Assembly (NCBI GenBank): GCA_964646035.1
Contig: CAZYDJ010000001.1
Location: forward strand, 7,346 to 71,345
From: an uncultured Fibrobacteraceae bacterium
GTDB taxonomy: Bacteria > Krumholzibacteriota > Krumholzibacteriia > LZORAL124-64-63
DNA length: 64,000 nucleotides
Direction of reading: 5' to 3'
Shown in pieces: positions 1 through 64,000 of the stretch (positions within the stretch are counted from its first letter, which is position 1; the number at the start of each line of letters is the position of its first letter). The notes beneath the pieces are model-generated. The model was given only the letters and a program-made list of their open reading frames with translations. It had not been told where the DNA came from and did no database searches. Position numbers and translations under genes: made by a program.

Positions 1-163
1 TGAGCTGGATCTTGTAGGGCGACATCTTGCGCCGGCGGATCTGCTGCATCTTGCCGTGCTGGCCGGGGGGATACGGCTTGCGATCCATGTAGCGGTCGGC
101 CTTGGGCGTCAGGGACGTGCCCAGAGCGCGGGACAGCTTCACCTTCGATCCTGTAAACTTCAC
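1..163 (-). CDS. rpsD: 30S ribosomal protein S4 (N-terminal 54 aa; gene runs off the left edge)
   Basis: The minus-strand translation starts at a GTG at 161-163, preceded by a GGGAGGAAG RBS. It reads MKFTGSKVKLSRALGTSLTPKADRYMDRKPYPPGQHGKMQQIRRRKMSPYKIQL. This matches the S4 N-terminus (KLSRR.G...PGQHG...SDYxxQL). Confidence 0.8.
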   Translation of the reverse strand, partial: MKFTGSKVKLSRALGTSLTPKADRYMDRKPYPPGQHGKMQQIRRRKMSPYKIQL

Positions 164-373
164 GGTCTTCCTCCCAGTGGGGCGGTGAACGTCGAGCCGG
201 CCCCTCGCGTCTTCTGGTCGCGAATGGAGGCCATGCCCGGAAATGAAGCGGTTCGCAGCGCACCACGAAGGGGCGGGCGCCGTCTGACCGCAAGTCGCCA
301 AGAATAGGTCCGCGGGACTCGGCTGTCAAGCGCCAGGCCCCGCATCAGGCCCCCGCCCGACGCCGGCGGATGA

Positions 374-2548
374 TCAGCGTTTCGGCAGCAAAGCCTTGAT
401 GCTCAAGGATATACGCTGTCTGGCGATGTCGACCGCGAGCACCTTGACCTTCACCGTCTGCCCGACGTGGAGTTCGTCGGCAGGGTCGGTCACGAAGCGG
501 TTGGCGATCTCGCTGATGTGGACCAGGCCGTCCTGGTGCACTCCGATATCCACGAAGACTCCGAAGCGGGTGAGGTTGGTGACCACGCCCGAAAGCTCCA
601 TGCCCTCGGTCAGATCCTTGACCTCGTTGACCCCTTCGCGAAAATCGACAGCCTCGAATTCCCGGCGCGGATCGCGGCCGGGCTTCGCCAGCTCGGCCAG
701 GATGTCGTCGAGGGTGAACCTGCCCACCTCGTCATCGATATATCTCGAGGCATCGATGCCGGCGACCGCCCGCGCATCACCGACCAAAGACGCGACTTCG
801 AGCCCCAGATCGCCGGCGATCCTCTTGACCAGCTTGTAACGCTCGGGATGCACGGCCGAGTCATCCAGCGGATCGCCGCCCTTCACGCGCAGGAATCCGG
901 CACATTGCTCGTAGGTCTTCGGGCCGAGTCCGGCGACTTTCAGCAGATCGCGGCGTCCCCCGAAAGGTCCCGCCTCATCCCGCCTCGCGACCACCGCCCG
1001 CGCCAACGACGGGCCCAGTCCGGCCACATATCCCAGCAGCGAAGGGGATGCCGTGTTCACATCCACGCCCACCGAGTTCACGCAGCTCTCGACTACCTGG
1101 TCCAATCTCTCCTTCAATTGCTTCTGGTCGACGTCATGCTGGTACTGGCCGACCCCGATGGCCTTGGCGTCGATCTTGACCAGTTCGGCCAGCGGATCCT
1201 GCAGGCGCCGACCGATCGACACCGCTCCGCGAACGGTCACATCCTTGTCCGGCAATTCCTCGCGCGCGATCCCGCTGGCAGAATAGACCGACGCTCCGGA
1301 TTCGTTGACCAGAACCGCGGCGGCCCGTACGTCCTTGTCGGCCATCCATTTCCGGACCACGGCATGAGTCTCGCGCCCCCCCGTGCCGTTGCCGATGGCC
1401 ACGGCCTCCGGCTTGTGGGCGGCGAAGAGACGATCCAGAGCGGCCGCGGTGCCCGCCTCGTCGCTGCGCGGCGGAGTCGGGTAGACCACGGTATCGGCGA
1501 GCAGCCGGCCGGTGGCGTCGAGGACGGCGACCTTGCATCCGGTGCGATAGCCGGGGTCGATGGCCAGGACCGGACGGGCCCCGAAAGGCGGCGCCAGCAA
1601 AAGATCCCGGAGGTTGCGGGCGAAGACGGTGATCGCCTCTTCATCGGCCCGTTTCTTCAGTTCGAGGCGGATGTCGGTTTCGATCTGCACCGAGAGCAGG
1701 CGGTCGTAGGCGTCGTCGGAGGCCGTCCGGGCCTGGCCGTTCCAGATCGACGGTCGCACCGCCACCACCTCCGAGGCCAACAGCGACCGCGCCCTTTCCG
1801 GATCGGGTTGGATCCGATAGGAGAGAAATCCTTCCTTCTCGCCGCGCCTGATGGCCAGCACGCGATGAGACGGCAGATCACGGGCGGGCTGGGTGAATTC
1901 GTAGTAGTCCTCGAACTTGCTGCGCTGGTCCTTCTTGCCCCGGGCCGCGCGACAGATCATATCCCCCTCGCGACGAGTCAAATCACGGATCATGGCTCTC
2001 AGCCCTGCGGTCTCGGCGATTCGCTCGGCAACGATGTCGCGGGCCCCCTGCAACGCGGCCTCCGGGTCGTCGACGCCCTTTTCCGGGTCGACGTATTCCG
2101 CCGCCGCGATCTGCGGATCGCCTGCGGTTTCGAATTGCTCCCACATCCGCTCCGCCAGTGGTTCGAGGCCTTTTTCCCTGGCGATCATGGCGCGCGTGCG
2201 CCGCTTGGGCCGGAACGGCAGATAGAGATCCTCCAGGGCGGTCTTGGTTTCGGCCGCGTTGACGGCTTTTTCCAGCTCCGGAGTCAGCTTGCCCTGTTCG
2301 GCGATGCTCTCCAACACCGCGGCGCGCCTCTCCTCGAGTTCGCGGCGGTACTTCAGCTTTTCCTGGATCCCGGTCAGCGAAACGTCCTCGAGTCCGTCGG
2401 TTGCTTCCTTGCGATAGCGGGCGACGAAGGGAACGGTGTTGCCGGCGTCGAAGAGTTCCACCGCGGCGGTCACCGACCGCAAGGGCAGCGACAGGTCCGA
2501 AGCGACCTGTTCGATGATCCGCGCATTTGTCTGGGCTTCCGTGGTCAT
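374..2548 (-). CDS. tex: Tex-family transcription accessory protein (YqgF/RNase H-like, HhH, C-terminal S1 RNA-binding domain)
   Basis: A 724-aa ORF. The N-terminus has the Tex-like PFVARYRKE motif. The central region has the YqgF-like IDPGYRTGCKVAV motif. The C-terminus has an S1 domain (GVVTNLTRFGVFVDIG). Confidence 0.92.
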   Translation of the reverse strand: MTTEAQTNARIIEQVASDLSLPLRSVTAAVELFDAGNTVPFVARYRKEATDGLEDVSLTGIQEKLKYRRELEERRAAVLESIAEQGKLTPELEKAVNAAETKTALEDLYLPFRPKRRTRAMIAREKGLEPLAERMWEQFETAGDPQIAAAEYVDPEKGVDDPEAALQGARDIVAERIAETAGLRAMIRDLTRREGDMICRAARGKKDQRSKFEDYYEFTQPARDLPSHRVLAIRRGEKEGFLSYRIQPDPERARSLLASEVVAVRPSIWNGQARTASDDAYDRLLSVQIETDIRLELKKRADEEAITVFARNLRDLLLAPPFGARPVLAIDPGYRTGCKVAVLDATGRLLADTVVYPTPPRSDEAGTAAALDRLFAAHKPEAVAIGNGTGGRETHAVVRKWMADKDVRAAAVLVNESGASVYSASGIAREELPDKDVTVRGAVSIGRRLQDPLAELVKIDAKAIGVGQYQHDVDQKQLKERLDQVVESCVNSVGVDVNTASPSLLGYVAGLGPSLARAVVARRDEAGPFGGRRDLLKVAGLGPKTYEQCAGFLRVKGGDPLDDSAVHPERYKLVKRIAGDLGLEVASLVGDARAVAGIDASRYIDDEVGRFTLDDILAELAKPGRDPRREFEAVDFREGVNEVKDLTEGMELSGVVTNLTRFGVFVDIGVHQDGLVHISEIANRFVTDPADELHVGQTVKVKVLAVDIARQRISLSIKALLPKR

Positions 2549-2658
2549 GATTCCTTTCCCGGCGGGATGGCGTTGCCCGGCCCTCCGGAGCTGGAGGGCC
2601 GGGGCGTCAATCTAGGCGACGCGGGCGGGGCTGTCCAGCCATCGCGGTCCCCTAACGG

Positions 2659-2686
2659 GTCCAGGGCGCCTCGGGGCGCCCTGGAC
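2659..2686. terminator. GC-rich perfect hairpin (12-bp stem GTCCAGGGCGCC / GGCGCCCTGGAC, loop TCGG) between the 2715..3653 gene and tex
   Basis: The inverted repeat is read directly from the sequence. There is no clear U-tract, so it may be an attenuator or stabiliser rather than a classic intrinsic terminator. Confidence 0.35.
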
Positions 2687-2714
2687 TCGTGTCGCCGGGT
2701 AGTGGAATGTGGAA

Positions 2715-3653
2715 TCAGTCGGCGTGCTCGACGAGGATACTGACCGAACCGTCCAACTCGGCCCGCAAGTTGGGCCGAACCTGGGTCTCGATCTCGACCT
2801 TGTCGGGAGTGATGATCATTCCCTCGATTACGAAATCCTTCACCTTCTCGGCTCGCCGCAAGGCCAGCACCTCCTCCTCCGCGACCACCAGGACCTTCAG
2901 CGGAGAGTAGGGATGATCGCGACGGACGATGTCCAGGGCTCCGGTCAGCCACGCCAGCCCCTCCTCGTCCAGATCGACCTTCCCCTTGGAGAACAGGCGG
3001 TCTCCGGCGAAGGACAGGCAACGATCGCCCCGCTCGCGGTAGTCGAGAGCCGGGATACGGAAGCTCACGCCGGCATAGTTGTAGGTGTTGGTGCCCTTGT
3101 CGGTGACGCTGTAGAGGTAGCTGTAGGGATACCCCACGTCGAGGACGGAGGCCTGATCATCGCGTCCGTCCCAGTCAACCGTGCGCGGCGGACGCCCCTG
3201 GCCCCTGTACTCGCGGAACGGCGATCCCCGGAAATCGGTGACCGTCAGCTCCCAGGACTCGGCGTCGTGACCCTCGGGATCCTCCGGGAAGAATGTCGCC
3301 ACCGGGGACCCCGACATATCGGGAGCCCAGCAATGAGGCACCTGGTCGCTGCTTAGGCTGCCGGGATTGTTGACCAGCGACCGCAATCCGCCCACCGGGC
3401 TGATGGCCATGACGGCCTCGTCCTCCCGGCTGAAGAATGTGTCAATGATCGCCGCCCCGAGCTCCAGGGAGTAGGTGCTCTTCTGGATGTCCTGGCGAAC
3501 CTGGTTCTCGGCCTCGACCACCATCTCGGGGATGTCGGCGTTGACCTCCCCGTCCTCTTCGGTCCAGGCGAAGGCCGTTGCTGCGCCGAGGCAGAGCCAA
3601 CCCGCCGCGACGAGAATAATGACCGTGATCCTGATGTCGTTGCTGCTGTGCAT
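2715..3653 (-). CDS. secreted hypothetical protein, possible OmpA-like C-terminal region
   Basis: The N-terminal signal peptide reads MHSSNDIRITVIILVAAGWLCLGAATAFA. The C-terminus (LVVAEEEVLALRRAEKVKDFV) resembles an OmpA-like peptidoglycan-binding motif. It is co-directional with and immediately downstream of tonB. Confidence 0.45.
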   Translation of the reverse strand: MHSSNDIRITVIILVAAGWLCLGAATAFAWTEEDGEVNADIPEMVVEAENQVRQDIQKSTYSLELGAAIIDTFFSREDEAVMAISPVGGLRSLVNNPGSLSSDQVPHCWAPDMSGSPVATFFPEDPEGHDAESWELTVTDFRGSPFREYRGQGRPPRTVDWDGRDDQASVLDVGYPYSYLYSVTDKGTNTYNYAGVSFRIPALDYRERGDRCLSFAGDRLFSKGKVDLDEEGLAWLTGALDIVRRDHPYSPLKVLVVAEEEVLALRRAEKVKDFVIEGMIITPDKVEIETQVRPNLRAELDGSVSILVEHAD

Positions 3654-3723
3654 GATGCTTTCCTTTTGACTCAGGGCCTTTCCCTTTGTCTATCCGGCCC
3701 GTTCTCTTATCTCCGCAGACCGC

Positions 3724-5037
3724 CTAGTTGAGGCGGAAGACGATGGTGATCACCCCCCACTGCTCGGTCTTGGGCTGACCGTCCGGCAGCGGCTCGAAGC
3801 GGAATTCCCTGATGGCCGCCATCGCTGATCTGTTCAGATCCCGATGCGCCGCCGTCTGATCGAAATAGAGGTTGTCCTTCACCCTGCCGTCGGGCATCAC
3901 GGTGAAGTGGACCGCGACTACGCCTTCCCATCCGTTGCGGCGCGCAGTCTCGGTGTATTCCAACTGCGGTGCGTGCAGGATGTCACGTCCGACAATCTGC
4001 CCGCTGACGGTCATCGAGACACCGTTGCCTCCCAGGGCCGCCGCCGCCTCGACCGGGGCCGAGCGGCTGTCCGCTGAAGCCGCCTTCTCCACGATCGGCC
4101 CGGCAGAAGGGGCTTCCTTCAGGGACGACTTGCGGCCCGACAGGGCCCCGCTGCCGCCACCGCCGCCGGCGCCGTAATCGAGGATGGTCCGGCGGCCGGT
4201 GCGATTGCCGCCCGCCGCTGTCGCCGCCGCGGCGATATCCACTTCCGCCGGCGCCTGACGAGCCTCTTTCTTGAAGCCGCTCGCGGGGATCAATGACGAC
4301 ACCGTTCCCTGGTAGACTTCCTTGCCTTCCTCGAGCTGTCCGCCGACCAGGCCGGCGTTGCCGCCCTCGACTCCTCCGGAGGGAAGCTGCAGGGCCATTC
4401 GACCGCTGCCGCCGCCGTCACCGACCTCGAAATCCACCTCGTCGAGATTCAGCTTGCTCTTGCGGCCCACCAGCGACTGGGTATCGGCGTTGAATTTCGC
4501 CTGGGGCTGGCGCGAACTGAGCGCGGGCGCTCCGACATCTGCTGCGAGCGCCTGCTTGTTGCGCAGGTTCTCCAGCCCGGCCACCGGAGCCTGGGTGTCC
4601 GCGAACCGGCGCGAATTCAGCCGGCTGGCCGTCTGCAACTGCGTGCGGGGCTCGGTCGCCATCTTCAGATCGGGCGTCTTGACGTCCATCCGCATCTTCT
4701 GCCGCTTGAGGACCGGCTTGGTCATCGGCAAGGTCCGCTGCTTGAGAACCGGCTTGCTTTCCACGTGGGAATCGTCGACAGCCTTCTCCGGCTCCGCCTT
4801 GCGCTCCACCGGCGCCGGAGCCGGCCGGGTCTTCAAGCGCACCTTCTCGGCTACGTCTTCCCCGTAGCGGGATTCGATGTAGGCGATTTCGGTCAGCTCA
4901 TCGACCATCTCGCTGACACCGGTGGCGCCGATGCGCATCATGAACAGCAGCAGCAGCAGCAGCGCCGCATGGACGCCGAAGCTGACACCGAACCCGCCGC
5001 TGGTGGCGGCGCGACGGCTGACGGCGGCTTTCATCAT
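3724..5037 (-). CDS. tonB: energy transducer TonB (N-terminal TM anchor, Pro/Ala/Lys-rich spacer, C-terminal TonB domain)
   Basis: A 437-aa ORF with an N-terminal TM helix, a long proline-rich low-complexity region, and a C-terminal TonB-like fold (VVAVHFTVMPDGRVKD...AIREFRFEP). Its start overlaps the exbD stop (ATGA). Confidence 0.82.
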   Translation of the reverse strand: MMKAAVSRRAATSGGFGVSFGVHAALLLLLLFMMRIGATGVSEMVDELTEIAYIESRYGEDVAEKVRLKTRPAPAPVERKAEPEKAVDDSHVESKPVLKQRTLPMTKPVLKRQKMRMDVKTPDLKMATEPRTQLQTASRLNSRRFADTQAPVAGLENLRNKQALAADVGAPALSSRQPQAKFNADTQSLVGRKSKLNLDEVDFEVGDGGGSGRMALQLPSGGVEGGNAGLVGGQLEEGKEVYQGTVSSLIPASGFKKEARQAPAEVDIAAAATAAGGNRTGRRTILDYGAGGGGGSGALSGRKSSLKEAPSAGPIVEKAASADSRSAPVEAAAALGGNGVSMTVSGQIVGRDILHAPQLEYTETARRNGWEGVVAVHFTVMPDGRVKDNLYFDQTAAHRDLNRSAMAAIREFRFEPLPDGQPKTEQWGVITIVFRLN

Positions 5038-5441
5038 GGCGCCGCCTCCTCGGGCTTCTTCCCGGTCGCGATGGCGATGCGCGGCGCCTGGGCCGCCTCG
5101 ACCTCGGCGATCAGCTTCTCGACATCGCCGTAGAGCAGATCCTTGTCCGCCTTGACCACGGCGACCGCGTCCGGATTACCCTCGAACAGGGGAGTCAGCC
5201 GCGAACGCACTTCGTCGAGAGCAAGCTCCTCCTCGCCGAGATAGATTCGGCCGTCGATGGTGAAGATGATCTCGGTCTTCTCGGTATCGTCCATCTGATG
5301 GGCGCGCGCTTCCGGCAACGCCACATCGTGTTCGGTCTCGTTCAGGAACGGTGAGATTATCATCAGCGTCAGCACGACCACCAACGACACGTTGATCACC
5401 GGCACGACATCGATCTTGCTGCTGTAGCGGTATACCTTCAT
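5034..5441 (-). CDS. exbD: biopolymer transport protein ExbD/TolR
   Basis: A 135-aa ORF with a single N-terminal TM helix (INVSLVVVLTLMIISPF). Its size and topology are typical of ExbD. It is adjacent to exbB and tonB. Confidence 0.82.
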   Translation of the reverse strand: MKVYRYSSKIDVVPVINVSLVVVLTLMIISPFLNETEHDVALPEARAHQMDDTEKTEIIFTIDGRIYLGEEELALDEVRSRLTPLFEGNPDAVAVVKADKDLLYGDVEKLIAEVEAAQAPRIAIATGKKPEEAAP

Positions 5442-5872
5442 CGCGCCCCCTCTTCACGTTTGTTGAGGAGGGCGAGGCTTTTCGCTCCGCCGGCCTTGGC
5501 CGCGTCAAGCACGAACACGACTTCGTCCAGCTTCACGAAATCGCTGGGGATGATGACGACGGTCTTTTCGATGCGGCCCGACAGGTTGTCCCGCAGGGCT
5601 CCTTCGAGATCCGCGGACTCTACCGGATCGCCGTTGAGAAAAAGTCCGTCGGTCGTCACCGAAACCATCACCAATTCGTCCTTCTGGTCGGCGCTGGTGC
5701 TGACAACGGTAGCACTGGCCTCCGCTCGGGTCGCGTTGACCTGGATGCCGTTGCCGAGAATGGCCGGCATAGTGATGAGGAACACCACGATCAGGGTGGT
5801 CGTCACGTCCGCCAGCGGAGTGATGTTGGCATCGTTCTGGCCACGCATGGCCGATCTTTTCACGCCGGACAT
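5438..5872 (-). CDS. exbD: biopolymer transport protein ExbD/TolR (second copy)
   Basis: A 144-aa ORF with the ExbD N-terminal motif (ITPLADVTTTLIVVFLITMP). It forms a 4-nt ATGA overlap with the downstream exbD. Confidence 0.82.
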   Translation of the reverse strand: MSGVKRSAMRGQNDANITPLADVTTTLIVVFLITMPAILGNGIQVNATRAEASATVVSTSADQKDELVMVSVTTDGLFLNGDPVESADLEGALRDNLSGRIEKTVVIIPSDFVKLDEVVFVLDAAKAGGAKSLALLNKREEGAR

Positions 5873-5887
5873 CTTGAACTCCCGCCT

Positions 5888-6622
5888 CTAGTAGTTGCTG
5901 GCGACCGGCTCACGCTCGGCCTTTTGTTCCTCGACCGATTCGTAGATCGGATCCGAACTGGCGACCGCGGCCGCGGGGCGAGGCTCGGCCTGGCGCTCGC
6001 GAACGACGGGGATGACGCGGGTCATCAGGAAGAATTCCTCGCGTACGTCCTCGAGCTCGATGATCCGGGTGCGGATCCGACGCACGAAAACGTTGAAGAA
6101 CACTGTCGCGATGACAGCCACGACGATACCCGCGGCGGTGGTCAACAAGGCCTCCGAAACGCCCATGGCGACAACGGCGCTGCCGCCGGCCCCGGTGCGG
6201 GCGATGTCGGCGAAAGCCCTGATGATGCCGATCACCGTGCCGAACAGTCCGAGCAGGGGCGCGATGTTGCTCATCGTGCCCAGCACGCTGAGATTGCGCT
6301 CCATCTCCACCTGTTCGACCTCGATGGCGGTGTTGAATCGCTGCTGCATCTCGCTCGGCTTGAGATCCAGGTGCTCCAGGCAGTGCCCCAGCACGCGGGC
6401 CGCGGATCCATTCTGGCGATTGCAGTAATCGACCGCTCCAGGCAGATCCTGCTTGGTCATGTAGCCGGCGAGGCCTTTCATGAACTTGGTGACATCGGTG
6501 CGTGTCCTCAGAAAATACAGCCCCCGCTCGAAGGCGTAGCTGACGGTGATGATCGAGCAGATAAGCAGGACGACCATCGTCGGCGAACCGATGAACAGAT
6601 CGGTCAGAGACATACCCAACAT
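5888..6622 (-). CDS. exbB: MotA/TolQ/ExbB proton channel
   Basis: A 244-aa ORF with three TM segments and the ExbB signature region (LGTMSNIAPLLGLFGTVIGIIRAF). Confidence 0.86.
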   Translation of the reverse strand: MLGMSLTDLFIGSPTMVVLLICSIITVSYAFERGLYFLRTRTDVTKFMKGLAGYMTKQDLPGAVDYCNRQNGSAARVLGHCLEHLDLKPSEMQQRFNTAIEVEQVEMERNLSVLGTMSNIAPLLGLFGTVIGIIRAFADIARTGAGGSAVVAMGVSEALLTTAAGIVVAVIATVFFNVFVRRIRTRIIELEDVREEFFLMTRVIPVVRERQAEPRPAAAVASSDPIYESVEEQKAEREPVASNY

Positions 6623-6651
6623 GATGTGCCTTTCCCCTCCGTTGGAGCCGG

Positions 6652-9600
6652 TCAGTTGCCGGCAGGTTGATTTGCCTGGATTTCAGCGATCCGGCCCTGG
6701 GCCATCTCCGTCCATTCAGGCTTTCCGTTCGCGTTGATTATTCTCTGATAGGCCTGGATCGCCCCCGGCCAGTCCGACCGTCCTTCACAGATTTGGCCGA
6801 TCTGGGCAAGGCTGGCGATCCTGAACGGAGCCGACGCTGATCCCGCGCTGGCCGAGATCTCGTAACAGGACAGGGCCAGATCCATGCGCCCCATCTTCTC
6901 GTAGCATTCTCCGCGGCGGAAACCGATCTCGTCGGGATCCACGTCTCCGGCCGCCTCGGCCTTGTCGTAGGATTCCAGGGCGTGCTGGTAATCGCCCATC
7001 TCCTCCTGGTAAAGCGAGGCCACCTGATACCACAGCCCCTTGGCGTTCTCGTGCTCGGGGAAATCGGCCATGATCCACATCATCGTGCCTATCGCCGACG
7101 GCCAGTCCTCGAGTTCCTGGTAGCTGAGAGCGGCGTTGTAGAGAGCCATCGGCGCGTACTCGCTGCCGGGCTCCTGCTCCGCGAGCAGTTCGTAGGTCGT
7201 CGAGGCCTTCTCGTATTCCTCCTGCTTGAACAGCACGGTCCCGGCCCGGAATCGCGACAACGCCGCGAGATCGTGATCGGGATGCGTCTTGGCGAAGTTG
7301 CGGAACCCCGCGAGTGCCTGGTCCAGTTGTTCCATGCGGTAGTAACTCTCTGCCAGGTAGTAGAGCGCGCCGGGGCTGCTCTCGCTGTCTGCGAATTCAA
7401 GGGTGACTTTCTCGAAAGCCTTGGCTGCCGTCTCGTATTTACCTTCGGCGAAGGATTCCTGACCTTTAGTCCAGTAATAGTCGGCAGCCATCGGGCTGTC
7501 CGGACGCAACGCGACATACTCCTCTATGTCCCTGCCGCTGCGGTAGAAGCAGGATTGGATGCCGAGCTCGGCGTCCTCGACCCGCGCATCATCCGGGAAG
7601 GTTTCGAGGAAGGATCCGAAGGCGGCGATGGCCGCGTCGTCGTTCTGCTCGTTGTAATGGCAGTTGGCGACTCCGAAAGCGGCGTCGGCCGCGTGTTGGC
7701 CTTCGGGATTTCGGCGCAGCAGATCGGAATAGCTGCTGCGGGCCCCGGCGAAGTCGCCGAGACCGAACTTGGTGTCGGCCACGCGATAGCGCGCTTCTTC
7801 GGCTTCAGTCGATTCCGGGTGGTCGGACAGGAGTTTCTGCCATGTCGCCACGGCCTGTTCGTAGTACTGCAGACGGTAGTAGCAATCGCCCTGGTTCAGC
7901 ATCGCCGACGGAGCTTCGTCGCCGCTCGGGTTCTTGGCCAGGAAATCGGTGAAGTGCTGCAGCGCCTCTTCGTATTTGTGCTGGTTGAAGTAGAGCGAAC
8001 CCACCGCCAGCGAATTCTCACCTTCCTCGCTGTCGGCGTTGGCCAGCGCGAGCATGAATTTTTCCTGTTCCTCGAGGGCGAGATCGTATTCGTCGATCTG
8101 GCTGTATCCGGCGACCATCCCCTGCAGGCTGGCCACTGCCACGTTGCTGCGGGGGTAACCGGTCAACACCAGGCGGTACATCCCCACAGCCTCGCGGAAG
8201 AGACCCTGCGAATAGTAGGCCTCGCCGAGGTAGTAGTAGGTCCGCGCGCGCCAGTCGCTGGGAGTGGGCAGCAGGCGGTTGGCGATGAAGTGGTAATTGG
8301 TGATCAGACGGTCGAACTGGGCGAGGTCGAAGTAGGCGACCGTGGCCAAAAACAGCGCCCGCTCGCCGACGTCGGTGTTGACGTACTGGTCCATCACGTT
8401 CTGGAAATCCCGGATGGCCAGATCGTATTCCTCGAGACGGTAGTGGCTGAATCCCTTCAGCACCCTCACCCGCGCCGCCAGGTGGTCGCCCGAATACTGC
8501 TGGAAGAACTGTTCGGCCATCAGGACGGCCTGGTCATAGTTCTGCTCGGCGGTATAGGCGTAGACGATCTTGTGCAGGGCGGCGCTGGCGACCGGGTTCT
8601 CGGGATGCCGCTTGAACACCTCGGTGAACGAGAAGATCGCGTTGGAAGGCCGCTCGAGCGCCATATAGGACAGGCCGGCCAGATAATCGGCCTCGGCGCA
8701 GATATGGGCATCGGGATGGGCCTCGACCAGATCCTCGACCTGCCGGATGCAGTCGTTGTAGGCGCTTTCCCGATAGGCGATGCAGGCCAGCTTGTACAGA
8801 GCCACCGGAACGTGGCGGCTTTCGGGATTCTCTTCGATGAAACCCTTGTAGCTGCGCCGCGCGATCCGGTCCTGGCCGCTGTTGTAGAAAGCGTCGGCGA
8901 TGCTGAAAGCGATATCCTCGGCCAGAGGGCTGTCCGGGAAACGGCGTTGGGCCTGGCGATAACGCTGAATGGCCAGGATGAACTGGCCGGTCGCCTCGTA
9001 GCATCGACCCAGGAAATAGAGACCGCGGTCGGTCTTGACGTCCTCGAAAAGAGTGATCGCCTCATCGAACCGATCGGCTTGGTAGGCAAGCACGCCGAGG
9101 GCGAACTTTACCGCCGGCAGATCACGGTAACCCGGCCGGGCCTCCAGCAGTTTCTCGTAGACCCTCTCCAACCCCTCCCAGTTGCCGGTGATGACATAGG
9201 TCTGTCCGAGGTCGAAAAGCGTCTCGCCCTCGAGGAAGGTCTCGGAGTGATCGGCCAACAACCGGTCGAACATCGCGACGGACTCGTCGAAGCGTTCCAG
9301 GTTGAAGAGGCACTCGCCGCTGCGCAGCAGAACACTGGCCGCGAGATAGGAATCGAAGCCGTTGTGATCGCCGACCTTCTCGTATTCGTTCAGGGCGCCG
9401 TGGCTGTCGCCCGTCTTGAAGTAGCACTCGCCCAACATGAACCTGGCCTTCGCCGCGCGGGACGATTTGCCGTATTCGTTGAGGTAGAGCTGGTACTGCT
9501 GCATCGCCGCGGCCTTGTCCTCACTCCCGGTGAACGACTTGCCGGCGGTGATCCACAGTTCATCCTCGCTCGGGACGAGTTTCTCCTCGTCCCCGGCGAA

Positions 9601-9657
9601 AAGCGCTACCGGCGCCAGAAGCAGCAGCGCGATGGTGATGGCGCGGATTCGTCTCAT
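6652..9657 (-). CDS. large secreted tetratricopeptide-repeat (TPR) protein associated with the TonB/ExbBD cluster
   Basis: About 1000 aa. A signal peptide (MRRIRAITIALLLLAPVALFA) is followed by many 34-aa TPR-like repeats (A..Y..A..Y.). The start at 9655-9657 overlaps the upstream gene's stop in a TGATG junction. The six-frame ORF extension to 9768 is not believed. Confidence 0.78.
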   Translation of the reverse strand: MRRIRAITIALLLLAPVALFAGDEEKLVPSEDELWITAGKSFTGSEDKAAAMQQYQLYLNEYGKSSRAAKARFMLGECYFKTGDSHGALNEYEKVGDHNGFDSYLAASVLLRSGECLFNLERFDESVAMFDRLLADHSETFLEGETLFDLGQTYVITGNWEGLERVYEKLLEARPGYRDLPAVKFALGVLAYQADRFDEAITLFEDVKTDRGLYFLGRCYEATGQFILAIQRYRQAQRRFPDSPLAEDIAFSIADAFYNSGQDRIARRSYKGFIEENPESRHVPVALYKLACIAYRESAYNDCIRQVEDLVEAHPDAHICAEADYLAGLSYMALERPSNAIFSFTEVFKRHPENPVASAALHKIVYAYTAEQNYDQAVLMAEQFFQQYSGDHLAARVRVLKGFSHYRLEEYDLAIRDFQNVMDQYVNTDVGERALFLATVAYFDLAQFDRLITNYHFIANRLLPTPSDWRARTYYYLGEAYYSQGLFREAVGMYRLVLTGYPRSNVAVASLQGMVAGYSQIDEYDLALEEQEKFMLALANADSEEGENSLAVGSLYFNQHKYEEALQHFTDFLAKNPSGDEAPSAMLNQGDCYYRLQYYEQAVATWQKLLSDHPESTEAEEARYRVADTKFGLGDFAGARSSYSDLLRRNPEGQHAADAAFGVANCHYNEQNDDAAIAAFGSFLETFPDDARVEDAELGIQSCFYRSGRDIEEYVALRPDSPMAADYYWTKGQESFAEGKYETAAKAFEKVTLEFADSESSPGALYYLAESYYRMEQLDQALAGFRNFAKTHPDHDLAALSRFRAGTVLFKQEEYEKASTTYELLAEQEPGSEYAPMALYNAALSYQELEDWPSAIGTMMWIMADFPEHENAKGLWYQVASLYQEEMGDYQHALESYDKAEAAGDVDPDEIGFRRGECYEKMGRMDLALSCYEISASAGSASAPFRIASLAQIGQICEGRSDWPGAIQAYQRIINANGKPEWTEMAQGRIAEIQANQPAGN

Positions 9658-11009
9658 CAATCTTCTCCCCCGTTCTTCCGGTCGCCGGAACCGCTGATGT
9701 CGATCCGGATGGGTGTCCGGGTCCGGTTCCGGAAGCTCAGGATCTCGACGTTCACCGAGTGATCCCACAACTGGTCCAGTTCATCGACGATCTCCATGGT
9801 CGCGGTGTAGCGACCGTCGCCGACGAGACGTCCGTTCTCGTCCTCGCCGCCCCAGGTGATGGATTCCGCGGGAGCGCCCTTGCCGCTCAGGGCCCTGACC
9901 AGGGCTCCCTGCCCGTCCAGGATCTCCAGGCGCCAGGACTTCACCTTGCCGTTGACCGCGGTGCTGACGTCGAAGGTCACATTGCGATCCTGTCCGGCGG
10001 GGCTGAAGCGTTCGCGATCGGCCTGGATCCGGATGCCGTCGGGGACTCCGAACCTCATCGTGGCGCTCATGACGCTGGTTCCGCCCAGTTCATGACCCAC
10101 GTAGGCGTAATCGAGCTGCCAGTTCTGGTATCGGACGCCGGCGCCGTAACTGTATTGCTCACGCAGGGAATCGTAGCCGCCGCGCAAAACCACGTTGCGG
10201 GCGACCCAGCCCTCGGCTCCCGCCTGGACCTTGGCGTCCATGTACTCCGTCTTCATCAGGTCGGTGATCAGCATCAGACGGTTGTTGAAGAAACGCAGGG
10301 ATGCGCCGCCGCGGACGGTGCGGGCCAGCTTCTCGGGCTCCGTGTTCAGCGTGATCTCGGGCGCCACCAGGTTCTGGACCGAAACGCCGACTCCGAGATG
10401 CTTGTTCGGGCGCATGTAGAATCCCGCATCCAGGCCCATCCCGCTGCCGGAGTAGCCGTCGATGTCCTGGGAGACCGATTTTCCGGTCAGGCCCCAGCCC
10501 ATCCGGCTGTTGCCGAAGGCGTAGCTGATCGAAACCACGCCCTCCTTCTCGCTGAACTCCTCGCCCGTATCGTCGAAGATGCTGGTTCTTTCGAAGTCCC
10601 CGCTGTGCACGAAAGTGCCGCTGAAGGCGAACGTGCCCATGCTCGTGGTGGGCATTCCCAGCGAGAAGAAGGAGTACTTGGTGTCCTCGAAGAGCGTAGC
10701 GCCCATCGCGGTCAACTCCATCGTGCGCAGCTGAGAAAGCCCCGCCGGGTTCCAGTACGCTGTGGCGACATCGTCGCCGGCGGCGACACCGGCTCCGCCG
10801 AGCGCGAGGCTGCGGGCGCTGCTGCCGAAGCGCAGATAGGCTCCCGGAGCTCCGGCGTCATACGACGCGAACGCGCTGCGGGCTAAAACCGCCATCAGGA
10901 CCAGCAGCAGCAACGTCACCGCGAATCGCAGCAGACGGCAGACTGGTGAGCCGAAACGGCGGGCTCCGCTGTCGAGCGGGTTGTCATGGCTGGTGGCGTG
11001 GATACCCAT
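9657..11009 (-). CDS. outer-membrane beta-barrel protein, PorV/PorQ/FadL-like, with a C-terminal FlgD-Ig-like domain
   Basis: A signal peptide is followed by the motif GAGVAAGDDVATAYWNPAGL, which is characteristic of PorV/FadL-like barrels. The C-terminal segment ITWGGEDENGRLVGDGRYTATMEIVD resembles the FlgD Ig-like / T9SS-CTD fold. It starts 9 nt after the giant adhesin gene stop. Confidence 0.55.
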   Translation of the reverse strand: MGIHATSHDNPLDSGARRFGSPVCRLLRFAVTLLLLVLMAVLARSAFASYDAGAPGAYLRFGSSARSLALGGAGVAAGDDVATAYWNPAGLSQLRTMELTAMGATLFEDTKYSFFSLGMPTTSMGTFAFSGTFVHSGDFERTSIFDDTGEEFSEKEGVVSISYAFGNSRMGWGLTGKSVSQDIDGYSGSGMGLDAGFYMRPNKHLGVGVSVQNLVAPEITLNTEPEKLARTVRGGASLRFFNNRLMLITDLMKTEYMDAKVQAGAEGWVARNVVLRGGYDSLREQYSYGAGVRYQNWQLDYAYVGHELGGTSVMSATMRFGVPDGIRIQADRERFSPAGQDRNVTFDVSTAVNGKVKSWRLEILDGQGALVRALSGKGAPAESITWGGEDENGRLVGDGRYTATMEIVDELDQLWDHSVNVEILSFRNRTRTPIRIDISGSGDRKNGGED

Positions 11010-11018
11010 TGCCGTCTC

Positions 11019-14000
11019 CTATTTCACCACCGCGATCTTGCGGCGGATGTCATAACCCGTGCCGGTGATCCGGCAGATGTAGCCTCCGTTGGCGACAATG
11101 TCGCCGTCGCCGTCGCAGCCGTTCCAGGTGAACTGGTTGGTGACTCCGGCCCGGGCATCGATGCTCATGGTCAGGACCGAGGCACCGTAGAGGTCATAGA
11201 TGATCATCTTGGCCGGCCCGTCGGCGGGCGGATTGAAGAGGATCAACGTCGACTCGTCGCCGGCTCGGAACGGGTTCGGGCGGTTGGTGATGGGCTTGCC
11301 TACTCCCAAAGCCGCCGTCGTGTACAGATTCACCGACTGGACAACCTCGCGGACCCCGCTCACTTCCTCGGCGAAGAAGCGCAGCACGTGCAGTCCGGTG
11401 TCGGCGGGGATCAGTTCGGCGAGAGAGAAGGGACCGCTGTACGCCGTCGTCGGCAGGGTGCCGTCCGAACCGTCGATATCCATGAACACGGCCCTGATCC
11501 CGTCGGGAGCCTCGGTCTGCGGAGTCAGTGTGATCCGCGTGTCGAAGGTGATGTACTTGCCGTCCTCGTAATCGGAGGCCACGCCCTCGTAGCTGATCTC
11601 AGTCGCCGGCGGTCCTGCCACCAGCAGTTCCCGCAGCTCCGGCGCCATGCCCAGGCACGAGACCTGAAGCAAGATGTCTTCGGTGGCGTCGTAATCAGCC
11701 CTCAAAGAGACGACCGCATGACCGTCGGCGCTGGTGACGACCAGAATTTCAGGCTGGCCGGCCGGTCCGACCGTACCGTCGCCCTCGAGAACCTCGAAAT
11801 CGATGTCCAGGCCGGGAATGGCGTTGCCCGCTGCATCGTCGACTTCGGCGATGACCGTCACGACGTCGTTCGGGCGCATGACACCGGAGAACGCTCCGCC
11901 GTCTCCGTCCTGCAGACTGACCACGAAACTGTTCGCAGCCCCGGGCAGGACCGTTATCTGGCTGCTGATCGAAGAGCCGCCCTCGCTATCCTCGACGCGC
12001 AGGTAGATGACCTCGGCGCGGTCGTAGGACTGGTAGGCGAAGGAGGCGATCCCGCCCTCGGTCGAACCCATCTGGTAGGCCAGGGTGCCGGCGGGACTGA
12101 GCGAGATGTCGGGCCGGATATCGCCGGTCCAGGCATGGAATACCGTGACCGTGAACGCAACGTCGGCCGAGGTGACTAATTCACCGGTGTCGCCGTCGAC
12201 GCGGCCGATGGTCATCGGCCAGGTGGCTCCGGCTATGACCGTGTCCGGAACCGAGATATCGTATTCCACGCTGGCCGGGACGACGGTCAGCACGCCGCTA
12301 TAACCCTCACGGCCGTATGCGTCGACTGCACGGATCACGATCTGCTCGCTGATGCCGTATGTCTGGTGGTCGATGACAGCCACTCCCGCGACCAGGCTGC
12401 CGCCGGCGACTCCCAGTTCGGCGGTGGCCGCCGACCAGTTCGGCTTCAGTGCGCTGATGGTGAAGTCGCCGCCGGCCGGTATGGGCGTGCCGTCCTGGGT
12501 GTCGATCAGGCGCAGGCCGAGTTGGAACGTCGAAGGAGGCCCGGTAATCACGATCGCCGGATCCGGCAGATCGATCGCGTACGTCACGTCGCGCACCTGG
12601 ACATCCACCACGCCGCCGATCGCGTCCGGAGCATCGGCATCCGCCGCGTAGATCGAGACCTGTCCGGTTCCAGCGAGAATCACGTCTATGGTGCGGGATC
12701 CGTTGATGAACGCGGCGCCGGCTGCGGCGGGATCGGAGAGCATGAGCCACCCGGCGACCGAGCACGTCACGTCGATCGATCCCGAGTTCAGGGTGGTGAG
12801 CCTGTTGTAGTACTGGTCCACGGCCTGAACCGTGAGCGGGAACGCCACGCCGACATGTTGCGGCAGCGGCTCACCGGTCTTGCCCGCGGTATCGATCGAT
12901 CCGGGAACTGCGGTTTCGCCCGGAGCCAGGACCAGGACCTGCTTGAATCCGTCGGGAAGCATCCGGCAGGTGTTGCTGACTCCGACTACTCCGTCGATGT
13001 CGCTGACCCTGATGAAGATCTCCTCGGCCAGGGTGTAGCTCTGTTCGATCAGGCAGTAGCCGCTGTTGTAGGTCTGCTGGTGGATGCCGTAGTTGCCGGT
13101 CACCGGCATTCCGGTCACCGCGCTGAGGATCTCGATGTCGAGCATGCCGCCTTGCGTGGTGACCCTTTCCCCGGTGTTGGAGTCCATCAGTTCGACTTCG
13201 AGCGGGAATGTCGACGGGCCGCCGACGGTGGCGTTCTCGGGAATCGAGACGGCGTAGTAGAGCCCGCCGGTCTGCATGTCGATGACGTCGCTGACAATCT
13301 GCCGGCCGTAGTCGTCGACCATGCGGACAACCAGGTTCTCGAGAGCGCTGTAGCTCTGGTTGTTGATCACGGCGACGCCGTTGACCAGGGCCCCTGAAGT
13401 CACGCCCAGGCTGCCGGTGCCCGCCGAGAGATCGGCGCGCAGGGGCTCGAGCGTGAAGTGGTTGAAGGCCGACGGCATGGGGAATCCGGTCAGCGGATCC
13501 ATCAGCCTGATGGTCATCGCGAAGCCGGGGATCGGCCCGGTGGAGGCCGCTGCCGGCACGTCGATCTCGTAGTAGTAGGGATCGACCAGGGTAACGGTCG
13601 TGGTCTGGGGGGTCCGCGCGGGATCGTCCAGATCGGACGCCGTGACGCTGACCGGACCGGCCTGGGTCAGGAACGACGAGAACGTCCGGGCCCCGTTGAT
13701 GAAGGACTGGTCGTTGACGTCGGGATTGCCGACGATGGCGAACGAGCCGTCGGAGGCTTCCAGATGTACGGTGCCGACCGCAGTCGTGTCCGCCACGTTC
13801 CAGTACTGGTCGACGGCGTAGACATCGATCGGGAACGGCTCGCCGGGCCTCTGGGAATCCGGATCGCCGTCCTTGCCGGTCAGCGAATAGGCGGGATCTC
13901 CGGGATGGGCCGTCTCGCCGGGGGCCAGAATCTGCAGGTGCTTGTACCCGTCGTGATCGACGCTGAACAGCGGGCTGTAGCCGACCAGGCCGGTATCATC

Positions 14001-17000
14001 CCATATCCTCAGATAGATGTTCTCGGCGCGGGTGTAGCTCTGCTCGAAATCGAGAACGCCGTGCTCGAGTCGCTGCAGGATAGTTCCGACCGCGCCCACG
14101 GCCTGCACGCCTGTCTCGTCATAGATCTCGATGTTGAACAGGCGGCCGTCGTCGATCACCGTTCGCGTTTCACGGTCGCGCAGCGAAACGGAAACCGGGA
14201 ACGTGGCCGGGGGCCCCACCCGGGGAGCGGGGTCGGTCTGGACGGTTACGATGTACTCGACTCCGTTGTCGAGCATGGTGATCGGCGTGGAATAGCCCTT
14301 CCGCCCGGAGATGTCGGAAACCTCGATCACGATCGGCTCGACGGTGTCATAGGCCTGTGCCGGGACCGCAAGCTGTCCGTCGGCCAGATGACCGTCTGTA
14401 ACCAGCAGGGTCCCGTCGGCGGGCTGCAGGTCGGTGCCGAGAGCGCGGATCGTGACGTCGGTCTGGGCGGTATCGATGATGTTGCCGTCGCCGTCGACCA
14501 GATGGACGGACATCGCGAAAGTGCTCGGCGGCCCGACCTGGGCGTTGCCGGGCACGCTGATGACGTACTGGGCCCCTTCCTCCACTAGGAAGATCACTGA
14601 CTGGTCCGCGATTGCCGGATCATCCTCGTTCGAAGCGGTGACCGTCACGTAGCCAACCGAAGTCAATGAGATCGGGAAGATGATGTCGCCGTCGACCAGG
14701 GGATTGCCGTTGTTCAGGGGATTGGTGTCGTTGAGCGACGCATCATCGCTGACCAATCGGATCACGCCGCCGTCATGGGAGACGGGATTCCAGAACCGAT
14801 CGACCGCCTGGACGGTCACCGGGAACTGGAGGGCCGCGATGCGGGGATCGGGAAGGCCGATCTTGCCGTCTGCCTCGTAGCCGCCGGGCAGAGGGGTCTC
14901 GCCGGGGGCCACGATCTGCAACTGGATGAATTCGCCCGGGTCCACCTGCACCCGGCTCGAGTCGGCGCGCTCCGGAGAGGCGAGATCGAAGGCCGTCAGA
15001 GTGCGCAGGCCGGCGGTGCGGAAGTAGAGATCGAAATCGCCGGTCCCGTCCGCCGCCAGGGGCGAGTTGTTCAGGGAAACCATCTCGAAGAATTCATCGC
15101 ATTGGATACGGACGATCGGTTCGGCCGCAACCGGGTTCCAGAAAGCGTCCACTGCCTGGATGTGGGCCGTGACGGTGTCGCCGGCGGCCACCGGCAAGGG
15201 CACGCCGATCTTACCGGGAGCCTCTCCCGGGCTCGCCGTTTCGCCGTCGAGCAGGACCTGCAGATTCTCGTAGGGACCGGCGAAGACCGTGAAGTCGTTG
15301 CTCGATCCGGTGCGTCCGTAGACGTCCTCGCGGGCTTCGAGATGAACGTCGACGCCGACCCGGGTGATCTGGATCTGGTTGCGCCACACGCCCACGAACG
15401 AACCCGAGCCGAAGCCGTCGGACATGTCGATCCTGACCGGGGTCATGATGTCGGCGCCGTGGCTGACCGAGAGGGAGATCTCATCGGTGTAATTGGTGAT
15501 GTGGTTGCCGAAGAAGTCGCGGGCGATGACCGTCACGTTGGGCAGCCAGGAACCCGCCTGATGATCCGGAACCGGCTGCAGGATGTCGCCCGGGTCGGGA
15601 TTGGTCTGGTTGTTGATGCCGATGTCGAAATGGTCGATCACGCCGGGGGAAACCGGGATGATCGCGGTGCCGGCGGCGCCGCTGACCGAATCCGTCGCCT
15701 GCACGGTCTGCTCGTTGGGCTCGGCCAGGGTCTGCAGCGTGGCCGGGAACAGGGCCGTAGGCGTGAGCAGGGTCTGCGGCGATGCCGGCAGGACGGCCGC
15801 CGCGTCGGTGCTGCTGAAGTCCAGCGTGCGGGGCAAGGAGGGCGAAGAGGTCGCGATCGGGTTCCAATAGGCGTCGGCGGCGATGACCGTGACGTTGAAC
15901 GGAACTCCCGCATCCTGGGAAGTGGGGGTGCCGATCTTGCCGTCGCTCTCGATCGAATCGAAAATACCCGGCTCGAGCTGTTCGCCCGGAGCCTCGACCA
16001 CGATCCGCTTGTAGACGTTGGGAATGACCGGCACGGAGCTCGACAGGCTGGTGCCGATGCCGCCGATATCACCCTGCAGCACCTGGCCGCCGTGGGTCCT
16101 GAAGATGACCCGGATATCGGTGGGGCTGCTCAACACCATCATGTTGTCGGAATACTCCGGCAACAGCATATAACCGGTGGGGCAGCTTAGCGTCACGGTC
16201 CGCGATCCGGAAACCAGGTTCCCGTAGCGGTCGACGGGACGCAGCGTGACCGGCTCGATCACGTTGCCCGCCACCAGGCCGTTGGGCACGCCCAGATTGC
16301 CGCTGAAAGCCGGGTCGTTGAGACCCGGCAGCCAGGTCTCGCCCGGGTAGGTGAAGAGGATGCGGTCCAGGGGCCCCGCATTCACCTGGAAACCGCCGGA
16401 TACCCCGACAACTCCGCCGTTGCTGTCGATGATCAGGTTGGCGCTGAAAGCCCGCTTGGTGACCTGGGCGTGCGCATCCAGGACGCCGTTGACGAACGTC
16501 GCCGTATCGGTGATCAGGAAATCGGCGCTCTCGTCGGTCTCGCCGATCTTGACGCGCATCGAAACCGCGCCGTTGAACGGAAACAGGTTGTCGTTGATAT
16601 CCATGGCCCTGACCCGGACCAGGAACGGAATCGTAGTCACCTGGGCCACCGTCGTATCCCAGACGGCGTAATCGAAGACGAAGTGGTCCAGGCCCTGGGG
16701 GTTCACTTCGACCCAGCTCTCGCTGAAGGAGCCGCCGGTGCCGGTGGCCGCCACCTCTATCCTCGTGGTTCCGGACTGGATCAGGGTCATGTCCAGGTCC
16801 TGCTCGACGCTGCTGGTCATGTCCAGATCGAAGGGAAGGACCACGCCCGCGCTGGGGTCGTTGCAGGTCCATGTCAGATGGGGATAGGGACCCACCTCAA
16901 TCGGATTCCAGTATTCGTCGGTGGCGTAGACGTCCACGCCGTTGAAAACCGCGCCCGAGATCTGCGCCAGGGGCGTGCCGGCCTTGCCTGGATACACTCC

Positions 17001-17789
17001 GGGGGTCAGGATCTCGCCCGGAAGCAGAAGCACGATGGTGGCGAGGTTGCCGGGATGCAGCGGCGTCACCAGGACCTGGCCGGAAGCCGGGAAGGCCTGG
17101 CCGGGATAGATGACGCTGCCGGTGGCGCTGAGGTTGTTGTCGCGGGTCACGGGATCGGTGCCGAGCAGGGTCACCGAAGTGGTCAGTGTTCCGAAGCTGA
17201 AGGAGGCCCCGGGCAGAGTGATTGTCGGGCCGGAGTCGAAGTTGCCGATGGCCGCCTGCAGCAACACGTTGTCGGCGAAGTTACGCACCGCGTTTCCCAG
17301 GGCGTCCTCGGCCGTGATAGTGATGGAGATGGACTGGCCCACGTATTTGTCGCCGGCGGGCACATTGATGACGATGTGGTCCACGGGGTTGTAGCAGTTC
17401 ATCAGGATCTCGGCCACGGGCACCGAGGGATCGTCATAGTCGCCGACCTGCAGACGAAGCGGCTGTCCGGGCGCCAGGAAAGTGATGTCGTCGAATTGAC
17501 GCTCGCCGTTCTGGAGATACGCCCGCGCAGGCAAGGTGGTCGGAACGTCCGGTGACCGGAGGTCGGCGTTGATGAAGTCGGCCGCGGTGTCGGTCGTGCC
17601 GTCGGCGTTGACCGCCCGCACCCTGACGCTGAAACCAGCGCCGGATGTCGCCGCCGGATAGCCGTCGACGATGTTCGGATCGGTGACCGTGAGTTCGAGA
17701 TGATCGAAAGCGGCCGCCAATCCCGGCAAGGCCGAAAGAATGACGGTGGCCATGATGATCCGGAATATCAGTGCAGTCTTGATTCGCAT
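11019..17789 (-). CDS. giant (2256 aa) secreted repeat adhesin-like protein with tandem Ig-like domains and a T9SS (Por) C-terminal sorting domain
   Basis: The signal peptide MRIKTALIFRIIMATVILSALPGLAAA starts from the ATG at 17787-17789. The body is made of two families of beta-sandwich repeats (..VGPPSTF..D..G.. and ..PG..DGK.G.P....F.VTV.AVD.YWNPV) arranged as higher-order super-repeats. The C-terminus NPFRAGDESTLILFNP...IIYDLYGASV...FTWNGCDGDGDIVANGGYICRI matches the T9SS type-A CTD. Confidence 0.8.
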   Translation of the reverse strand: MRIKTALIFRIIMATVILSALPGLAAAFDHLELTVTDPNIVDGYPAATSGAGFSVRVRAVNADGTTDTAADFINADLRSPDVPTTLPARAYLQNGERQFDDITFLAPGQPLRLQVGDYDDPSVPVAEILMNCYNPVDHIVINVPAGDKYVGQSISITITAEDALGNAVRNFADNVLLQAAIGNFDSGPTITLPGASFSFGTLTTSVTLLGTDPVTRDNNLSATGSVIYPGQAFPASGQVLVTPLHPGNLATIVLLLPGEILTPGVYPGKAGTPLAQISGAVFNGVDVYATDEYWNPIEVGPYPHLTWTCNDPSAGVVLPFDLDMTSSVEQDLDMTLIQSGTTRIEVAATGTGGSFSESWVEVNPQGLDHFVFDYAVWDTTVAQVTTIPFLVRVRAMDINDNLFPFNGAVSMRVKIGETDESADFLITDTATFVNGVLDAHAQVTKRAFSANLIIDSNGGVVGVSGGFQVNAGPLDRILFTYPGETWLPGLNDPAFSGNLGVPNGLVAGNVIEPVTLRPVDRYGNLVSGSRTVTLSCPTGYMLLPEYSDNMMVLSSPTDIRVIFRTHGGQVLQGDIGGIGTSLSSSVPVIPNVYKRIVVEAPGEQLEPGIFDSIESDGKIGTPTSQDAGVPFNVTVIAADAYWNPIATSSPSLPRTLDFSSTDAAAVLPASPQTLLTPTALFPATLQTLAEPNEQTVQATDSVSGAAGTAIIPVSPGVIDHFDIGINNQTNPDPGDILQPVPDHQAGSWLPNVTVIARDFFGNHITNYTDEISLSVSHGADIMTPVRIDMSDGFGSGSFVGVWRNQIQITRVGVDVHLEAREDVYGRTGSSNDFTVFAGPYENLQVLLDGETASPGEAPGKIGVPLPVAAGDTVTAHIQAVDAFWNPVAAEPIVRIQCDEFFEMVSLNNSPLAADGTGDFDLYFRTAGLRTLTAFDLASPERADSSRVQVDPGEFIQLQIVAPGETPLPGGYEADGKIGLPDPRIAALQFPVTVQAVDRFWNPVSHDGGVIRLVSDDASLNDTNPLNNGNPLVDGDIIFPISLTSVGYVTVTASNEDDPAIADQSVIFLVEEGAQYVISVPGNAQVGPPSTFAMSVHLVDGDGNIIDTAQTDVTIRALGTDLQPADGTLLVTDGHLADGQLAVPAQAYDTVEPIVIEVSDISGRKGYSTPITMLDNGVEYIVTVQTDPAPRVGPPATFPVSVSLRDRETRTVIDDGRLFNIEIYDETGVQAVGAVGTILQRLEHGVLDFEQSYTRAENIYLRIWDDTGLVGYSPLFSVDHDGYKHLQILAPGETAHPGDPAYSLTGKDGDPDSQRPGEPFPIDVYAVDQYWNVADTTAVGTVHLEASDGSFAIVGNPDVNDQSFINGARTFSSFLTQAGPVSVTASDLDDPARTPQTTTVTLVDPYYYEIDVPAAASTGPIPGFAMTIRLMDPLTGFPMPSAFNHFTLEPLRADLSAGTGSLGVTSGALVNGVAVINNQSYSALENLVVRMVDDYGRQIVSDVIDMQTGGLYYAVSIPENATVGGPSTFPLEVELMDSNTGERVTTQGGMLDIEILSAVTGMPVTGNYGIHQQTYNSGYCLIEQSYTLAEEIFIRVSDIDGVVGVSNTCRMLPDGFKQVLVLAPGETAVPGSIDTAGKTGEPLPQHVGVAFPLTVQAVDQYYNRLTTLNSGSIDVTCSVAGWLMLSDPAAAGAAFINGSRTIDVILAGTGQVSIYAADADAPDAIGGVVDVQVRDVTYAIDLPDPAIVITGPPSTFQLGLRLIDTQDGTPIPAGGDFTISALKPNWSAATAELGVAGGSLVAGVAVIDHQTYGISEQIVIRAVDAYGREGYSGVLTVVPASVEYDISVPDTVIAGATWPMTIGRVDGDTGELVTSADVAFTVTVFHAWTGDIRPDISLSPAGTLAYQMGSTEGGIASFAYQSYDRAEVIYLRVEDSEGGSSISSQITVLPGAANSFVVSLQDGDGGAFSGVMRPNDVVTVIAEVDDAAGNAIPGLDIDFEVLEGDGTVGPAGQPEILVVTSADGHAVVSLRADYDATEDILLQVSCLGMAPELRELLVAGPPATEISYEGVASDYEDGKYITFDTRITLTPQTEAPDGIRAVFMDIDGSDGTLPTTAYSGPFSLAELIPADTGLHVLRFFAEEVSGVREVVQSVNLYTTAALGVGKPITNRPNPFRAGDESTLILFNPPADGPAKMIIYDLYGASVLTMSIDARAGVTNQFTWNGCDGDGDIVANGGYICRITGTGYDIRRKIAVVK

Positions 17790-18250
17790 GACAATCCTGC
17801 CGCTGCTGGGTGGAAAAAACGTCTTCCAATGGGTTGGGTCATGCAGAATGCACGGCGGCGGCGCCCTGGAGCCCATTCCGGGAGACCCGAGACGGGAAGC
17901 CAGCAAGTGATATGCCATGGAAAACAATGGCTTATGCTTCCCAATGATGCCCTTTGATTCCTGTTTAAAACCCGATCCCCCGACACGCCCGCAGAAGCGT
18001 CGGGTAACGGGCGGAAACTCCAGGGCATAGATGGAGATTGCAGGACGCTACAGGGCGCGACAGGACGCGATGACCCTGCCCGGGGCACTCTCGACGACGA
18101 CGGGGAATTCCACTCCAGCGACCGGTTGGGAATAATTCCCCGGCCCGTTTCCGGCGGACGAATAAATGGGATTGTGGGGCGGGCGAACGAGGATTATCGT
18201 TCCCGTCAGAAAACCGAGCGATACGCGATCCTCGAAGGAGAAATTCCAGC

Positions 18251-19045
18251 ATGAGCGCATTGACCGCTAGCAAGGCCGACAAGCATTGGCTCTATGAGAA
18301 CTCGGTCCAGAATCCCGAGGCCGAAGTCCAGTTCATCGACCGCGTATTCCGGTCCGAATTCAAGCGCCGGCCCTCCTTCCTGCGCGAGGATTTCTGCGGC
18401 ACCGCCAACCTGAGCAGTTGTTGGGTTTCCCTCCGCAAAGGGAACACCGCGCTGGGGGTCGACAACCATCTGCCGACGCTGAACTGGGGCCGCCGCCATA
18501 ATCTGGCCCCTCTCGGAGACCGCGCGGCTTCCGTGGAACTGGTCCACGCCGATGTCCGCGCAGTAACCGCGCCGAAAGCCGATGTTCTCGCCGCGACCAA
18601 CTTCTCCTGGTGGGGATTCCACACCCGCCCGGAACTGCTGGAATATTTCAACGTCTGTCACGAATCCCTCAAGGACGAGGGCATGCTGATGCTGGACATC
18701 TACGGCGGCCCCGAGGCCCAGGTGCTCCAGTTCGAGGAACGGGAATGTGAAGGGTTCACCTACGTCTGGGATCAGGACGTCTTCAACCCGATCACACACG
18801 AATACCGCTGCCGGATCCATTTCCAGTTCCCCGACGGCAGCGAGATGAAAAACGCGTTCCGCTATCATTGGCGCTTGTGGTCCATCCCGGAAGCCTGCGA
18901 GATCCTGGCCGAGGCCGGTTTCCGCAAGTCGGTCGTATACTGGGAGGGCGCGGACAAGAAGGGTAATCCCAACGGAATATTCCGTCACAGCGTGCGTGGC
19001 GATCAATCACCGGCTTGGATCGCCTACATAGTTGCTTTTCGCTGA
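18251..19045 (+). CDS. class I SAM-dependent methyltransferase (hypothetical)
   Basis: A 264-aa ORF with a GAAGGAGA RBS. A motif-I-like segment (LREDFCGTANLS) is followed by an acidic loop. Confidence 0.55.
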   Translation: MSALTASKADKHWLYENSVQNPEAEVQFIDRVFRSEFKRRPSFLREDFCGTANLSSCWVSLRKGNTALGVDNHLPTLNWGRRHNLAPLGDRAASVELVHADVRAVTAPKADVLAATNFSWWGFHTRPELLEYFNVCHESLKDEGMLMLDIYGGPEAQVLQFEERECEGFTYVWDQDVFNPITHEYRCRIHFQFPDGSEMKNAFRYHWRLWSIPEACEILAEAGFRKSVVYWEGADKKGNPNGIFRHSVRGDQSPAWIAYIVAFR

Positions 19046-19090
19046 TTCAAGGCTGCCCATTTCAGCCTGCCGATCGGGAGGATCGTGACC

Positions 19091-19354
19091 ATGGACATGA
19101 GTGTATGCTCTCTTTGCGGCTCGGATTTGGACGAGACGCCCATCATTTACCAGGGAATGGCGTTCTGCTCGGAAGACTGTCGGGATGACTGGCGCCGTGA
19201 CCTTGACGACGAGGATGATTTCGAGATCGGGGAAACCGGCGCAGAGGAGGATTCTTTGGACGATCTCCTGCTGGATAACGACGATCTGGAAGTTGATCTG
19301 GACGACGATGTCGACGATACCTTGTCCGCGGACCTGGCCGACGACCTCTATTGA
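19091..19354 (+). CDS. small Cys4 zinc-ribbon / TRASH-like protein with a poly-acidic C-terminal tail
   Basis: A GGGAGGA RBS sits 10 nt before the ATG at 19091. The protein has a CSLCGSD...x16...CSEDC motif (C-x2-C-x16-C-x3-C). The C-terminal half is about 50% Asp/Glu. The six-frame ORF begins at a GTG at 19085, which lies too close to the RBS. Confidence 0.5.
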   Translation: MDMSVCSLCGSDLDETPIIYQGMAFCSEDCRDDWRRDLDDEDDFEIGETGAEEDSLDDLLLDNDDLEVDLDDDVDDTLSADLADDLY

Positions 19355-19381
19355 ATCCGGTCGCCTAAGCCATCAACAAGA

Positions 19382-19409
19382 AACGAGGAGAGCCTCAGCT
19401 CCCCTCGTT
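19382..19409. terminator. bidirectional intrinsic terminator hairpin between the convergent genes 19091..19354(+) and 19440..19799(-)
   Basis: The inverted repeat is AACGAGGAGAGC-CTCA-GCTCCCCTCGTT, with one A/C mismatch. It is flanked by AAA on the + side and TTT-rich sequence on the - side. Confidence 0.55.
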
Positions 19410-19439
19410 TGATCCGATCAGCTGTTCGCGTCGGTGCGA

Positions 19440-19799
19440 TCAGTTGCAGTCGCAACTCCCGCAGCCGCCTTCGCCGCACTCGCCGGCGTTGCCGATCTGA
19501 ACCGTATATCCCTTGCGGAAACCGTCATCGACGAAGTCGATCGACACTCCACCGCCCTGGGTGACCATGGATTCCACTTCGGGCTCCATGATGAACGTCC
19601 AGTCCTGGAGCTTGAATTCCCGATCCTGTTCCTTGGGCTCGTCCAGAGCCATGCCCACAGAGGGCCCGCCTCAGCCAAAACCCTGGAAATATACCCTGAT
19701 CGTCTGCGGTCCTTCCTTGGCGGAGATGTCCAGATCACCGAGAGCCTGGGCCGCCGCAGGAGAGATCCTGATCAAATCGGTTTGATTCACTTCCACCAT
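19440..19799 (-). CDS. HesB/IscA-like (A-type Fe-S cluster carrier family) selenoprotein; in-frame TGA = Sec at 19671-19673
   Basis: The annotated 72-aa ORF (19440..19658) matches only the C-terminal two-thirds of IscA: IDFVDDGFRKGYTV...ECGEGGCGSC versus E. coli LDFVKEGLNEGFKFTNPN..ECGCGESF. Translating the same frame upstream through one TGA gives MVEVNQTDLIRISPAAAQALGDLDISAKEGPQTIRVYFQGFG-U-GGPSVGMALDEP. This aligns to the IscA N-terminus (...[24 protein letters not shown]). The TGA falls exactly on the conserved Cys of the GCSG motif. A stem-loop GGCUC-UGGAC-GAGCC with a GG in the apical loop begins about 20 nt after the UGA, at SECIS-like spacing. The full gene is 119 codons. Confidence 0.7.
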
Positions 19800-19902
19800 C
19801 CCGTGACGTGAGAGACCGTGTTTTGTTGACTTCTCCAACAATAATCAAGCGATGTCGAATCTGCAAACCTTCTAATACTAAATCGGCCTATTCGGTCTTG
19901 TA

Positions 19903-22900
19903 TCATGCCTTCCCCGGTCCTTCGTTGTTCGAGGTCAATCCCAGCAACCGCTTGGCGTCCTCCATCAGCAGATATCCCACCGGAACCAGAACCAAGGTGA
20001 TCACGGTCGCGAAAAGAACACCGAACCCCAGGCTGATGGCCATCGGGATCAGGAAACGCGCCTGCAGGCTTTTCTCCAGCAGCATCGGCGTCAAGCCGGC
20101 GAAAGTCGTCAGGGAGGTCAGGACAATGGGTCGGAAACGGCGGACTCCGCTGGCCAGCACGGCCTCGTTCAACCCCATGCCTTCGGCGCGGCACCTGTTG
20201 ATGAAATCGATCATGATCAACGAGTCGTTCACCACGACTCCGGTCAGCGCTACGACTCCGAACATGCTCAACAAAGTCAGATCCCATCCCATCAGCACGT
20301 GGCCGAGGACGGCGCCGACGAATCCGAAAGGAATCGCGGACATGATGATCACCGGCTGGGCGTAGGATCGGAAAAGCACCGCCAACAGGGCATAGATGGC
20401 CAGCAGGGCCACCAGGAATCCCTGGCGCATGCTTTCGAGGGACTCCGCGCGATCCCGCTCTTCCCCCTCGAAAGAGACCCTCAGGCCCGGGAACTCGGCC
20501 AGCAGATCAGGCAATGCCTGCTTCTGCATATCGGCCAGCACCTCGCCCGCGTTGGTGACGTTCTGGTCCACATCCGCCTCGACATTGACGATGCGGCGAC
20601 GGTCGACCCTGTCGACGGAGGCGTAGCCGCGGCCGGTCTCGACAATCGCGACCCGGCGAAACGGTATCTCGGTCCCGGCCGGAGTCCGGATCATCATATT
20701 CTCCAGATCCCCGACAGAACGACGTTCTCCACGCGGATAGCGGACCATGACCCTGACATCGTCGCGTCCGCGCTGGATGCGCATCGCCTCGTCGCCATAG
20801 AATCCCTGCCTCACCTGGCGGGCCATGTCCTGCAGGGTGAGGCCCAAAGTCCTGGCCTCGGGCAACAGTGAAAGCTTCAGCTCGACCTTGCCCTCTTCAT
20901 AGCTGTCCCTGATGTCCTGCACTCCGGGATACTCTTCGAGGATCTCCTCGAGCCTGGCGGCCGCTGCGGTCAGCCGGCCGGAATCCTCGCTCGACAACTG
21001 CAGCTGCAGCGCCGCGCTGCCGTGAAAGAGATTCGAGGTGAACGTCACCGATTTCGCCCCGGTCAGCGGCCCGGTCAGTTCACGCCAGCGGGTGACCAGT
21101 TCGTTGCTCGATATGCTGCGTTTCTCGCCGGCAAGCAATTCGACGTTGATCTCCGCCTTGTGCGATCCGAGGAATGTCGTCTCGGCGGCGGTTCCCGGCC
21201 GATTGGCCCCGCCGCCTCGCGGCTGGAAGCCGATTGTCGATAGGACATGGCGGATGATGGGCTCTTCCGCGTCGTCGCGACCGCCATCGACATCCGACCG
21301 CAGTTCTTCCAGCGCCGCCTCGATCCGGCCCACCACCTTGTCGGTCTGGGCGAGGGTCGTCCCGGCGGGCATGTCGATCACGCAGAGCATGTTGTCGGAA
21401 TCGATCTTGGGCATGAACGTGAAGCGGATATGACCGCCCCCGACGAAACCCGCCAACAGCAGGATGATCGCCACCGCCGCCGCCAGCACGACTCCGCGGT
21501 GATGAGCGGCGTATTCGAGCGTCGGCCGGTAGGAGCGGTCGATAAAGAACTTGAAGCTGCGGCTGAAGCGTCCCTGCAGACCGCCGATGCTCCACCGGCT
21601 GCGTTCATCCTTCGAATCGTCGAGGTGCAGAGCGGACCTGGGGATGGTCGAAAGGTGGGCGGGGAGGATGAACAGGGCCTCCACCAGCGACACCACGAGA
21701 ACGGCGATCACCACCACGGGGACCTGCCCCATGAACTTGCCCATCATCCCTTCGACCTGCGAAAGCGGAAAGAAGGCGAAGATGGTGGTCAGAATGGCGA
21801 TGATCACCGGGGCGGCCACCTCCCGGGTTCCGATCACGCTGGCCCGCAGCCCGGTCTCGCCCTTCTCGCGATGAGTGAAGATGTTCTCGCCCACCACTAT
21901 CGCGTCGTCGACCACCAGTCCCAGAACGATGATCAGCGCGAACATCGAAATCATGTTCAGGGAGGCTCCGAAACCGGGAATTATCCAGAAGCCGCCGAGG
22001 AAGGAAATGGGAATGCCCAGGGCGACCCAGAACGCCAGCCGCGGCTGGAGGAAAAGGGATAGGCAGAAGAACACCAGCACCAGTCCGATCGCTCCGTTCT
22101 TGAGCATCAGGTTCATCCGGCCCCGGTAGATGTCGGAACGATCCGCCCAAACGCCTATTTCCACACCTTCGGGCATCGAATCGCTCTTGTTCCGGACGTA
22201 CTCGTGCACCGAGTCGGTGACCTCGAGTATTCCCTGCTCGGAAACGCGGTAGACCGACACCACCGATGCCGGACTGCCGTCGAACCACGTGCGCGTATCG
22301 ACATCCTGGAAATCGTCGCGGATGTCGGCGACCTCGCCCAGGGTCAGCCGCGTACCGTCGGGGCGGGTCAGGACGGCGATCCCGGCGAATTCATCGCCGC
22401 TGTAGCGCTGGCCCTTGGTTCGAACCAGGATTTCGCCGGCGTCGGTCTTGACGCTGCCGCCGGGCATATCGAGGCTGCCGCGACGAACCGCGTCGGTCAC
22501 CGCGTCGAAAGAGAGTCCGTAACGGCGCAGCGAATCCTCGCCGATCTCGATCGAGATCTCGTAGGGGCGGGTGCCGACGAGCTGGGCCTGGGTCACCACG
22601 CCGTCCGCGAGCAGATCGTCGCGAACCCGGTCGGCAAGCACCTTCAGCGTCTTTTCGTCCGCGTCGCCGTGGATGACGATGTCGATTGCCTGCTCGGAAG
22701 ACTCCATCAGGTTGATGACCGGTCTCTCGGTCTCCTCGGGGAAAGTGATGATCTGGTCGACGGCCTGTTTGATGTCGTCGAGGACCTTTTCGGCGTCGGC
22801 GTCGGTGTTGATCTCGGCCATCACCATTCCGGACCCCTCGACCGACAGGGAGGTGATCCGCTTGATGCCGTCGATGCTCTCGATGGCCTCCTCGACCCGG

Positions 22901-23097
22901 ATGCAGACCGATTCCTCTACTTCCTCGGGGCTGGCCCCGAGGTAGACGATGCTGACCGAGACCATGTCCAGATCGATCTCGGGGAAAAGCTCCTGCTTGA
23001 TCGTGAGCGCCGAGATGATCCCGGCCAGAACCAGGAAGATCATCAGGAGATTCGCTGCCACATGGTTGTCGGCGAACCAGTCGATCAATCCCTTCAC
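19903..23097 (-). CDS. RND family efflux transporter, inner-membrane permease (AcrB/HAE1-like)
   Basis: A 1064-aa ORF with 12 TM segments and two large periplasmic loops, typical of AcrB-like pumps. It has the LIDWFADNHV N-terminus and duplicated halves. Confidence 0.92.
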   Translation of the reverse strand: MKGLIDWFADNHVAANLLMIFLVLAGIISALTIKQELFPEIDLDMVSVSIVYLGASPEEVEESVCIRVEEAIESIDGIKRITSLSVEGSGMVMAEINTDADAEKVLDDIKQAVDQIITFPEETERPVINLMESSEQAIDIVIHGDADEKTLKVLADRVRDDLLADGVVTQAQLVGTRPYEISIEIGEDSLRRYGLSFDAVTDAVRRGSLDMPGGSVKTDAGEILVRTKGQRYSGDEFAGIAVLTRPDGTRLTLGEVADIRDDFQDVDTRTWFDGSPASVVSVYRVSEQGILEVTDSVHEYVRNKSDSMPEGVEIGVWADRSDIYRGRMNLMLKNGAIGLVLVFFCLSLFLQPRLAFWVALGIPISFLGGFWIIPGFGASLNMISMFALIIVLGLVVDDAIVVGENIFTHREKGETGLRASVIGTREVAAPVIIAILTTIFAFFPLSQVEGMMGKFMGQVPVVVIAVLVVSLVEALFILPAHLSTIPRSALHLDDSKDERSRWSIGGLQGRFSRSFKFFIDRSYRPTLEYAAHHRGVVLAAAVAIILLLAGFVGGGHIRFTFMPKIDSDNMLCVIDMPAGTTLAQTDKVVGRIEAALEELRSDVDGGRDDAEEPIIRHVLSTIGFQPRGGGANRPGTAAETTFLGSHKAEINVELLAGEKRSISSNELVTRWRELTGPLTGAKSVTFTSNLFHGSAALQLQLSSEDSGRLTAAAARLEEILEEYPGVQDIRDSYEEGKVELKLSLLPEARTLGLTLQDMARQVRQGFYGDEAMRIQRGRDDVRVMVRYPRGERRSVGDLENMMIRTPAGTEIPFRRVAIVETGRGYASVDRVDRRRIVNVEADVDQNVTNAGEVLADMQKQALPDLLAEFPGLRVSFEGEERDRAESLESMRQGFLVALLAIYALLAVLFRSYAQPVIIMSAIPFGFVGAVLGHVLMGWDLTLLSMFGVVALTGVVVNDSLIMIDFINRCRAEGMGLNEAVLASGVRRFRPIVLTSLTTFAGLTPMLLEKSLQARFLIPMAISLGFGVLFATVITLVLVPVGYLLMEDAKRLLGLTSNNEGPGKA

Positions 23098-24260
23098 TGA
23101 TTCCCACCTCCGGCGACCCGCACCTTCATCCCCTCGGTCACGACGTCCAACTGCGAGACGACGACTCTTTCACCGGGCTCGATATCGCTGAGGATCAGCG
23201 CCTCTTCGCGGTCCATCCGCACGATATCGACAGCCTGGATGCGGAGCAGATCCTGATCGTCGACGGTCCAGACCGTCCCGTCCGGGCGCAGCCCGGAACG
23301 CGGTATGCCTCTCGCTCCGGGAACGGTGCGCCCCTCGATCGCCGCGGATACGAACATCCCGTCCAGAAGCCGGGCGCCGGCCGCCGCCTCGCCCTCGCCG
23401 TCGACAGCTATGATCACGTCGACCATGCGGGAGCGTTCGTCCAGGACGCCGCCGACGCGGACGATCCTCCCCGACCAGCGTCGCTCGCTGCCGGCGAAGT
23501 CCGTCGAGATCTCGACCCGGGCGCCCGGCCCGTCTCCGGGCAGGTCGAAGAACGCCAGATCCGCATCGGAAAGCGGCACGGTCACCTCGGCCGTTTCGGC
23601 GGCGTAGATCGAAGCCAGCTCGGAACCGGCGCGGACGTACTGTCCGACATCCACCGATTCTTGCACTACGCGACCGGCGAAAGGAGCCGTGATGGTGCAG
23701 CGTTCGAGGTCGAGCCTGGCCTTGGCCAATCCGGCCCCGGCGGAAGCCAGATCGGCTCGCGCGAGGTGGAGTTGCGGCTCGTGCCTGACCAGAGAGTTCG
23801 GCTCCGGAAGCGGTTTGGCGGCGCCTTCCTTCACCTGGATCCACTCGCGCAGGGCGATTTCCGCCTCCTGCTCCGCCCGCGCCATTTCGTATTCTCCGCG
23901 AGCGACCTGGGCCGCCGCCATTTCCACGGCCAGCTCATAGTCCGCGGTATCGATCCGCAACAGGGTATCGCCGGCCGCGAACGATCCGCCGGAGGCCAAT
24001 GCGGGAGACTTGCCGAGCACCACTCCGGAAACCTGGGGCACGATCGAGATCCGTTCGCGGGCCGCGACATTGCCGTAACCGGTCACCACTACCCGGGGCG
24101 TCTCGTCGGTGACCGTGAAGATTTCGACCACCGGCAGCACTGGCGAGGCCGGACGCTTGGGAGGGCTCGGCCGCAGCGCGATCATGGCCACTGCTCCGAT
24201 CAGGCCGACAGCGACAATGGCCAGCGGCAGCACTCCCCGGGGCAAACTCATTCGGCTCAT
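23094..24260 (-). CDS. RND efflux periplasmic adaptor / membrane fusion protein (HlyD/AcrA family)
   Basis: A 388-aa ORF with an N-terminal TM/signal anchor, a coiled-coil region, and lipoyl/beta-barrel-like segments. It forms an ATGA overlap with the RND pump gene. Confidence 0.85.
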   Translation of the reverse strand: MSRMSLPRGVLPLAIVAVGLIGAVAMIALRPSPPKRPASPVLPVVEIFTVTDETPRVVVTGYGNVAARERISIVPQVSGVVLGKSPALASGGSFAAGDTLLRIDTADYELAVEMAAAQVARGEYEMARAEQEAEIALREWIQVKEGAAKPLPEPNSLVRHEPQLHLARADLASAGAGLAKARLDLERCTITAPFAGRVVQESVDVGQYVRAGSELASIYAAETAEVTVPLSDADLAFFDLPGDGPGARVEISTDFAGSERRWSGRIVRVGGVLDERSRMVDVIIAVDGEGEAAAGARLLDGMFVSAAIEGRTVPGARGIPRSGLRPDGTVWTVDDQDLLRIQAVDIVRMDREEALILSDIEPGERVVVSQLDVVTEGMKVRVAGGGNQ

Positions 24261-24275
24261 CAGCCAGCTCCTAGA

Positions 24276-25766
24276 TCAGTTGCGCGGCGCATCCGCGACA
24301 TCGGTTCTTGTTCCCGCGGCGGAATCCTGATCCGGCCGCACATCCCACGGACCGCCCAGGGCCTGGATCAGGTCCACCCGCACTCTTCTGACCAGCCCCT
24401 CGGCCCGCAAAAGTTCACTTTCCGCCAGATGCAACTGACGCCGCGCATCCAGTACTGTCAGATAGGGATCCAGGCCTTGCCGGTATCGATCCCGGGCAAC
24501 GTCCAGCGACCGCTCGGCGTGGCCGACGCTTTCGCGCAGGAAGCCGCGGCGAATGTCCTGGAGCCGGCCCGCGGTCAGGGCAGCCTCGACATCCCGGAAT
24601 CCGTTGAGCAGCACTCCGGCATAGGCGGCCCGCGCCTGCTCGGCCCTTCCTTCGGCCGCGTCGACTTGGGCGGTGCGGGCGCCGCGGTTCAGCAACGGCA
24701 TGGTCAGATTACCGACCAGACTCCATACCGAGGCTCCGTCGGTGATCAGATTATCCAGTTCGGGCGATGAATATCCTGCGTTTCCGGTCAGTGACAGGCG
24801 CGGGAAAAGATCGGCCTTCGCGGCGCCGATCCTTTCGCCGGCCGCCCGCAACGACATCTCGGCGGCGACAACGTCGGGACGACGCCCGAGCAGATTCGCC
24901 GGCAGACCGGCCGGGACCGGCTTCAATTCGGGCAACTGGGCCAGCGCCTCCCCCTCGGCGGCGATCCGGCCCGCGGGATACCTGCCCACGAGAATCTCCA
25001 ACGCCCTTCTGGCCACAGCCAGATCCTCTTCCCACTGCACCCTGCGGGCCCGGGCCGACGCCAGCGCCTGCCGGGACTGATGCACATCCAGCGAAGCCGA
25101 GACGCCTCCGGCATATCGATCCTCGACCATATCCAGGCTGGACGCCCAGCTCTCTTCGGTGCGAACACTCAGGTCCCTCTGACCTTCCGCCTCGCTCACC
25201 ATCAGCCAAGCCCGCACCACATCCGCCGCCAGTCCCTGCCTGACCGCGATCCTGTTCGCCTCGACGGCCATCAGATCCGCCCAGCCGGCGCGACGCGTGC
25301 GGGAGAGACGACCCCAGAGATCGAGTTCCCAGGACGCATTCGCCGAGGCGTCGTAAAGAGTGCTGTAGATCGAGCCGCGCCCACCGAAACGGGCCATCGT
25401 GAGCTTGCTCCGACTGGCGCTACCCCCGATCTCGACCGAAGGCAGGCTGTTCGACCCGGCGGCCTTCAACTGCGCGCGGGCCTCGGTCACCCTGCCCGCC
25501 GCGGCCATCAGATCGGGGCTCGCCGCGAAAGCTTCCTCGACCAGCGAATCCAGGCGGGCGGAGCCGAAATCACGCCACCATCCGTAGGCCGGATCATCGC
25601 CGACAACGCTATCGGCGGCATGATCGGCAACGTATCCGCCCGGCACCGGCACGTCCGCGGGACGCACGTAATCCGGACCCACCGCACATCCCGCCGCGGC
25701 GATCAGCGCGGCCAGCGCGACCGGCGCGACGACGCCTCCGATCACCGTTTTCAGGCTGAGGTTCAA
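24276..25766 (-). CDS. efflux outer-membrane factor lipoprotein (TolC/NodT family)
   Basis: A 496-aa ORF with lipobox LIAAAGC and two tandem TolC-like coiled-coil/barrel repeats. Confidence 0.85.
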   Translation of the reverse strand: MNLSLKTVIGGVVAPVALAALIAAAGCAVGPDYVRPADVPVPGGYVADHAADSVVGDDPAYGWWRDFGSARLDSLVEEAFAASPDLMAAAGRVTEARAQLKAAGSNSLPSVEIGGSASRSKLTMARFGGRGSIYSTLYDASANASWELDLWGRLSRTRRAGWADLMAVEANRIAVRQGLAADVVRAWLMVSEAEGQRDLSVRTEESWASSLDMVEDRYAGGVSASLDVHQSRQALASARARRVQWEEDLAVARRALEILVGRYPAGRIAAEGEALAQLPELKPVPAGLPANLLGRRPDVVAAEMSLRAAGERIGAAKADLFPRLSLTGNAGYSSPELDNLITDGASVWSLVGNLTMPLLNRGARTAQVDAAEGRAEQARAAYAGVLLNGFRDVEAALTAGRLQDIRRGFLRESVGHAERSLDVARDRYRQGLDPYLTVLDARRQLHLAESELLRAEGLVRRVRVDLIQALGGPWDVRPDQDSAAGTRTDVADAPRN

Positions 25767-26443
25767 GATCCTACCCCTTGTTCCGTCTCGCCGGCGAATG
25801 CCTCGGCTCCGGTTGCGCTGAGCCGCGAGACGTGATCGACAACCATTTCGATGAATTCCTCGTGATCATCGGGGAAGATGCCGGCTGAAATCGCGTCCAC
25901 GTCCACGCCCAGGCCCGTCCGCCGCGCATACCAGCGCATCATGAAGAAGAGCAGTTGTCCGATGGCGCTCATCACGATCCAGCCCATGCGCCTGGGCAGG
26001 ATGTCGGGCCGGGCTTCGGCCAGGATCTCCATCATGATCCGCTGGACCGGTTGGATCAATTCGGCCTGCAGAATACCTGACGCGTGCCCCTGGGTATGGG
26101 CTTCGCGTGCGAAAAGCCGCAGCGAGGTCTCCCAATGCGAGGGGTCGAGGGTGTCGCGGATGTGGGCGTCGATCACGGCGCGGATAATCGCTTCGAGATC
26201 GGGCGTTTCGCTGCGGGCGCGCAGTTCCTCCAGCGAAGAAATGATGCGGTCGCGCTTGGGCGCCATTCTGCGCCGGATGACCTCCTCGTAGAGGCCTTCC
26301 TTGCCCCGGAAGTGATAGTTGACGGCGGCCAGATTGGCCTCCGCCTCGCCGGCGATTTCACGAACGGATACTCCGTCCAGTCCTCTTTCGGCGAAGAGCC
26401 TTTCGCCGACATCGAGCAACCGTTCCCGTGTCGATTCCTTCAT
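25763..26443 (-). CDS. TetR/AcrR family transcriptional regulator
   Basis: It has an N-terminal HTH (RERLLDVGERLFAERGLDGVSVREIAGEAEANLAAVNYHFRGKEGL). Its stop overlaps the outer-membrane-factor start (ATGA). The start is assigned to MKESTRE; the ORF track starts 10 codons earlier. Confidence 0.8.
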   Translation of the reverse strand: MKESTRERLLDVGERLFAERGLDGVSVREIAGEAEANLAAVNYHFRGKEGLYEEVIRRRMAPKRDRIISSLEELRARSETPDLEAIIRAVIDAHIRDTLDPSHWETSLRLFAREAHTQGHASGILQAELIQPVQRIMMEILAEARPDILPRRMGWIVMSAIGQLLFFMMRWYARRTGLGVDVDAISAGIFPDDHEEFIEMVVDHVSRLSATGAEAFAGETEQGVGS

Positions 26444-26482
26444 CTGGAACATCCCCCGCGGCCTGAGAATCACATCAATATA

Positions 26483-26517
26483 AATTCGAACGTTAACTTA
26501 AAACGTACGTTTGAATT
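26483..26517. promoter_or_regulatory. AT-rich inverted repeat (AATTCGAACGT-N13-ACGTTTGAATT) immediately upstream of the tetR-RND operon; putative TetR operator
   Basis: A near-perfect palindrome in a locally AT-rich intergenic region, 40-75 bp upstream of the TetR start on the minus strand. Confidence 0.4.
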
Positions 26518-26581
26518 CGTCCAGCATAAAAACATGTAAATCAGGATCGCGCCCGTCCGCCACCCGCAAATACCGATGGAT

Positions 26582-27067
26582 CTACTGGTTATCGTAGGAT
26601 TCGATCGAGTCTTCGCTGACATCGAGCTCGACGCCGGCCTGGGCGAACATCTCGCGGGTCTCGGCCCCGGCGTGATATCGCTTCCGGGCGACCACCCGTT
26701 TGATGCCGACGTTGATGATCAGCATGGCGCAGATGCGACAAGGCTCCATGCTGCAGTAGAGGGTCGATCCGTCGAGGGAGATTCCGTAGCGGGCCGCCTG
26801 GCAGACGGCGTTCTGCTCGGCGTGGATGGTGCGCATGCAGTGGACGCTTTCCGCGCCCTGGTCGTCGATAACCTTTTTCAGCAGATGTCCGACCTCGTCG
26901 CAATGGGGCAGCCCGGCGGGGGATCCGACGTAGCCGGTGGCCACGATGCGCCGGTCCTTGACGATGATGCAACCGCTCATGCCGCGGTCACAGGTGGCTC
27001 GCTTGGCCACCTCGGCCGTCAGGCCCAGGAAATACTCGTCCCAGCTCGGCCGGCTGTGAATTCCCAT
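26582..27067 (-). CDS. deoxycytidylate (dCMP) deaminase, zinc-dependent
   Basis: A 161-aa ORF with a SWDEYF N-terminus, HAEQNA and PCxxC zinc-binding motifs. Confidence 0.85.
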   Translation of the reverse strand: MGIHSRPSWDEYFLGLTAEVAKRATCDRGMSGCIIVKDRRIVATGYVGSPAGLPHCDEVGHLLKKVIDDQGAESVHCMRTIHAEQNAVCQAARYGISLDGSTLYCSMEPCRICAMLIINVGIKRVVARKRYHAGAETREMFAQAGVELDVSEDSIESYDNQ

Positions 27068-27153
27068 GTCCCCTCCGTTGCGATGCTCCGGACCGGCGCC
27101 AGCCGCCGGTCTTCAAGGCGATCACGTTAGTCCCGCACGGCCGCGCAGACCAG

Positions 27154-27187
27154 AAAAAAGCCCCGGGAGGAAGATTCCCCCCGGGGC
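27154..27187 (-). terminator. intrinsic terminator for the 27222..29192 gene (hairpin GCCCCGGG...CCCGGGGC followed by a T-tract on the minus strand)
   Basis: The + strand reads AAAAAAGCCCCGGGAGGAAGATTCCCCCCGGGGC. The minus-strand reading is a hairpin followed by TTTTTTCT. Confidence 0.6.
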
Positions 27188-27221
27188 CGTGTCGCCGAGC
27201 CTACGCTCGTAAGCAGCAGTG

Positions 27222-29192
27222 CTACTTCACGAGAGACAGCTTGCGAACCTGGTATACCTCGGAGCCGATACGCAGGCGCGCGAAGTACGTGCCGCTGGCC
27301 AGCTGCTGGCCCGCGGAGTTGCGGCCGTCCCAAGTCATGGCGTATTCGCCGGCCTCAAGAGTGCCGTTGTGCAGGGAGGTGATCATCTCGCCCTTGATGT
27401 TGTAGATGTTGAGCTGGGCAAGATTCGACCGCGTGAGGACGAACTTGATCTCCGTCTGCGGGTTGAACGGGTTCGGAGCGATGGACTGCAGGCCGCCCGC
27501 GGGCAGCACGCTGGGCAGTTCGTCGCCGATGCCCGTGATCGGGGCCAGGACATGGTCGTCACGATACGGGGTGATCTGGAAATCGCCGTACTCGTAATCC
27601 ATGAATCCGGTGACCGACACGAAGTCGCCGATGGTCGGCTGATAAGTCAGCTCGATGTTCGGATCGACACAGACGCTGTCCGCGCGGACATGGGTGTCGG
27701 AGATGATGTACTCACCGTAGCCCAGTGTGTCCATGACCGTCGAGATGACGGTGCGGACCCAGACGCTCTCGTAGGCTTCGCCGTAGACGCTGTCGCCGTC
27801 TTCCAGGGTATCGTCGCGCAGATAGCGCGTCGCGACCTTGGCCGCCCGGGGCATCGTATTGTTGTAGGAAACGATGTTCACGGCTGCGGAACCGGCCGAG
27901 GAGTGCGGGGCCATCTCGGTCAGGCCGTAGTACTCGTCGATGTAGCCGCCGACCTCTACCAGGTCGCCCTGGTAGACGGAGCCGTAGGCGCCGGAGCCAT
28001 CATAGACGAGGAGGCCGGAGAACTGGCCTTCGCCGTCCTGCATGATGAACTTGCTGACCGTTCCCGCGTCGCCGGTGCCGGCGGTAACCACGCCGCGCAC
28101 GTTGACGACCTTGCCGTAGTAGGACGAACTCTGGGAAAGGCTGTCCGGATGGGCGTACTGGACGTCGTAGATCGGAGTGAAGCCTACCGCGATCTCGTAC
28201 CAGCCGCCGGGGGCCGCGCCGGGATTGTTCACGGTCTGAGCGGCTGTGTCGGTGGCCTGCACGTAGTAGTCGATCTGAACGCCGGTGTGGGTTGCCGGGA
28301 TCGTGCCGGACCAGAGGTTGCCGCCGACGTTGGCCATGGCCACCGAGTTGAAGATGCCGGTGCTGTCGCCGGCGTCGTCGCGGTAGTACAACATGGCCGA
28401 AGTGATGCCGGCGTCGTCGGTGATCGTCGCGGAGACGGTGACCACGTCGCTGGCCTCAGGCGTCCAGTTATCGCAAAAGACGCCGTCGATGATCGGAGCG
28501 GTGTCGCCCAGAGGATTCTCGATGATGTCGCTCTGGCGGCGGGGCTTGAGCTCGATCAGCCCGTTGTAGCTCACGCAGATGCCGGAGGCGAGATACTCGT
28601 CGCCGTCGGCCATGGTGCCCAAGTCGATGCCGGTGTCCTTGTCGATGTAGACAAGAATGGTGTCTGTGCCGACGAAGAGCTTGAAATCACCGCTCGCGGT
28701 GGGAGACGTCCAGTTCTTCTCCACCACGGTGCCGATCACACCGATCAGGGAGCCGACGCTCTCGTAATCGGCCAGAACCGCGTCGATGCCGAGGATCGCG
28801 GGATCGTATTCGGTCTCGAGACCCATGGGAACGAAGTTGAAAGGAGGCTGCAGCTGGATCTCGCCGCTGTAGGCGCCGACGGTGCCGGTGATCTGGACGC
28901 GATCGCCGTACACGAAGGTGTAGCCGGCGGTGGAGGTGTCATAGAAGCCGACGCCGCCTGTGTCGTCCTGGATGTAGTGGGTGCCGGTGTTGTAGACGCC
29001 CTTGGGCGAGGTGATCTTGCCCTCGATAGTCACGACTTGGCCGTAATAGGTAGCCGTCGCATCGGGCGTGCCGTCCAGGTTATAAACCTGGATGTCGTCA
29101 ATGTCGACGGTCTGGGCGGAGGCCGCCCCGGTAAGCGCCAGCAGGAAGAGGGCTGCCAGCGCCACATTCACTAACTTCTTCATTCTTGCCAT
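27222..29192 (-). CDS. secreted T9SS cargo protein with three tandem OB-fold (YhcR/ExeM-N-terminal-like) domains and a type-A Por C-terminal sorting domain
   Basis: The signal peptide is MARMKKLVNVALAALFLLALTGAASA. A module is repeated three times (YYGqVVtieGkvT....yIQDdtGG....ge.q.). The C-terminus NPFNPQTEIKFVL...LNIYNIKGEMI...MTWDGRNSAGQQLASGTYFARL..VRKLSLVK is a textbook T9SS CTD. Confidence 0.75.
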   Translation of the reverse strand: MARMKKLVNVALAALFLLALTGAASAQTVDIDDIQVYNLDGTPDATATYYGQVVTIEGKITSPKGVYNTGTHYIQDDTGGVGFYDTSTAGYTFVYGDRVQITGTVGAYSGEIQLQPPFNFVPMGLETEYDPAILGIDAVLADYESVGSLIGVIGTVVEKNWTSPTASGDFKLFVGTDTILVYIDKDTGIDLGTMADGDEYLASGICVSYNGLIELKPRRQSDIIENPLGDTAPIIDGVFCDNWTPEASDVVTVSATITDDAGITSAMLYYRDDAGDSTGIFNSVAMANVGGNLWSGTIPATHTGVQIDYYVQATDTAAQTVNNPGAAPGGWYEIAVGFTPIYDVQYAHPDSLSQSSSYYGKVVNVRGVVTAGTGDAGTVSKFIMQDGEGQFSGLLVYDGSGAYGSVYQGDLVEVGGYIDEYYGLTEMAPHSSAGSAAVNIVSYNNTMPRAAKVATRYLRDDTLEDGDSVYGEAYESVWVRTVISTVMDTLGYGEYIISDTHVRADSVCVDPNIELTYQPTIGDFVSVTGFMDYEYGDFQITPYRDDHVLAPITGIGDELPSVLPAGGLQSIAPNPFNPQTEIKFVLTRSNLAQLNIYNIKGEMITSLHNGTLEAGEYAMTWDGRNSAGQQLASGTYFARLRIGSEVYQVRKLSLVK

Positions 29193-29462
29193 CTCCTCTG
29201 CCAGAGGGGCGAATCAACTTTGCTTAGGAACAGTGCGTTCACAAGCCCGCGGAGTCAGTGTCAAGTTTGGACTATCGCAGAAGAGCGGAACGCAGTCGTT
29301 GCGCAGGGTTCTCGCGTGAAACCTCTGCATCCTAACTTGGTATCATATCACCTGATTGCAAGCATGTCCACGGATTAGCAAAAAAATCGGCCTAGACCGA
29401 AAAAACCGCCGGTGACGGCCCAAACCCCTTCAGAACGACTCCAAATACCCAAAAGGGGCAAT

Positions 29463-31040
29463 TCAGGACTCGGATATGACTGAGCGGCCGCTCATCTGCT
29501 CCGGTTTGGCCAGCTCCAAAAGGTCCAGAATCGTGGGCGCGATGTCCCGCAATCCGAAACTTCCCGCGGCGATCACGTCATTGCGGCCGGCGAATTTCTC
29601 GGCCACCAGAATCAAAGGCACTTCATTGAGGGTGTGATTGGTCAGCACCCGGCCGCTTTCGTCGATCATCTCCTCGCAGTTGCCGTGGTCGGCGGTAACC
29701 AGCATGGCGCCGCCGCGGTCCAGGACATCGGACACGATCCCGGCCAGAAGCCCGTCGAGGGTCTTGATCGCCGACACGGCCGCATCGAGTACACCGGTAT
29801 GACCGACCATGTCCCCGTTGGCGAAGTTGACGACGATCAGATCGTGCTCGCCGGCGGCCACGGCCTCGCGCACGACGGCGGCGACGGCCGGGGCGCTCAT
29901 CTCCGGCTGGAGATCGTAAGTGGCCACCTGCGGCGACGGGACCAGGCGCCGGTCCTCGCCGGGAAAAGGCTCCTCGCGTCCGCCGTTGAGGAAATAAGTC
30001 ACGTGGGCGTATTTTTCGGTTTCAGCGGTGCGCAGGTTGCGCAGGCCGTTGGCCTCCAGAACGTCGGCCAGGATTCCCTGATGCACCTGGGGCGGGAAGA
30101 GCACCGGCAGATCGAGGTTCTCGTCGTAGAGGGTCATGCAGAGATATGCGACCGACGGCCGCAAAGGGCGGTCGAAGCCGTCGAAATCATCTTTGTTGAA
30201 GGCCCAGGTCAGTTCGCGGGCCCGGTCGGCCCGGAAGTTCCAGAAGAAGACGCCGTCGCCGTCTTCGATCACTGCCAGCGGGGATCCGTCCGCGCCGACG
30301 ATGACGTGGGGCTCGACGAACTCGTCGGTGATTCCCGCGGCGTAGGAATCGCGGACCGCCTGCTCGGCGTCGCCGGCCTTTTCGCCTTCGCCGTGAACCA
30401 GGGCGCGCCAGGCCTTCTCCACCCGGGCCCATCTCTTGTCGCGATCCATGCCCCAGTAGCGGCCGCCGACCGATACGATCCGGCCGGCGCCCAGGCGATC
30501 GAGTTCCGCCTGCAATTCGCCCAGATAACGAAGTCCGCTTTCCGGGTCGGTATCGCGGCCGTCGAGGAATGCGTGTACGCAGATGTCGGCGATGCCGGCG
30601 TCCCTGGCCTCGCGCACGATGCCGTAGAGATGTTCGGTGTGGGAATGGACTCCGCCCGGAGAGACCAGCCCCAGCAGGTGCAGTCTGCCTTCCTTCCGCC
30701 GTACCGCGGATACGAAATCGCGCCAGGCCGGCACCTCGGACAGGCCGCCGGCCGCCATTACCCGGCTGACCCGGTTGAGGTCCTGGTCGATCACCCGGCC
30801 GGATCCGATGGTCAGATGGCCCACTTCGCTGTTGCCCATCTGCCCCTCGGGCAGACCCACGGCGGGGCCGCAGCAGACAAGGCTGGTCCAGGGATAATCC
30901 ACGAAGAGCGACTCGAAACAGGCGGGGCGGGCAAGCGCCACCGCGTTGCCCCGGTCGTGTCCGGGACCCTCCGGACGCAGGCCGACGCCGTCGAGGATGC
31001 AGAGCACCAGTGGTTTGCGCGTCGATCCGTCAGACATCAT
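29463..31040 (-). CDS. gpmI: 2,3-bisphosphoglycerate-independent phosphoglycerate mutase
   Basis: A 525-aa ORF with LCILDGVG, GNSEVGHLT and TADHGN motifs of the iPGM family. Confidence 0.92.
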   Translation of the reverse strand: MMSDGSTRKPLVLCILDGVGLRPEGPGHDRGNAVALARPACFESLFVDYPWTSLVCCGPAVGLPEGQMGNSEVGHLTIGSGRVIDQDLNRVSRVMAAGGLSEVPAWRDFVSAVRRKEGRLHLLGLVSPGGVHSHTEHLYGIVREARDAGIADICVHAFLDGRDTDPESGLRYLGELQAELDRLGAGRIVSVGGRYWGMDRDKRWARVEKAWRALVHGEGEKAGDAEQAVRDSYAAGITDEFVEPHVIVGADGSPLAVIEDGDGVFFWNFRADRARELTWAFNKDDFDGFDRPLRPSVAYLCMTLYDENLDLPVLFPPQVHQGILADVLEANGLRNLRTAETEKYAHVTYFLNGGREEPFPGEDRRLVPSPQVATYDLQPEMSAPAVAAVVREAVAAGEHDLIVVNFANGDMVGHTGVLDAAVSAIKTLDGLLAGIVSDVLDRGGAMLVTADHGNCEEMIDESGRVLTNHTLNEVPLILVAEKFAGRNDVIAAGSFGLRDIAPTILDLLELAKPEQMSGRSVISES

Positions 31041-31443
31041 GCCTCCTGAGTGTACCGGCGGGCAGGACCCACAGATCGGTCCTGCCGAGAGCCATCACGA
31101 GCATCCGGTCCAGGGGAAATACGTTGCGGCGTTCCGGACCGGGGGCCGAGTCGTTCGATTCCGGTTCCGCAGTCGAACGGGCCACAAGATATGAACCGGC
31201 CTGCAGTACCGCACGGCAGACTTCTCGCCCGTCCGGCAGGAATTCCGAGATGCGCAGCCGGCCGAGCCGGATCACGACCTCTAGGCCGGGTTCGGGGCGA
31301 AAGATCTGATTGGCGGCCAAGGGAACGACCCGGGCCTCACGTCCCAGACTGCGGCTGAGCCCCGGTCTGCCCGAGAAGATCCTGGCAGCCCGGCCCAACG
31401 CCAGTTCACCAGCGCCGGCGGACTGCGGCATATCCGTCTTCAA
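31030..31443 (-). CDS. small protein with a cyclic-nucleotide-binding-like (CAP effector domain-like) beta-roll; hypothetical
   Basis: A 137-aa ORF. Its segment GRLRISEFLPDGREVCRAVLQAGSYLV resembles a cNMP-binding domain core. It overlaps the gpmI start by 11 nt. Confidence 0.35.
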   Translation of the reverse strand: MKTDMPQSAGAGELALGRAARIFSGRPGLSRSLGREARVVPLAANQIFRPEPGLEVVIRLGRLRISEFLPDGREVCRAVLQAGSYLVARSTAEPESNDSAPGPERRNVFPLDRMLVMALGRTDLWVLPAGTLRRHDV

Positions 31444-31519
31444 TCGCCATCCCTCCTATGTCTTGCGATCTGCGATCGACGGTAACATACGCCGTTGGCC
31501 CCCGCCAGCCCACCGGTTC

Positions 31520-31548
31520 TTGACATGCACCGGGGTCGACTCTAACGT
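31520..31548 (+). promoter_or_regulatory. sigma70-like promoter (TTGACA-17 bp-TAACGT) driving the TPP-riboswitch transcript
   Basis: TTGACA is at 31520-31525 and TAACGT at 31543-31548. They sit just upstream of the riboswitch P1. Confidence 0.4.
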
Positions 31549-31554
31549 AGCCGC

Positions 31555-31635
31555 ATATCCGTTAGGGGTGGTCGCAAGACCTGAGAGATACCCTTGGAAC
31601 CTGAACCGGGTCATTCCGGCGTAGGGAAACGTGAT
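31555..31635 (+). promoter_or_regulatory. TPP (thiamine pyrophosphate) riboswitch, THI element
   Basis: The sequence is cgttaGGGGTGgtcgcaagaCCTGAGAgatACCCttgGAACCTGAaCcGGgTcATtCCgGCGTAGGGAAacg. It matches the conserved THI-box cores (GGGGUG, CUGAGA, ACCC..GAACCUGAUC.GG.UAAU.CC.GCGUAGGGAA). The expression platform contains the hairpin AGGGGCCGG-N9-CCGGCCCCT and an AGGAGG SD before the ATG at 31730. Confidence 0.85.
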
Positions 31636-31729
31636 GAGAACCACGCGACCCACACGTGCCGGCTTCCTGGGAGGGGCCGGTTTTCTGATGCCGGCCCCTG
31701 TAAGACCGTCCTTACAGGAGGCTCTCGTA

Positions 31730-34309
31730 ATGCTGTCCCAGTCCTTTCTCCGGCGAAGCCGCACCGGTGGATTCGTCGCTCCCCTGTTGATCCTGCCGAG
31801 CGCCCTGCTGCTGATCCTGTTGACGAGTTACGCCGCCTTCAGCGCCGAAACCGGGGAAAGCACGGTCCTGCTCGGGCGCGTGGCCGACGCCGCCAGCGGC
31901 GCGCCGCTGGCCAACGCCAACGTTTCGGTCCAGGGCTCGACCGCGGGCACCATGACCACGAACGACGGCTGGTTCTCCCTGCGCGGAGCGCCGGACAGAC
32001 CCTATACCCTGGTCGTCTCCTTCATCGGATACGAAACGTTGCTGCTGGCCGTGGATCCCGCCTCGATCGCGCCGGGCGAGTTCCTGGAGCTGGCTCTCCA
32101 GCCCACCGTCTACGCGACGGAACAGATCGTCGTGACGGCTTCTCGCTACGGATCGGACCTGCACCTCAGCCAGACGAACATCCCCCGCGAGGAACTGCAG
32201 AGAAGAATCGCCGACACCGATATCCCGCTGCTGCTCGAGGACACGCCCGGGCTGTACGCCAGCAGTGATGCGGGCAACGGCATCGGCTACACGTACCTGA
32301 AGATCCGCGGCTTCGACCAGCGGCGCGTCGGCGTGATGGTCAACGGCATCCCCCTGAACGATCCCGAGGACCACCAGGTCTACTGGGTTGATCTGCCCGA
32401 CCTCGCATCCTCGCTCGAGGACGTCCAGGTGCAGCGCGGGGTCACCAACTCCCTGGGCGGGATGACAGCCATCGGCGGAACAGTCAACCTGGTGACCGAC
32501 ATCCTCTCGGTGGAGCCCCGGGCCAGGGCCGCCGCCTACGCCGGAAGCTACGGCACGGCCAAGCAGTCGCTGCTCTACAACACCGGGCTGGTCAACGACC
32601 GGTTCAGTTCGGCGATGCGCATCAGCCATCTCGAGAGCGACGGCTACCGCGACCGGTCGGGCAGCGACCAGTGGGCCGTGTTCTGGAGCGGCCGCTACCA
32701 GACCCCGAACAGCGCCACCCAGATCAACATCTACACCGGACGCGAAAAGACCCTGCACGCCTGGGACGCGATCGACGAGGACACTCTCGAAAACGACCGC
32801 ACATACAATCCCGAAACCTACGCCAACGCCGTCGACGACTTTCGGCAGCCCCATTACGAGCTGCACCACCGCTGGAACGTGGGCGACAACCTCATGCTGA
32901 AGAACTCGGCCTTCGTCATCCACGGCGAGGGATTCTACGAGAACTTCAAGGATGACCGGCAGGCCGGCGATTTCGGTCTCGACCGCTCCGACTTCCTGGG
33001 TCTCGATCCCGAGGCCGAAGTCGATCTGGTGCGGCGCAAGTGGGTCCGCAAGGATCAGGTGGGTTGGGTGCCCCAGCTGATGATGGACCATTCCGGCGGC
33101 CGAACCGTGATCGGAGGCGACGTCTACACCTTCCACAGCAATCATTGGGGAGATGTGATCTCGGTCGAGGGCTTCACCCCCGACGACATGGTCGGAGGGC
33201 TGAAGTACCACGAGTACACCGGCGACAAGGTCGCGTGGTCGGCCTATGTGAACGAACGCTGGGAGGCCCTACCCGGATTCACCCTGATGGCCGACCTGCA
33301 GTTCCAGCATAAGCGCTACGAATTCATGCAGGAACCGGCGGGCAATTTCCAGGGCGATCTGCGCAACGCCTACACCGTCGATTATGACTTCTTCAATCCC
33401 AAGGGCGGCTTCTTCTGGGATCTGCCGCGCGATCTGCTCGGCGGCGACACGGGGCTCTACGGTCACGTCGGACAGACCCATCGCGAACCCGCCGACAGCG
33501 ATCTCTTCGACACCTGGGACGGCCCGGACGACCTGGGCGTCCAGCCGTTGTTCAGCCGTTCCGAGCCGGTGGACGAGAACGGCGACGGCAGCGTCGACTA
33601 CGTGCGGTGGTACGATCCGCAGGTGCGGCAGGAGAAGGTGCTTAACTGGGAAGGCGGATTCAGCTGGCGTACGCGGGCGGTGTCCCTGACCGTCAACGGC
33701 TATTGGATGGATTTCGAGGACGAAATCGTTCCCTACGGCGCAGTGGACGATGACGGCCTCGCCATCCGCGGCAACGCCGACAAGACCCTGCACCGGGGAA
33801 TCGAAATGGGGCTGGCGGCGCAGATCACGCCGGTCCACCGGCTGCGCCTGGCCGCGTCGAAGAGCTGGGACGAGTACGATCGGTTCAGCGTTTTCGAGGA
33901 TGTCTGGGACTGGGATACCGGGGAATACCTGGGAACCACCGAGACGGACTACTCCGGCAATCCCATCCCGCTGTTCCCGGACCACCTGCTGAGCGCGACC
34001 GTGGAATCGGATCTCGGCCCCCTGGACACCAGCGTTCGCCTGCGTCGAGTCGGCAGGCAGCATCTCGACAATACCGGTCGAGACAATCGGGTCATCGACG
34101 CCTACACTACCGTGGATCTGGGCCTGAGCGCCGATCTGGCCGCCCTGGGCGGCGAGTCGCTTTCCGGAGCGTTTTTCGATTTTCGCCTGCGCAACCTGTT
34201 TGATGTGGAGTACGAGACCAACGGATATTACGATCCTTGGGCTGGAGGGAACATGAGGATTCCCGCCGCCAAACGTAATTTCCTGGCTGGGATCAGGGCT
34301 GCTTTCTGA
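31730..34309 (+). CDS. TonB-dependent outer-membrane receptor (CarboxypepD_reg-like N-domain, plug, 22-strand barrel); predicted thiamine/TPP-precursor uptake
   Basis: The start was chosen at the ATG with an AGGAGG RBS (signal peptide MLSQSFLRRSRTGGFVAPLLILPSALLLILLTSYAAFSA). The ORF track begins 33 codons earlier, inside the riboswitch. A TonB-box-like region and plug motifs are present (IVVTASR, GIPLND). It lies directly downstream of the TPP riboswitch. Confidence 0.85.
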   Translation: MLSQSFLRRSRTGGFVAPLLILPSALLLILLTSYAAFSAETGESTVLLGRVADAASGAPLANANVSVQGSTAGTMTTNDGWFSLRGAPDRPYTLVVSFIGYETLLLAVDPASIAPGEFLELALQPTVYATEQIVVTASRYGSDLHLSQTNIPREELQRRIADTDIPLLLEDTPGLYASSDAGNGIGYTYLKIRGFDQRRVGVMVNGIPLNDPEDHQVYWVDLPDLASSLEDVQVQRGVTNSLGGMTAIGGTVNLVTDILSVEPRARAAAYAGSYGTAKQSLLYNTGLVNDRFSSAMRISHLESDGYRDRSGSDQWAVFWSGRYQTPNSATQINIYTGREKTLHAWDAIDEDTLENDRTYNPETYANAVDDFRQPHYELHHRWNVGDNLMLKNSAFVIHGEGFYENFKDDRQAGDFGLDRSDFLGLDPEAEVDLVRRKWVRKDQVGWVPQLMMDHSGGRTVIGGDVYTFHSNHWGDVISVEGFTPDDMVGGLKYHEYTGDKVAWSAYVNERWEALPGFTLMADLQFQHKRYEFMQEPAGNFQGDLRNAYTVDYDFFNPKGGFFWDLPRDLLGGDTGLYGHVGQTHREPADSDLFDTWDGPDDLGVQPLFSRSEPVDENGDGSVDYVRWYDPQVRQEKVLNWEGGFSWRTRAVSLTVNGYWMDFEDEIVPYGAVDDDGLAIRGNADKTLHRGIEMGLAAQITPVHRLRLAASKSWDEYDRFSVFEDVWDWDTGEYLGTTETDYSGNPIPLFPDHLLSATVESDLGPLDTSVRLRRVGRQHLDNTGRDNRVIDAYTTVDLGLSADLAALGGESLSGAFFDFRLRNLFDVEYETNGYYDPWAGGNMRIPAAKRNFLAGIRAAF

Positions 34310-34322
34310 TGGAAGGAAAAGC

Positions 34323-35027
34323 ATGAAAGAGAGAGGAGCCAGTTCTCTCATCTTTCCGATCGGCGGGCGCCGGGCTGTCGTGCTGTGCGACGGCCCCCTG
34401 CCTCCGTCCCCCCTGATCGAATATTGGCTCGACGGAGCCGAAATGTTCATCTGCGCCGACGGGGCCGGATATCCTTATGATGAGATTCCCCGGCCGCCGG
34501 ACATCGTCATCGGCGATTTCGACTCCCTGAGCGGCCATTTGTTGTCGGGACGTTCCGGGCCCCGCTATCTGCAGTCGACCGACCAGGACACCACCGACTC
34601 CGAGAAGGCCCTGGTCTTCTGCGCCGGCGAAGGCGTCGCTGAAGTTGTGCTGCTCGGCGCCACCGGCTGGCTGATCGACCACACCCTGTACAACGTCTCG
34701 CTCCTCGAGAAATTCGCCGACCGGCTGCGGATCTGCCTTTCGGATCGCTTCAGCAGCACGGTGCGTATAGGGCCCGGGGAATCGACGCACTGGCATCTTC
34801 CGGCCGGGACGCCGTTCTCTCTCAGCCCGCTGACCGGCAATGCGAAAGGCGTCACCATCGCCGGCGCCGAGTTTTCGCGGCGCGAGTTCGACATCGACGG
34901 CAAAGGTCCGGCCACGATCTCCAATACCGTCGCCGAGCCTCCCCTCTTCCTTGAAATCACTTCCGGATCGCTGCTGTTCACCGTGCGCCACGATCTCTCG
35001 GAGCAGGGCCATACGGTGGTCCCCTGA
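34323..35027 (+). CDS. thiamine pyrophosphokinase (thiamin diphosphokinase)
   Basis: A 234-aa ORF with the TPK motifs ICADGAG, IGDFDSL and DQDTTDSEKAL. It lies in the riboswitch-controlled operon. Confidence 0.75.
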   Translation: MKERGASSLIFPIGGRRAVVLCDGPLPPSPLIEYWLDGAEMFICADGAGYPYDEIPRPPDIVIGDFDSLSGHLLSGRSGPRYLQSTDQDTTDSEKALVFCAGEGVAEVVLLGATGWLIDHTLYNVSLLEKFADRLRICLSDRFSSTVRIGPGESTHWHLPAGTPFSLSPLTGNAKGVTIAGAEFSRREFDIDGKGPATISNTVAEPPLFLEITSGSLLFTVRHDLSEQGHTVVP

Positions 35028-36400
35028 TGACCGCGCTCTCCGTCTACATCATCTTCCTGGTCTACGCGGTTCTGCGCCTCTTCCGCTCCCCTTCCCGCAA
35101 CGCCGCCGACTACATTGTCGCCGGCCGCCGCCTGACCCTGCCCGCGTTCATCGCCACGATGGTCGCGTCCTGGTACGGCGGCATCCTCGGAGTGGGCGAA
35201 TACGCCTGGAGCTACGGAATCAGCAATTGGCTCGTCTTCGGAGTGCCCTACTATCTCTACGCCGGCGTCTTCGCCCTCTTCCTGGCCGCCCGGGCACGCC
35301 GCAGCCGGGTCCTGACTCTGCCCGACCTCCTGGAACAACGCTACGGCCGGCCCGCCGCCCTGGTCGGCGCCGGCACGCTCTTCGTGATGACGGTCCCGGC
35401 CGCCTATGTGCTGATGCTCGGAGTACTGCTGCGGCTGGCCACCGGCTGGCCGGTATGGGTCGGCGTCCTGGTCGGGACGACGTTCTCGGTCAGCTACGTT
35501 TTCCGCGGCGGCCTGAAGGCGGTCGTCGGAACCGACGCGGTCCAGTTCGTCCTGATGTTCCTGGGATTCGCCGTCCTGGTGCCGGCCTGTGTCCTGAAAT
35601 ACGGAGGATGGGAATTCCTGGGCTCCGCCCTGCCCGCGAAACATCTGGTCTGGGACGGCGGACGCGGAGCCCAGGCCGTCGCAGTCTGGTACTTCATCGC
35701 CCTGTCCACACTGATCGAACCGGCCTTCTACCAACGATGCTACGCTGCGCGCAGCGAAGGCGTCGCCCGCCGCGGCATCCTCATCTCGATCCTCTGCTGG
35801 ATGTTCTTCGACCTGCTGACCACGACGGCCGGACTCTACGCCCGGGCCGTCATCCCCGACCTGGCCGATCCGGTGACGGCTTTCCCCGCACTCGCAGCCC
35901 GCACCCTGACTCCGTTCTGGGAGGGAGTCTTCACCGTCGGGCTGCTGGCCACCATCATGTCGACCGTGGACACCAACGCCCTGCTCGCCGCGGTGACCGG
36001 CGGCCGCGACATCCTGTTGCGCAGCCGGGGCGACGAAGCGGCCATGGCCGAGAACGCGCCCGCCTCCCTCTCGATAATCCGCTGGAGCCTGCTGGCCGCG
36101 GCCGTCCTGGCCTCGGGGATGGCGATCTGGTCCGGTTCGGTGGTCAAGCTCTGGCATCACCTCGGCAGCGTGGGCACTCCGGTGCTGCTGCTGCCGGTGG
36201 CGCTGGCCCACTCTTCGGTCCGGGTTCCGCGCAAAGGGATCCCGTTGGCGATGACGCTCGCCGGCGGAGTCAGTCTGGGCTGGCTGTTGTTGGGCGGCGG
36301 GGAGAACTGGCTGGGAATCGAGCCGATCTTTCCCGGCCTGGCCACATCGGTCGTCTCGATGTCAGCGATAATGATCCGGGATCGCCGGGGATCCGCCTGA
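35027..36400 (+). CDS. sodium:solute symporter family (SSF) transporter, predicted thiamine (ThiV-like) importer
   Basis: A 457-aa ORF with about 13 TM helices and SSF-like N-terminal motifs. Its start overlaps the TPK stop (TGATG). Confidence 0.75.
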   Translation: MTALSVYIIFLVYAVLRLFRSPSRNAADYIVAGRRLTLPAFIATMVASWYGGILGVGEYAWSYGISNWLVFGVPYYLYAGVFALFLAARARRSRVLTLPDLLEQRYGRPAALVGAGTLFVMTVPAAYVLMLGVLLRLATGWPVWVGVLVGTTFSVSYVFRGGLKAVVGTDAVQFVLMFLGFAVLVPACVLKYGGWEFLGSALPAKHLVWDGGRGAQAVAVWYFIALSTLIEPAFYQRCYAARSEGVARRGILISILCWMFFDLLTTTAGLYARAVIPDLADPVTAFPALAARTLTPFWEGVFTVGLLATIMSTVDTNALLAAVTGGRDILLRSRGDEAAMAENAPASLSIIRWSLLAAAVLASGMAIWSGSVVKLWHHLGSVGTPVLLLPVALAHSSVRVPRKGIPLAMTLAGGVSLGWLLLGGGENWLGIEPIFPGLATSVVSMSAIMIRDRRGSA

Positions 36401-36484
36401 GACATCCCGCCGTCGGTTCAGCGGAACATCACCCTGATCCCACAAACTCCGGTTCCCGGCGGGATCAGCAACGATGAGGAACTG

Positions 36485-37450
36485 TCATTTGCGCAGGAAA
36501 CTTCCGTTCGAGCCGGTCGCATTTTCGGGGGAATCGGATTCGAGCCAGCTCTCGGCCCGGGGGATGTCGCTGAGATGGTCGTCGAGGAACGCGATCATGG
36601 TCTGAAGGGTAAGTTCATGACGTTCGCCGCCGATCGTCCGCCACCAGCGACCGGGCCGACTCGGCAGCTCTTCGCCGCATTCGGCGCCGCGCAGGCTCAA
36701 ATGGTATTTATGGCCGTCCGGCAGATTCATGAAAGGGATGCATCCCCATCCTTCAGACTGACCTTCGGAGCTCCGGGGAGGCTCGCCGCCGACGGTCAGC
36801 ACCGGGATGCGGACCCTGTCCCACGACCAGCCCGCGGCGGCTGCGGTATCGGCCGGCGGGGGCGCCACCGCCACCGCCGCACGCACGCGCATATCCCTTA
36901 GACTCGACCATTTGCCGCCTTCGACGGCGGCCACCTGGCCGGCCATGTCCAGCACGGCTCCCGCGCCGCAGCCGCAGCCGGCGACCCCGACGTTGATCCG
37001 GTCGACCCTGCCTCGCAGCAGGGCAATTCCCTGATCTCGGGCCAGCAGATTATCCAAGGCGAAGGAAAGGTCTCCGGAGCGGAGCGTACGGCATTCGTTC
37101 GGGTCTTTCGGCATGTCGGGATGCCCGACGACGGCGCAGATATAGCCATGGGCGCTCAGATATTGAACGACGTCACCGAGGGATCCTTCGCGGCCTTCCT
37201 TATCCGGGGAAAAGACGACGACGGGGCAGAGAGGATATTCCGAAGCATCGACCGGAACATGGATCCGGACCGGCACATCGCGCCCGCGAACCTCGTCACG
37301 CCATTCCACGTCGGCGATGACCGTGGATACCGCCTTCCGGGAAGGCTCGTAGGAGTAATCGCCGCCGGCGCGGGCATCACGGCATAACCCGACCGAGAGC
37401 AGCACTGCCCCCAGAGCGATAATGGTCAGGATGCGGCGAGCCGGCGCCAT
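36485..37450 (-). CDS. secreted alpha/beta-hydrolase fold protein (dienelactone hydrolase/chlorophyllase-like), hypothetical
   Basis: It has a signal peptide (MAPARRILTIIALGAVLLSVGLC), a nucleophile-elbow-like GHSxG variant (VVGHPDM) and a DGHKYH motif. The start is taken at M17 of the listed ORF. Confidence 0.5.
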   Translation of the reverse strand: MAPARRILTIIALGAVLLSVGLCRDARAGGDYSYEPSRKAVSTVIADVEWRDEVRGRDVPVRIHVPVDASEYPLCPVVVFSPDKEGREGSLGDVVQYLSAHGYICAVVGHPDMPKDPNECRTLRSGDLSFALDNLLARDQGIALLRGRVDRINVGVAGCGCGAGAVLDMAGQVAAVEGGKWSSLRDMRVRAAVAVAPPPADTAAAAGWSWDRVRIPVLTVGGEPPRSSEGQSEGWGCIPFMNLPDGHKYHLSLRGAECGEELPSRPGRWWRTIGGERHELTLQTMIAFLDDHLSDIPRAESWLESDSPENATGSNGSFLRK

Positions 37451-37611
37451 TGGACCCCCTTCACTATCCATTCCCCCACAACGCGTCCCTTCCGTCAAGG
37501 CAGGTGTTGCAAGTTGCGGACCCCGTTTTCGTTGCTTTGCGACTATGGCCGGAAACTGTAACCTCTGGCCGAACCCGTCGTCTCAGGATGCGGAGACCCA
37601 AGGAGGGAGCC

Positions 37612-38229
37612 GTGACCGACCAGGACAGCGCCGTCATCCAGTCCGTTCTCGACGGTAACGTCGAGGCCTTCCGCCATCTGGTGGCGAGGCATCAGGGCCG
37701 GTTGTTCACCATCCTGCTGAGGATGGTCGGCGACGAGCAGGAAGCCGAGGACCTGGCCCAGGCGACATTCGTCAAGGCCTACCGATCGCTGGCCTCCTTC
37801 CGCGGCGACTCGTCCTTCGGCACCTGGCTGGTCCAGATCGGGATCCACGCCTGCCGGGATTGTCTGCGCCGCCGGATGCGCGATAAGGAGCGGGGAACAG
37901 TCTCCCTGGATTCGGTGATCGACCGGAGGGGCGATGCCGCGGAGCCGGCCGATCCCGGCACCACCGGCGACGCCAGGCCGGAAATCGAGAGGCGGGAGGA
38001 CGCAGCGCTGCTGCGAGACGCGATGGCGGAACTGCCTCCGGAATACCGGCTGGTGCTGGTGTTGAAGCACCTGGAGGAATGGCCCTTCTCCCGGATCGCC
38101 GAGTTCACCGGCGACAGCGTCGGCACGCTGAAGGTCAGAGCGCATCGGGCCAGACGAATGCTGCGGGAAAAGCTCGTGGCAATTGGTCCTGAAGATGGGA
38201 ATCGGGAAACGGAGAACCATCATGAATGA
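37612..38229 (+). CDS. RNA polymerase sigma-70 factor, ECF subfamily
   Basis: The GTG start has a strong AAGGAGGGAG RBS. Sigma region 2 (FRHLVARHQGRLFTILLRMVGDEQEAEDLAQATFVKAY) and region 4 (LPPEYRLVLVLKHLEEWPFSRIAEFTGDSVGTLKVRAHRAR) are present. Confidence 0.85.
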   Translation: MTDQDSAVIQSVLDGNVEAFRHLVARHQGRLFTILLRMVGDEQEAEDLAQATFVKAYRSLASFRGDSSFGTWLVQIGIHACRDCLRRRMRDKERGTVSLDSVIDRRGDAAEPADPGTTGDARPEIERREDAALLRDAMAELPPEYRLVLVLKHLEEWPFSRIAEFTGDSVGTLKVRAHRARRMLREKLVAIGPEDGNRETENHHE

Positions 38230-38896
38230 CGAAAAACTGATCTCCCGCTACCTGGACGGCGAACTCGGAACCGAAGAGGCGGAACTCCTTTTCGAAAGAA
38301 TCGAGAGCGACCCGTCCCTCGAGCGGAAGCTGCGGTCATTCGAACGGATCCTGGCCGAAGTCGGACGCGAATCCTCCCCCCCGGAAGGATTCACCGACAG
38401 GGTCATGGCCGAAGTGCGCGGCGCCGCCCTGGCCGACAAGAACCGCAGGCTGTCCTGGTCACTCCGAGTGGCCATCGCGGCTTCGATCGCGATCGTATTC
38501 GGCTTGGGCTGGATCAGCGGCCGGTCCGGACCTCCCCGGGACACGGCTTCCGGGATGGATTCGCCGGTCGCCATGCGCCTCTCCGCCCCCGGCGTGACGC
38601 CCGCGGGATTCACCGGCAGCGGCGAAGGCATGCACCTGGTGCGCCTGGTCTATCTGCCCCGCGGCGAGGATGTCCAGCAGGTCGCCGTGGCCGGATCCTT
38701 CAACGGATGGAACCCCGAAAATTCGCCGATGCGGCAGGAAGGCGGGGCCTGGGTGGCCATGATTCCGCTGCCGACCGCAGTGCACGAGTATATGTTCGTG
38801 GTGGATGGAGCCTCGTGGGTCGCCGACCCTCTGGCGGCCCAGCAAAGGAATGATGGATTTGGCAACACGAACTCGGTCATCGATCTCACGCTGTAG
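38222..38896 (+). CDS. anti-sigma factor (N-terminal anti-sigma helix, one TM, periplasmic CBM48/AMPK-glycogen-binding-like domain)
   Basis: It starts MNDEKLISRYLDGELGTEEAELLFERIESDP and overlaps the ECF sigma stop by 8 nt. It has a TM segment AIAASIAIVFGLGWI. The C-terminus VAVAGSFNGWNPENSPMRQEGGAWVAMIPLPTAVHEYMFVVDGASWVADP matches the CBM48/E-set glycogen-binding signature. Confidence 0.7.
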   Translation: MNDEKLISRYLDGELGTEEAELLFERIESDPSLERKLRSFERILAEVGRESSPPEGFTDRVMAEVRGAALADKNRRLSWSLRVAIAASIAIVFGLGWISGRSGPPRDTASGMDSPVAMRLSAPGVTPAGFTGSGEGMHLVRLVYLPRGEDVQQVAVAGSFNGWNPENSPMRQEGGAWVAMIPLPTAVHEYMFVVDGASWVADPLAAQQRNDGFGNTNSVIDLTL

Positions 38897-38930
38897 GACC
38901 AGGCGCCGTTCATTCTGCTACCGTACCTCC

Positions 38931-40157
38931 ATGGGCTCTTTGGCGGTCGCGATTTTGTTCTTGAGCGGCGCCGCTCCTTGTCCGGCCTCCGAGTGGCGGC
39001 CCTGGATTTCGGTAGGCGGCGGGCACGAAAGCGATATCATCCTTACCGGGACGCCCGATCGCGCGGTCGTGGCCGGGGGCTCGTTTTCCGATATCTCGGG
39101 CGGCTTCACGATCGACGAGGAACTCTCCCCCGCCGTGGATTTCACCGGCGGCGCCCGTTCATTCCTGGAAAAATTCTTCAACGCCGACGGCAGGCTGATG
39201 CACGGCGAAAGCATCTGGGCCGAGACCCGATTCGCGGGTCGCGGCGCCTTCCGGATGCGGCTATCCGGAGGCGGCGATTTCTTCAATGATTCGCAGCGGC
39301 CGCAGTCCCGGCGATTGGGCGGCCATCTCGGCGCAGCCGTCGGGGCCGGAGGCGCGGGCTGGCGGCTGGAGACCTTCGGCGGCCTGGAGGGACGACGCTA
39401 TCCGCGGCTGGATTCCAACGATGAATCCGGCGCGACCGGCACCTATACCGAAAACGGCTGGAACGCCGGCGTTTCGGGAATGGCGCGGCCGGTCGCCGCA
39501 ACCTATGTCCGGGCCACCTTCACCCACAGCGATGTGGATGCCCGGGATCCCTGGTACGACTCCGGCGGCAACACCGCTTCCGCCGACGCCTGGTTTCGGG
39601 TTCGCGACGGTTTCTGGCTGAGCTGCCGGGGCCTCTATCAACGACGTGAATTCGACCAGAGACCGGCAGGCGTCGATACCGACGACTACCTGCTGGCCGG
39701 ATGCGGCATCGAGACTTCGCCCGCCGCCGGTCTGCGCCTCTCGCTGCGCTACGCGTTCTCACGCTACGAACCGACCGCCGGCGACGATGTGGACAGCCAC
39801 CGTTTCGCCGCCGCCCTGACCTGGCGGCCCCGGCTCGAAGCTCCCGCTCCCATCGAAAGATTCGAGCCCCTCGTCCGCCCCCGCGCCGGTTCAGCTCATC
39901 TGTTCCGTCTGCACGCTCCGGGAGCCGGGCGCGTGTCGGTGGCCGGATCCTTCAACGGATGGGACGCGGAGGCCGATCCCATGACCCGGACCGCCGGCGG
40001 CTGGTGGGAAACAGCCATTCCGCTGGCCGCCGGATCACATCAATACATCTATGTCGTCGACGGTCAGGCAACGATTCCACCCGAGGCCGAAGCCGTTACC
40101 GATGACGGATTCGGCGGCGAAAACGGCGTCCTGCACGTTCTGCCGGCGGAGCTGTAA
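38931..40157 (+). CDS. secreted/outer-membrane hypothetical protein ending in a second CBM48/AMPK-GBD-like domain
   Basis: It has a signal peptide (MGSLAVAILFLSGAAPCPASEW). The central region has beta-strand-rich alternating hydrophobicity. The C-terminus VSVAGSFNGWDAEADPMTRTAGGWWETAIPLAAGSHQYIYVVDG is homologous to the anti-sigma C-terminal domain. Confidence 0.5.
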   Translation: MGSLAVAILFLSGAAPCPASEWRPWISVGGGHESDIILTGTPDRAVVAGGSFSDISGGFTIDEELSPAVDFTGGARSFLEKFFNADGRLMHGESIWAETRFAGRGAFRMRLSGGGDFFNDSQRPQSRRLGGHLGAAVGAGGAGWRLETFGGLEGRRYPRLDSNDESGATGTYTENGWNAGVSGMARPVAATYVRATFTHSDVDARDPWYDSGGNTASADAWFRVRDGFWLSCRGLYQRREFDQRPAGVDTDDYLLAGCGIETSPAAGLRLSLRYAFSRYEPTAGDDVDSHRFAAALTWRPRLEAPAPIERFEPLVRPRAGSAHLFRLHAPGAGRVSVAGSFNGWDAEADPMTRTAGGWWETAIPLAAGSHQYIYVVDGQATIPPEAEAVTDDGFGGENGVLHVLPAEL

Positions 40158-40245
40158 CCTAAGGTCCCGGCCGGCGTCTCAGGTGATGTTCACGGGAAGA
40201 CTGTCGAGCCCTCGGCTTCCCTACAAAAAACACGGAGGAGTTCCG

Positions 40246-41310
40246 ATGAAAACCATCATCAGCAAGAAGTTCTTCCTGGCCGTAATGCTCGTGGGAATGG
40301 CCGCAATGGCCCTCTCGATCCCCACGGCCGCAATGGCCCAGGACACCCCCGACGATCCCGATCAGACCCGGACCCGTCTGCGTTCACACCTTATGGAATG
40401 CATCGAAGGCGACCAGGCGCTACAGAACCAGGAACGGATTCGGATGCGTGAGAACCTCGAACAGGGGTTGGAATGCGGGTTGAGCGGCGCCGATCTCGAA
40501 ACGCTGTTCGGCGAAGGCGAGCTGACCAAGCTGCAGACCAAGACCAGACTACGTATCCAGGAACGGATCATCCAATCGGCCGCTGAAGATCTTCCGGTGG
40601 AGCCGGTGATGGACAAGCTGCGTGAAGGAGCCATGAAGGGCGCCGGCGACCAGGCTCTCGAAAACGCCTGCGAGCGGATGGAGAATCACGTCCGGACCGC
40701 CAACAAGGTGATGACAGGAATCGCGGCGGACGGCGTCGAAGCTCCCGCCGATCCCGAACAGGCCCGCAAGATCGTGCGCGAAACGGCCCGCAACATGTGG
40801 CGGGGACTGGGCGAAGACAGCCTCGATCAGCTTTGCGAACAGGCGCGCAAAAGGGCGCGCGACCAGAGCTGCACCCAGGAAGATCTGGCTGCGGCCTGCG
40901 AGACTGCGACCCAGTTGCAGGAGCGCGGCGTGAACAGCGAACGGGCCGTGAACATGGCCGGCGAGGCTCTGCGCAACGGATATTCCGTCCAGCAGATGAG
41001 TCAGATCCGGGCCTCGGTGGCTACCCAGGCCATGAGCGGTCGCGATGTCGATGAATTGGCCGGCGAGATGGAACGCTGCATCAACGAAGGCATGGGCGCC
41101 GGCGAAATGATTCAGCACATGGTCCAGTCCGGCTGGATGGGACCCGAAGGCGCGATGGGACCCGGCGGTCATAACCCCATCGACGACATCGGCGGCGGCC
41201 CCGGCGACGGCGGCATCGGTGACGGCGGCTCCGGCGACATGGGCGGCGGCTCCGGCGACGGCTCCGGCGACGGCTCCGGTGACGGCGGCCCCGGCTCCGG
41301 CAATCAGTAG
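40246..41310 (+). CDS. secreted alpha-helical hypothetical protein with a Gly/Asp/Ser-rich low-complexity C-terminal tail
   Basis: An ACGGAGGAG RBS precedes the signal peptide MKTIISKKFFLAVMLVGMAAMALSIPTAAMA. The C-terminus is GDGGIGDGGSGDMGGGSGDGSGDGSGDGGPGSGNQ. Confidence 0.5.
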   Translation: MKTIISKKFFLAVMLVGMAAMALSIPTAAMAQDTPDDPDQTRTRLRSHLMECIEGDQALQNQERIRMRENLEQGLECGLSGADLETLFGEGELTKLQTKTRLRIQERIIQSAAEDLPVEPVMDKLREGAMKGAGDQALENACERMENHVRTANKVMTGIAADGVEAPADPEQARKIVRETARNMWRGLGEDSLDQLCEQARKRARDQSCTQEDLAAACETATQLQERGVNSERAVNMAGEALRNGYSVQQMSQIRASVATQAMSGRDVDELAGEMERCINEGMGAGEMIQHMVQSGWMGPEGAMGPGGHNPIDDIGGGPGDGGIGDGGSGDMGGGSGDGSGDGSGDGGPGSGNQ

Positions 41311-41341
41311 CTCCTGTTCCCTATCGGAACCCGAGTCAAAA

Positions 41342-41369
41342 ACGGCCCTCCCGATATCGGGAGGGCCGT
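41342..41369. terminator. bidirectional intrinsic terminator (perfect 14-bp palindromic hairpin ACGGCCCTCCCGAT/ATCGGGAGGGCCGT flanked by A-run and T-run)
   Basis: It lies between the convergent genes 40246..41310(+) and mscS(-). The inverted repeat was read directly. Confidence 0.65.
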
Positions 41370-41399
41370 CTTCATTTGCGCGAGGCTTCAGCGAAAGAT

Positions 41400-42215
41400 C
41401 TAATCCACGGAGGGCTGATGGACCATGATCTGCGGGAACGGGATCTCGACGCCCTCGCGGTCGAACGCCTCCTTGACCGCCCGGGTGAATTCGAACTTCA
41501 GGGCCCAGTAATCGGCCTTGTTCACCCAGGGACGCACAACGAGATTCACGCTCGAGTCGGCCAGCTCGCTGACGGCTATCTGCGGGGCCGGATCCTTCAG
41601 CACGCGCTGATCCGAATCCAGCAACTCCTGCATGATCCTCACCGCGCTCCCGATATCCGAGCCGTATCCGATTCCGATCACCATATCGACCCGGCGGGTA
41701 TCCTCGGCGGTGATGTTCTTGATGGTGTCGCCGAAGATCTTCCCGTTGGGCACCATCACCCTGATGTTGTCCGGGGTCATCATGACGGTCGTGAAGAGGT
41801 TCAGCTCGCGCACCGTGCCGGCGGCTCCTCCCGCCTCGATGAAATCACCGACCCGGAAAGGCCGGAACAGCAGCAGCATCACGCCGGCCGCGAAGTTGGA
41901 CAGGGAGCCCTGGAGAGCGAATCCGACCGCGAAACCCGCGGCGCCGAGAACCGCCACCAGCGACGCCGTCTCCACCCCGAAGTTGCCCAAAGCCGACATG
42001 ATGGCGAAGATCAGGATCAGCCAGTAGGCCAGACTGGCGACGAAGCTGATGATCGCCTGATCCGTGTCCCTTTTGCCCAGCACCCTGCGCACCATGCTCC
42101 GGGCCCATCCGGCGACCATGCGGCCGATGATCAGTACGACAATCGCCCCGACCACCTTGATGCCGTATCCGGTCGCGAAATCTATCAGCGCCTGCATCAG
42201 ATTATCCAATGTCAT
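41400..42215 (-). CDS. mscS: small-conductance mechanosensitive channel
   Basis: A 271-aa ORF with three TM helices and the MscS beta-domain motifs (GTVRELNLFTTVMMTPDNIRVMVPNGKIF). Confidence 0.88.
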   Translation of the reverse strand: MTLDNLMQALIDFATGYGIKVVGAIVVLIIGRMVAGWARSMVRRVLGKRDTDQAIISFVASLAYWLILIFAIMSALGNFGVETASLVAVLGAAGFAVGFALQGSLSNFAAGVMLLLFRPFRVGDFIEAGGAAGTVRELNLFTTVMMTPDNIRVMVPNGKIFGDTIKNITAEDTRRVDMVIGIGYGSDIGSAVRIMQELLDSDQRVLKDPAPQIAVSELADSSVNLVVRPWVNKADYWALKFEFTRAVKEAFDREGVEIPFPQIMVHQPSVD

Positions 42216-42221
42216 CCTCCC

Positions 42222-43082
42222 CTAGAACAGCTTGTAGGTAACTCCCAGGCCCAGCGCTTGGCGATAGCGGCCTTGGCGCGTGATTTCCTCGTCGTATAGG
42301 AATTCCACGAAAAGAGTGGTCTGGATGTATTTCGAGATGGACGCCGAAAGGGTGGTTTCCCAGGCGACATCCGTACTCTGCCAGTAATCCTCGTTGACCA
42401 GTCCCTCCAGCTCGTCCGAGACGGAGCTGAAGAAGGCCTGGAAGACCCTGAGCTTGGATTCCACTTTCAGGTCCCCGTCCGCGCCGAAAGTGCGACTGAA
42501 ATCAGTCACCCATTCGAGTCCGCCGGAGGTCCTGCCCTTGACCCGATACGCCAGGTCCTGGCGCAGGGCGAAGCCGATGCGGGTGAACAACTCGCCCAGG
42601 TCGTCCTTCATTATCTGATGGCCGGCGCCCAGCGATTCGGTGATCGTGGCGGGAGTCAGCGGGTTGTTATCGCCGTCGTGGAACTGGCTGTCGAAAGTCA
42701 GCGCGGCGTACGGCTCGACGAACTTCTTCATGTCGAAGCGCAGCAACGATTCGAGGAAGATGCGGTCGGTGGATTTGACGGGTCCGGCCCAGTACTTGTC
42801 GCCGGCGGCGTCTATCTTTTCCTGGTGGGTCTGGCCGTAGGAAAGCTTGATCTCGTTCTTCCAGCCGATGGTCGCGGAAATGTTTTTCTCGGCGGTGATG
42901 TTGGTGATGGCCGTCCAGTTCATCGTTCCCAGTTCATCCCCCGCCCAGGAGTCGCTATAACTGCTCTGGTTGAAGTTCAGCCCCATGTCGGCGGACTTCT
43001 TCCACTCTGCGGCCCCGGCCACGCCGACGACAGTCAGAGACAACATCAAAACCATCAGGAACGCCTTGATACCAAGTCGCAT
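42222..43082 (-). CDS. DUF3078-like outer-membrane beta-barrel hypothetical protein
   Basis: It has a signal peptide (MRLGIKAFLMVLMLSLTVVGVAGA), alternating beta-strand pattern and a terminal aromatic residue (YKLF), typical of OM barrels. Confidence 0.5.
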   Translation of the reverse strand: MRLGIKAFLMVLMLSLTVVGVAGAAEWKKSADMGLNFNQSSYSDSWAGDELGTMNWTAITNITAEKNISATIGWKNEIKLSYGQTHQEKIDAAGDKYWAGPVKSTDRIFLESLLRFDMKKFVEPYAALTFDSQFHDGDNNPLTPATITESLGAGHQIMKDDLGELFTRIGFALRQDLAYRVKGRTSGGLEWVTDFSRTFGADGDLKVESKLRVFQAFFSSVSDELEGLVNEDYWQSTDVAWETTLSASISKYIQTTLFVEFLYDEEITRQGRYRQALGLGVTYKLF

Positions 43083-43318
43083 TTTCTTCCCTTTCTTCCG
43101 CAGTACTATCCCCATCGATTTGGGATCAGGAATGCGAAACGATAATGATCGATGGAAATTCAGGACGAGGTTCGGCGCCGCATATAGCGGATGAACACCC
43201 GGTTCGCCTAACCCATGGCGAACGGTGACATCCTATATGCTCTGCTGTTCGACGGCAAGAGCAGGTGATCGGGGCAGCGGGGAGGAGGCCGATCAACGCC
43301 AGCCCCCTCCCGGCGGAT

Positions 43319-43873
43319 CTAGTACATGGCCTTGATGCGGCCCCAGGTCGAATCCTGGTTCTCCACCAGCGTGTTGCCGATCAGACGGATCGCCCAGATA
43401 CCGGCTTCCTGCGCCGAGATCGCCAATCTGTCCGCTTCCGGCGGAGCGCTCAACGTGATCGTCTGGGCCAGCGTGGTCGTGCTCGAGGCGCTGCCGGACG
43501 GGGTCGCGCCGGTATAGAGAAACGCCCGGGTGCTGCCCGCCATGTGGGCCTCGTAGACGTCTATCTCCACCGAAGTGATCCCTTCGATGTTCGTGAGATC
43601 GACTTCGATGCGTCCGCCCATCACGTACGGCCCGGTCCCGGCGGAGACATCGACCCAGGTGACGATGCAGTAGCCGGCCCCGACCGCGTCCTCGGCCGTA
43701 GTGCTGACGTAGCACAGCATGCAATTGCCCTGTTGCCAGTCGACATCGCATACCGGCGGGTTCGGGCTCTGTGACAGATCGATGGTGATTGTCTCAGCCA
43801 GAGCGGGAACCGCCAAGGATGCCGACATCAGGACAATGACCAAGATCCCTGCCCATAAACGATTTGCAGACAT
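43319..43873 (-). CDS. secreted hypothetical protein
   Basis: A strong GGGGGAGG RBS precedes the signal peptide MSANRLWAGILVIVLMSASLAVPALA. The mature domain is Cys-containing. Confidence 0.5.
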   Translation of the reverse strand: MSANRLWAGILVIVLMSASLAVPALAETITIDLSQSPNPPVCDVDWQQGNCMLCYVSTTAEDAVGAGYCIVTWVDVSAGTGPYVMGGRIEVDLTNIEGITSVEIDVYEAHMAGSTRAFLYTGATPSGSASSTTTLAQTITLSAPPEADRLAISAQEAGIWAIRLIGNTLVENQDSTWGRIKAMY

Positions 43874-43996
43874 GACCTCCCCCTTCGGAAAATTAATCCG
43901 GAACCCAACGGTCATGTTCGGATGATATCACAAAATCAGATGGAATTTATAGATTATCAAAACCGACTGCAGCGACGACATCCGGCCGGAACGGAT

Positions 43997-45124
43997 TCAG
44001 ATCCCTCCGGTCTCCTTGCTGCGCCAGATATACCAGGTCGCCAGGGAACGGTAGGGACGCCACTTTTCGGCGGCTTTCTCGATGGTCGCGGTGTCCGGTT
44101 CGGCCGCCAGCCCGTAAAGCGCCTGGAATCCCTGTCGTAAGCCCAGATCGCCGACCGGCAACACGTCCAGGCGACCGAGATGGAAGATCAGGAACATCTC
44201 GGCCGACCAGCGGCCCAGGCCGCGCACCGCGGTCAACGATTCGATCACGGCCTCGTCGTCGAGGCGGGACAGCCGGGGCAGGTCCAGCCTGCCGTCGCCC
44301 ACCCGGGACGCCAGATCCCGCAAGTAGGAGATCTTGGGGAAGGATAGGCCGACGGAGCGCAGGTCGGTATCGGAGAGCGAATCCAATTCGCCGGGCGCGG
44401 GAAAACCGGGACCGGAGGTAAGAGAGATCACCCGGCCGGCTATGGTCGCCGCCGCCTTCATCGAAAGCTGCTGGTGAACGATGGATTCGACCAGAACGTC
44501 ATAGGGGTCGCCGGGAGGGCCCACCCGGGGCAGATAAGGCCCGGCCAGGTCGATGACCTGCCGCAAACGGCGATCGCATTGCCTGAGCTGGGCGATGCCG
44601 GCGGCGTGATCCGGATTCAGGACCACCCCCTCGGCGAAGAGCATCCTGGCCTTGAGCCGCGGACCGCCGGACGCTGAAAAACCGCCGAGGAATCTTTGCG
44701 CGGTGATCACGCGATGGCAGGGAACCACCATCGGCACCGGATTGGCCCCCATGGCCCCGCCGACGGCCCTGGCGGCGCCCGGGCTCCGACAGCGGGAAGC
44801 CAGTTCGCCGTATGTCGTCACTTCGCCGGGGTCGACGCGCCTCAGGGCGCGATAGACGCGGCGATAAAATGCGGGACAGCCGGAAAGGTCAACCGGGACG
44901 TCGCGCAGGTCGTCGGGACGGCCCGATAGATGGGCGACCACCCGGCGGATCAGCCGGCGGGCGGGCAACGGCGTACGTGGCGTCGCTTCCAGCCGCTCGG
45001 AAATCCTGGCGCGATCGTCCCCGGGCAGCAGGAACACGTCGATGCCGCCGCGGGTCCAGGCGAAAGCGCAACCGCCGATAGGCGTGTCGAAGACACAGGC
45101 TCCGGGCTTCTCTTGGCTGAACAT
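43997..45124 (-). CDS. bifunctional methylated-DNA-protein-cysteine methyltransferase (Ogt-like) / DNA-3-methyladenine glycosylase II (AlkA-like, HhH-GPD)
   Basis: The N-terminal half carries the MGMT active site PCHRV. The C-terminal half carries HhH-GPD-like motifs (LRSVGLSFPKISYLRDLA...GLGRWSAEMFL). Confidence 0.78.
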   Translation of the reverse strand: MFSQEKPGACVFDTPIGGCAFAWTRGGIDVFLLPGDDRARISERLEATPRTPLPARRLIRRVVAHLSGRPDDLRDVPVDLSGCPAFYRRVYRALRRVDPGEVTTYGELASRCRSPGAARAVGGAMGANPVPMVVPCHRVITAQRFLGGFSASGGPRLKARMLFAEGVVLNPDHAAGIAQLRQCDRRLRQVIDLAGPYLPRVGPPGDPYDVLVESIVHQQLSMKAAATIAGRVISLTSGPGFPAPGELDSLSDTDLRSVGLSFPKISYLRDLASRVGDGRLDLPRLSRLDDEAVIESLTAVRGLGRWSAEMFLIFHLGRLDVLPVGDLGLRQGFQALYGLAAEPDTATIEKAAEKWRPYRSLATWYIWRSKETGGI

Positions 45125-45304
45125 CGAACTCCCCGGGAAAACGCCCCGCCAAGGGGCCGTGATTCGTAGCTGGCATTATATCCGTCGGCCGCAATGAAGC
45201 CAATTTGTTGTTCAACGACAACGGCGAACATCCTATGATGGCGGGGATCGATCGCTCGCGACCTGGCGGGCAAATTCCATCTCGAATCCGACCGGAGAAC
45301 CGAA

Positions 45305-47551
45305 TTGATGAACTTATCGCCCCGCCGGTTTTCGCCCGCCGCAATCGCCGTCGCGTCAGGCCTTCTCTGTGTCCTGTTCGCCTCTCCCTCTTCCGCCGCA
45401 ACCGACGAATCGCCCCTGAACGTGCCGCTCGTCTCTTCGGGGGTGGACGTGGACGGCGTGCTCGACGAACCCGTCTGGAGCCGGGCCCGGCGGCTGGAGC
45501 TCACCTACGAAGTCGAACCCGGCGACAACATCCCGCCCCCGGTCAAAACCGCGGTATTGATCGCCTACGACACCAACCGCCTGCTGGTGGCCTTCGTCGC
45601 CGACGATCCCGATCCGGGCTCGATCAGGGCGCGCATTTCGGATCGGGACGGGCTATATGACGACGACTGGGTGTCGATCGTGCTGGACACCTTCAACGAT
45701 CAGCGGCGCTCGTTCACTTTCTTCTGCAATCCCCTCGGCGTTCAGGCCGACGGCGTCGAGACCTCGACATCGGGAGTGGACATCTCCTGGGACGCCATCT
45801 GGGAATCGGCGGGACGGATCACGGCCGAGGGATACGTCGTGGAGATGGCGATTCCGTTCTGTTCCCTGCGCTTCCAACAAAGCGAAGGGGATCAGATCTG
45901 GGGATTCGACGCTGTGCGCCTCTGGCCGCGGCAGGATCGGCACAAGATCGGGCTCGTTCCCCGCGACCGGGACAACGACTGTTATCTCTGCCAGACGGCC
46001 GCCATAGTCGGTTTCTCGGGCGCTGCTCCCGGCCATAACCTGGAGATCGATCCCACGTTTTCGATGCTGTGGACCGATCAGCGGTATCCCTTCCCCGGGG
46101 GCGACTTCCACCAGATCGAGCGGCGGAGGGAGCCGGGCATCACCGCGCGCTGGGGATTCACTCCGAATCTGACCCTGGCCGCAACCGCAAACCCGGATTT
46201 TTCCCAGGTCGAGGCCGACGCCGCCCAGCTCGAAGTGAATACTCCGTTCACGCTCTTCTACCCGGAAAAACGACCGTTCTTCATGGAGGGCGCCGATTAC
46301 TTCACATCCCGCCTGCGCGCCGTCCATACCCGCACCCTGCTCGACCCCGTCTGGGGAACGAAGGTGGCCGGCAAGGAGGGGGCCGACGCCGTCGGGGCGT
46401 TCTTCGTCCGCGACGACAAGACCCGGCTGCTTTTTCCCGGTCCTGAATCATCGAGCGTGCGGGATCTGGACCGTCAATCATCCAACGCCGCCGTACGTTG
46501 GCGGCGCGACCTCGGCGGAGCGTCCCAGGTAGGACTGATCGCCACCGACCGCGAGTCGGGAAACTACTCGAACCGGATGGCCGGAGCCGATGCTTCGATC
46601 CGACTGACCCGCAGCGACCGGCTGCAGGTGCAGTGGTTGGCGTCACGCACCGATTATCCCGAAGACATCTCCCGCGCCTTCGGCCAATCCGCCGAGCCCT
46701 TCAGCGGCCAGGTCGTCGATGTCCTGTTCAACCACGGCACCCGCGACCTGGATGTCTACGGCGTCTTCCGGGACGTCGACGACGAGTTCAGGGCCGACCT
46801 GGGGTTCATGCCCCAGGTGGGACATCGATTCTGGGAAGGCGGAGCGGACTGGACCTGGCGCCGGCGCAGCGGTTCCTGGTTCAATCTGCTTTCGCTCGGC
46901 GCCGCCGGATTCCGCCAGGAAAAGAGCGGCGGCGAAATGCTGCTGGAGGCGGGAGTCTTCGAGATGAACTACCGCGGCCCCAGCCAGTCCTACTGCTGGG
47001 TCTCGGCCAACTTGGGCCGGCGGGGGTTCCGCGGCCGGGAATTCGACGACGACCACGTCGAGTTCGAGGCGGGGATCCTGCCCAACGGCTGGCTGGCCCT
47101 GTCCGTGGAAGGCGATATCGGCGACGGCATCGATGTGGAAAACGTGGAGCAGGGCAACCGCATCATGTTGCGGCCGATGATCGAGGCCCGCCTGGGCCGG
47201 CATCTATCGGTTGTCCTGGACCACGCCTACGAGCGGATGCGCGAGAACGGTGAGCATCTCTACACCGACAACCTGAGCCAGGCCCGGTTGGTCTGGCAGC
47301 TGGATCGCCGCACTTTCCTGCGCGCCATCCTCCAATACGAGGATCTGGATCGTAATCCATCCCTCTACCCGGATTATTTCGAAGAAAAACAAAAGGCGCT
47401 GTTCACGCAGTTGCTCTTTTCCTACAAACTGAATCCCCAGACCGTGTTTTTCCTGGGATATTCGGATAATCGATACGGCGACCAGGATATCGACTTGACC
47501 AGGGGCGATAGAACCATATTCATGAAGATCGGTTACGCTTGGATGATCTAG
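45305..47551 (+). CDS. secreted DUF5916/CBM9-like domain protein with a large beta-rich C-terminal region
   Basis: It has a signal peptide and an N-terminal carbohydrate-binding-family-9-like motif region (VDGVLDEPVWSRA...YDTNRLLVAF..). A long beta-strand-rich body follows. Confidence 0.55.
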   Translation: MMNLSPRRFSPAAIAVASGLLCVLFASPSSAATDESPLNVPLVSSGVDVDGVLDEPVWSRARRLELTYEVEPGDNIPPPVKTAVLIAYDTNRLLVAFVADDPDPGSIRARISDRDGLYDDDWVSIVLDTFNDQRRSFTFFCNPLGVQADGVETSTSGVDISWDAIWESAGRITAEGYVVEMAIPFCSLRFQQSEGDQIWGFDAVRLWPRQDRHKIGLVPRDRDNDCYLCQTAAIVGFSGAAPGHNLEIDPTFSMLWTDQRYPFPGGDFHQIERRREPGITARWGFTPNLTLAATANPDFSQVEADAAQLEVNTPFTLFYPEKRPFFMEGADYFTSRLRAVHTRTLLDPVWGTKVAGKEGADAVGAFFVRDDKTRLLFPGPESSSVRDLDRQSSNAAVRWRRDLGGASQVGLIATDRESGNYSNRMAGADASIRLTRSDRLQVQWLASRTDYPEDISRAFGQSAEPFSGQVVDVLFNHGTRDLDVYGVFRDVDDEFRADLGFMPQVGHRFWEGGADWTWRRRSGSWFNLLSLGAAGFRQEKSGGEMLLEAGVFEMNYRGPSQSYCWVSANLGRRGFRGREFDDDHVEFEAGILPNGWLALSVEGDIGDGIDVENVEQGNRIMLRPMIEARLGRHLSVVLDHAYERMRENGEHLYTDNLSQARLVWQLDRRTFLRAILQYEDLDRNPSLYPDYFEEKQKALFTQLLFSYKLNPQTVFFLGYSDNRYGDQDIDLTRGDRTIFMKIGYAWMI

Positions 47552-47707
47552 GCCTTTCCAGGGCAACAAAAACGGCTAAATCCCGTAGTTTCAGCCGTTG
47601 CGTTTCCTGGAATGACCGCCGACCCATCACACCATATCCGGCGCCTTCCGCAATCAGCGTCTCCCGCCGACGCGTCGATCGGATGCAACGCCGCTCGGGA
47701 GCCGTCC

Positions 47708-50700
47708 ATGAATAACCATCCGATTCCAGCCTCCGGCAGGGCTCTGTCTGCCCTCGCGGTAGTCCTCATCGCCGTCCTGGCGATAGGCGCCGCCGCCACC
47801 GCCTCCCCCGCCGACAACAGCAAGCCGCTTTGGATGCGCGAGCCCGCCATCTCGCCGGACGGACAGACCATCGTCTTCCGCTATCTGGGCGATCTGTGGC
47901 GGGTGCCGAGCGAAGGAGGCGAAGCCGTCCGGCTGACGGTGAACGCAGCCTTCGACACCAGCCCCGTCTGGTCGCCCGACGGAAGCCTGTTGGCCTTCGC
48001 ATCCGACCGCTACGGCAATTTCGATGTCTTCCTGATGCCGGCCGCCGGGGGAAGCGCCACCCGGCTGACTTTCAATTCCGCCGCCGACGCCCCGACCAGC
48101 TTCACCTCCGACGGCGGGAACGTGCTCTTTTCCTCGACCCGGGTGGATGATCCGGCCAACATCGAGTATCCCCACCCGCGAGCCCTGCCCGAACTGTATT
48201 CGGTGCCGGTCTCCGGAGGGCGGCCCACTCAGGTGCTGACGACTCCGGCCGCCGACGCCGTCTACGACCGCGCCGGCAAGAGGATGGCCTACACCGACCG
48301 CAAGGGCCTGGAGGATCTCTATCGCAAGCATCACCGTTCTTCCTTCGCCCTGGACGTTTGGCTTTACGATGTCGCTTCCGGCGAGCACGCCAAACTGACC
48401 GGCTTCGACGGCGAGGATCGCGAACCGGTGTGGACGCCCGATCAGAAAGGGCTGTTCTTCCTCAGCGAACGCGACGGCACCTTCAACGTCTGGCGGATGG
48501 ACCTCGCCGATCCCGACGGCCCGGTCCAGTTGACCCGACATACCCGCCATCCCGCCCGCTCCCTGAGCGGCAGCGATGCGGGAGACCTCTGCTACAGCCA
48601 GGACGGCGAGATCTGGCTGCTCGCATCCGGAACTTCCGAACCGCGGAAACTCGAGATATCGATCATCGCCGGCGACCGCGAAAATCCGGCCGAGTATCTG
48701 GCGTTGAACAAGCGGATCACGGAGATCTCGATCTCGCCGGCCGGCAAGGAGATGGCCTTCGTGGCCCGCGGCGAGGTCTTCGTCTGCTCGATCGAGCACG
48801 GCCTCACCCGCCGCATCACCGACACTCCGCAACAGGAACGGTCCGTCGACTTCAGCCCCGACGGCAGGTCGTTGATCTACGCCGGCGAACGCGGCGGCAG
48901 CTGGAACCTCTATCGGGCCGACATCGCCCGCGACGAGGATCCGTTCTTCTACAACGCGACGATCGTCGACGAGACGCCGGTCCTCGAATCGGGCCATGAA
49001 ACGTTCCAGCCCAGCTGGTCGCCCGACGGCGGCGAAGTCGCCTTCATCGAGGACCGCACCGTGTTGCGCGTCATAAACCTGGATTCGGGCGAGATCCGCA
49101 CCGTGCTGCCCGGCGACCGCAACTATTCCTACGCCGACGGCGATCAGTGGTACGACTGGTCTCCCGACGGCAAGTGGTTCCTCGTCACATTCCTCAGCCC
49201 CAAGCGCTGGTCGGAAGATGTGGGCCTGGCTCCCTCCTCCGGAAAGGGCGAGCTGATCAACCTCACCTTCAGCGGCTACGAGGACTCGGCTCCGCGCTGG
49301 GCCATGAAGGGCGAGATGATGTTCTGGTTCTCCGACCGCAACGGGCTGCGCCGTCACGGCGGCGGCGGCTCGCAGCACGACGTTTTCGCATCATTCTTCA
49401 CCGAGAAGGCCTGGGACCGGTTCCGGCTGAGCGAAGCGGAGCTCGAGCTCGCCAAGTTGGCCGAGGATAACGCGGAAAAGGCCGAGAAGGACGACGACAA
49501 GGGTAAGAAGGACGAGAAGGGCGAGAAGGACGGCGACAAGAAGGCCAAGAAGCTGCCGAGCGGCTTCACGCCTCCCGAGCCGATGGATCCGGTCAAGCTG
49601 GATCTCGACCGCATCGAGGATCGCACCCTGCGCCTGACCACCCACTCCGCCCGCATGGCCGACGCCGTGCTCACCCCGGACGGCGAGCAGTTGCTCTACC
49701 TCGCCCAGTTCGAGGAGGGCTTCGATCTCTGGAGCTACAAGCACCGCGAGAAGGAGATCAAACGTCTGGTCAAGCTGGACGCGGAACGGGCCGGCGACCT
49801 GATCATGGGCCCCGAGGGCAAGAAGGTCTACCTGCTGGCCGACGGCAAGCCGATCGGCGTGGAAATCGAGTCGGGCAAGATGAAGCCGGTGGGATTCGAC
49901 GCCCACATGAACCTGGACCGCTCCGCCGAGCGGGAATACCTCTTCGAGCACGTCTGGCGCCAGATCCACCAGAAATTCTACCAGCAGGATATGCACGGCG
50001 TGGACTGGAAACGCTACAAGGCTGATTACGCCGGCTTCCTGCCCCACATCAACAACAACTACGACTTCTCCGAACTGCTCGACGAGATGCTGGGCGAGTT
50101 GAACGCTTCGCATACCGGGGCCGGCTACGTTCCCGACGGGGAAGGCGGCGACAAAACGGCGGCGCTGGGCGCCTTCTTCGATCCCGATCACGGCGGAGAC
50201 GGACTGAAAATCGCCGAAATCATGCCCAAGAGCCCGTTGCTGAGGGACGGCACGCGGATCGAGCCGGGAGTTATCATCGAGAAGATCGACGGCATGACCG
50301 TCAAGCGGGGCGAAAACTACTTCCCGCTGCTGAACCACAAGGCCGGCAAGGCGGTGCTGCTGTCGTTGCGCGAGGCCGACGGCAAGGACCGGTGGGAAGA
50401 AACGGTCAAGCCCATATCCCGCTCCCGGCAGAACGCATTGCTCTACGAACGCTGGATCGAATCCCGCCGCGCCGAAGTCGAACGCATCTCCGGCGGCAGA
50501 TTGGGCTACGCGCATATCGCCACGATGAGCGACCGGTATTATCGCGAAGCGTTCTCCCAGATCCTCGGACGCTACAGCGACAAGGAAGGCCTGGTGGTAG
50601 ACACCCGATTCAACAACGGCGGCAACCTGACCGAAGTGCTCTGCACTTTCCTCAGCGGCAAACGTTTCTCGCGAAACGTTCCCCGCGGCCAGCAGATAGG

Positions 50701-51058
50701 CGAAGAGCCCTGGTCCCGCTGGCATCGGCCGTCGATCGTCCTGATGAACGAGGGCAACTACTCCGACGCCCACTATTTCCCGTGGGCCTATCGAGAGCTG
50801 GGTATCGGCAAACTGGTCGGGATGCCGGTTGCCGGAACCGCGACCGCGGTCTGGTGGGAGAGCCTCCAGGATCGCTCGCTCTACTTCGGGATGCCGATGG
50901 TGGGAGTGATGGACAACCAGGGCCGACTGCTGGAAAACCGGCAGCTCGAACCCGATTTCCTGGTGGACAACGATCCTGTCTCGGCGGCCGCCGGCCGGGA
51001 TCTCCAGTTGGAAAAGGCAGTGCAGGAACTGCTGGCCGAGATCGACGCCGCGAAGTAG
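47708..51058 (+). CDS. tricorn protease homolog (TolB-like beta-propellers, PDZ, C-terminal S41 peptidase domain)
   Basis: A GGGAG RBS precedes a signal peptide. Repeated PxxSPDG propeller blades are present (ISPDGQTIVF, WSPDGSLLAF, FSPDGRSLIY, WSPDGGEVAF). A PDZ domain lies around KIAEIMPKSPL. The S41 core has TRFNNGGN...Y. There is an internal K/D/E-rich insert EDNAEKAEKDDDKGKKDEKGEKDGDKKAKK. Confidence 0.8.
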   Translation: MNNHPIPASGRALSALAVVLIAVLAIGAAATASPADNSKPLWMREPAISPDGQTIVFRYLGDLWRVPSEGGEAVRLTVNAAFDTSPVWSPDGSLLAFASDRYGNFDVFLMPAAGGSATRLTFNSAADAPTSFTSDGGNVLFSSTRVDDPANIEYPHPRALPELYSVPVSGGRPTQVLTTPAADAVYDRAGKRMAYTDRKGLEDLYRKHHRSSFALDVWLYDVASGEHAKLTGFDGEDREPVWTPDQKGLFFLSERDGTFNVWRMDLADPDGPVQLTRHTRHPARSLSGSDAGDLCYSQDGEIWLLASGTSEPRKLEISIIAGDRENPAEYLALNKRITEISISPAGKEMAFVARGEVFVCSIEHGLTRRITDTPQQERSVDFSPDGRSLIYAGERGGSWNLYRADIARDEDPFFYNATIVDETPVLESGHETFQPSWSPDGGEVAFIEDRTVLRVINLDSGEIRTVLPGDRNYSYADGDQWYDWSPDGKWFLVTFLSPKRWSEDVGLAPSSGKGELINLTFSGYEDSAPRWAMKGEMMFWFSDRNGLRRHGGGGSQHDVFASFFTEKAWDRFRLSEAELELAKLAEDNAEKAEKDDDKGKKDEKGEKDGDKKAKKLPSGFTPPEPMDPVKLDLDRIEDRTLRLTTHSARMADAVLTPDGEQLLYLAQFEEGFDLWSYKHREKEIKRLVKLDAERAGDLIMGPEGKKVYLLADGKPIGVEIESGKMKPVGFDAHMNLDRSAEREYLFEHVWRQIHQKFYQQDMHGVDWKRYKADYAGFLPHINNNYDFSELLDEMLGELNASHTGAGYVPDGEGGDKTAALGAFFDPDHGGDGLKIAEIMPKSPLLRDGTRIEPGVIIEKIDGMTVKRGENYFPLLNHKAGKAVLLSLREADGKDRWEETVKPISRSRQNALLYERWIESRRAEVERISGGRLGYAHIATMSDRYYREAFSQILGRYSDKEGLVVDTRFNNGGNLTEVLCTFLSGKRFSRNVPRGQQIGEEPWSRWHRPSIVLMNEGNYSDAHYFPWAYRELGIGKLVGMPVAGTATAVWWESLQDRSLYFGMPMVGVMDNQGRLLENRQLEPDFLVDNDPVSAAAGRDLQLEKAVQELLAEIDAAK

Positions 51059-51127
51059 GCGGATCGATTCCCCGGTCGCCGGCCGATGCCGGAGCCGGAA
51101 CCGGAGCCGGAACCGGACAAGACAGAA

Positions 51128-51151
51128 GCCCCGCCGCTGATGCGGCGGGGC
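51128..51151. terminator. bidirectional intrinsic terminator (10-bp perfect stem GCCCCGCCGC/GCGGCGGGGC, loop TGAT) between tricorn (+) and the RRM gene (-)
   Basis: T-rich flanks are present on both strands. Confidence 0.65.
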
Positions 51152-51176
51152 TTCATTCTCTCAGTCCCGAAAGACC

Positions 51177-51458
51177 CTACCAGCGAGGGCCGCGATCTCC
51201 GCGATCTCCACGCGGAGGACGGGGACGGGCTTCGTTCACCGTCAGGTTCCTGCCCTCCCAGGCCTGACCGTCCAGAGCCGTGATGGCGGCCCTGGCCTCG
51301 TTCTCTTCCGGCATCTCGACAAAACCGAAACCGCGAGAGCGGCCGGTCTCCCGATCAGTGACGATGGAAGCATTGTCGACCTTGCCATGCTCGGAGAAGA
51401 GCTGGCTCATGCCTTCGTCGGTGGACTGGAAGCTCAGGTTTCCAACATAGATTCTCAC
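51177..51458 (-). CDS. RRM-type RNA-binding protein (glycine/arginine-rich C-terminus)
   Basis: RNP-2 (IYVGNL) and RNP-1 (RGFGFVEM) motifs are present. The GTG start at 51456-51458 gives a 93-aa product with an RGD/RG-rich tail. The annotated ORF extends a further 42 codons upstream, which I do not believe. Confidence 0.72.
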
Positions 51459-51638
51459 AGCGGGCTCGTCCTTCTGTCTTCGGGCAGCCGTTTGTCCCAA
51501 CTCAGCTCGACTGGGACGCATCCGGCCTGATCCCGACTTGATACACACCGGCCCCCGGCCGGATAGCAATTTTATAGTACTCAAATCCGGAAAAATCCAA
51601 GGGAATCCGCCTGAATCATCAATTTTGAATTACGCAAA

Positions 51639-51662
51639 ACGGGGGCCCTTGCAGGCCCCCGT
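51639..51662 (-). terminator. intrinsic terminator for the 51683..52219 gene (9-bp stem ACGGGGGCC/GGCCCCCGT, loop CTTGCA, followed by TTTTG... on the minus strand)
   Basis: Read directly from the sequence. Confidence 0.6.
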
Positions 51663-51682
51663 TGATGCTGAAAAAACCGGAA

Positions 51683-52219
51683 TCAGACTGTCTTCTGCTT
51701 TTCCTTGCGGCCCTTCACCACCAGCCAGGCGCCGCCGACAATGATCAGCACCGACCACCAATCCTCGATCCACTCCATCGAAACGTCGAATTTCGATTCC
51801 AGCAGGATGAGCGTTCCGATGATGATCAATACGCTTCCGCCGGCGATGGTGCCGCCCCGGCCCGGCATGAGGAATCCCTCGGGAATGATCGCCGGTTTAC
51901 CTTCGGCCATGGCCTGGTTGACCAGGCTCGCCCGACGTACCGCGTCGATGATGTTATAGAGGCAGAAGAATCCCAGGAAGATGCCCAGCAACGGCTCCAG
52001 CCCCACCACGCCCATGCTCAGGGCCGTAACCGTGACGGCGAAGATCGCCATGTGGATGAAACCGAGCTGGTAGTACCCCAGGTAGATCTGCCCCAGTCCG
52101 GGCATCAGCGAGAGGAACCCCGCCAGCGTCGGCGACTTGGCGGTGAAGTAAGGGTTGTGCCTCGTGCCGTCTCCGGCGCCTATTTTCTGCTGATCCTGCG
52201 AATCGTAGTTGGTGTTCAT
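51683..52219 (-). CDS. TM2-domain-like small membrane protein, hypothetical
   Basis: A 178-aa ORF. The first TM pair carries the motif LSLMPGLGQIYLGYYQLGF. A second TM pair is present. Confidence 0.45.
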   Translation of the reverse strand: MNTNYDSQDQQKIGAGDGTRHNPYFTAKSPTLAGFLSLMPGLGQIYLGYYQLGFIHMAIFAVTVTALSMGVVGLEPLLGIFLGFFCLYNIIDAVRRASLVNQAMAEGKPAIIPEGFLMPGRGGTIAGGSVLIIIGTLILLESKFDVSMEWIEDWWSVLIIVGGAWLVVKGRKEKQKTV

Positions 52220-52264
52220 GACTGCCTCCTCGTTCTATCTGCGATTGTTCTTCGAATCCAATTT

Positions 52265-53260
52265 CTACTCTTTATCCGAAACGGCCTGAGCGGACGATTC
52301 ATCGACCGGATCGAGCCACCATTGCTGCCAAGCCAAGGCAAAATCCTTCCTCATCCCATCGAAGCAGGTCGAGGCCAGAACGAAGTCTCCGTTACCGATG
52401 GCGCTGACCAGGGCGCCGCCGTCGCGCTCCAGATCGTCCCGCGCCGGCCGCGACCTTTCCCTGCGGGCCGAGATATCCGCCTCGGCCGTGGCCGCGGTCT
52501 CGGATATCCCGTTGTATAGGCTGATGCAGGCGGCCTGGCCGAGAATGAATGCGTGCCCCGGCAGGGTCTGCTCCAGCCTGACGCCACCGCCGAACAGGGC
52601 CGTCGGTCCGGCCTGGATCGCGGCCAAGGCCTTCGGCGGAGCGTTCTTCAAGGGCGAAATCGGAGTGCCGCAGAGCAGCACGATCATCAGGGTGCCGACA
52701 TAGGCCGCCTCGAAACTGAAGCGGGGCCTGGCCATCTGACGCCTGAGCCACTCGCCGGCTCTATCCACCCAGACGGTCAGGCGGTCCATCGCGACCGTCA
52801 CGGGCGGAGCTTCCGGAGCCGACGGAATCGTCGCCGCCATGACGCCCAGGGTGAAGTCCTCGCCGGGATCCAGGTCGCCGAGTTGGATCAGAATCGGGGC
52901 CGCCCAGGCCAACGCGTCGGCCAAGGCATCGCAATCGGGGCAATGCTCCAGATGCGCTTTCAGCAGGGACTGATCGGTCTGCGCCAGGGTCCCGTCCACC
53001 ATGCCCGGCAGCAGCTGATGGGCCCGGCCGCAGGCGGATCCGGACGTGCGGGCCAGGATCGCCGCGGTCTGATCCGGGACTTCGGCTGAACCGGCATCGA
53101 TCCGGCTGCCCAGAGCCGTCGCGAAGAGTTCGCTGCAGTCGGCGCAGGTATCGAGATGGGACTCGACCAGCTGCCGGCGCTTCTGGTCCAGGGTCCCGGC
53201 CAGCATCGCATCCAACAAGACCTCGCAGTCCCGGCAATCCAATTTCTGGTTCCGGTTCAT
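52265..53260 (-). CDS. anti-sigma factor with two zf-HC2 zinc-finger motifs and a TM segment
   Basis: It has CRDCEVLLDAM...HLDTCADC and a second HLEHCPDCDAL. Its start overlaps the stop of the ECF sigma gene (ATGA). Confidence 0.6.
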   Translation of the reverse strand: MNRNQKLDCRDCEVLLDAMLAGTLDQKRRQLVESHLDTCADCSELFATALGSRIDAGSAEVPDQTAAILARTSGSACGRAHQLLPGMVDGTLAQTDQSLLKAHLEHCPDCDALADALAWAAPILIQLGDLDPGEDFTLGVMAATIPSAPEAPPVTVAMDRLTVWVDRAGEWLRRQMARPRFSFEAAYVGTLMIVLLCGTPISPLKNAPPKALAAIQAGPTALFGGGVRLEQTLPGHAFILGQAACISLYNGISETAATAEADISARRERSRPARDDLERDGGALVSAIGNGDFVLASTCFDGMRKDFALAWQQWWLDPVDESSAQAVSDKE

Positions 53261-53829
53261 ATCGTGGCCTCCATCCTCGATCCGCCGCCGAGATCGATAA
53301 CCGCCCGGGCCAACTCGATCCGCGCCCGGCTGGAACGCGATTTGGCCGTACCCAAGGGGATCTCGAGCATCTCGGATATATCTTCCAGCGCCATTCCCTG
53401 CATGTCCTTCAACATGATGATCTCTCGATTTATCGAACTGAGGGATTGCAGCGCCTTGTGCACGAGCATCCGTTTCGACTCCGATTCCATGATCTGATCC
53501 GGCCGCGGGGAACTGTCCGTCAGGCCGATCGCCTCTTCGGCCGGGATGTCCCTGGCCGGGGGCCGCGCCTTGCGCCGACGCAGATGGTCGAGGCAGGCGT
53601 TGCGGGAGAGGCGGATCAACCAGGCCAGGAAACGATCATCATCGCGGCAGCTCTCAAGGCGCTTGTAGACGCGGACGAATATGTCCTGGGAGATGTCCCG
53701 GGCCTCGTCCGGATCGCCGACATAGGTCATGGCGATCCCGAAGACCCGGCCCTGGTGCTGTCTGACCAGGGCCTCCCAGGCCAGCTCGTCGCCTTTCCTG
53801 CAGCGTTTGAGCAATGTGGCCGTTTCCAT
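53257..53829 (-). CDS. RNA polymerase sigma-70 factor, ECF subfamily
   Basis: The start METATLLKRCRKGDELAWEALVRQHQGRVFGIAMTYVGDPDEARDISQDIFVRVYKRL has a GGAAGGA RBS. Region 4 is LKDMQGMALEDISEMLEIPLGTAKSRSSRAR. The 72-codon upstream ORF extension is rejected. Confidence 0.8.
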   Translation of the reverse strand: METATLLKRCRKGDELAWEALVRQHQGRVFGIAMTYVGDPDEARDISQDIFVRVYKRLESCRDDDRFLAWLIRLSRNACLDHLRRRKARPPARDIPAEEAIGLTDSSPRPDQIMESESKRMLVHKALQSLSSINREIIMLKDMQGMALEDISEMLEIPLGTAKSRSSRARIELARAVIDLGGGSRMEATI

Positions 53830-54158
53830 CGGATTCCTTCCGATCTGCCGGTTAATCCGTCGTCGCCTACCGCGGCGGCGGTCTTGGTCTGCCCCAAAGA
53901 GACGCAGCGGACCCGCCCCGGGTTCGCCGCCGGGAAAGATTTTTTTCTGATTCCAGACTAGCATCCCCCCGATCGGCCTGGAAGCGAAGTCCCGGGCAAC
54001 CTCTCCGGCGCGGACGGCGTAGATGACAAACGGGGGCTTTTTCATCTGATCAGCAATTTCATGATAGGATCGGCTGGGGTATCCCCCGCACCGTCAGCGA
54101 TTCTGAGCGGATCGCCAGCGTTGACGATCCGCCACCGATCGAAGCGAGGAGGGGGACG

Positions 54159-54464
54159 ATGCCGATCTTTATCCTGATGACCAAGCTGACTCCCGAGGGG
54201 ATGGAAAACGGAGGCGAACGCAAGGCCCGCGGCAAGGCCTGGCTCAACAAGGTCCGGAAGGTCTGCCCCCAGGTGATGTGGATCGCCCATTATTCTCTGC
54301 TCGGACGCTACGACTTCATGGACATCTACGAGGCTCCCGACATCGAGACCGCTCATCTGGTGGCGCTGATATCGCGCTCGGCGGGCGCCTTGTCCGCGGA
54401 GAGCTGGCCCGCGATTCCCTACGACGACTACCTGGGCCAGTTGGACAAATTGCCCCACGACTAG
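54159..54464 (+). CDS. GYD domain-containing protein
   Basis: A 101-aa ORF with the GYD-family pattern (ARGKAWLNKVRK...GRYDFMDIYEAPDIETAHLVALIS). It has a GAGGAGGGGG RBS. Confidence 0.65.
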   Translation: MPIFILMTKLTPEGMENGGERKARGKAWLNKVRKVCPQVMWIAHYSLLGRYDFMDIYEAPDIETAHLVALISRSAGALSAESWPAIPYDDYLGQLDKLPHD

Positions 54465-54625
54465 CTTCGGCGACCCGGGTCCGCCGCCGGGCCCGGGTCG
54501 GGCTCATCTTCCGGTAATCCGCCATATCATCTGACTGGAAGCCCGACTTCCCCTATATTCGTCGGGTCCGGAGCGGGCTGACGCTCCGGCGTCCCGCGCT
54601 CCTCATTCCATAGCGAGGTTCGTCA

Positions 54626-56635
54626 ATGAGTTTCCGGTTCATGATCCGATGCCTGGGCTTCGTGGCGCTGCTGGCCGCGACGCCGTGTCCGGCTTCCCCG
54701 CCCGCCGCGGCGGACGACGCTCAAGCAGTAATCGATCTGATCGCGGCCGCCGGCGACGCGGCCGATCATCCCGAGGCGAACTCGGTGGTCGTATTCGATC
54801 GCACCGACGTGACGATGGAGGACTCCGGATTGTCCCACGTCACCAATCATGTCCTGACCAAGATCCTGACGCCGGACGGGGCCATCGACCAGTCCTGCCA
54901 GTATTTCGAGTACGACCCGGCCACCCAGCTGATCGAGCTGCGCCGGGTGGCGGTGTATCGCCGCGACGGCGTCGTGGACGAGATAGACGCCTCGCAGCTG
55001 GTGGACGTGACCGCTCCGGCCCATGCGATCTACTGGGGGATGCACATGGTCGCGGTCGAGGTGCCGAATCTCGGGGTCGGCGACGCGGTCGAGGTCGAAA
55101 CCTATCGCAAAGGCTTCCAGATAGCCTATCTGGGTGAAGACGAGGCCGCGCAGGACGAATCGAAATACATCCCGCCCATGGCCGGTCATTTCTATGATGT
55201 CGTGCTCTTCCAGGGCGGCTCTCCCATCGTCGAGAAGACCTATACCCTGCGCACTCCCCTGGACAAGCCGGTGCAGTACTCGTCGTACAACGGCGATGTG
55301 TCGGCCTCCCAGACCTACGACGACGAGAATTTCACCTACGTCTTCGCCAAGCGGGACGTGCCCGCGGCCCCGCACGAGTGGCGGCGGGCGGCGCTGACGG
55401 ACATCGCGCCCAAGGTCGTGCTGGCCACGGTCCAGGACTGGCAGGAGAAATCGCGCTGGTTCTTCGCGACCAACGACTGGGTCTTCGCCGACAACGCGGA
55501 TATCAAGGCCAAGGTGCGGGAGCTGGTCGACGGGCTGGACTCGGATGACGAACGGGTGGCGGCGATCAATCACTGGGTGGCCCAGAACATCCGCTACTGC
55601 GGCCTGAACATGGGCGAAGGCGAGGGCTACACGATCCATCCCGGCGAGATGATCTTCCGCGAGCGCAGCGGGGTATGCAAGGACATCGCCGGCATGACGA
55701 TCACGATGCTGCGCAGCGCCGGCTACGAGGTTTATCCCGCCATGACGATGGCCGGAGCCAGGGTCGAAGCGATCCCGGCCGACCAGTTCAACCACTGCGT
55801 GGCCGCCATGCGCCTCGACGACGGTTCCTTCCGGATGCTCGATCCGACCTGGATCCCCTTCTCCCGCTACGACTGGTCGCGGGCCGAGGGCGAACAGCAT
55901 TATGTGATCGGCACGCCGGAGGGCGAGACCTTGACCACGACTCCGGTCTACGGCCCCGATCATAACCGGGCCGAATTCGTGATCCGCGGCGGGATCGATG
56001 AGAACGGCGACCTCACCGGCCGGATCTCGATCAAGGGAGACGGCTACATCGACACCCGCATCCGCAGGGCCAAGGGCTCGGCCGCGATCTCCACGGTCGT
56101 TCCCGCCCTCGAGCGCTGGTTGTCCTCCCTCTCGGCCGGAGCCGAACTGGTCTCCTGCGAATTCGGCGATCCCGCCGATTTCTCCCGCACCTGCGGGCTC
56201 GAACTGGAATTCCGCGCTCCCGGTTACGCCATGGTCGGCCGCCGGACAGCCACCTGGCTGCCGGTTGCGCCGAGTCTGATCCTGGCCAACTACGCCGGCA
56301 CATCCCGATTCCCGGATCGCGATCTGCCCGAGGAGCGCGAGACGCCGGCCATGCTCTGGTTCTCTTCCTCATGGGATGTGGACGAACTTATTTCACCGCC
56401 CCGGGGATATAGCGCCGAGTCGCCTGACGGATCCTGGACCGCCGGCGAGGCCGGCGACGCGGCCTGGTGCGATCTGGACTGCAAGGCGGGACGGGGCGGG
56501 ATTCGTCTCGACGGCGAATTGGCCGTCCGCGACCGCATCGTTCAGCCCGCCGACTGGCCCGAGTTCCGTGCCACCGTCGAGACCCTGCGCGAACTGGGCG
56601 GGACCAGGTTGGTCGCCCGCCGGAAGGGGCAATGA
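54626..56635 (+). CDS. DUF3857 + transglutaminase-like cysteine protease domain protein (secreted)
   Basis: A signal peptide is followed by a DUF3857-like N-domain. The transglutaminase-core catalytic triad context is ERSGVCKDIAGMTITMLRSAGY (Cys), FNHCVAAM (His) and MLDPTW (Asp). Confidence 0.7.
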   Translation: MSFRFMIRCLGFVALLAATPCPASPPAAADDAQAVIDLIAAAGDAADHPEANSVVVFDRTDVTMEDSGLSHVTNHVLTKILTPDGAIDQSCQYFEYDPATQLIELRRVAVYRRDGVVDEIDASQLVDVTAPAHAIYWGMHMVAVEVPNLGVGDAVEVETYRKGFQIAYLGEDEAAQDESKYIPPMAGHFYDVVLFQGGSPIVEKTYTLRTPLDKPVQYSSYNGDVSASQTYDDENFTYVFAKRDVPAAPHEWRRAALTDIAPKVVLATVQDWQEKSRWFFATNDWVFADNADIKAKVRELVDGLDSDDERVAAINHWVAQNIRYCGLNMGEGEGYTIHPGEMIFRERSGVCKDIAGMTITMLRSAGYEVYPAMTMAGARVEAIPADQFNHCVAAMRLDDGSFRMLDPTWIPFSRYDWSRAEGEQHYVIGTPEGETLTTTPVYGPDHNRAEFVIRGGIDENGDLTGRISIKGDGYIDTRIRRAKGSAAISTVVPALERWLSSLSAGAELVSCEFGDPADFSRTCGLELEFRAPGYAMVGRRTATWLPVAPSLILANYAGTSRFPDRDLPEERETPAMLWFSSSWDVDELISPPRGYSAESPDGSWTAGEAGDAAWCDLDCKAGRGGIRLDGELAVRDRIVQPADWPEFRATVETLRELGGTRLVARRKGQ

Positions 56636-56637
56636 TC

Positions 56638-58539
56638 ATGAAACGAACGAGCATCTTGTTCTGCAGCCTGATTCTGCTGTTCTGCGCCGTGTCCGCCCCG
56701 GCGACCGCCGTCGACACCGTGGATCTGATCGCCGCCGCCCCCTCGGCCGCGGATCATCCCGGCAGCGACGCGATCGTGCTTCTCGAGGAGGTCGGCTACG
56801 AAGTTGACGCCGGGGGACTGATGACGCACCGGGTGCGCACCGTGACCAAGCTGCTGACCGACTGGTCGGTGAGAAACCTCACCGATCCCCGCATCGACTG
56901 GGATTCATCGCGCCAGGAACTGATCATCCATACGGCCAGATCCTTCATGCGCGACGGCTCCGAGGTCCCGACTCCGGAAAACGGATTCAACGAGGTGACC
57001 GCGGACGCCGTCCGGAAATTCGCTTCCGGGCTTTCGTACCGGGAAATGGTCGTCAGCCATGTCGGCGCCGAAATCGACGGCGTGATCGAGTTGGACTATG
57101 AGATCCGCGATCTGCGCCCCGGCCCCCTGCCGGCCGGCGGCAAGGAGGAACTGGCCGGTCCCTGGCCCATCCTGCGCAAGACGGTGACCGTGAACGCAGT
57201 CTCCGGAGCCTCCGCCGAGATCGCCGGCGCCGGATTGCTGCAGAATCCGCCGGTCGTGACGGAATCCGCGGCCGATGACCACGTCTCGGTCTGGACCGTG
57301 AGCGACGTTCCCGCTTTCCCGCTCGACGGCTCCAACGACCGCCGCGGCGATCTCAGGCCGGCCTTGTATTTCTCCACCGTGGGCGATTGGCGCGAGCTTG
57401 CCCTGCGGATGCGGATCCTGGGCGACCAGGCCGTGGTCGCGGACGGTTTGCTGCAGAGTTGGGTGGACCATCCGTTGAACGACGCAGGCGAATCCTCGCC
57501 CGACCTCTCGCCGCTCGACACCGTGCAGCGGATTGCGGATCTGGTCGGCAACCGTATCCGGACCGTGCGTCCGGAGCCGGATTGGAGCAGGCCTCCTCGC
57601 GCCACGACCGCGGTTTTCGCCGGTCTGAAGGGCACACCGTGGGAGAAGGCGGTCCTGGCCGAATCCCTGCTGAAAGCAGCCGGGTTATCGGCGGAGATCG
57701 GCTTCTTCGGCCCCGGCCTCGGCTTCCCGGTCGACGCCGCCACGCAGCATGCGTTCACGGATGTGCGCGTGGCCGTTCGCGTCGATGACCGCAACTGGTG
57801 GCTGGATCCCGATTCCGGCCGCTCCTTCCCCGGCCGCTGCGATCTGGTGGGCCGAACCGGGTTCTTCCTCGAGGATTCAACCGCGGCCTTCCGACGCTAC
57901 ATAGTGTCGGGACTGCCCGGCGGTTCCGACCTTCTGGTGGATATCGAAGCCGCAACTGACGAAGACTGGCGAGCGGAAGTGGAATTCGAGGCCGGCGGCG
58001 CCCTGTGGGAGATGGATCCCGACGACACCCCCGACAGTCTTGCCGAGCGTCTGGCCGGCGACTTGCTGGCCGAAGCCGTGGTCGAAAATCTGGAAATCCT
58101 GGATTGGTCGCCGTTCAAGGTCCATCTGCGCTTCTCCGCGACCGGATCGCCGCCCGCGGTCGAGAACGGCCTGATCGTGATCGATGTGCCACGGCCGCCC
58201 ATCGTCGTCGCCGACGTTCTGCCACCAGGGTTCCGGGCCAACGCCTCCCGGCGGTCGGCGGATCTGCTGATCGACCTCGATCTGGTCGAAAACGTCCGGC
58301 TGCGATTGAGTCCGTCCCCGGGAATGCTCATCGACCACCTGCCGGCCGCCGCCGATCTCGTTTTCGGCGACAACCGGCTCCGGATCGACAGCAGCGAGCA
58401 GGACGGCGTTGTCGTCATCGAAAGAAGCCTGGCCATCGCGGCCGGCAGGGTTCCCGCGACCGATCATCAGGCGTTCCGCAGCCTGGTCGCAGCCGCAGAG
58501 AGGCCGGATTCCCGGTCCCTGGTACTGAGCGCCGAGTAG
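56638..58539 (+). CDS. DUF3857/transglutaminase-like paralog with the catalytic Cys replaced (predicted inactive)
   Basis: It has the same architecture as the upstream gene. The equivalent core reads FAGLKGTPWEKAVLAESLLKAAGL, with no Cys. The His and Asp contexts are retained (QHAFTDVRVAV, WLDPD). It starts 3 nt after the upstream stop. Confidence 0.62.
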   Translation: MKRTSILFCSLILLFCAVSAPATAVDTVDLIAAAPSAADHPGSDAIVLLEEVGYEVDAGGLMTHRVRTVTKLLTDWSVRNLTDPRIDWDSSRQELIIHTARSFMRDGSEVPTPENGFNEVTADAVRKFASGLSYREMVVSHVGAEIDGVIELDYEIRDLRPGPLPAGGKEELAGPWPILRKTVTVNAVSGASAEIAGAGLLQNPPVVTESAADDHVSVWTVSDVPAFPLDGSNDRRGDLRPALYFSTVGDWRELALRMRILGDQAVVADGLLQSWVDHPLNDAGESSPDLSPLDTVQRIADLVGNRIRTVRPEPDWSRPPRATTAVFAGLKGTPWEKAVLAESLLKAAGLSAEIGFFGPGLGFPVDAATQHAFTDVRVAVRVDDRNWWLDPDSGRSFPGRCDLVGRTGFFLEDSTAAFRRYIVSGLPGGSDLLVDIEAATDEDWRAEVEFEAGGALWEMDPDDTPDSLAERLAGDLLAEAVVENLEILDWSPFKVHLRFSATGSPPAVENGLIVIDVPRPPIVVADVLPPGFRANASRRSADLLIDLDLVENVRLRLSPSPGMLIDHLPAAADLVFGDNRLRIDSSEQDGVVVIERSLAIAAGRVPATDHQAFRSLVAAAERPDSRSLVLSAE

Positions 58540-58552
58540 AGCCCGGAGGTCG

Positions 58553-60358
58553 ATGTTGGCATTGCTGACCCTGAAGGATATCAGTCTCGCCCTGGGCGGA
58601 CCGCACCTCATGGCGGGTGTCGATCTGCGCATCGAGAAAGGTGAACGAATCTGCCTGATCGGCCGTAACGGCGAGGGCAAGACCACCTTGTTGAGACTGA
58701 TGGGCGGCGAATTATCTCCCGACTCGGGCGAGATGATCCGCCTGCCGGGCATGAGGGTTGCCACGCTGCCGCAATCGGTTCCCGCGGACCGTTCGGGATC
58801 CGCCCTGGACGTTGCGCGGGAGCCCGGCCCCGATGTCGCCCCCGACGGCGATGCGCCGGCGGAACACGTCGCAACCCGCACGTTGACCATGCTCGGCATG
58901 GATCCCACCGCCGATTTTTCGTCCCTTTCCACCGGCGGCCGCCGTCGCGTCCTGCTGGCCGGGGCCCTGGCCCGCGAACCGGATCTGCTGCTGCTCGACG
59001 AACCAACCAACCACCTGGACATCGCTGCGATATCCTGGCTCGAGGATCATCTGGCCCGGTCCCATTCCACGATGATGTTCGTGACCCACGACCGGGCCAT
59101 GGTCCGCCGCCTCGCCACGCGCATCCTGGAACTGGATCGAGGGCGGCTCTTCGACTGGCCGTCCGACTACGACACCTTCGTCAAGCGTCGGGACGAAGCT
59201 CTCGAAGCCGAGGCCTCGGCCAACGCCGAGTTCGACAAGCGCCTGGCCCGCGAGGAAGTCTGGATCCGACGCGGAGTCCGCGAGAGACGCACCCGCAACG
59301 AGGGCCGTGTCCGTCGTCTGCAGGAGATGCGCGAGATCCACGGAAGCCGCCGCAATGTTCCCGGGCGCGTCAGGATGAAGGCGGAGGAATCGGGCCGCTC
59401 CGGCAAGCGGGTCATCGAGGCCCGCGGCGTCGATTTCGCCTGGGGCGACAACCGTATAATCAGGGATCTGGACATCGATGTCATGCGCGGCGACCGCGTG
59501 GGCATCATCGGACCGAACGGTTCCGGCAAGACGACGCTGCTGCGCCTGTTGCTGGGCGAAATCGTCCCCGATCACGGAGAAATCAAATTGGGCACGGGCC
59601 TGCGGGAGGCCTATTTCGACCAGCGCCGGGAGGTTCTCGACGAGAACGCCACAGTGCGCGAAAACGTGGCCGACGGAGCGGATACGATGCACCTCGGCAG
59701 CGGCGACCGCCACGTCATGAGCTACCTGCAGGATTTCCTCTTCACACCCGACAGGGCCCACGCCCCGATCACCGCCCTTTCCGGCGGTGAGCGCAACCGT
59801 CTGCTGCTGGCCCGCATCTTCGCCAAGCCGTCGAACCTGATGGTCCTCGACGAGCCGACCAATGATCTGGATATCGAAACCCTGGAACTGCTCGAGGAAC
59901 TGCTGCTGGATTATAACGGCACGGTTCTGGTGGTGAGCCACGACCGCGCCTTTCTGGACAACGTCGTGACCAGCACGCTGGCTCTGGAGGGAGACGGCAG
60001 GGTAGTCGAATACGCCGGCGGCCACAGCGATTGGGAACGTGTCCGGGCCGCGGCGGCCTCCGGACGGGAGCCGCGTCGCCGCGAAGGCGGCGGCGGCAGG
60101 AAACGGCCCGACCGCCGGCCCAAGGACCTGACCTGGAAGGAAGAACGGGAGTTGGAAACTCTCCCCGGCCGGATCGAGGACCTGGAGCTCGAACTGTCCG
60201 GCCTGCAGCAGGAACTGTCCGATCCGGAACTCTATCGCAAGGAAGGCTCTTTCGTTGCCGCCCGGAAGGCCGAATTGGCCGCCAAGGAAGCGGATCTGGC
60301 TTCGACGTACGCCCGCTGGGAGGAATTGGAATCGAAGCGCGACCTGCTCCGGGAATGA
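58553..60358 (+). CDS. ABC-F family ATPase (two ABC cassettes, no TMD; Uup/YheS/EttA-like translation factor)
   Basis: Two Walker A motifs (GRNGEGKTT, GPNGSGKTT), two ABC signatures (LSTGGRRRV, LSGGERNRL), a basic inter-domain linker and a C-terminal coiled-coil. Confidence 0.9.
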   Translation: MLALLTLKDISLALGGPHLMAGVDLRIEKGERICLIGRNGEGKTTLLRLMGGELSPDSGEMIRLPGMRVATLPQSVPADRSGSALDVAREPGPDVAPDGDAPAEHVATRTLTMLGMDPTADFSSLSTGGRRRVLLAGALAREPDLLLLDEPTNHLDIAAISWLEDHLARSHSTMMFVTHDRAMVRRLATRILELDRGRLFDWPSDYDTFVKRRDEALEAEASANAEFDKRLAREEVWIRRGVRERRTRNEGRVRRLQEMREIHGSRRNVPGRVRMKAEESGRSGKRVIEARGVDFAWGDNRIIRDLDIDVMRGDRVGIIGPNGSGKTTLLRLLLGEIVPDHGEIKLGTGLREAYFDQRREVLDENATVRENVADGADTMHLGSGDRHVMSYLQDFLFTPDRAHAPITALSGGERNRLLLARIFAKPSNLMVLDEPTNDLDIETLELLEELLLDYNGTVLVVSHDRAFLDNVVTSTLALEGDGRVVEYAGGHSDWERVRAAAASGREPRRREGGGGRKRPDRRPKDLTWKEERELETLPGRIEDLELELSGLQQELSDPELYRKEGSFVAARKAELAAKEADLASTYARWEELESKRDLLRE

Positions 60359-60448
60359 TCGCTGCGTATTGACGCTCTCCCCGATCGTGTTTTTCCTGGG
60401 TCCGTCCCGAACAAGGTCAAAAGCGAATTCAATGCCGGAGGTTCCTTA

Positions 60449-61066
60449 ATGGATGTCACCACCGCCATCAATACACGCCGGGCAGTGAAGCACTTCGATC
60501 CCGACCATCGGATGAGCCAAGAGCAGACCGATCGGATCCTCTCGCTGGCCATGCTCTCGCCGACCGCCTTCAACATCCAGAACTGGCGCTTCGTAGTCGT
60601 GAAGGATCCCGAACTGCGCGGCCGGATCCGGGAGAAGTCCTTCAATCAGGCCCAGGTCACCGACGCGTCGCTGCTGGTGGTCATGTGCGCCGATCTGCGT
60701 TCCTGGGACAAGGATCCCGACCGTTACTGGTGCAACGCCCCCGACGATGTCCGCTGCCAACTCGTCGGCATGCTGCGCGGTTTCTACAAGGACAACGAGC
60801 AACTCCAGCGTGACGAGGCCATGCGCTCCTGCGGCTTGGCCGCGATGACCCTGATGCTCGCCGCCCGCGAGATGGGATATGATTCCTGTCCGATGGACGG
60901 TTTCGATTTCGACGCCGTCGGAGAATTGATCGGCCTGCCCGAAGATCACGTCATCTCGATGTTCGTCGCCATCGGCAAAGCGCTGCAGCCGGCCCGGGAA
61001 CGGCCCGGACAATTGCCGGCGGCAGAAGTGGTCATCAGCGACGGTTTCCCGGCGGAGGCGGAATGA
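60449..61066 (+). CDS. nitroreductase family protein
   Basis: TRRAVKHFD, NIQNWRFVVV and CPMDGFD motifs. It has a GGAGG RBS. Confidence 0.82.
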   Translation: MDVTTAINTRRAVKHFDPDHRMSQEQTDRILSLAMLSPTAFNIQNWRFVVVKDPELRGRIREKSFNQAQVTDASLLVVMCADLRSWDKDPDRYWCNAPDDVRCQLVGMLRGFYKDNEQLQRDEAMRSCGLAAMTLMLAAREMGYDSCPMDGFDFDAVGELIGLPEDHVISMFVAIGKALQPARERPGQLPAAEVVISDGFPAEAE

Positions 61067-62019
61067 CGATTCCCGAACCGGTTTTCCAGGATGTCCTCGA
61101 CGCCCATTCCCGCATCCGCAGCCTGGTGCACTGGACCCCGGTGCTCACCTGCGGCTCCCTGGATCGGATCGCCGGTTGTGAGATCCATTTCAAATGCGAG
61201 AATCTGCAGAAAGTGGGCGCCTTCAAGATCAGGGGCGCAACCAACGCCGTGCTCTCGCTGACCGAAGCCGAAGCGGCCCGCGGAGTAGCCACGCACTCGT
61301 CGGGAAACCACGCCGCGGCTCTGGCCCAGGCCGCAGCCTGGCGCGATATCCCGGCCTATGTCGTCATGCCCGAGAATTCACCGCGGGTGAAGGTGGCGGC
61401 CGTCCGGGGATACGGCGCCGAAATCACTTTCTGCGCTGCGAATCTGCCTGCCCGCGAGGAGGGCCTGGCTAATGTCGCAGCCGTCACCGGCGCCACGGTC
61501 ATCCACCCCTACAACGACCCGCGCGTCATCGCGGGACAAGGCACCGCCGCTCTCGAATTATGCGAGGATGTTCCCGGACTGGATGCTGTCCTGGCTCCCG
61601 TCGGCGGCGGCGGGCTGGTCGGCGGAACTTCGATCGCGGTCGGCGGCGCCAGGCCGGAGGCCCGGGTCTACGCCTGCGAGCCGGCCAACGCCGACGACGC
61701 ACTGCGCTCCTTCCGCGCCGGCCGGATCATCCCGGTGGGCGAGACGGACACGATCGCCGACGGGCTGCGCACTTCCCTGGGGTCGATGACCTTCCCGCTG
61801 CTGCGGGACAACGTGACCGATGTGCTGACCGTTTCCGAGAAGGATATCATCAAGGCGATGCGCCTCGTCTGGGAGCGGATGAAGATCCTGGTCGAGCCTT
61901 CGTCGGCAGTGCCCCTGGCGGCCCTGCTGGCCAACCCGGATATTTTCGCCGGACTGCGGGTGGGTATCATTATTTCCGGAGGCAACGTGGACCTAGATCG
62001 GCTCCCCTGGACCGGCTGA
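61063..62019 (+). CDS. PLP-dependent serine/threonine dehydratase family enzyme (serine racemase / threonine ammonia-lyase-like)
   Basis: The PLP-lysine motif is FKCENLQKVGAFKIRGA. HSSGNHA and a Gly-rich GGGGL loop are present. It forms an ATGA overlap with the nitroreductase gene. Confidence 0.85.
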   Translation: MTIPEPVFQDVLDAHSRIRSLVHWTPVLTCGSLDRIAGCEIHFKCENLQKVGAFKIRGATNAVLSLTEAEAARGVATHSSGNHAAALAQAAAWRDIPAYVVMPENSPRVKVAAVRGYGAEITFCAANLPAREEGLANVAAVTGATVIHPYNDPRVIAGQGTAALELCEDVPGLDAVLAPVGGGGLVGGTSIAVGGARPEARVYACEPANADDALRSFRAGRIIPVGETDTIADGLRTSLGSMTFPLLRDNVTDVLTVSEKDIIKAMRLVWERMKILVEPSSAVPLAALLANPDIFAGLRVGIIISGGNVDLDRLPWTG

Positions 62020-63669
62020 CATCCCGACCGGGATCCTGTCCTCGGATTTTCGGTCGGCCACGGTGAAAACGGTGGCGAACCTGCCGTTTCCAGCCGGCAG
62101 GACGGAGACCCGGAAATTGCGGCCGAGGCTCTTGACTTCGTGTTCGAACTCGGTGGCGATGCCTTCGACTCCCACCCGCCCCAGCTTGTCGATCCAGATC
62201 TTCTCGATCCCGGGAATCGCTTCGGTCACCCTCCTGCCGACTACGTCCTCGGCCTGCAATCCGGTCAGTTCGGAGAACGCCGGATTGACTTCCAGGAACA
62301 GCAGATCGACGGGTTCGCCGGCTTCGTTGCAAACCACTTCCTGCAGCGCATGGCCCTCCGGCGACACCGCGAACAGGGCCCGCATCAGGTCCACGCCCTG
62401 GGCCCGCTCGCTCTCCGCGCGCACCCTGTCGGTGATGTCGATGATGAACCCTTCGAGAGCCCCGACACCGTTCTCGTCGGTATCCACGCCGACTCCCTGT
62501 TCCCATACCCATCGTTCATCGCCGCAAGCCGTGTAGAGCCGGTATTCGATCTGGAAGGGTACTCCCCGCTCGACAGCATCTCTGATGGCACTTTGGTTCT
62601 TCAGCCTGTCTTCGGGATGGACCAGTTCGGCGTAGGGCATGCCCCCGCGGCCGACCAGTTCGTTGGGGGCATAGCCGGTCAGTTTCCGGCAGCCGTCGCT
62701 GACGAAAAGCATCGTCCAGTCGTCGTTGTCCAGGCAGCGATAGGCCATTCCCGGCAGATTGGCCATCAGCAGAGCCAGGCGTCGCTCGCTCTCGCAAAGC
62801 GCCAGTTCGGCCTGCTTGCGCTCGGTGATGTCACGGGCCTGCCAGACGAATCCAACGGTTTCGTCGTGTTCGTCGCGCAGCAGGGTGACCATCATGTTCG
62901 TCGGGAACTCGATGCCGTCGCCGCGCATGTGGCCGACCTCGCCCTCCCAGGAACCTCCGGCCATGATCGCTTTGCGGATCGGCAGGATCTCTGCTGCGAT
63001 CTGGGCCTCGGTGTGGAAAATGCCGATATCGCGGCCGAGGATCTGGCGTACGGTCATGTCGTGCATGCGGGCCCAGGCCGGATTGACGTATTCGATCTCG
63101 CCCTGCACGTCGGTCACCACGATTCCGTCGCGGGACTGGATGACTGCGCGTCCGAGCAGGCGCAGCCGGTCCTCGGTGAACCGGCGGGCGGTGATGTCGA
63201 AAAGCACGGCCCGCAGGCCGCAGATCCGGCCCGAGGCCACGATGGGCGCCGCGTGGCACAGGGTGGGAAAGCTCGATCCGGCCCGGGTGAGCACGTCAAT
63301 TTCGAGGGTGATCTGATCGGATCCGCCCCACAAACGCCTGACAGCCAGACGCGCCCGGTCCCGGTCGGCCGGCGCGATCATCTGGTAGACATCGTTATTA
63401 TCCTTCAATTCATCGCGGCTGAAACCCGTCAGCACCGATGCCTGTTCGTTGGCGTAGACCAGCCTCGAATCCAGGTCGACCTCGATGACAATGGCGGGCA
63501 GCAGCTCGGCCAGATTCCGGAAACGGGAATCCGTGGAGTTCTGACAGCCGTCACCGTACCCGCAAAAATTCTCCGGCTCGGGATGGACGCAGGCGACCGC
63601 TCCGCAGAGGCGGCTTTCATGCCGTTGGTCCCGGGAAACCGATTTCAACATTGACCCCCCATAATGCAA
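61993..63669 (-). CDS. multi-PAS/PAC sensor protein (about four PAS domains, no recognisable output domain; Cys-rich N-terminus)
   Basis: Repeated PAS S-box and PAC motifs are present (YANEQASVLTGFSRDELKD; YVNPAWARMHDMTVRQILGRD; FVSDGCRKLTGYAPNELVGR; EVNPAFSELTGLQAEDVVGRR). The N-terminus has CGAVACVHPEPENFCGYGDGC. Confidence 0.72.
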   Translation of the reverse strand: MHYGGSMLKSVSRDQRHESRLCGAVACVHPEPENFCGYGDGCQNSTDSRFRNLAELLPAIVIEVDLDSRLVYANEQASVLTGFSRDELKDNNDVYQMIAPADRDRARLAVRRLWGGSDQITLEIDVLTRAGSSFPTLCHAAPIVASGRICGLRAVLFDITARRFTEDRLRLLGRAVIQSRDGIVVTDVQGEIEYVNPAWARMHDMTVRQILGRDIGIFHTEAQIAAEILPIRKAIMAGGSWEGEVGHMRGDGIEFPTNMMVTLLRDEHDETVGFVWQARDITERKQAELALCESERRLALLMANLPGMAYRCLDNDDWTMLFVSDGCRKLTGYAPNELVGRGGMPYAELVHPEDRLKNQSAIRDAVERGVPFQIEYRLYTACGDERWVWEQGVGVDTDENGVGALEGFIIDITDRVRAESERAQGVDLMRALFAVSPEGHALQEVVCNEAGEPVDLLFLEVNPAFSELTGLQAEDVVGRRVTEAIPGIEKIWIDKLGRVGVEGIATEFEHEVKSLGRNFRVSVLPAGNGRFATVFTVADRKSEDRIPVGMSAGPGEPI

Positions 63670-63743
63670 TTAATGCACAGATTCACTCTCGGCCTTGATC
63701 GACCGGAAGCCATACCCTCTTTAGCAGATAAGTGATGTCGGTT

Positions 63744-64000
63744 TCAGGCTTCTTCCCGCCCCCCGGGCAGGAATTCGCTGAAGGACGCTCCGTAGAGATC
63801 CCAGACCGTTACCAGCAGCGCGGCGACTATCGGACCGATCAGGAATCCGAGGACGCCGAAGAACAGGATACCGCCCACGGTACCCAGGAATATGAGCAGA
63901 TCATGGAGCTTGGTATCACGGCCGACCAGGCGGGGCCGCAGCAGGTTGTCGACGCTGCCGACGATCAATCCGCAGAACAACGCCAGCAACACGCCGCGCA
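63744..64000 (-). CDS. AI-2E family transporter (C-terminal part; gene continues beyond the window end)
   Basis: Its C-terminal TM helices and the motif RPRLVGRDTKLHDLLIFLGTVGGILFFGVLGFLIGP are typical of the PF01594 family. Confidence 0.55.
   Translation of the reverse strand, partial: RGVLLALFCGLIVGSVDNLLRPRLVGRDTKLHDLLIFLGTVGGILFFGVLGFLIGPIVAALLVTVWDLYGASFSEFLPGGREEA

Follow-up and report, generated by a model that had tools for sequence, protein, structure and literature searches.

A cross-phyla envelope-signaling operon encoding an ECF sigma factor, an anti-sigma factor with a periplasmic CBM48 domain, and two envelope partners

Positions 37612–41310 of the 64-kb window (the whole stretch of DNA that was analyzed) hold four co-directional genes on the forward strand, exactly where a first-pass annotation had placed them. 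That annotation described a sigma factor, an anti-sigma factor with a periplasmic CBM48 domain, a second envelope protein carrying CBM48, and a secreted helical protein, an architecture borne out by the open reading frames and domain matches. On a 96%-identical contig, genes were called independently, and their products (205, 224, 408, and 351 aa) match. The features are as follows.

37557..37585, + strand: P1, predicted ECF-type promoter preceding the sigma gene, TGTAACCT-N14-CGTCTCA
37612..38229, + strand: ECF (group 4) sigma factor, 205 aa (Pfam and TIGR02937 matches)
38222..38896, + strand: single-pass anti-sigma factor, 224 aa (open reading frame, RsiW profile match, homologues)
38222..38431, + strand: cytoplasmic anti-sigma domain, aa 1–70 (RsiW match)
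38456..38518, + strand: transmembrane helix, aa 79–99, WSLRVAIAASIAIVFGLGWIS (read from the translation)
38630..38893, + strand: periplasmic CBM48/AMPK-beta-type domain, aa 137–224 (Pfam and PDB profile matches)
38931..40157, + strand: gene 3, predicted outer-membrane barrel with C-terminal CBM48, 408 aa (open reading frame, AlphaFold2 model)
38991..39824, + strand: modeled 14-strand beta-barrel domain of gene 3, aa 21–298 (AlphaFold2, Foldseek)
39894..40142, + strand: CBM48 domain of gene 3, aa 322–404 (Pfam, identity to the anti-sigma domain)
40153..40181, + strand: P2, predicted ECF-type promoter in the gene 3–gene 4 spacer, CTGTAACCT-N14-CGTCTCAGG
40246..41310, + strand: gene 4, secreted helical protein, 354 aa (open reading frame, signal peptide, model)
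40357..41154, + strand: all-alpha helical-repeat core of gene 4, aa 38–303, with the motif PVEPVxxKxxEGxxKG inside
41158..41307, + strand: disordered Gly/Asp/Ser-rich tail of gene 4, aa 305–354 (low pLDDT)
41342..41369, no strand assigned: strong hairpin closing the operon, with a 12-bp stem and 10 G-C pairs (terminator scan)

The sigma gene begins with GTG, 7 nt past the ribosome-binding site AAGGAGG, and its product scores 68 bits for Sigma70_r2, 49.6 bits for Sigma70_r4_2, and 103.8 bits for TIGR02937 (cutoff 42.9); the same gene, of 205 aa, is also called on locus L001. The N-terminus of the anti-sigma factor matches RsiW (5wuq_C) over aa 5–73 with E 8e-6 in a profile of 32 homologues, while the NCBIfam anti-sigma model NF052375 gives E 2.6e-10, under its cutoff. 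The aa 79–99 segment is hydrophobic in 32/32 aligned homologues, and because K/R residues precede this helix, the topology reads as N-terminus in and C-terminus out. An ECF sigma factor, an autoregulated promoter of the AAC-N16-CGT type, and a single-pass anti-sigma factor with an RsiW-like N-terminus are also found in Bacillus subtilis SigW/RsiW and Escherichia coli RpoE/RseA. The differences are that the periplasmic domain is CBM48 instead of the RsiW or RseA ectodomain, that the sigma factor reaches no named NCBIfam equivalog cutoff, and that the zinc-binding HxxxCxxC motif is missing: zf-HC2 scores 16.7 bits (threshold 22.2), and inspection of aa 1–70 revealed no Cys/His zinc ligands.

The periplasmic domain scores 45.3 bits for AMPK1_CBM (threshold 26.8) and 25.9 bits for CBM_48 (threshold 22.4) over aa 151–222, and its counterpart in gene 3 scores 40.6 and 42.1 bits, respectively, over aa 323–403. 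Both therefore exceed the two thresholds, and their assignment to CBM48 by the first-pass annotation stands. The two peptides quoted there as a shared segment of about 50 aa recur verbatim and are homologous, but the alignment extends over 86 aa, with 43% identity and E 9e-17, a likeness thus far beyond chance. By sequence profile, the sensor domain belongs to the fold family of the AMPK beta CBMs (1e-8) and the N-terminal CBM48 domains of GH13 enzymes, its closest solved structure being the TK-PUL pullulanase domain (5ot1_A, residues 84–175, E 1.7e-13), with which it shares a DP...DG(F/Y)GxxNAV motif. It departs from these families as a stand-alone signaling ectodomain, attached to neither a kinase scaffold nor a glycosidase, and in its periplasmic location. 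Equivalents of W100, W133, G147, and N150 of AMPK beta1 are kept in 40/40 anti-sigma CBM48 domains; in AMPK beta1, the sugar-binding platform is formed by the two tryptophans and the asparagine. At the L146 position, all 40 have F or Y. The equivalent of K126, a lysine that contacts sugar in AMPK beta1, is Met in 33/40. In the gene 3 domain of the window, the W133 equivalent is lost (DGQATIPPEA).

Gene 3 itself models as a 14-strand outer-membrane barrel (AlphaFold2, pLDDT 83.4). The best Foldseek matches of the barrel in the PDB are the 14-strand porins OmpG (2iwv, E 4e-9, TM 0.61) and CymA, at only 11–12% identity, and three gene 3 homologues carry PF13505 (OMP_b-brl). Since the modeled strand number is even, the CBM48 domain should face the periplasm. 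A barrel followed by a C-terminal periplasmic domain resembles the layout of OmpA, and an outer-membrane barrel with a periplasmic domain encoded beside an ECF sigma/anti-sigma pair is known from FecA/FecR/FecI. In contrast to those systems, Pfam returned no match to FecR, STN, plug, or OmpA_C, the barrel has 14 strands instead of 22 or 8, and a third of cassettes can dispense with the barrel/CBM48 partner.

The proposal that the genes are cotranscribed is supported by an 8-nt overlap between the sigma and anti-sigma genes, a 34-nt gap from the anti-sigma stop to the gene 3 start, the lack of any promoter motif or terminator-like site among these three genes in motif and terminator scans, and the single hairpin after gene 4. 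That hairpin lies between gene 4 and a convergent MscS-type gene, whose product carries MscS domains. P1 consists of a GTAAC −35 element, a 16-nt spacer, and a CGTC −10 element; P2, which overlaps the gene 3 stop codon, is identical to it at 18/18 specified positions of CTGTAACCT-N14-CGTCTCAGG, and the two are the only exact matches to this pattern within the window. A GT(A/T/G)AC-N15–17-CGTC motif precedes the orthologous sigma gene at 21/42 loci, other phyla included, against 1.9 expected, and motifs of this type occur 12 times upstream of gene 4 in other phyla, against 3.2 expected; a second copy ahead of gene 4 is found in L001, L018, L023, L025, L030, L038, and L068. From their sequence, P1 and P2 are predicted to be promoters of the sigma factor's own type, P1 serving the whole operon and P2 additionally serving gene 4.

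Gene 4 starts with ATG, 6 nt past GGAGGA, and has a Sec signal peptide (aa 1–31, AMA|Q), as do homologues. Its structural model is confident and all-helical (pLDDT 85.7) apart from the tail (pLDDT ~53 or lower), so the earlier description of this product as helical and secreted, ending in a repetitive tail, holds; the tail is rich in Gly/Asp/Ser. The core motif is conserved, homologues display conserved charged motifs and cysteines, and a C-terminal tail is present in 37/37 aligned homologues, in many of them Gly/His-rich. Pfam, NCBIfam, PDB, and fold searches retrieved no relatives, and gene 4 founds a protein family with a minimum size of 231 to 631 clusters.

The architecture is not unique to this genome. 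Homologues of the anti-sigma–CBM48 protein number 433, most of the same architecture, and occur in Nitrospirota, Balneolota, Rhodothermota, Atribacterota, Acidobacteriota, Gemmatimonadota, Myxococcota, Gammaproteobacteria, and Eisenbacteria. In the 42 sigma plus anti-sigma–CBM48 loci from about ten phyla on which the cassette counts are based, gene 4 lies downstream in 40 and a second CBM48 is encoded in 28, which makes gene 4 the most constant partner, ahead of gene 3. We conclude that this is a real four-gene envelope-signaling operon, conserved across many phyla. A literature search found no published description of such a cassette.

Glycogen or starch had been suggested as the signal. In such nutritional sensing of an external glucan, alpha-glucan fragments would pass through the gene 3 barrel to the anti-sigma CBM48 and switch on glucan utilization genes. 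The CBM48 family is normally alpha-glucan-binding, the platform residues are kept, and OmpG and CymA, which the barrel fold matches best, are oligosaccharide channels, although the match reflects strand number. Glycogen/starch genes (GH15 and GlgC) adjoin the cassette in one examined locus only, L083, and no consistent nearby glycan-metabolism genes, including amylase, Sus, and Mal, were found across the examined loci. Within the window, no promoter targets were found beyond the genes of the cassette itself, and the sensor sits behind the outer membrane. The cassette is also common in Nitrospira, which are nitrite-oxidizing chemolithoautotrophs and in which the second CBM48 belongs to a small lipobox protein, a lipoprotein rather than a channel. 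Given these carriers and the lack of a consistent glycan-gene link, this explanation is highly improbable.

The second CBM48 is an anciently diverged paralogue of the sensor domain, and its carrier is always membrane-targeted, although the anchor type varies between phyla. Two co-inherited paralogues tethered to opposite membranes of one compartment, outside any glycan-metabolism context, would also fit a trans-envelope relay in which the CBM48 domains are protein–protein modules, not sugar binders. The outer-membrane domain, on a barrel or lipoprotein, would contact or fail to contact that of the anti-sigma factor, reporting on the assembly of outer-membrane proteins or lipoproteins or on envelope spacing, as in FecA–FecR or RcsF–IgaA, with gene 4 as an induced periplasmic effector or modulator. 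We regard such a relay as doubtful: the partner domain is missing in 14/42 cassettes, whereas gene 4 is present in nearly all 42; it is much less conserved (35% identity between partners versus 47% between sensors); cognate sensor–partner pairs are no more alike (32.5%) than noncognate ones (32.2%); and the residues that are invariant in the sensor coincide exactly with those of the canonical sugar platform.

The constancy of gene 4, which in L037 lies upstream of the sigma gene and whose very distant relatives also occupy such cassettes, raises the possibility that this protein or its Gly-rich tail is the real ligand or co-sensor. By analogy to RseB for RseA and CpxP for CpxA, it might bind the anti-sigma CBM48, then only a docking platform, and protect or expose it, with a stimulus such as envelope damage, metal, or redox acting on gene 4. 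The conserved charged motifs and cysteines, the His-rich tails, and a sigma-type promoter of its own, which implies a feedback architecture, are compatible with this role. Like RseB, gene 4 is an accessory periplasmic protein encoded in the same operon; however, it shows no similarity to RseB, nor to CpxP, Spy, ZraP, or CnrX, in Pfam and PDB searches, and we consider the idea unlikely. In its favor, metal-efflux genes adjoin two cassettes, although this neighborhood is sporadic.

The best, though unproven, reading is a self-contained cassette that senses a periplasmic or envelope glycan through the anti-sigma CBM48, to which we assign a probability of roughly 45%. It draws on the domain identities, CBM48 homology, the conservation of the cassette and of the platform residues, the promoters, the barrel model, the gene 4 signal peptides, and the terminator. 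Weighing against it are the Met at the K126 position, the lost W133 equivalent in gene 3, the chemolithoautotrophic Nitrospira carriers, and glycogen/starch genes adjacent at a single locus; moreover, exposed CBM48 aromatics could equally form a protein–protein interface. We know of no periplasmic alpha-glucan in the carrier phyla, and an endogenous envelope component is the more likely ligand than dietary starch. Binding or departure of an envelope-associated or periplasmic glycan, or glycan-like polymer, would open the anti-sigma factor to regulated proteolysis, which frees the sigma factor in the case of RsiW and RseA, although no site-1 protease for the anti-sigma factor was identified. 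The released sigma factor would amplify its own operon and strongly induce gene 4, whose periplasmic product might serve as the main output, feed back on the sensor as a modulator, or do both, while the outer-membrane CBM48 may compete for or present the same ligand. The observation underlying the first-pass annotation is thus confirmed and its interpretation partly supported; the outer-membrane barrel model of gene 3, gene 4 as invariant partner with its own predicted promoter, and the wide spread of the module are new.

Glycan sensing by such a cassette would have a parallel in the polysaccharide-sensing SigI/RsgI systems of Clostridium thermocellum (PMC10328401, PMC4711584, PMC6852018). Common to both are a membrane anti-sigma factor with an extracytoplasmic carbohydrate-binding module as sensor and an autoregulated sigma–anti-sigma operon, here predicted from the promoters; activation by intramembrane proteolysis may be a further likeness, by analogy. 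The present sigma factor is of the ECF type (sigma-2 and sigma-4 only) rather than SigI, Pfam detected no RsgI_N or juxtamembrane autoproteolytic domain, and the module is CBM48, in contrast to the CBM3, CBM42, or PA14 of RsgI systems. An outer membrane encloses the Gram-negative periplasm in which the sensor lies, and two extra conserved partners, the outer-membrane CBM48 and the helical protein, are absent from RsgI systems.

ECF sigma/anti-sigma pairs rank among the major forms of signaling in bacteria, and to our knowledge the inputs of most of them are unknown. The pair considered here opens a run of four ORFs on the same strand (37612-41310 (+)), as the first-pass annotation had described, and an independent gene call on a metagenome contig with 96% identity (L001) gave products of 205, 224, 408, and 351 aa that match those of the window. 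The features of the operon are as follows.

Features of the operon
37557-37585 (+): P1, predicted ECF-type promoter, GTAAC-N16-CGTC, ~30 nt before the GTG start of the sigma gene
37612-38229 (+): sigma gene
38222-38896 (+): anti-sigma gene, whose product carries the sensor CBM48 domain
38931-40157 (+): gene 3, encoding the second CBM48 protein (the partner)
40153-40181 (+): P2, an exact second copy of the P1 motif, between genes 3 and 4
40246-41310 (+): gene 4
41342-41369: hairpin with a 12-bp stem, just after gene 4

The anti-sigma gene overlaps the sigma gene by 8 nt, and gene 3 starts 34 nt past the anti-sigma stop with no promoter motif of its own. We read the cassette, with a probability of about 0.45, as a periplasmic glycan-sensing ECF switch: the CBM48 domain of the anti-sigma factor would sense a periplasmic glycan, the sigma factor would be freed by a release step like that of RsiW or RseA, and gene 4 would be the main output and likely a feedback modulator.

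The 205-aa sigma protein contains Sigma70_r2 (68 bits) and Sigma70_r4_2 (49.6 bits) as its sole Pfam domains and passes the ECF superfamily model TIGR02937 (103.8 bits, cutoff 42.9), with no named NCBIfam equivalog over its cutoff (best PRK11922, 130.7 bits versus 204). Its two-domain make-up and length of ~200 aa identify it, at the sequence level, as an ECF (group 4) sigma-70 factor. A second ECF-type sigma gene lies in the window at about 53260-54093 (-), its product matching the first with a phmmer E value of 2.6e-21.

In the anti-sigma factor, a 32-homologue profile matched the sigma-binding domain of Bacillus subtilis RsiW (5wuq_C) over aa 5-73 (E 8e-6). The NCBIfam anti-sigma model NF052375 gave E 2.6e-10 and 40.7 bits, under its cutoff of 100, and zf-HC2 reached 16.7 bits, under its threshold of 22.2; the zinc-binding HxxxCxxC motif of the ZAS subclass is absent, with no His or Cys in aa 1-70. 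A hydrophobic helix follows at aa 79-99, and the Lys/Arg residues ahead of it indicate an N-in, C-out topology. Beyond the helix, a short linker of ~35 aa, variable among homologues, leads to the periplasmic domain, which over aa 151-222 exceeds the Pfam gathering scores of both AMPK1_CBM (45.3 versus 26.8 bits) and CBM_48 (25.9 versus 22.4 bits). The nearest solved relative of this domain is an N-terminal domain of TK-PUL, a Thermococcus pullulanase (5ot1_A residues 84-175, E 1.7e-13), with which it has the motif DP...DG(F/Y)GxxNAV in common, followed by the carbohydrate-binding modules of AMPK beta1 and beta2 at about 1e-8. In public databases such anti-sigma factors appear under names such as "glycoside hydrolase family 13" or "isoamylase early set domain-containing protein"; both are misleading, and the present work corrects them for several of these proteins.

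The CBM48 domain of gene 3 (aa 323-403) likewise scores over the Pfam gathering thresholds (CBM_48, 42.1 versus 22.4 bits; AMPK1_CBM, 40.6 versus 26.8 bits), in agreement with the initial domain assignment for both proteins. The homologous segments first reported for the two proteins occur verbatim, but the similarity extends beyond the ~50 aa then proposed, with 43% identity over 86 aa (E = 9e-17). To compare the sugar platform, AMPK beta1 was aligned with the CBM48 domains of 40 anti-sigma factors and 27 partner proteins; the platform positions W100, K126, W133, L146, and N150 are given in AMPK beta1 (rat/human) numbering, which is consistent with the HMMER alignment to beta2.

Residues at AMPK beta1-equivalent positions in sensor and partner CBM48 domains
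W100: sensors W 40/40; partners W 27/27
K126: sensors Met 33/40; partners variable
W133: sensors W 40/40; partners W 24/27, with Thr in gene 3 of the window and in L001
L146: sensors F or Y 40/40; partners F 19, W 7, M 1
G147: sensors G 40/40; partners G 27/27
N150: sensors N 40/40; partners N 21/27

The invariant aromatic platform of the sensors argues for a conserved, putative ligand-binding surface, implying nothing as to the identity of the ligand. Mean identity is 47% among sensors and 35% among partners. Because sensor-partner identity is the same for cognate (32.5%) and non-cognate (32.2%) pairs, and every partner domain has another partner as its nearest neighbor, the two classes are ancient paralogues rather than recent duplicates.

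The anti-sigma-CBM48 architecture is widespread, with 433 homologues retrieved by a word-indexed search. Full-length matches among species-representative genomes came from Nitrospira, Balneolota (Fodinibius, Rhodohalobacter), Salinivenus, Atribacterota, and Acidobacteriota, as well as from Gemmatimonadota and Longimicrobiales, Anaeromyxobacteraceae, Candidatus Thiodiazotropha, and Eisenbacteria. When ORFs were called in 80 loci and searched with the proteins of the window, an ECF sigma gene was found directly upstream of the anti-sigma-CBM48 gene in 42, so the pairing suggested by the first annotation recurs in other genomes. A gene 4 homologue lies downstream in 40 of these 42 loci, a second CBM48 protein in 28, and both in 27. 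Of the two loci that depart from this pattern for gene 4, L007 is a truncated contig and L037 carries gene 4 ahead of the sigma gene; even very distant gene 4 relatives (~25% identity) were found in the same cassette. These counts define a core of sigma factor, anti-sigma-CBM48 protein, and gene 4, with a membrane-anchored second CBM48 protein as a frequent fourth part; in Nitrospira the latter comprises only ~130 aa and carries the lipobox GFWAC. As a rival reading, the two CBM48 modules could act as a protein relay; we consider this rather unlikely, and against it the partner is missing from a third of cassettes and is poorly conserved. In several Bacteroidota loci (L048, L058, L064, L065, and L072-L075), proteins of ~485 aa carry four tandem CBM48-like domains with no adjacent sigma factor, a different and apparently widespread use of the same module.

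An AlphaFold2 model of gene 3 built with 20 homologues (pLDDT 83.4) displays 14 antiparallel strands at aa 21-298 that a linker of low confidence joins to the CBM48 sandwich (aa 322-404). In the PDB, Foldseek ranked the 14-strand porins OmpG (E 4e-9, TM 0.61) and CymA highest, and PF13505 (OMP_b-brl) matches three gene 3 homologues. With its signal peptide and even strand number, gene 3 models as an outer-membrane beta-barrel. Even-stranded outer-membrane barrels have both their N- and C-termini in the periplasm, so the gene 3 CBM48 and the sensor should share a compartment. The N-terminal domain went undetected by phmmer and jackhmmer beyond close relatives, and the equivalence of gene 3 to the long partners of other phyla accordingly rests on architecture.

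The product of gene 4 is, as initially annotated, a helical secreted protein with a Gly/Asp/Ser tail. It bears a Sec signal peptide (AMA|Q), and its model comprises an all-helical core at aa 38-303 (overall pLDDT 85.7, >90 across most of the core) and a disordered C-terminal tail. Neither Pfam nor NCBIfam yielded a match to gene 4, Pfam scans of 37 family members retrieved nothing meaningful, and the same was true of a profile search against PDB sequences. Internal sequence repeats were sought by hhalign of four segments (≤23% probability) and by self-BLAST (empty); the repeat is structural only. A profile search over 1.84 billion cluster representatives returned 231 clusters at E ≤ 1e-30, 631 at E ≤ 1e-10, and 1533 at E ≤ 1e-3, the last tier possibly including glycine-rich false positives, and a signal peptide stands at the start of nearly all homologues.

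Comparison across phyla of the regions upstream of orthologous sigma genes revealed a common motif, GT(A/T/G)AC-N15-17-CGTC, with the Nitrospira form GTTTAC-N16-CGTCTAA. This is a classical ECF-type motif akin to the SigW type, and an autoregulatory promoter of the AAC -35/CGT -10 type is thus predicted before the sigma gene. The placement of P1 favors the GTG at 37612, which is preceded by AAGGAGG, over an upstream ATG at 37588 as the sigma start. P1 and P2 both read CTGTAACCT-N14-CGTCTCAGG, with all 18 specified positions identical, and they are the sole matches in the 64 kb window, where 0.41 would be expected for the loose pattern. Another site, at 29317, was rejected as a further regulon member, since its three mismatches are consistent with chance. 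GGAAAC, 6 nt upstream, was also discarded as the -35 element, as the resulting 19-nt spacing is not suitable and the motif conserved across phyla is GTAAC-N16-CGTC. Over all loci, the motif was observed 21 times upstream of sigma genes (1.9 expected) and 12 times upstream of gene 4 (3.2 expected); L001 and several loci from Gemmatimonadota and Anaeromyxobacteraceae likewise have the second copy before gene 4. Judged from these motifs, the circuit appears to combine positive autoregulation with additional drive on gene 4. Gene 4 could instead be the true ligand or a co-sensor, a role with which its almost constant presence and its own promoter would agree; it bears no resemblance to any known periplasmic modulator, however, and we hold this to be improbable.

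Further copies of the motif occur in two lineages. Nitrospira loci (L010 777-5100, with equivalents in L002, L003, L004, and L009) have a second copy, TTACC...CCGTCTA, about 3-4.6 kb upstream of the sigma gene and ahead of an envelope cluster that encodes a small lipoprotein, a DUF5666 protein, a Gly/Arg/Asp-repeat protein, and an outer-membrane protein of the Phenol_MetA_deg type (gene list from L086), which may be further members of the regulon. Balneolota have extra copies just downstream of the gene 4 homologue (L033 8965-9852; L020 6798 and 9264; L045 9080). The copy in L033 stands before a gene for a DUF4382 lipoprotein, and the layout is repeated in L087 (gene 11057-11872); the extra copies suggest a lineage-specific extension of the regulon.

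Returning to the glycan-sensing switch, the first-pass annotation had named glycogen, starch, or a capsule as the candidate glycan. The architecture and the CBM48 module stand, but sensing of external starch or glycogen is unlikely: the outer membrane separates the sensor from the exterior, Nitrospira commonly carry the cassette, and glycan-metabolism genes are not consistent neighbors, GH15 and GlgC genes adjoining a single cassette. Glycogen and metal gene contexts were both dismissed as neighborhood evidence after a phmmer sweep of 88 sequences found no consistent association. Two cassettes are preceded immediately, on the same strand, by heavy-metal efflux genes, for a CzcCBA-type RND pump containing an HMBD domain in L085 (595-7261) and for a P1B-type ATPase in L083 (305-2461), and the tails of many gene 4 homologues are rich in His. 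Though not general, the association hints at a possible link between the module and metal stress in some lineages. A broader and more speculative proposal, which we consider improbable, is a widespread, hitherto unrecognized envelope-surveillance device in which two anciently paired CBM48 domains, one on the inner-membrane anti-sigma factor and one at the outer membrane, would read an endogenous envelope glycan (peptidoglycan strands or periplasmic glucan) or membrane spacing, with the helical-repeat family and its disordered glycine-rich tails as main output and feedback element. If true, it would give the "glycogen-binding" CBM48 fold a signaling role in the bacterial periplasm.

The nearest functional analogue of the cassette is SigI/RsgI of Clostridium thermocellum, whose anti-sigma factors carry extracellular CBMs and signal by proteolysis (PMC10328401, PMC4711584, PMC6852018). 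Compared with SigI/RsgI, the cassette has an ECF-type sigma factor, a CBM48 module, and two additional conserved partners. Pfam detected no RsgI_N, autoproteolytic, or other domain between the anti-sigma transmembrane helix and CBM48, and the cassette is not a member of the SigI/RsgI family. Its circuit logic is like that of SigW/RsiW and RpoE/RseA/RseB. Nor is it of the FecIR type: window proteins gave no Pfam matches to a FecR domain, plug, or N-terminal signaling domain, and whereas FecR/TonB-dependent transducers employ a 22-strand receptor with a plug, the gene 3 model has 14 strands and no plug. Literature searches for a link of anti-sigma factors with CBM48, AMPK1_CBM, or "glycogen recognition site" turned up no such paper; those naming both "anti-sigma factor" and "CBM48" concern, by their titles and abstract openings, unrelated topics. 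Two ECF classification papers make no mention in their main texts of a CBM48-type anti-sigma domain, and the sigma factor may already have an ECF group number. What emerges is a compact module of four parts, represented in about ten phyla (Nitrospira, Gemmatimonadota, Balneolota, and uncultured FCB-group lineages among them), that combines a sensor of a fold family with well-understood ligand chemistry, a predicted promoter motif, a minimal regulon, and a secreted partner family (gene 4) matching no Pfam model. One purified 88-aa domain and two point mutants would allow a direct test of its input.

Two genes converge on the operon terminator, one for an MscS-type mechanosensitive channel (41400-42215 (-)) and one for a DUF3078/DUF481-like predicted outer-membrane protein (42222-43115 (-)); both neighbors are the same in L001 and absent from distant loci. 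Elsewhere in the window, a TPP riboswitch (31554-31644 (+); Rfam RF00059, 67.5 bits versus a gathering score of 54.3) immediately precedes a gene for a TonB-dependent receptor (31631-34309); genes for a thiamine pyrophosphokinase and a sodium:solute symporter follow, and the group looks like a thiamine-salvage and uptake operon.
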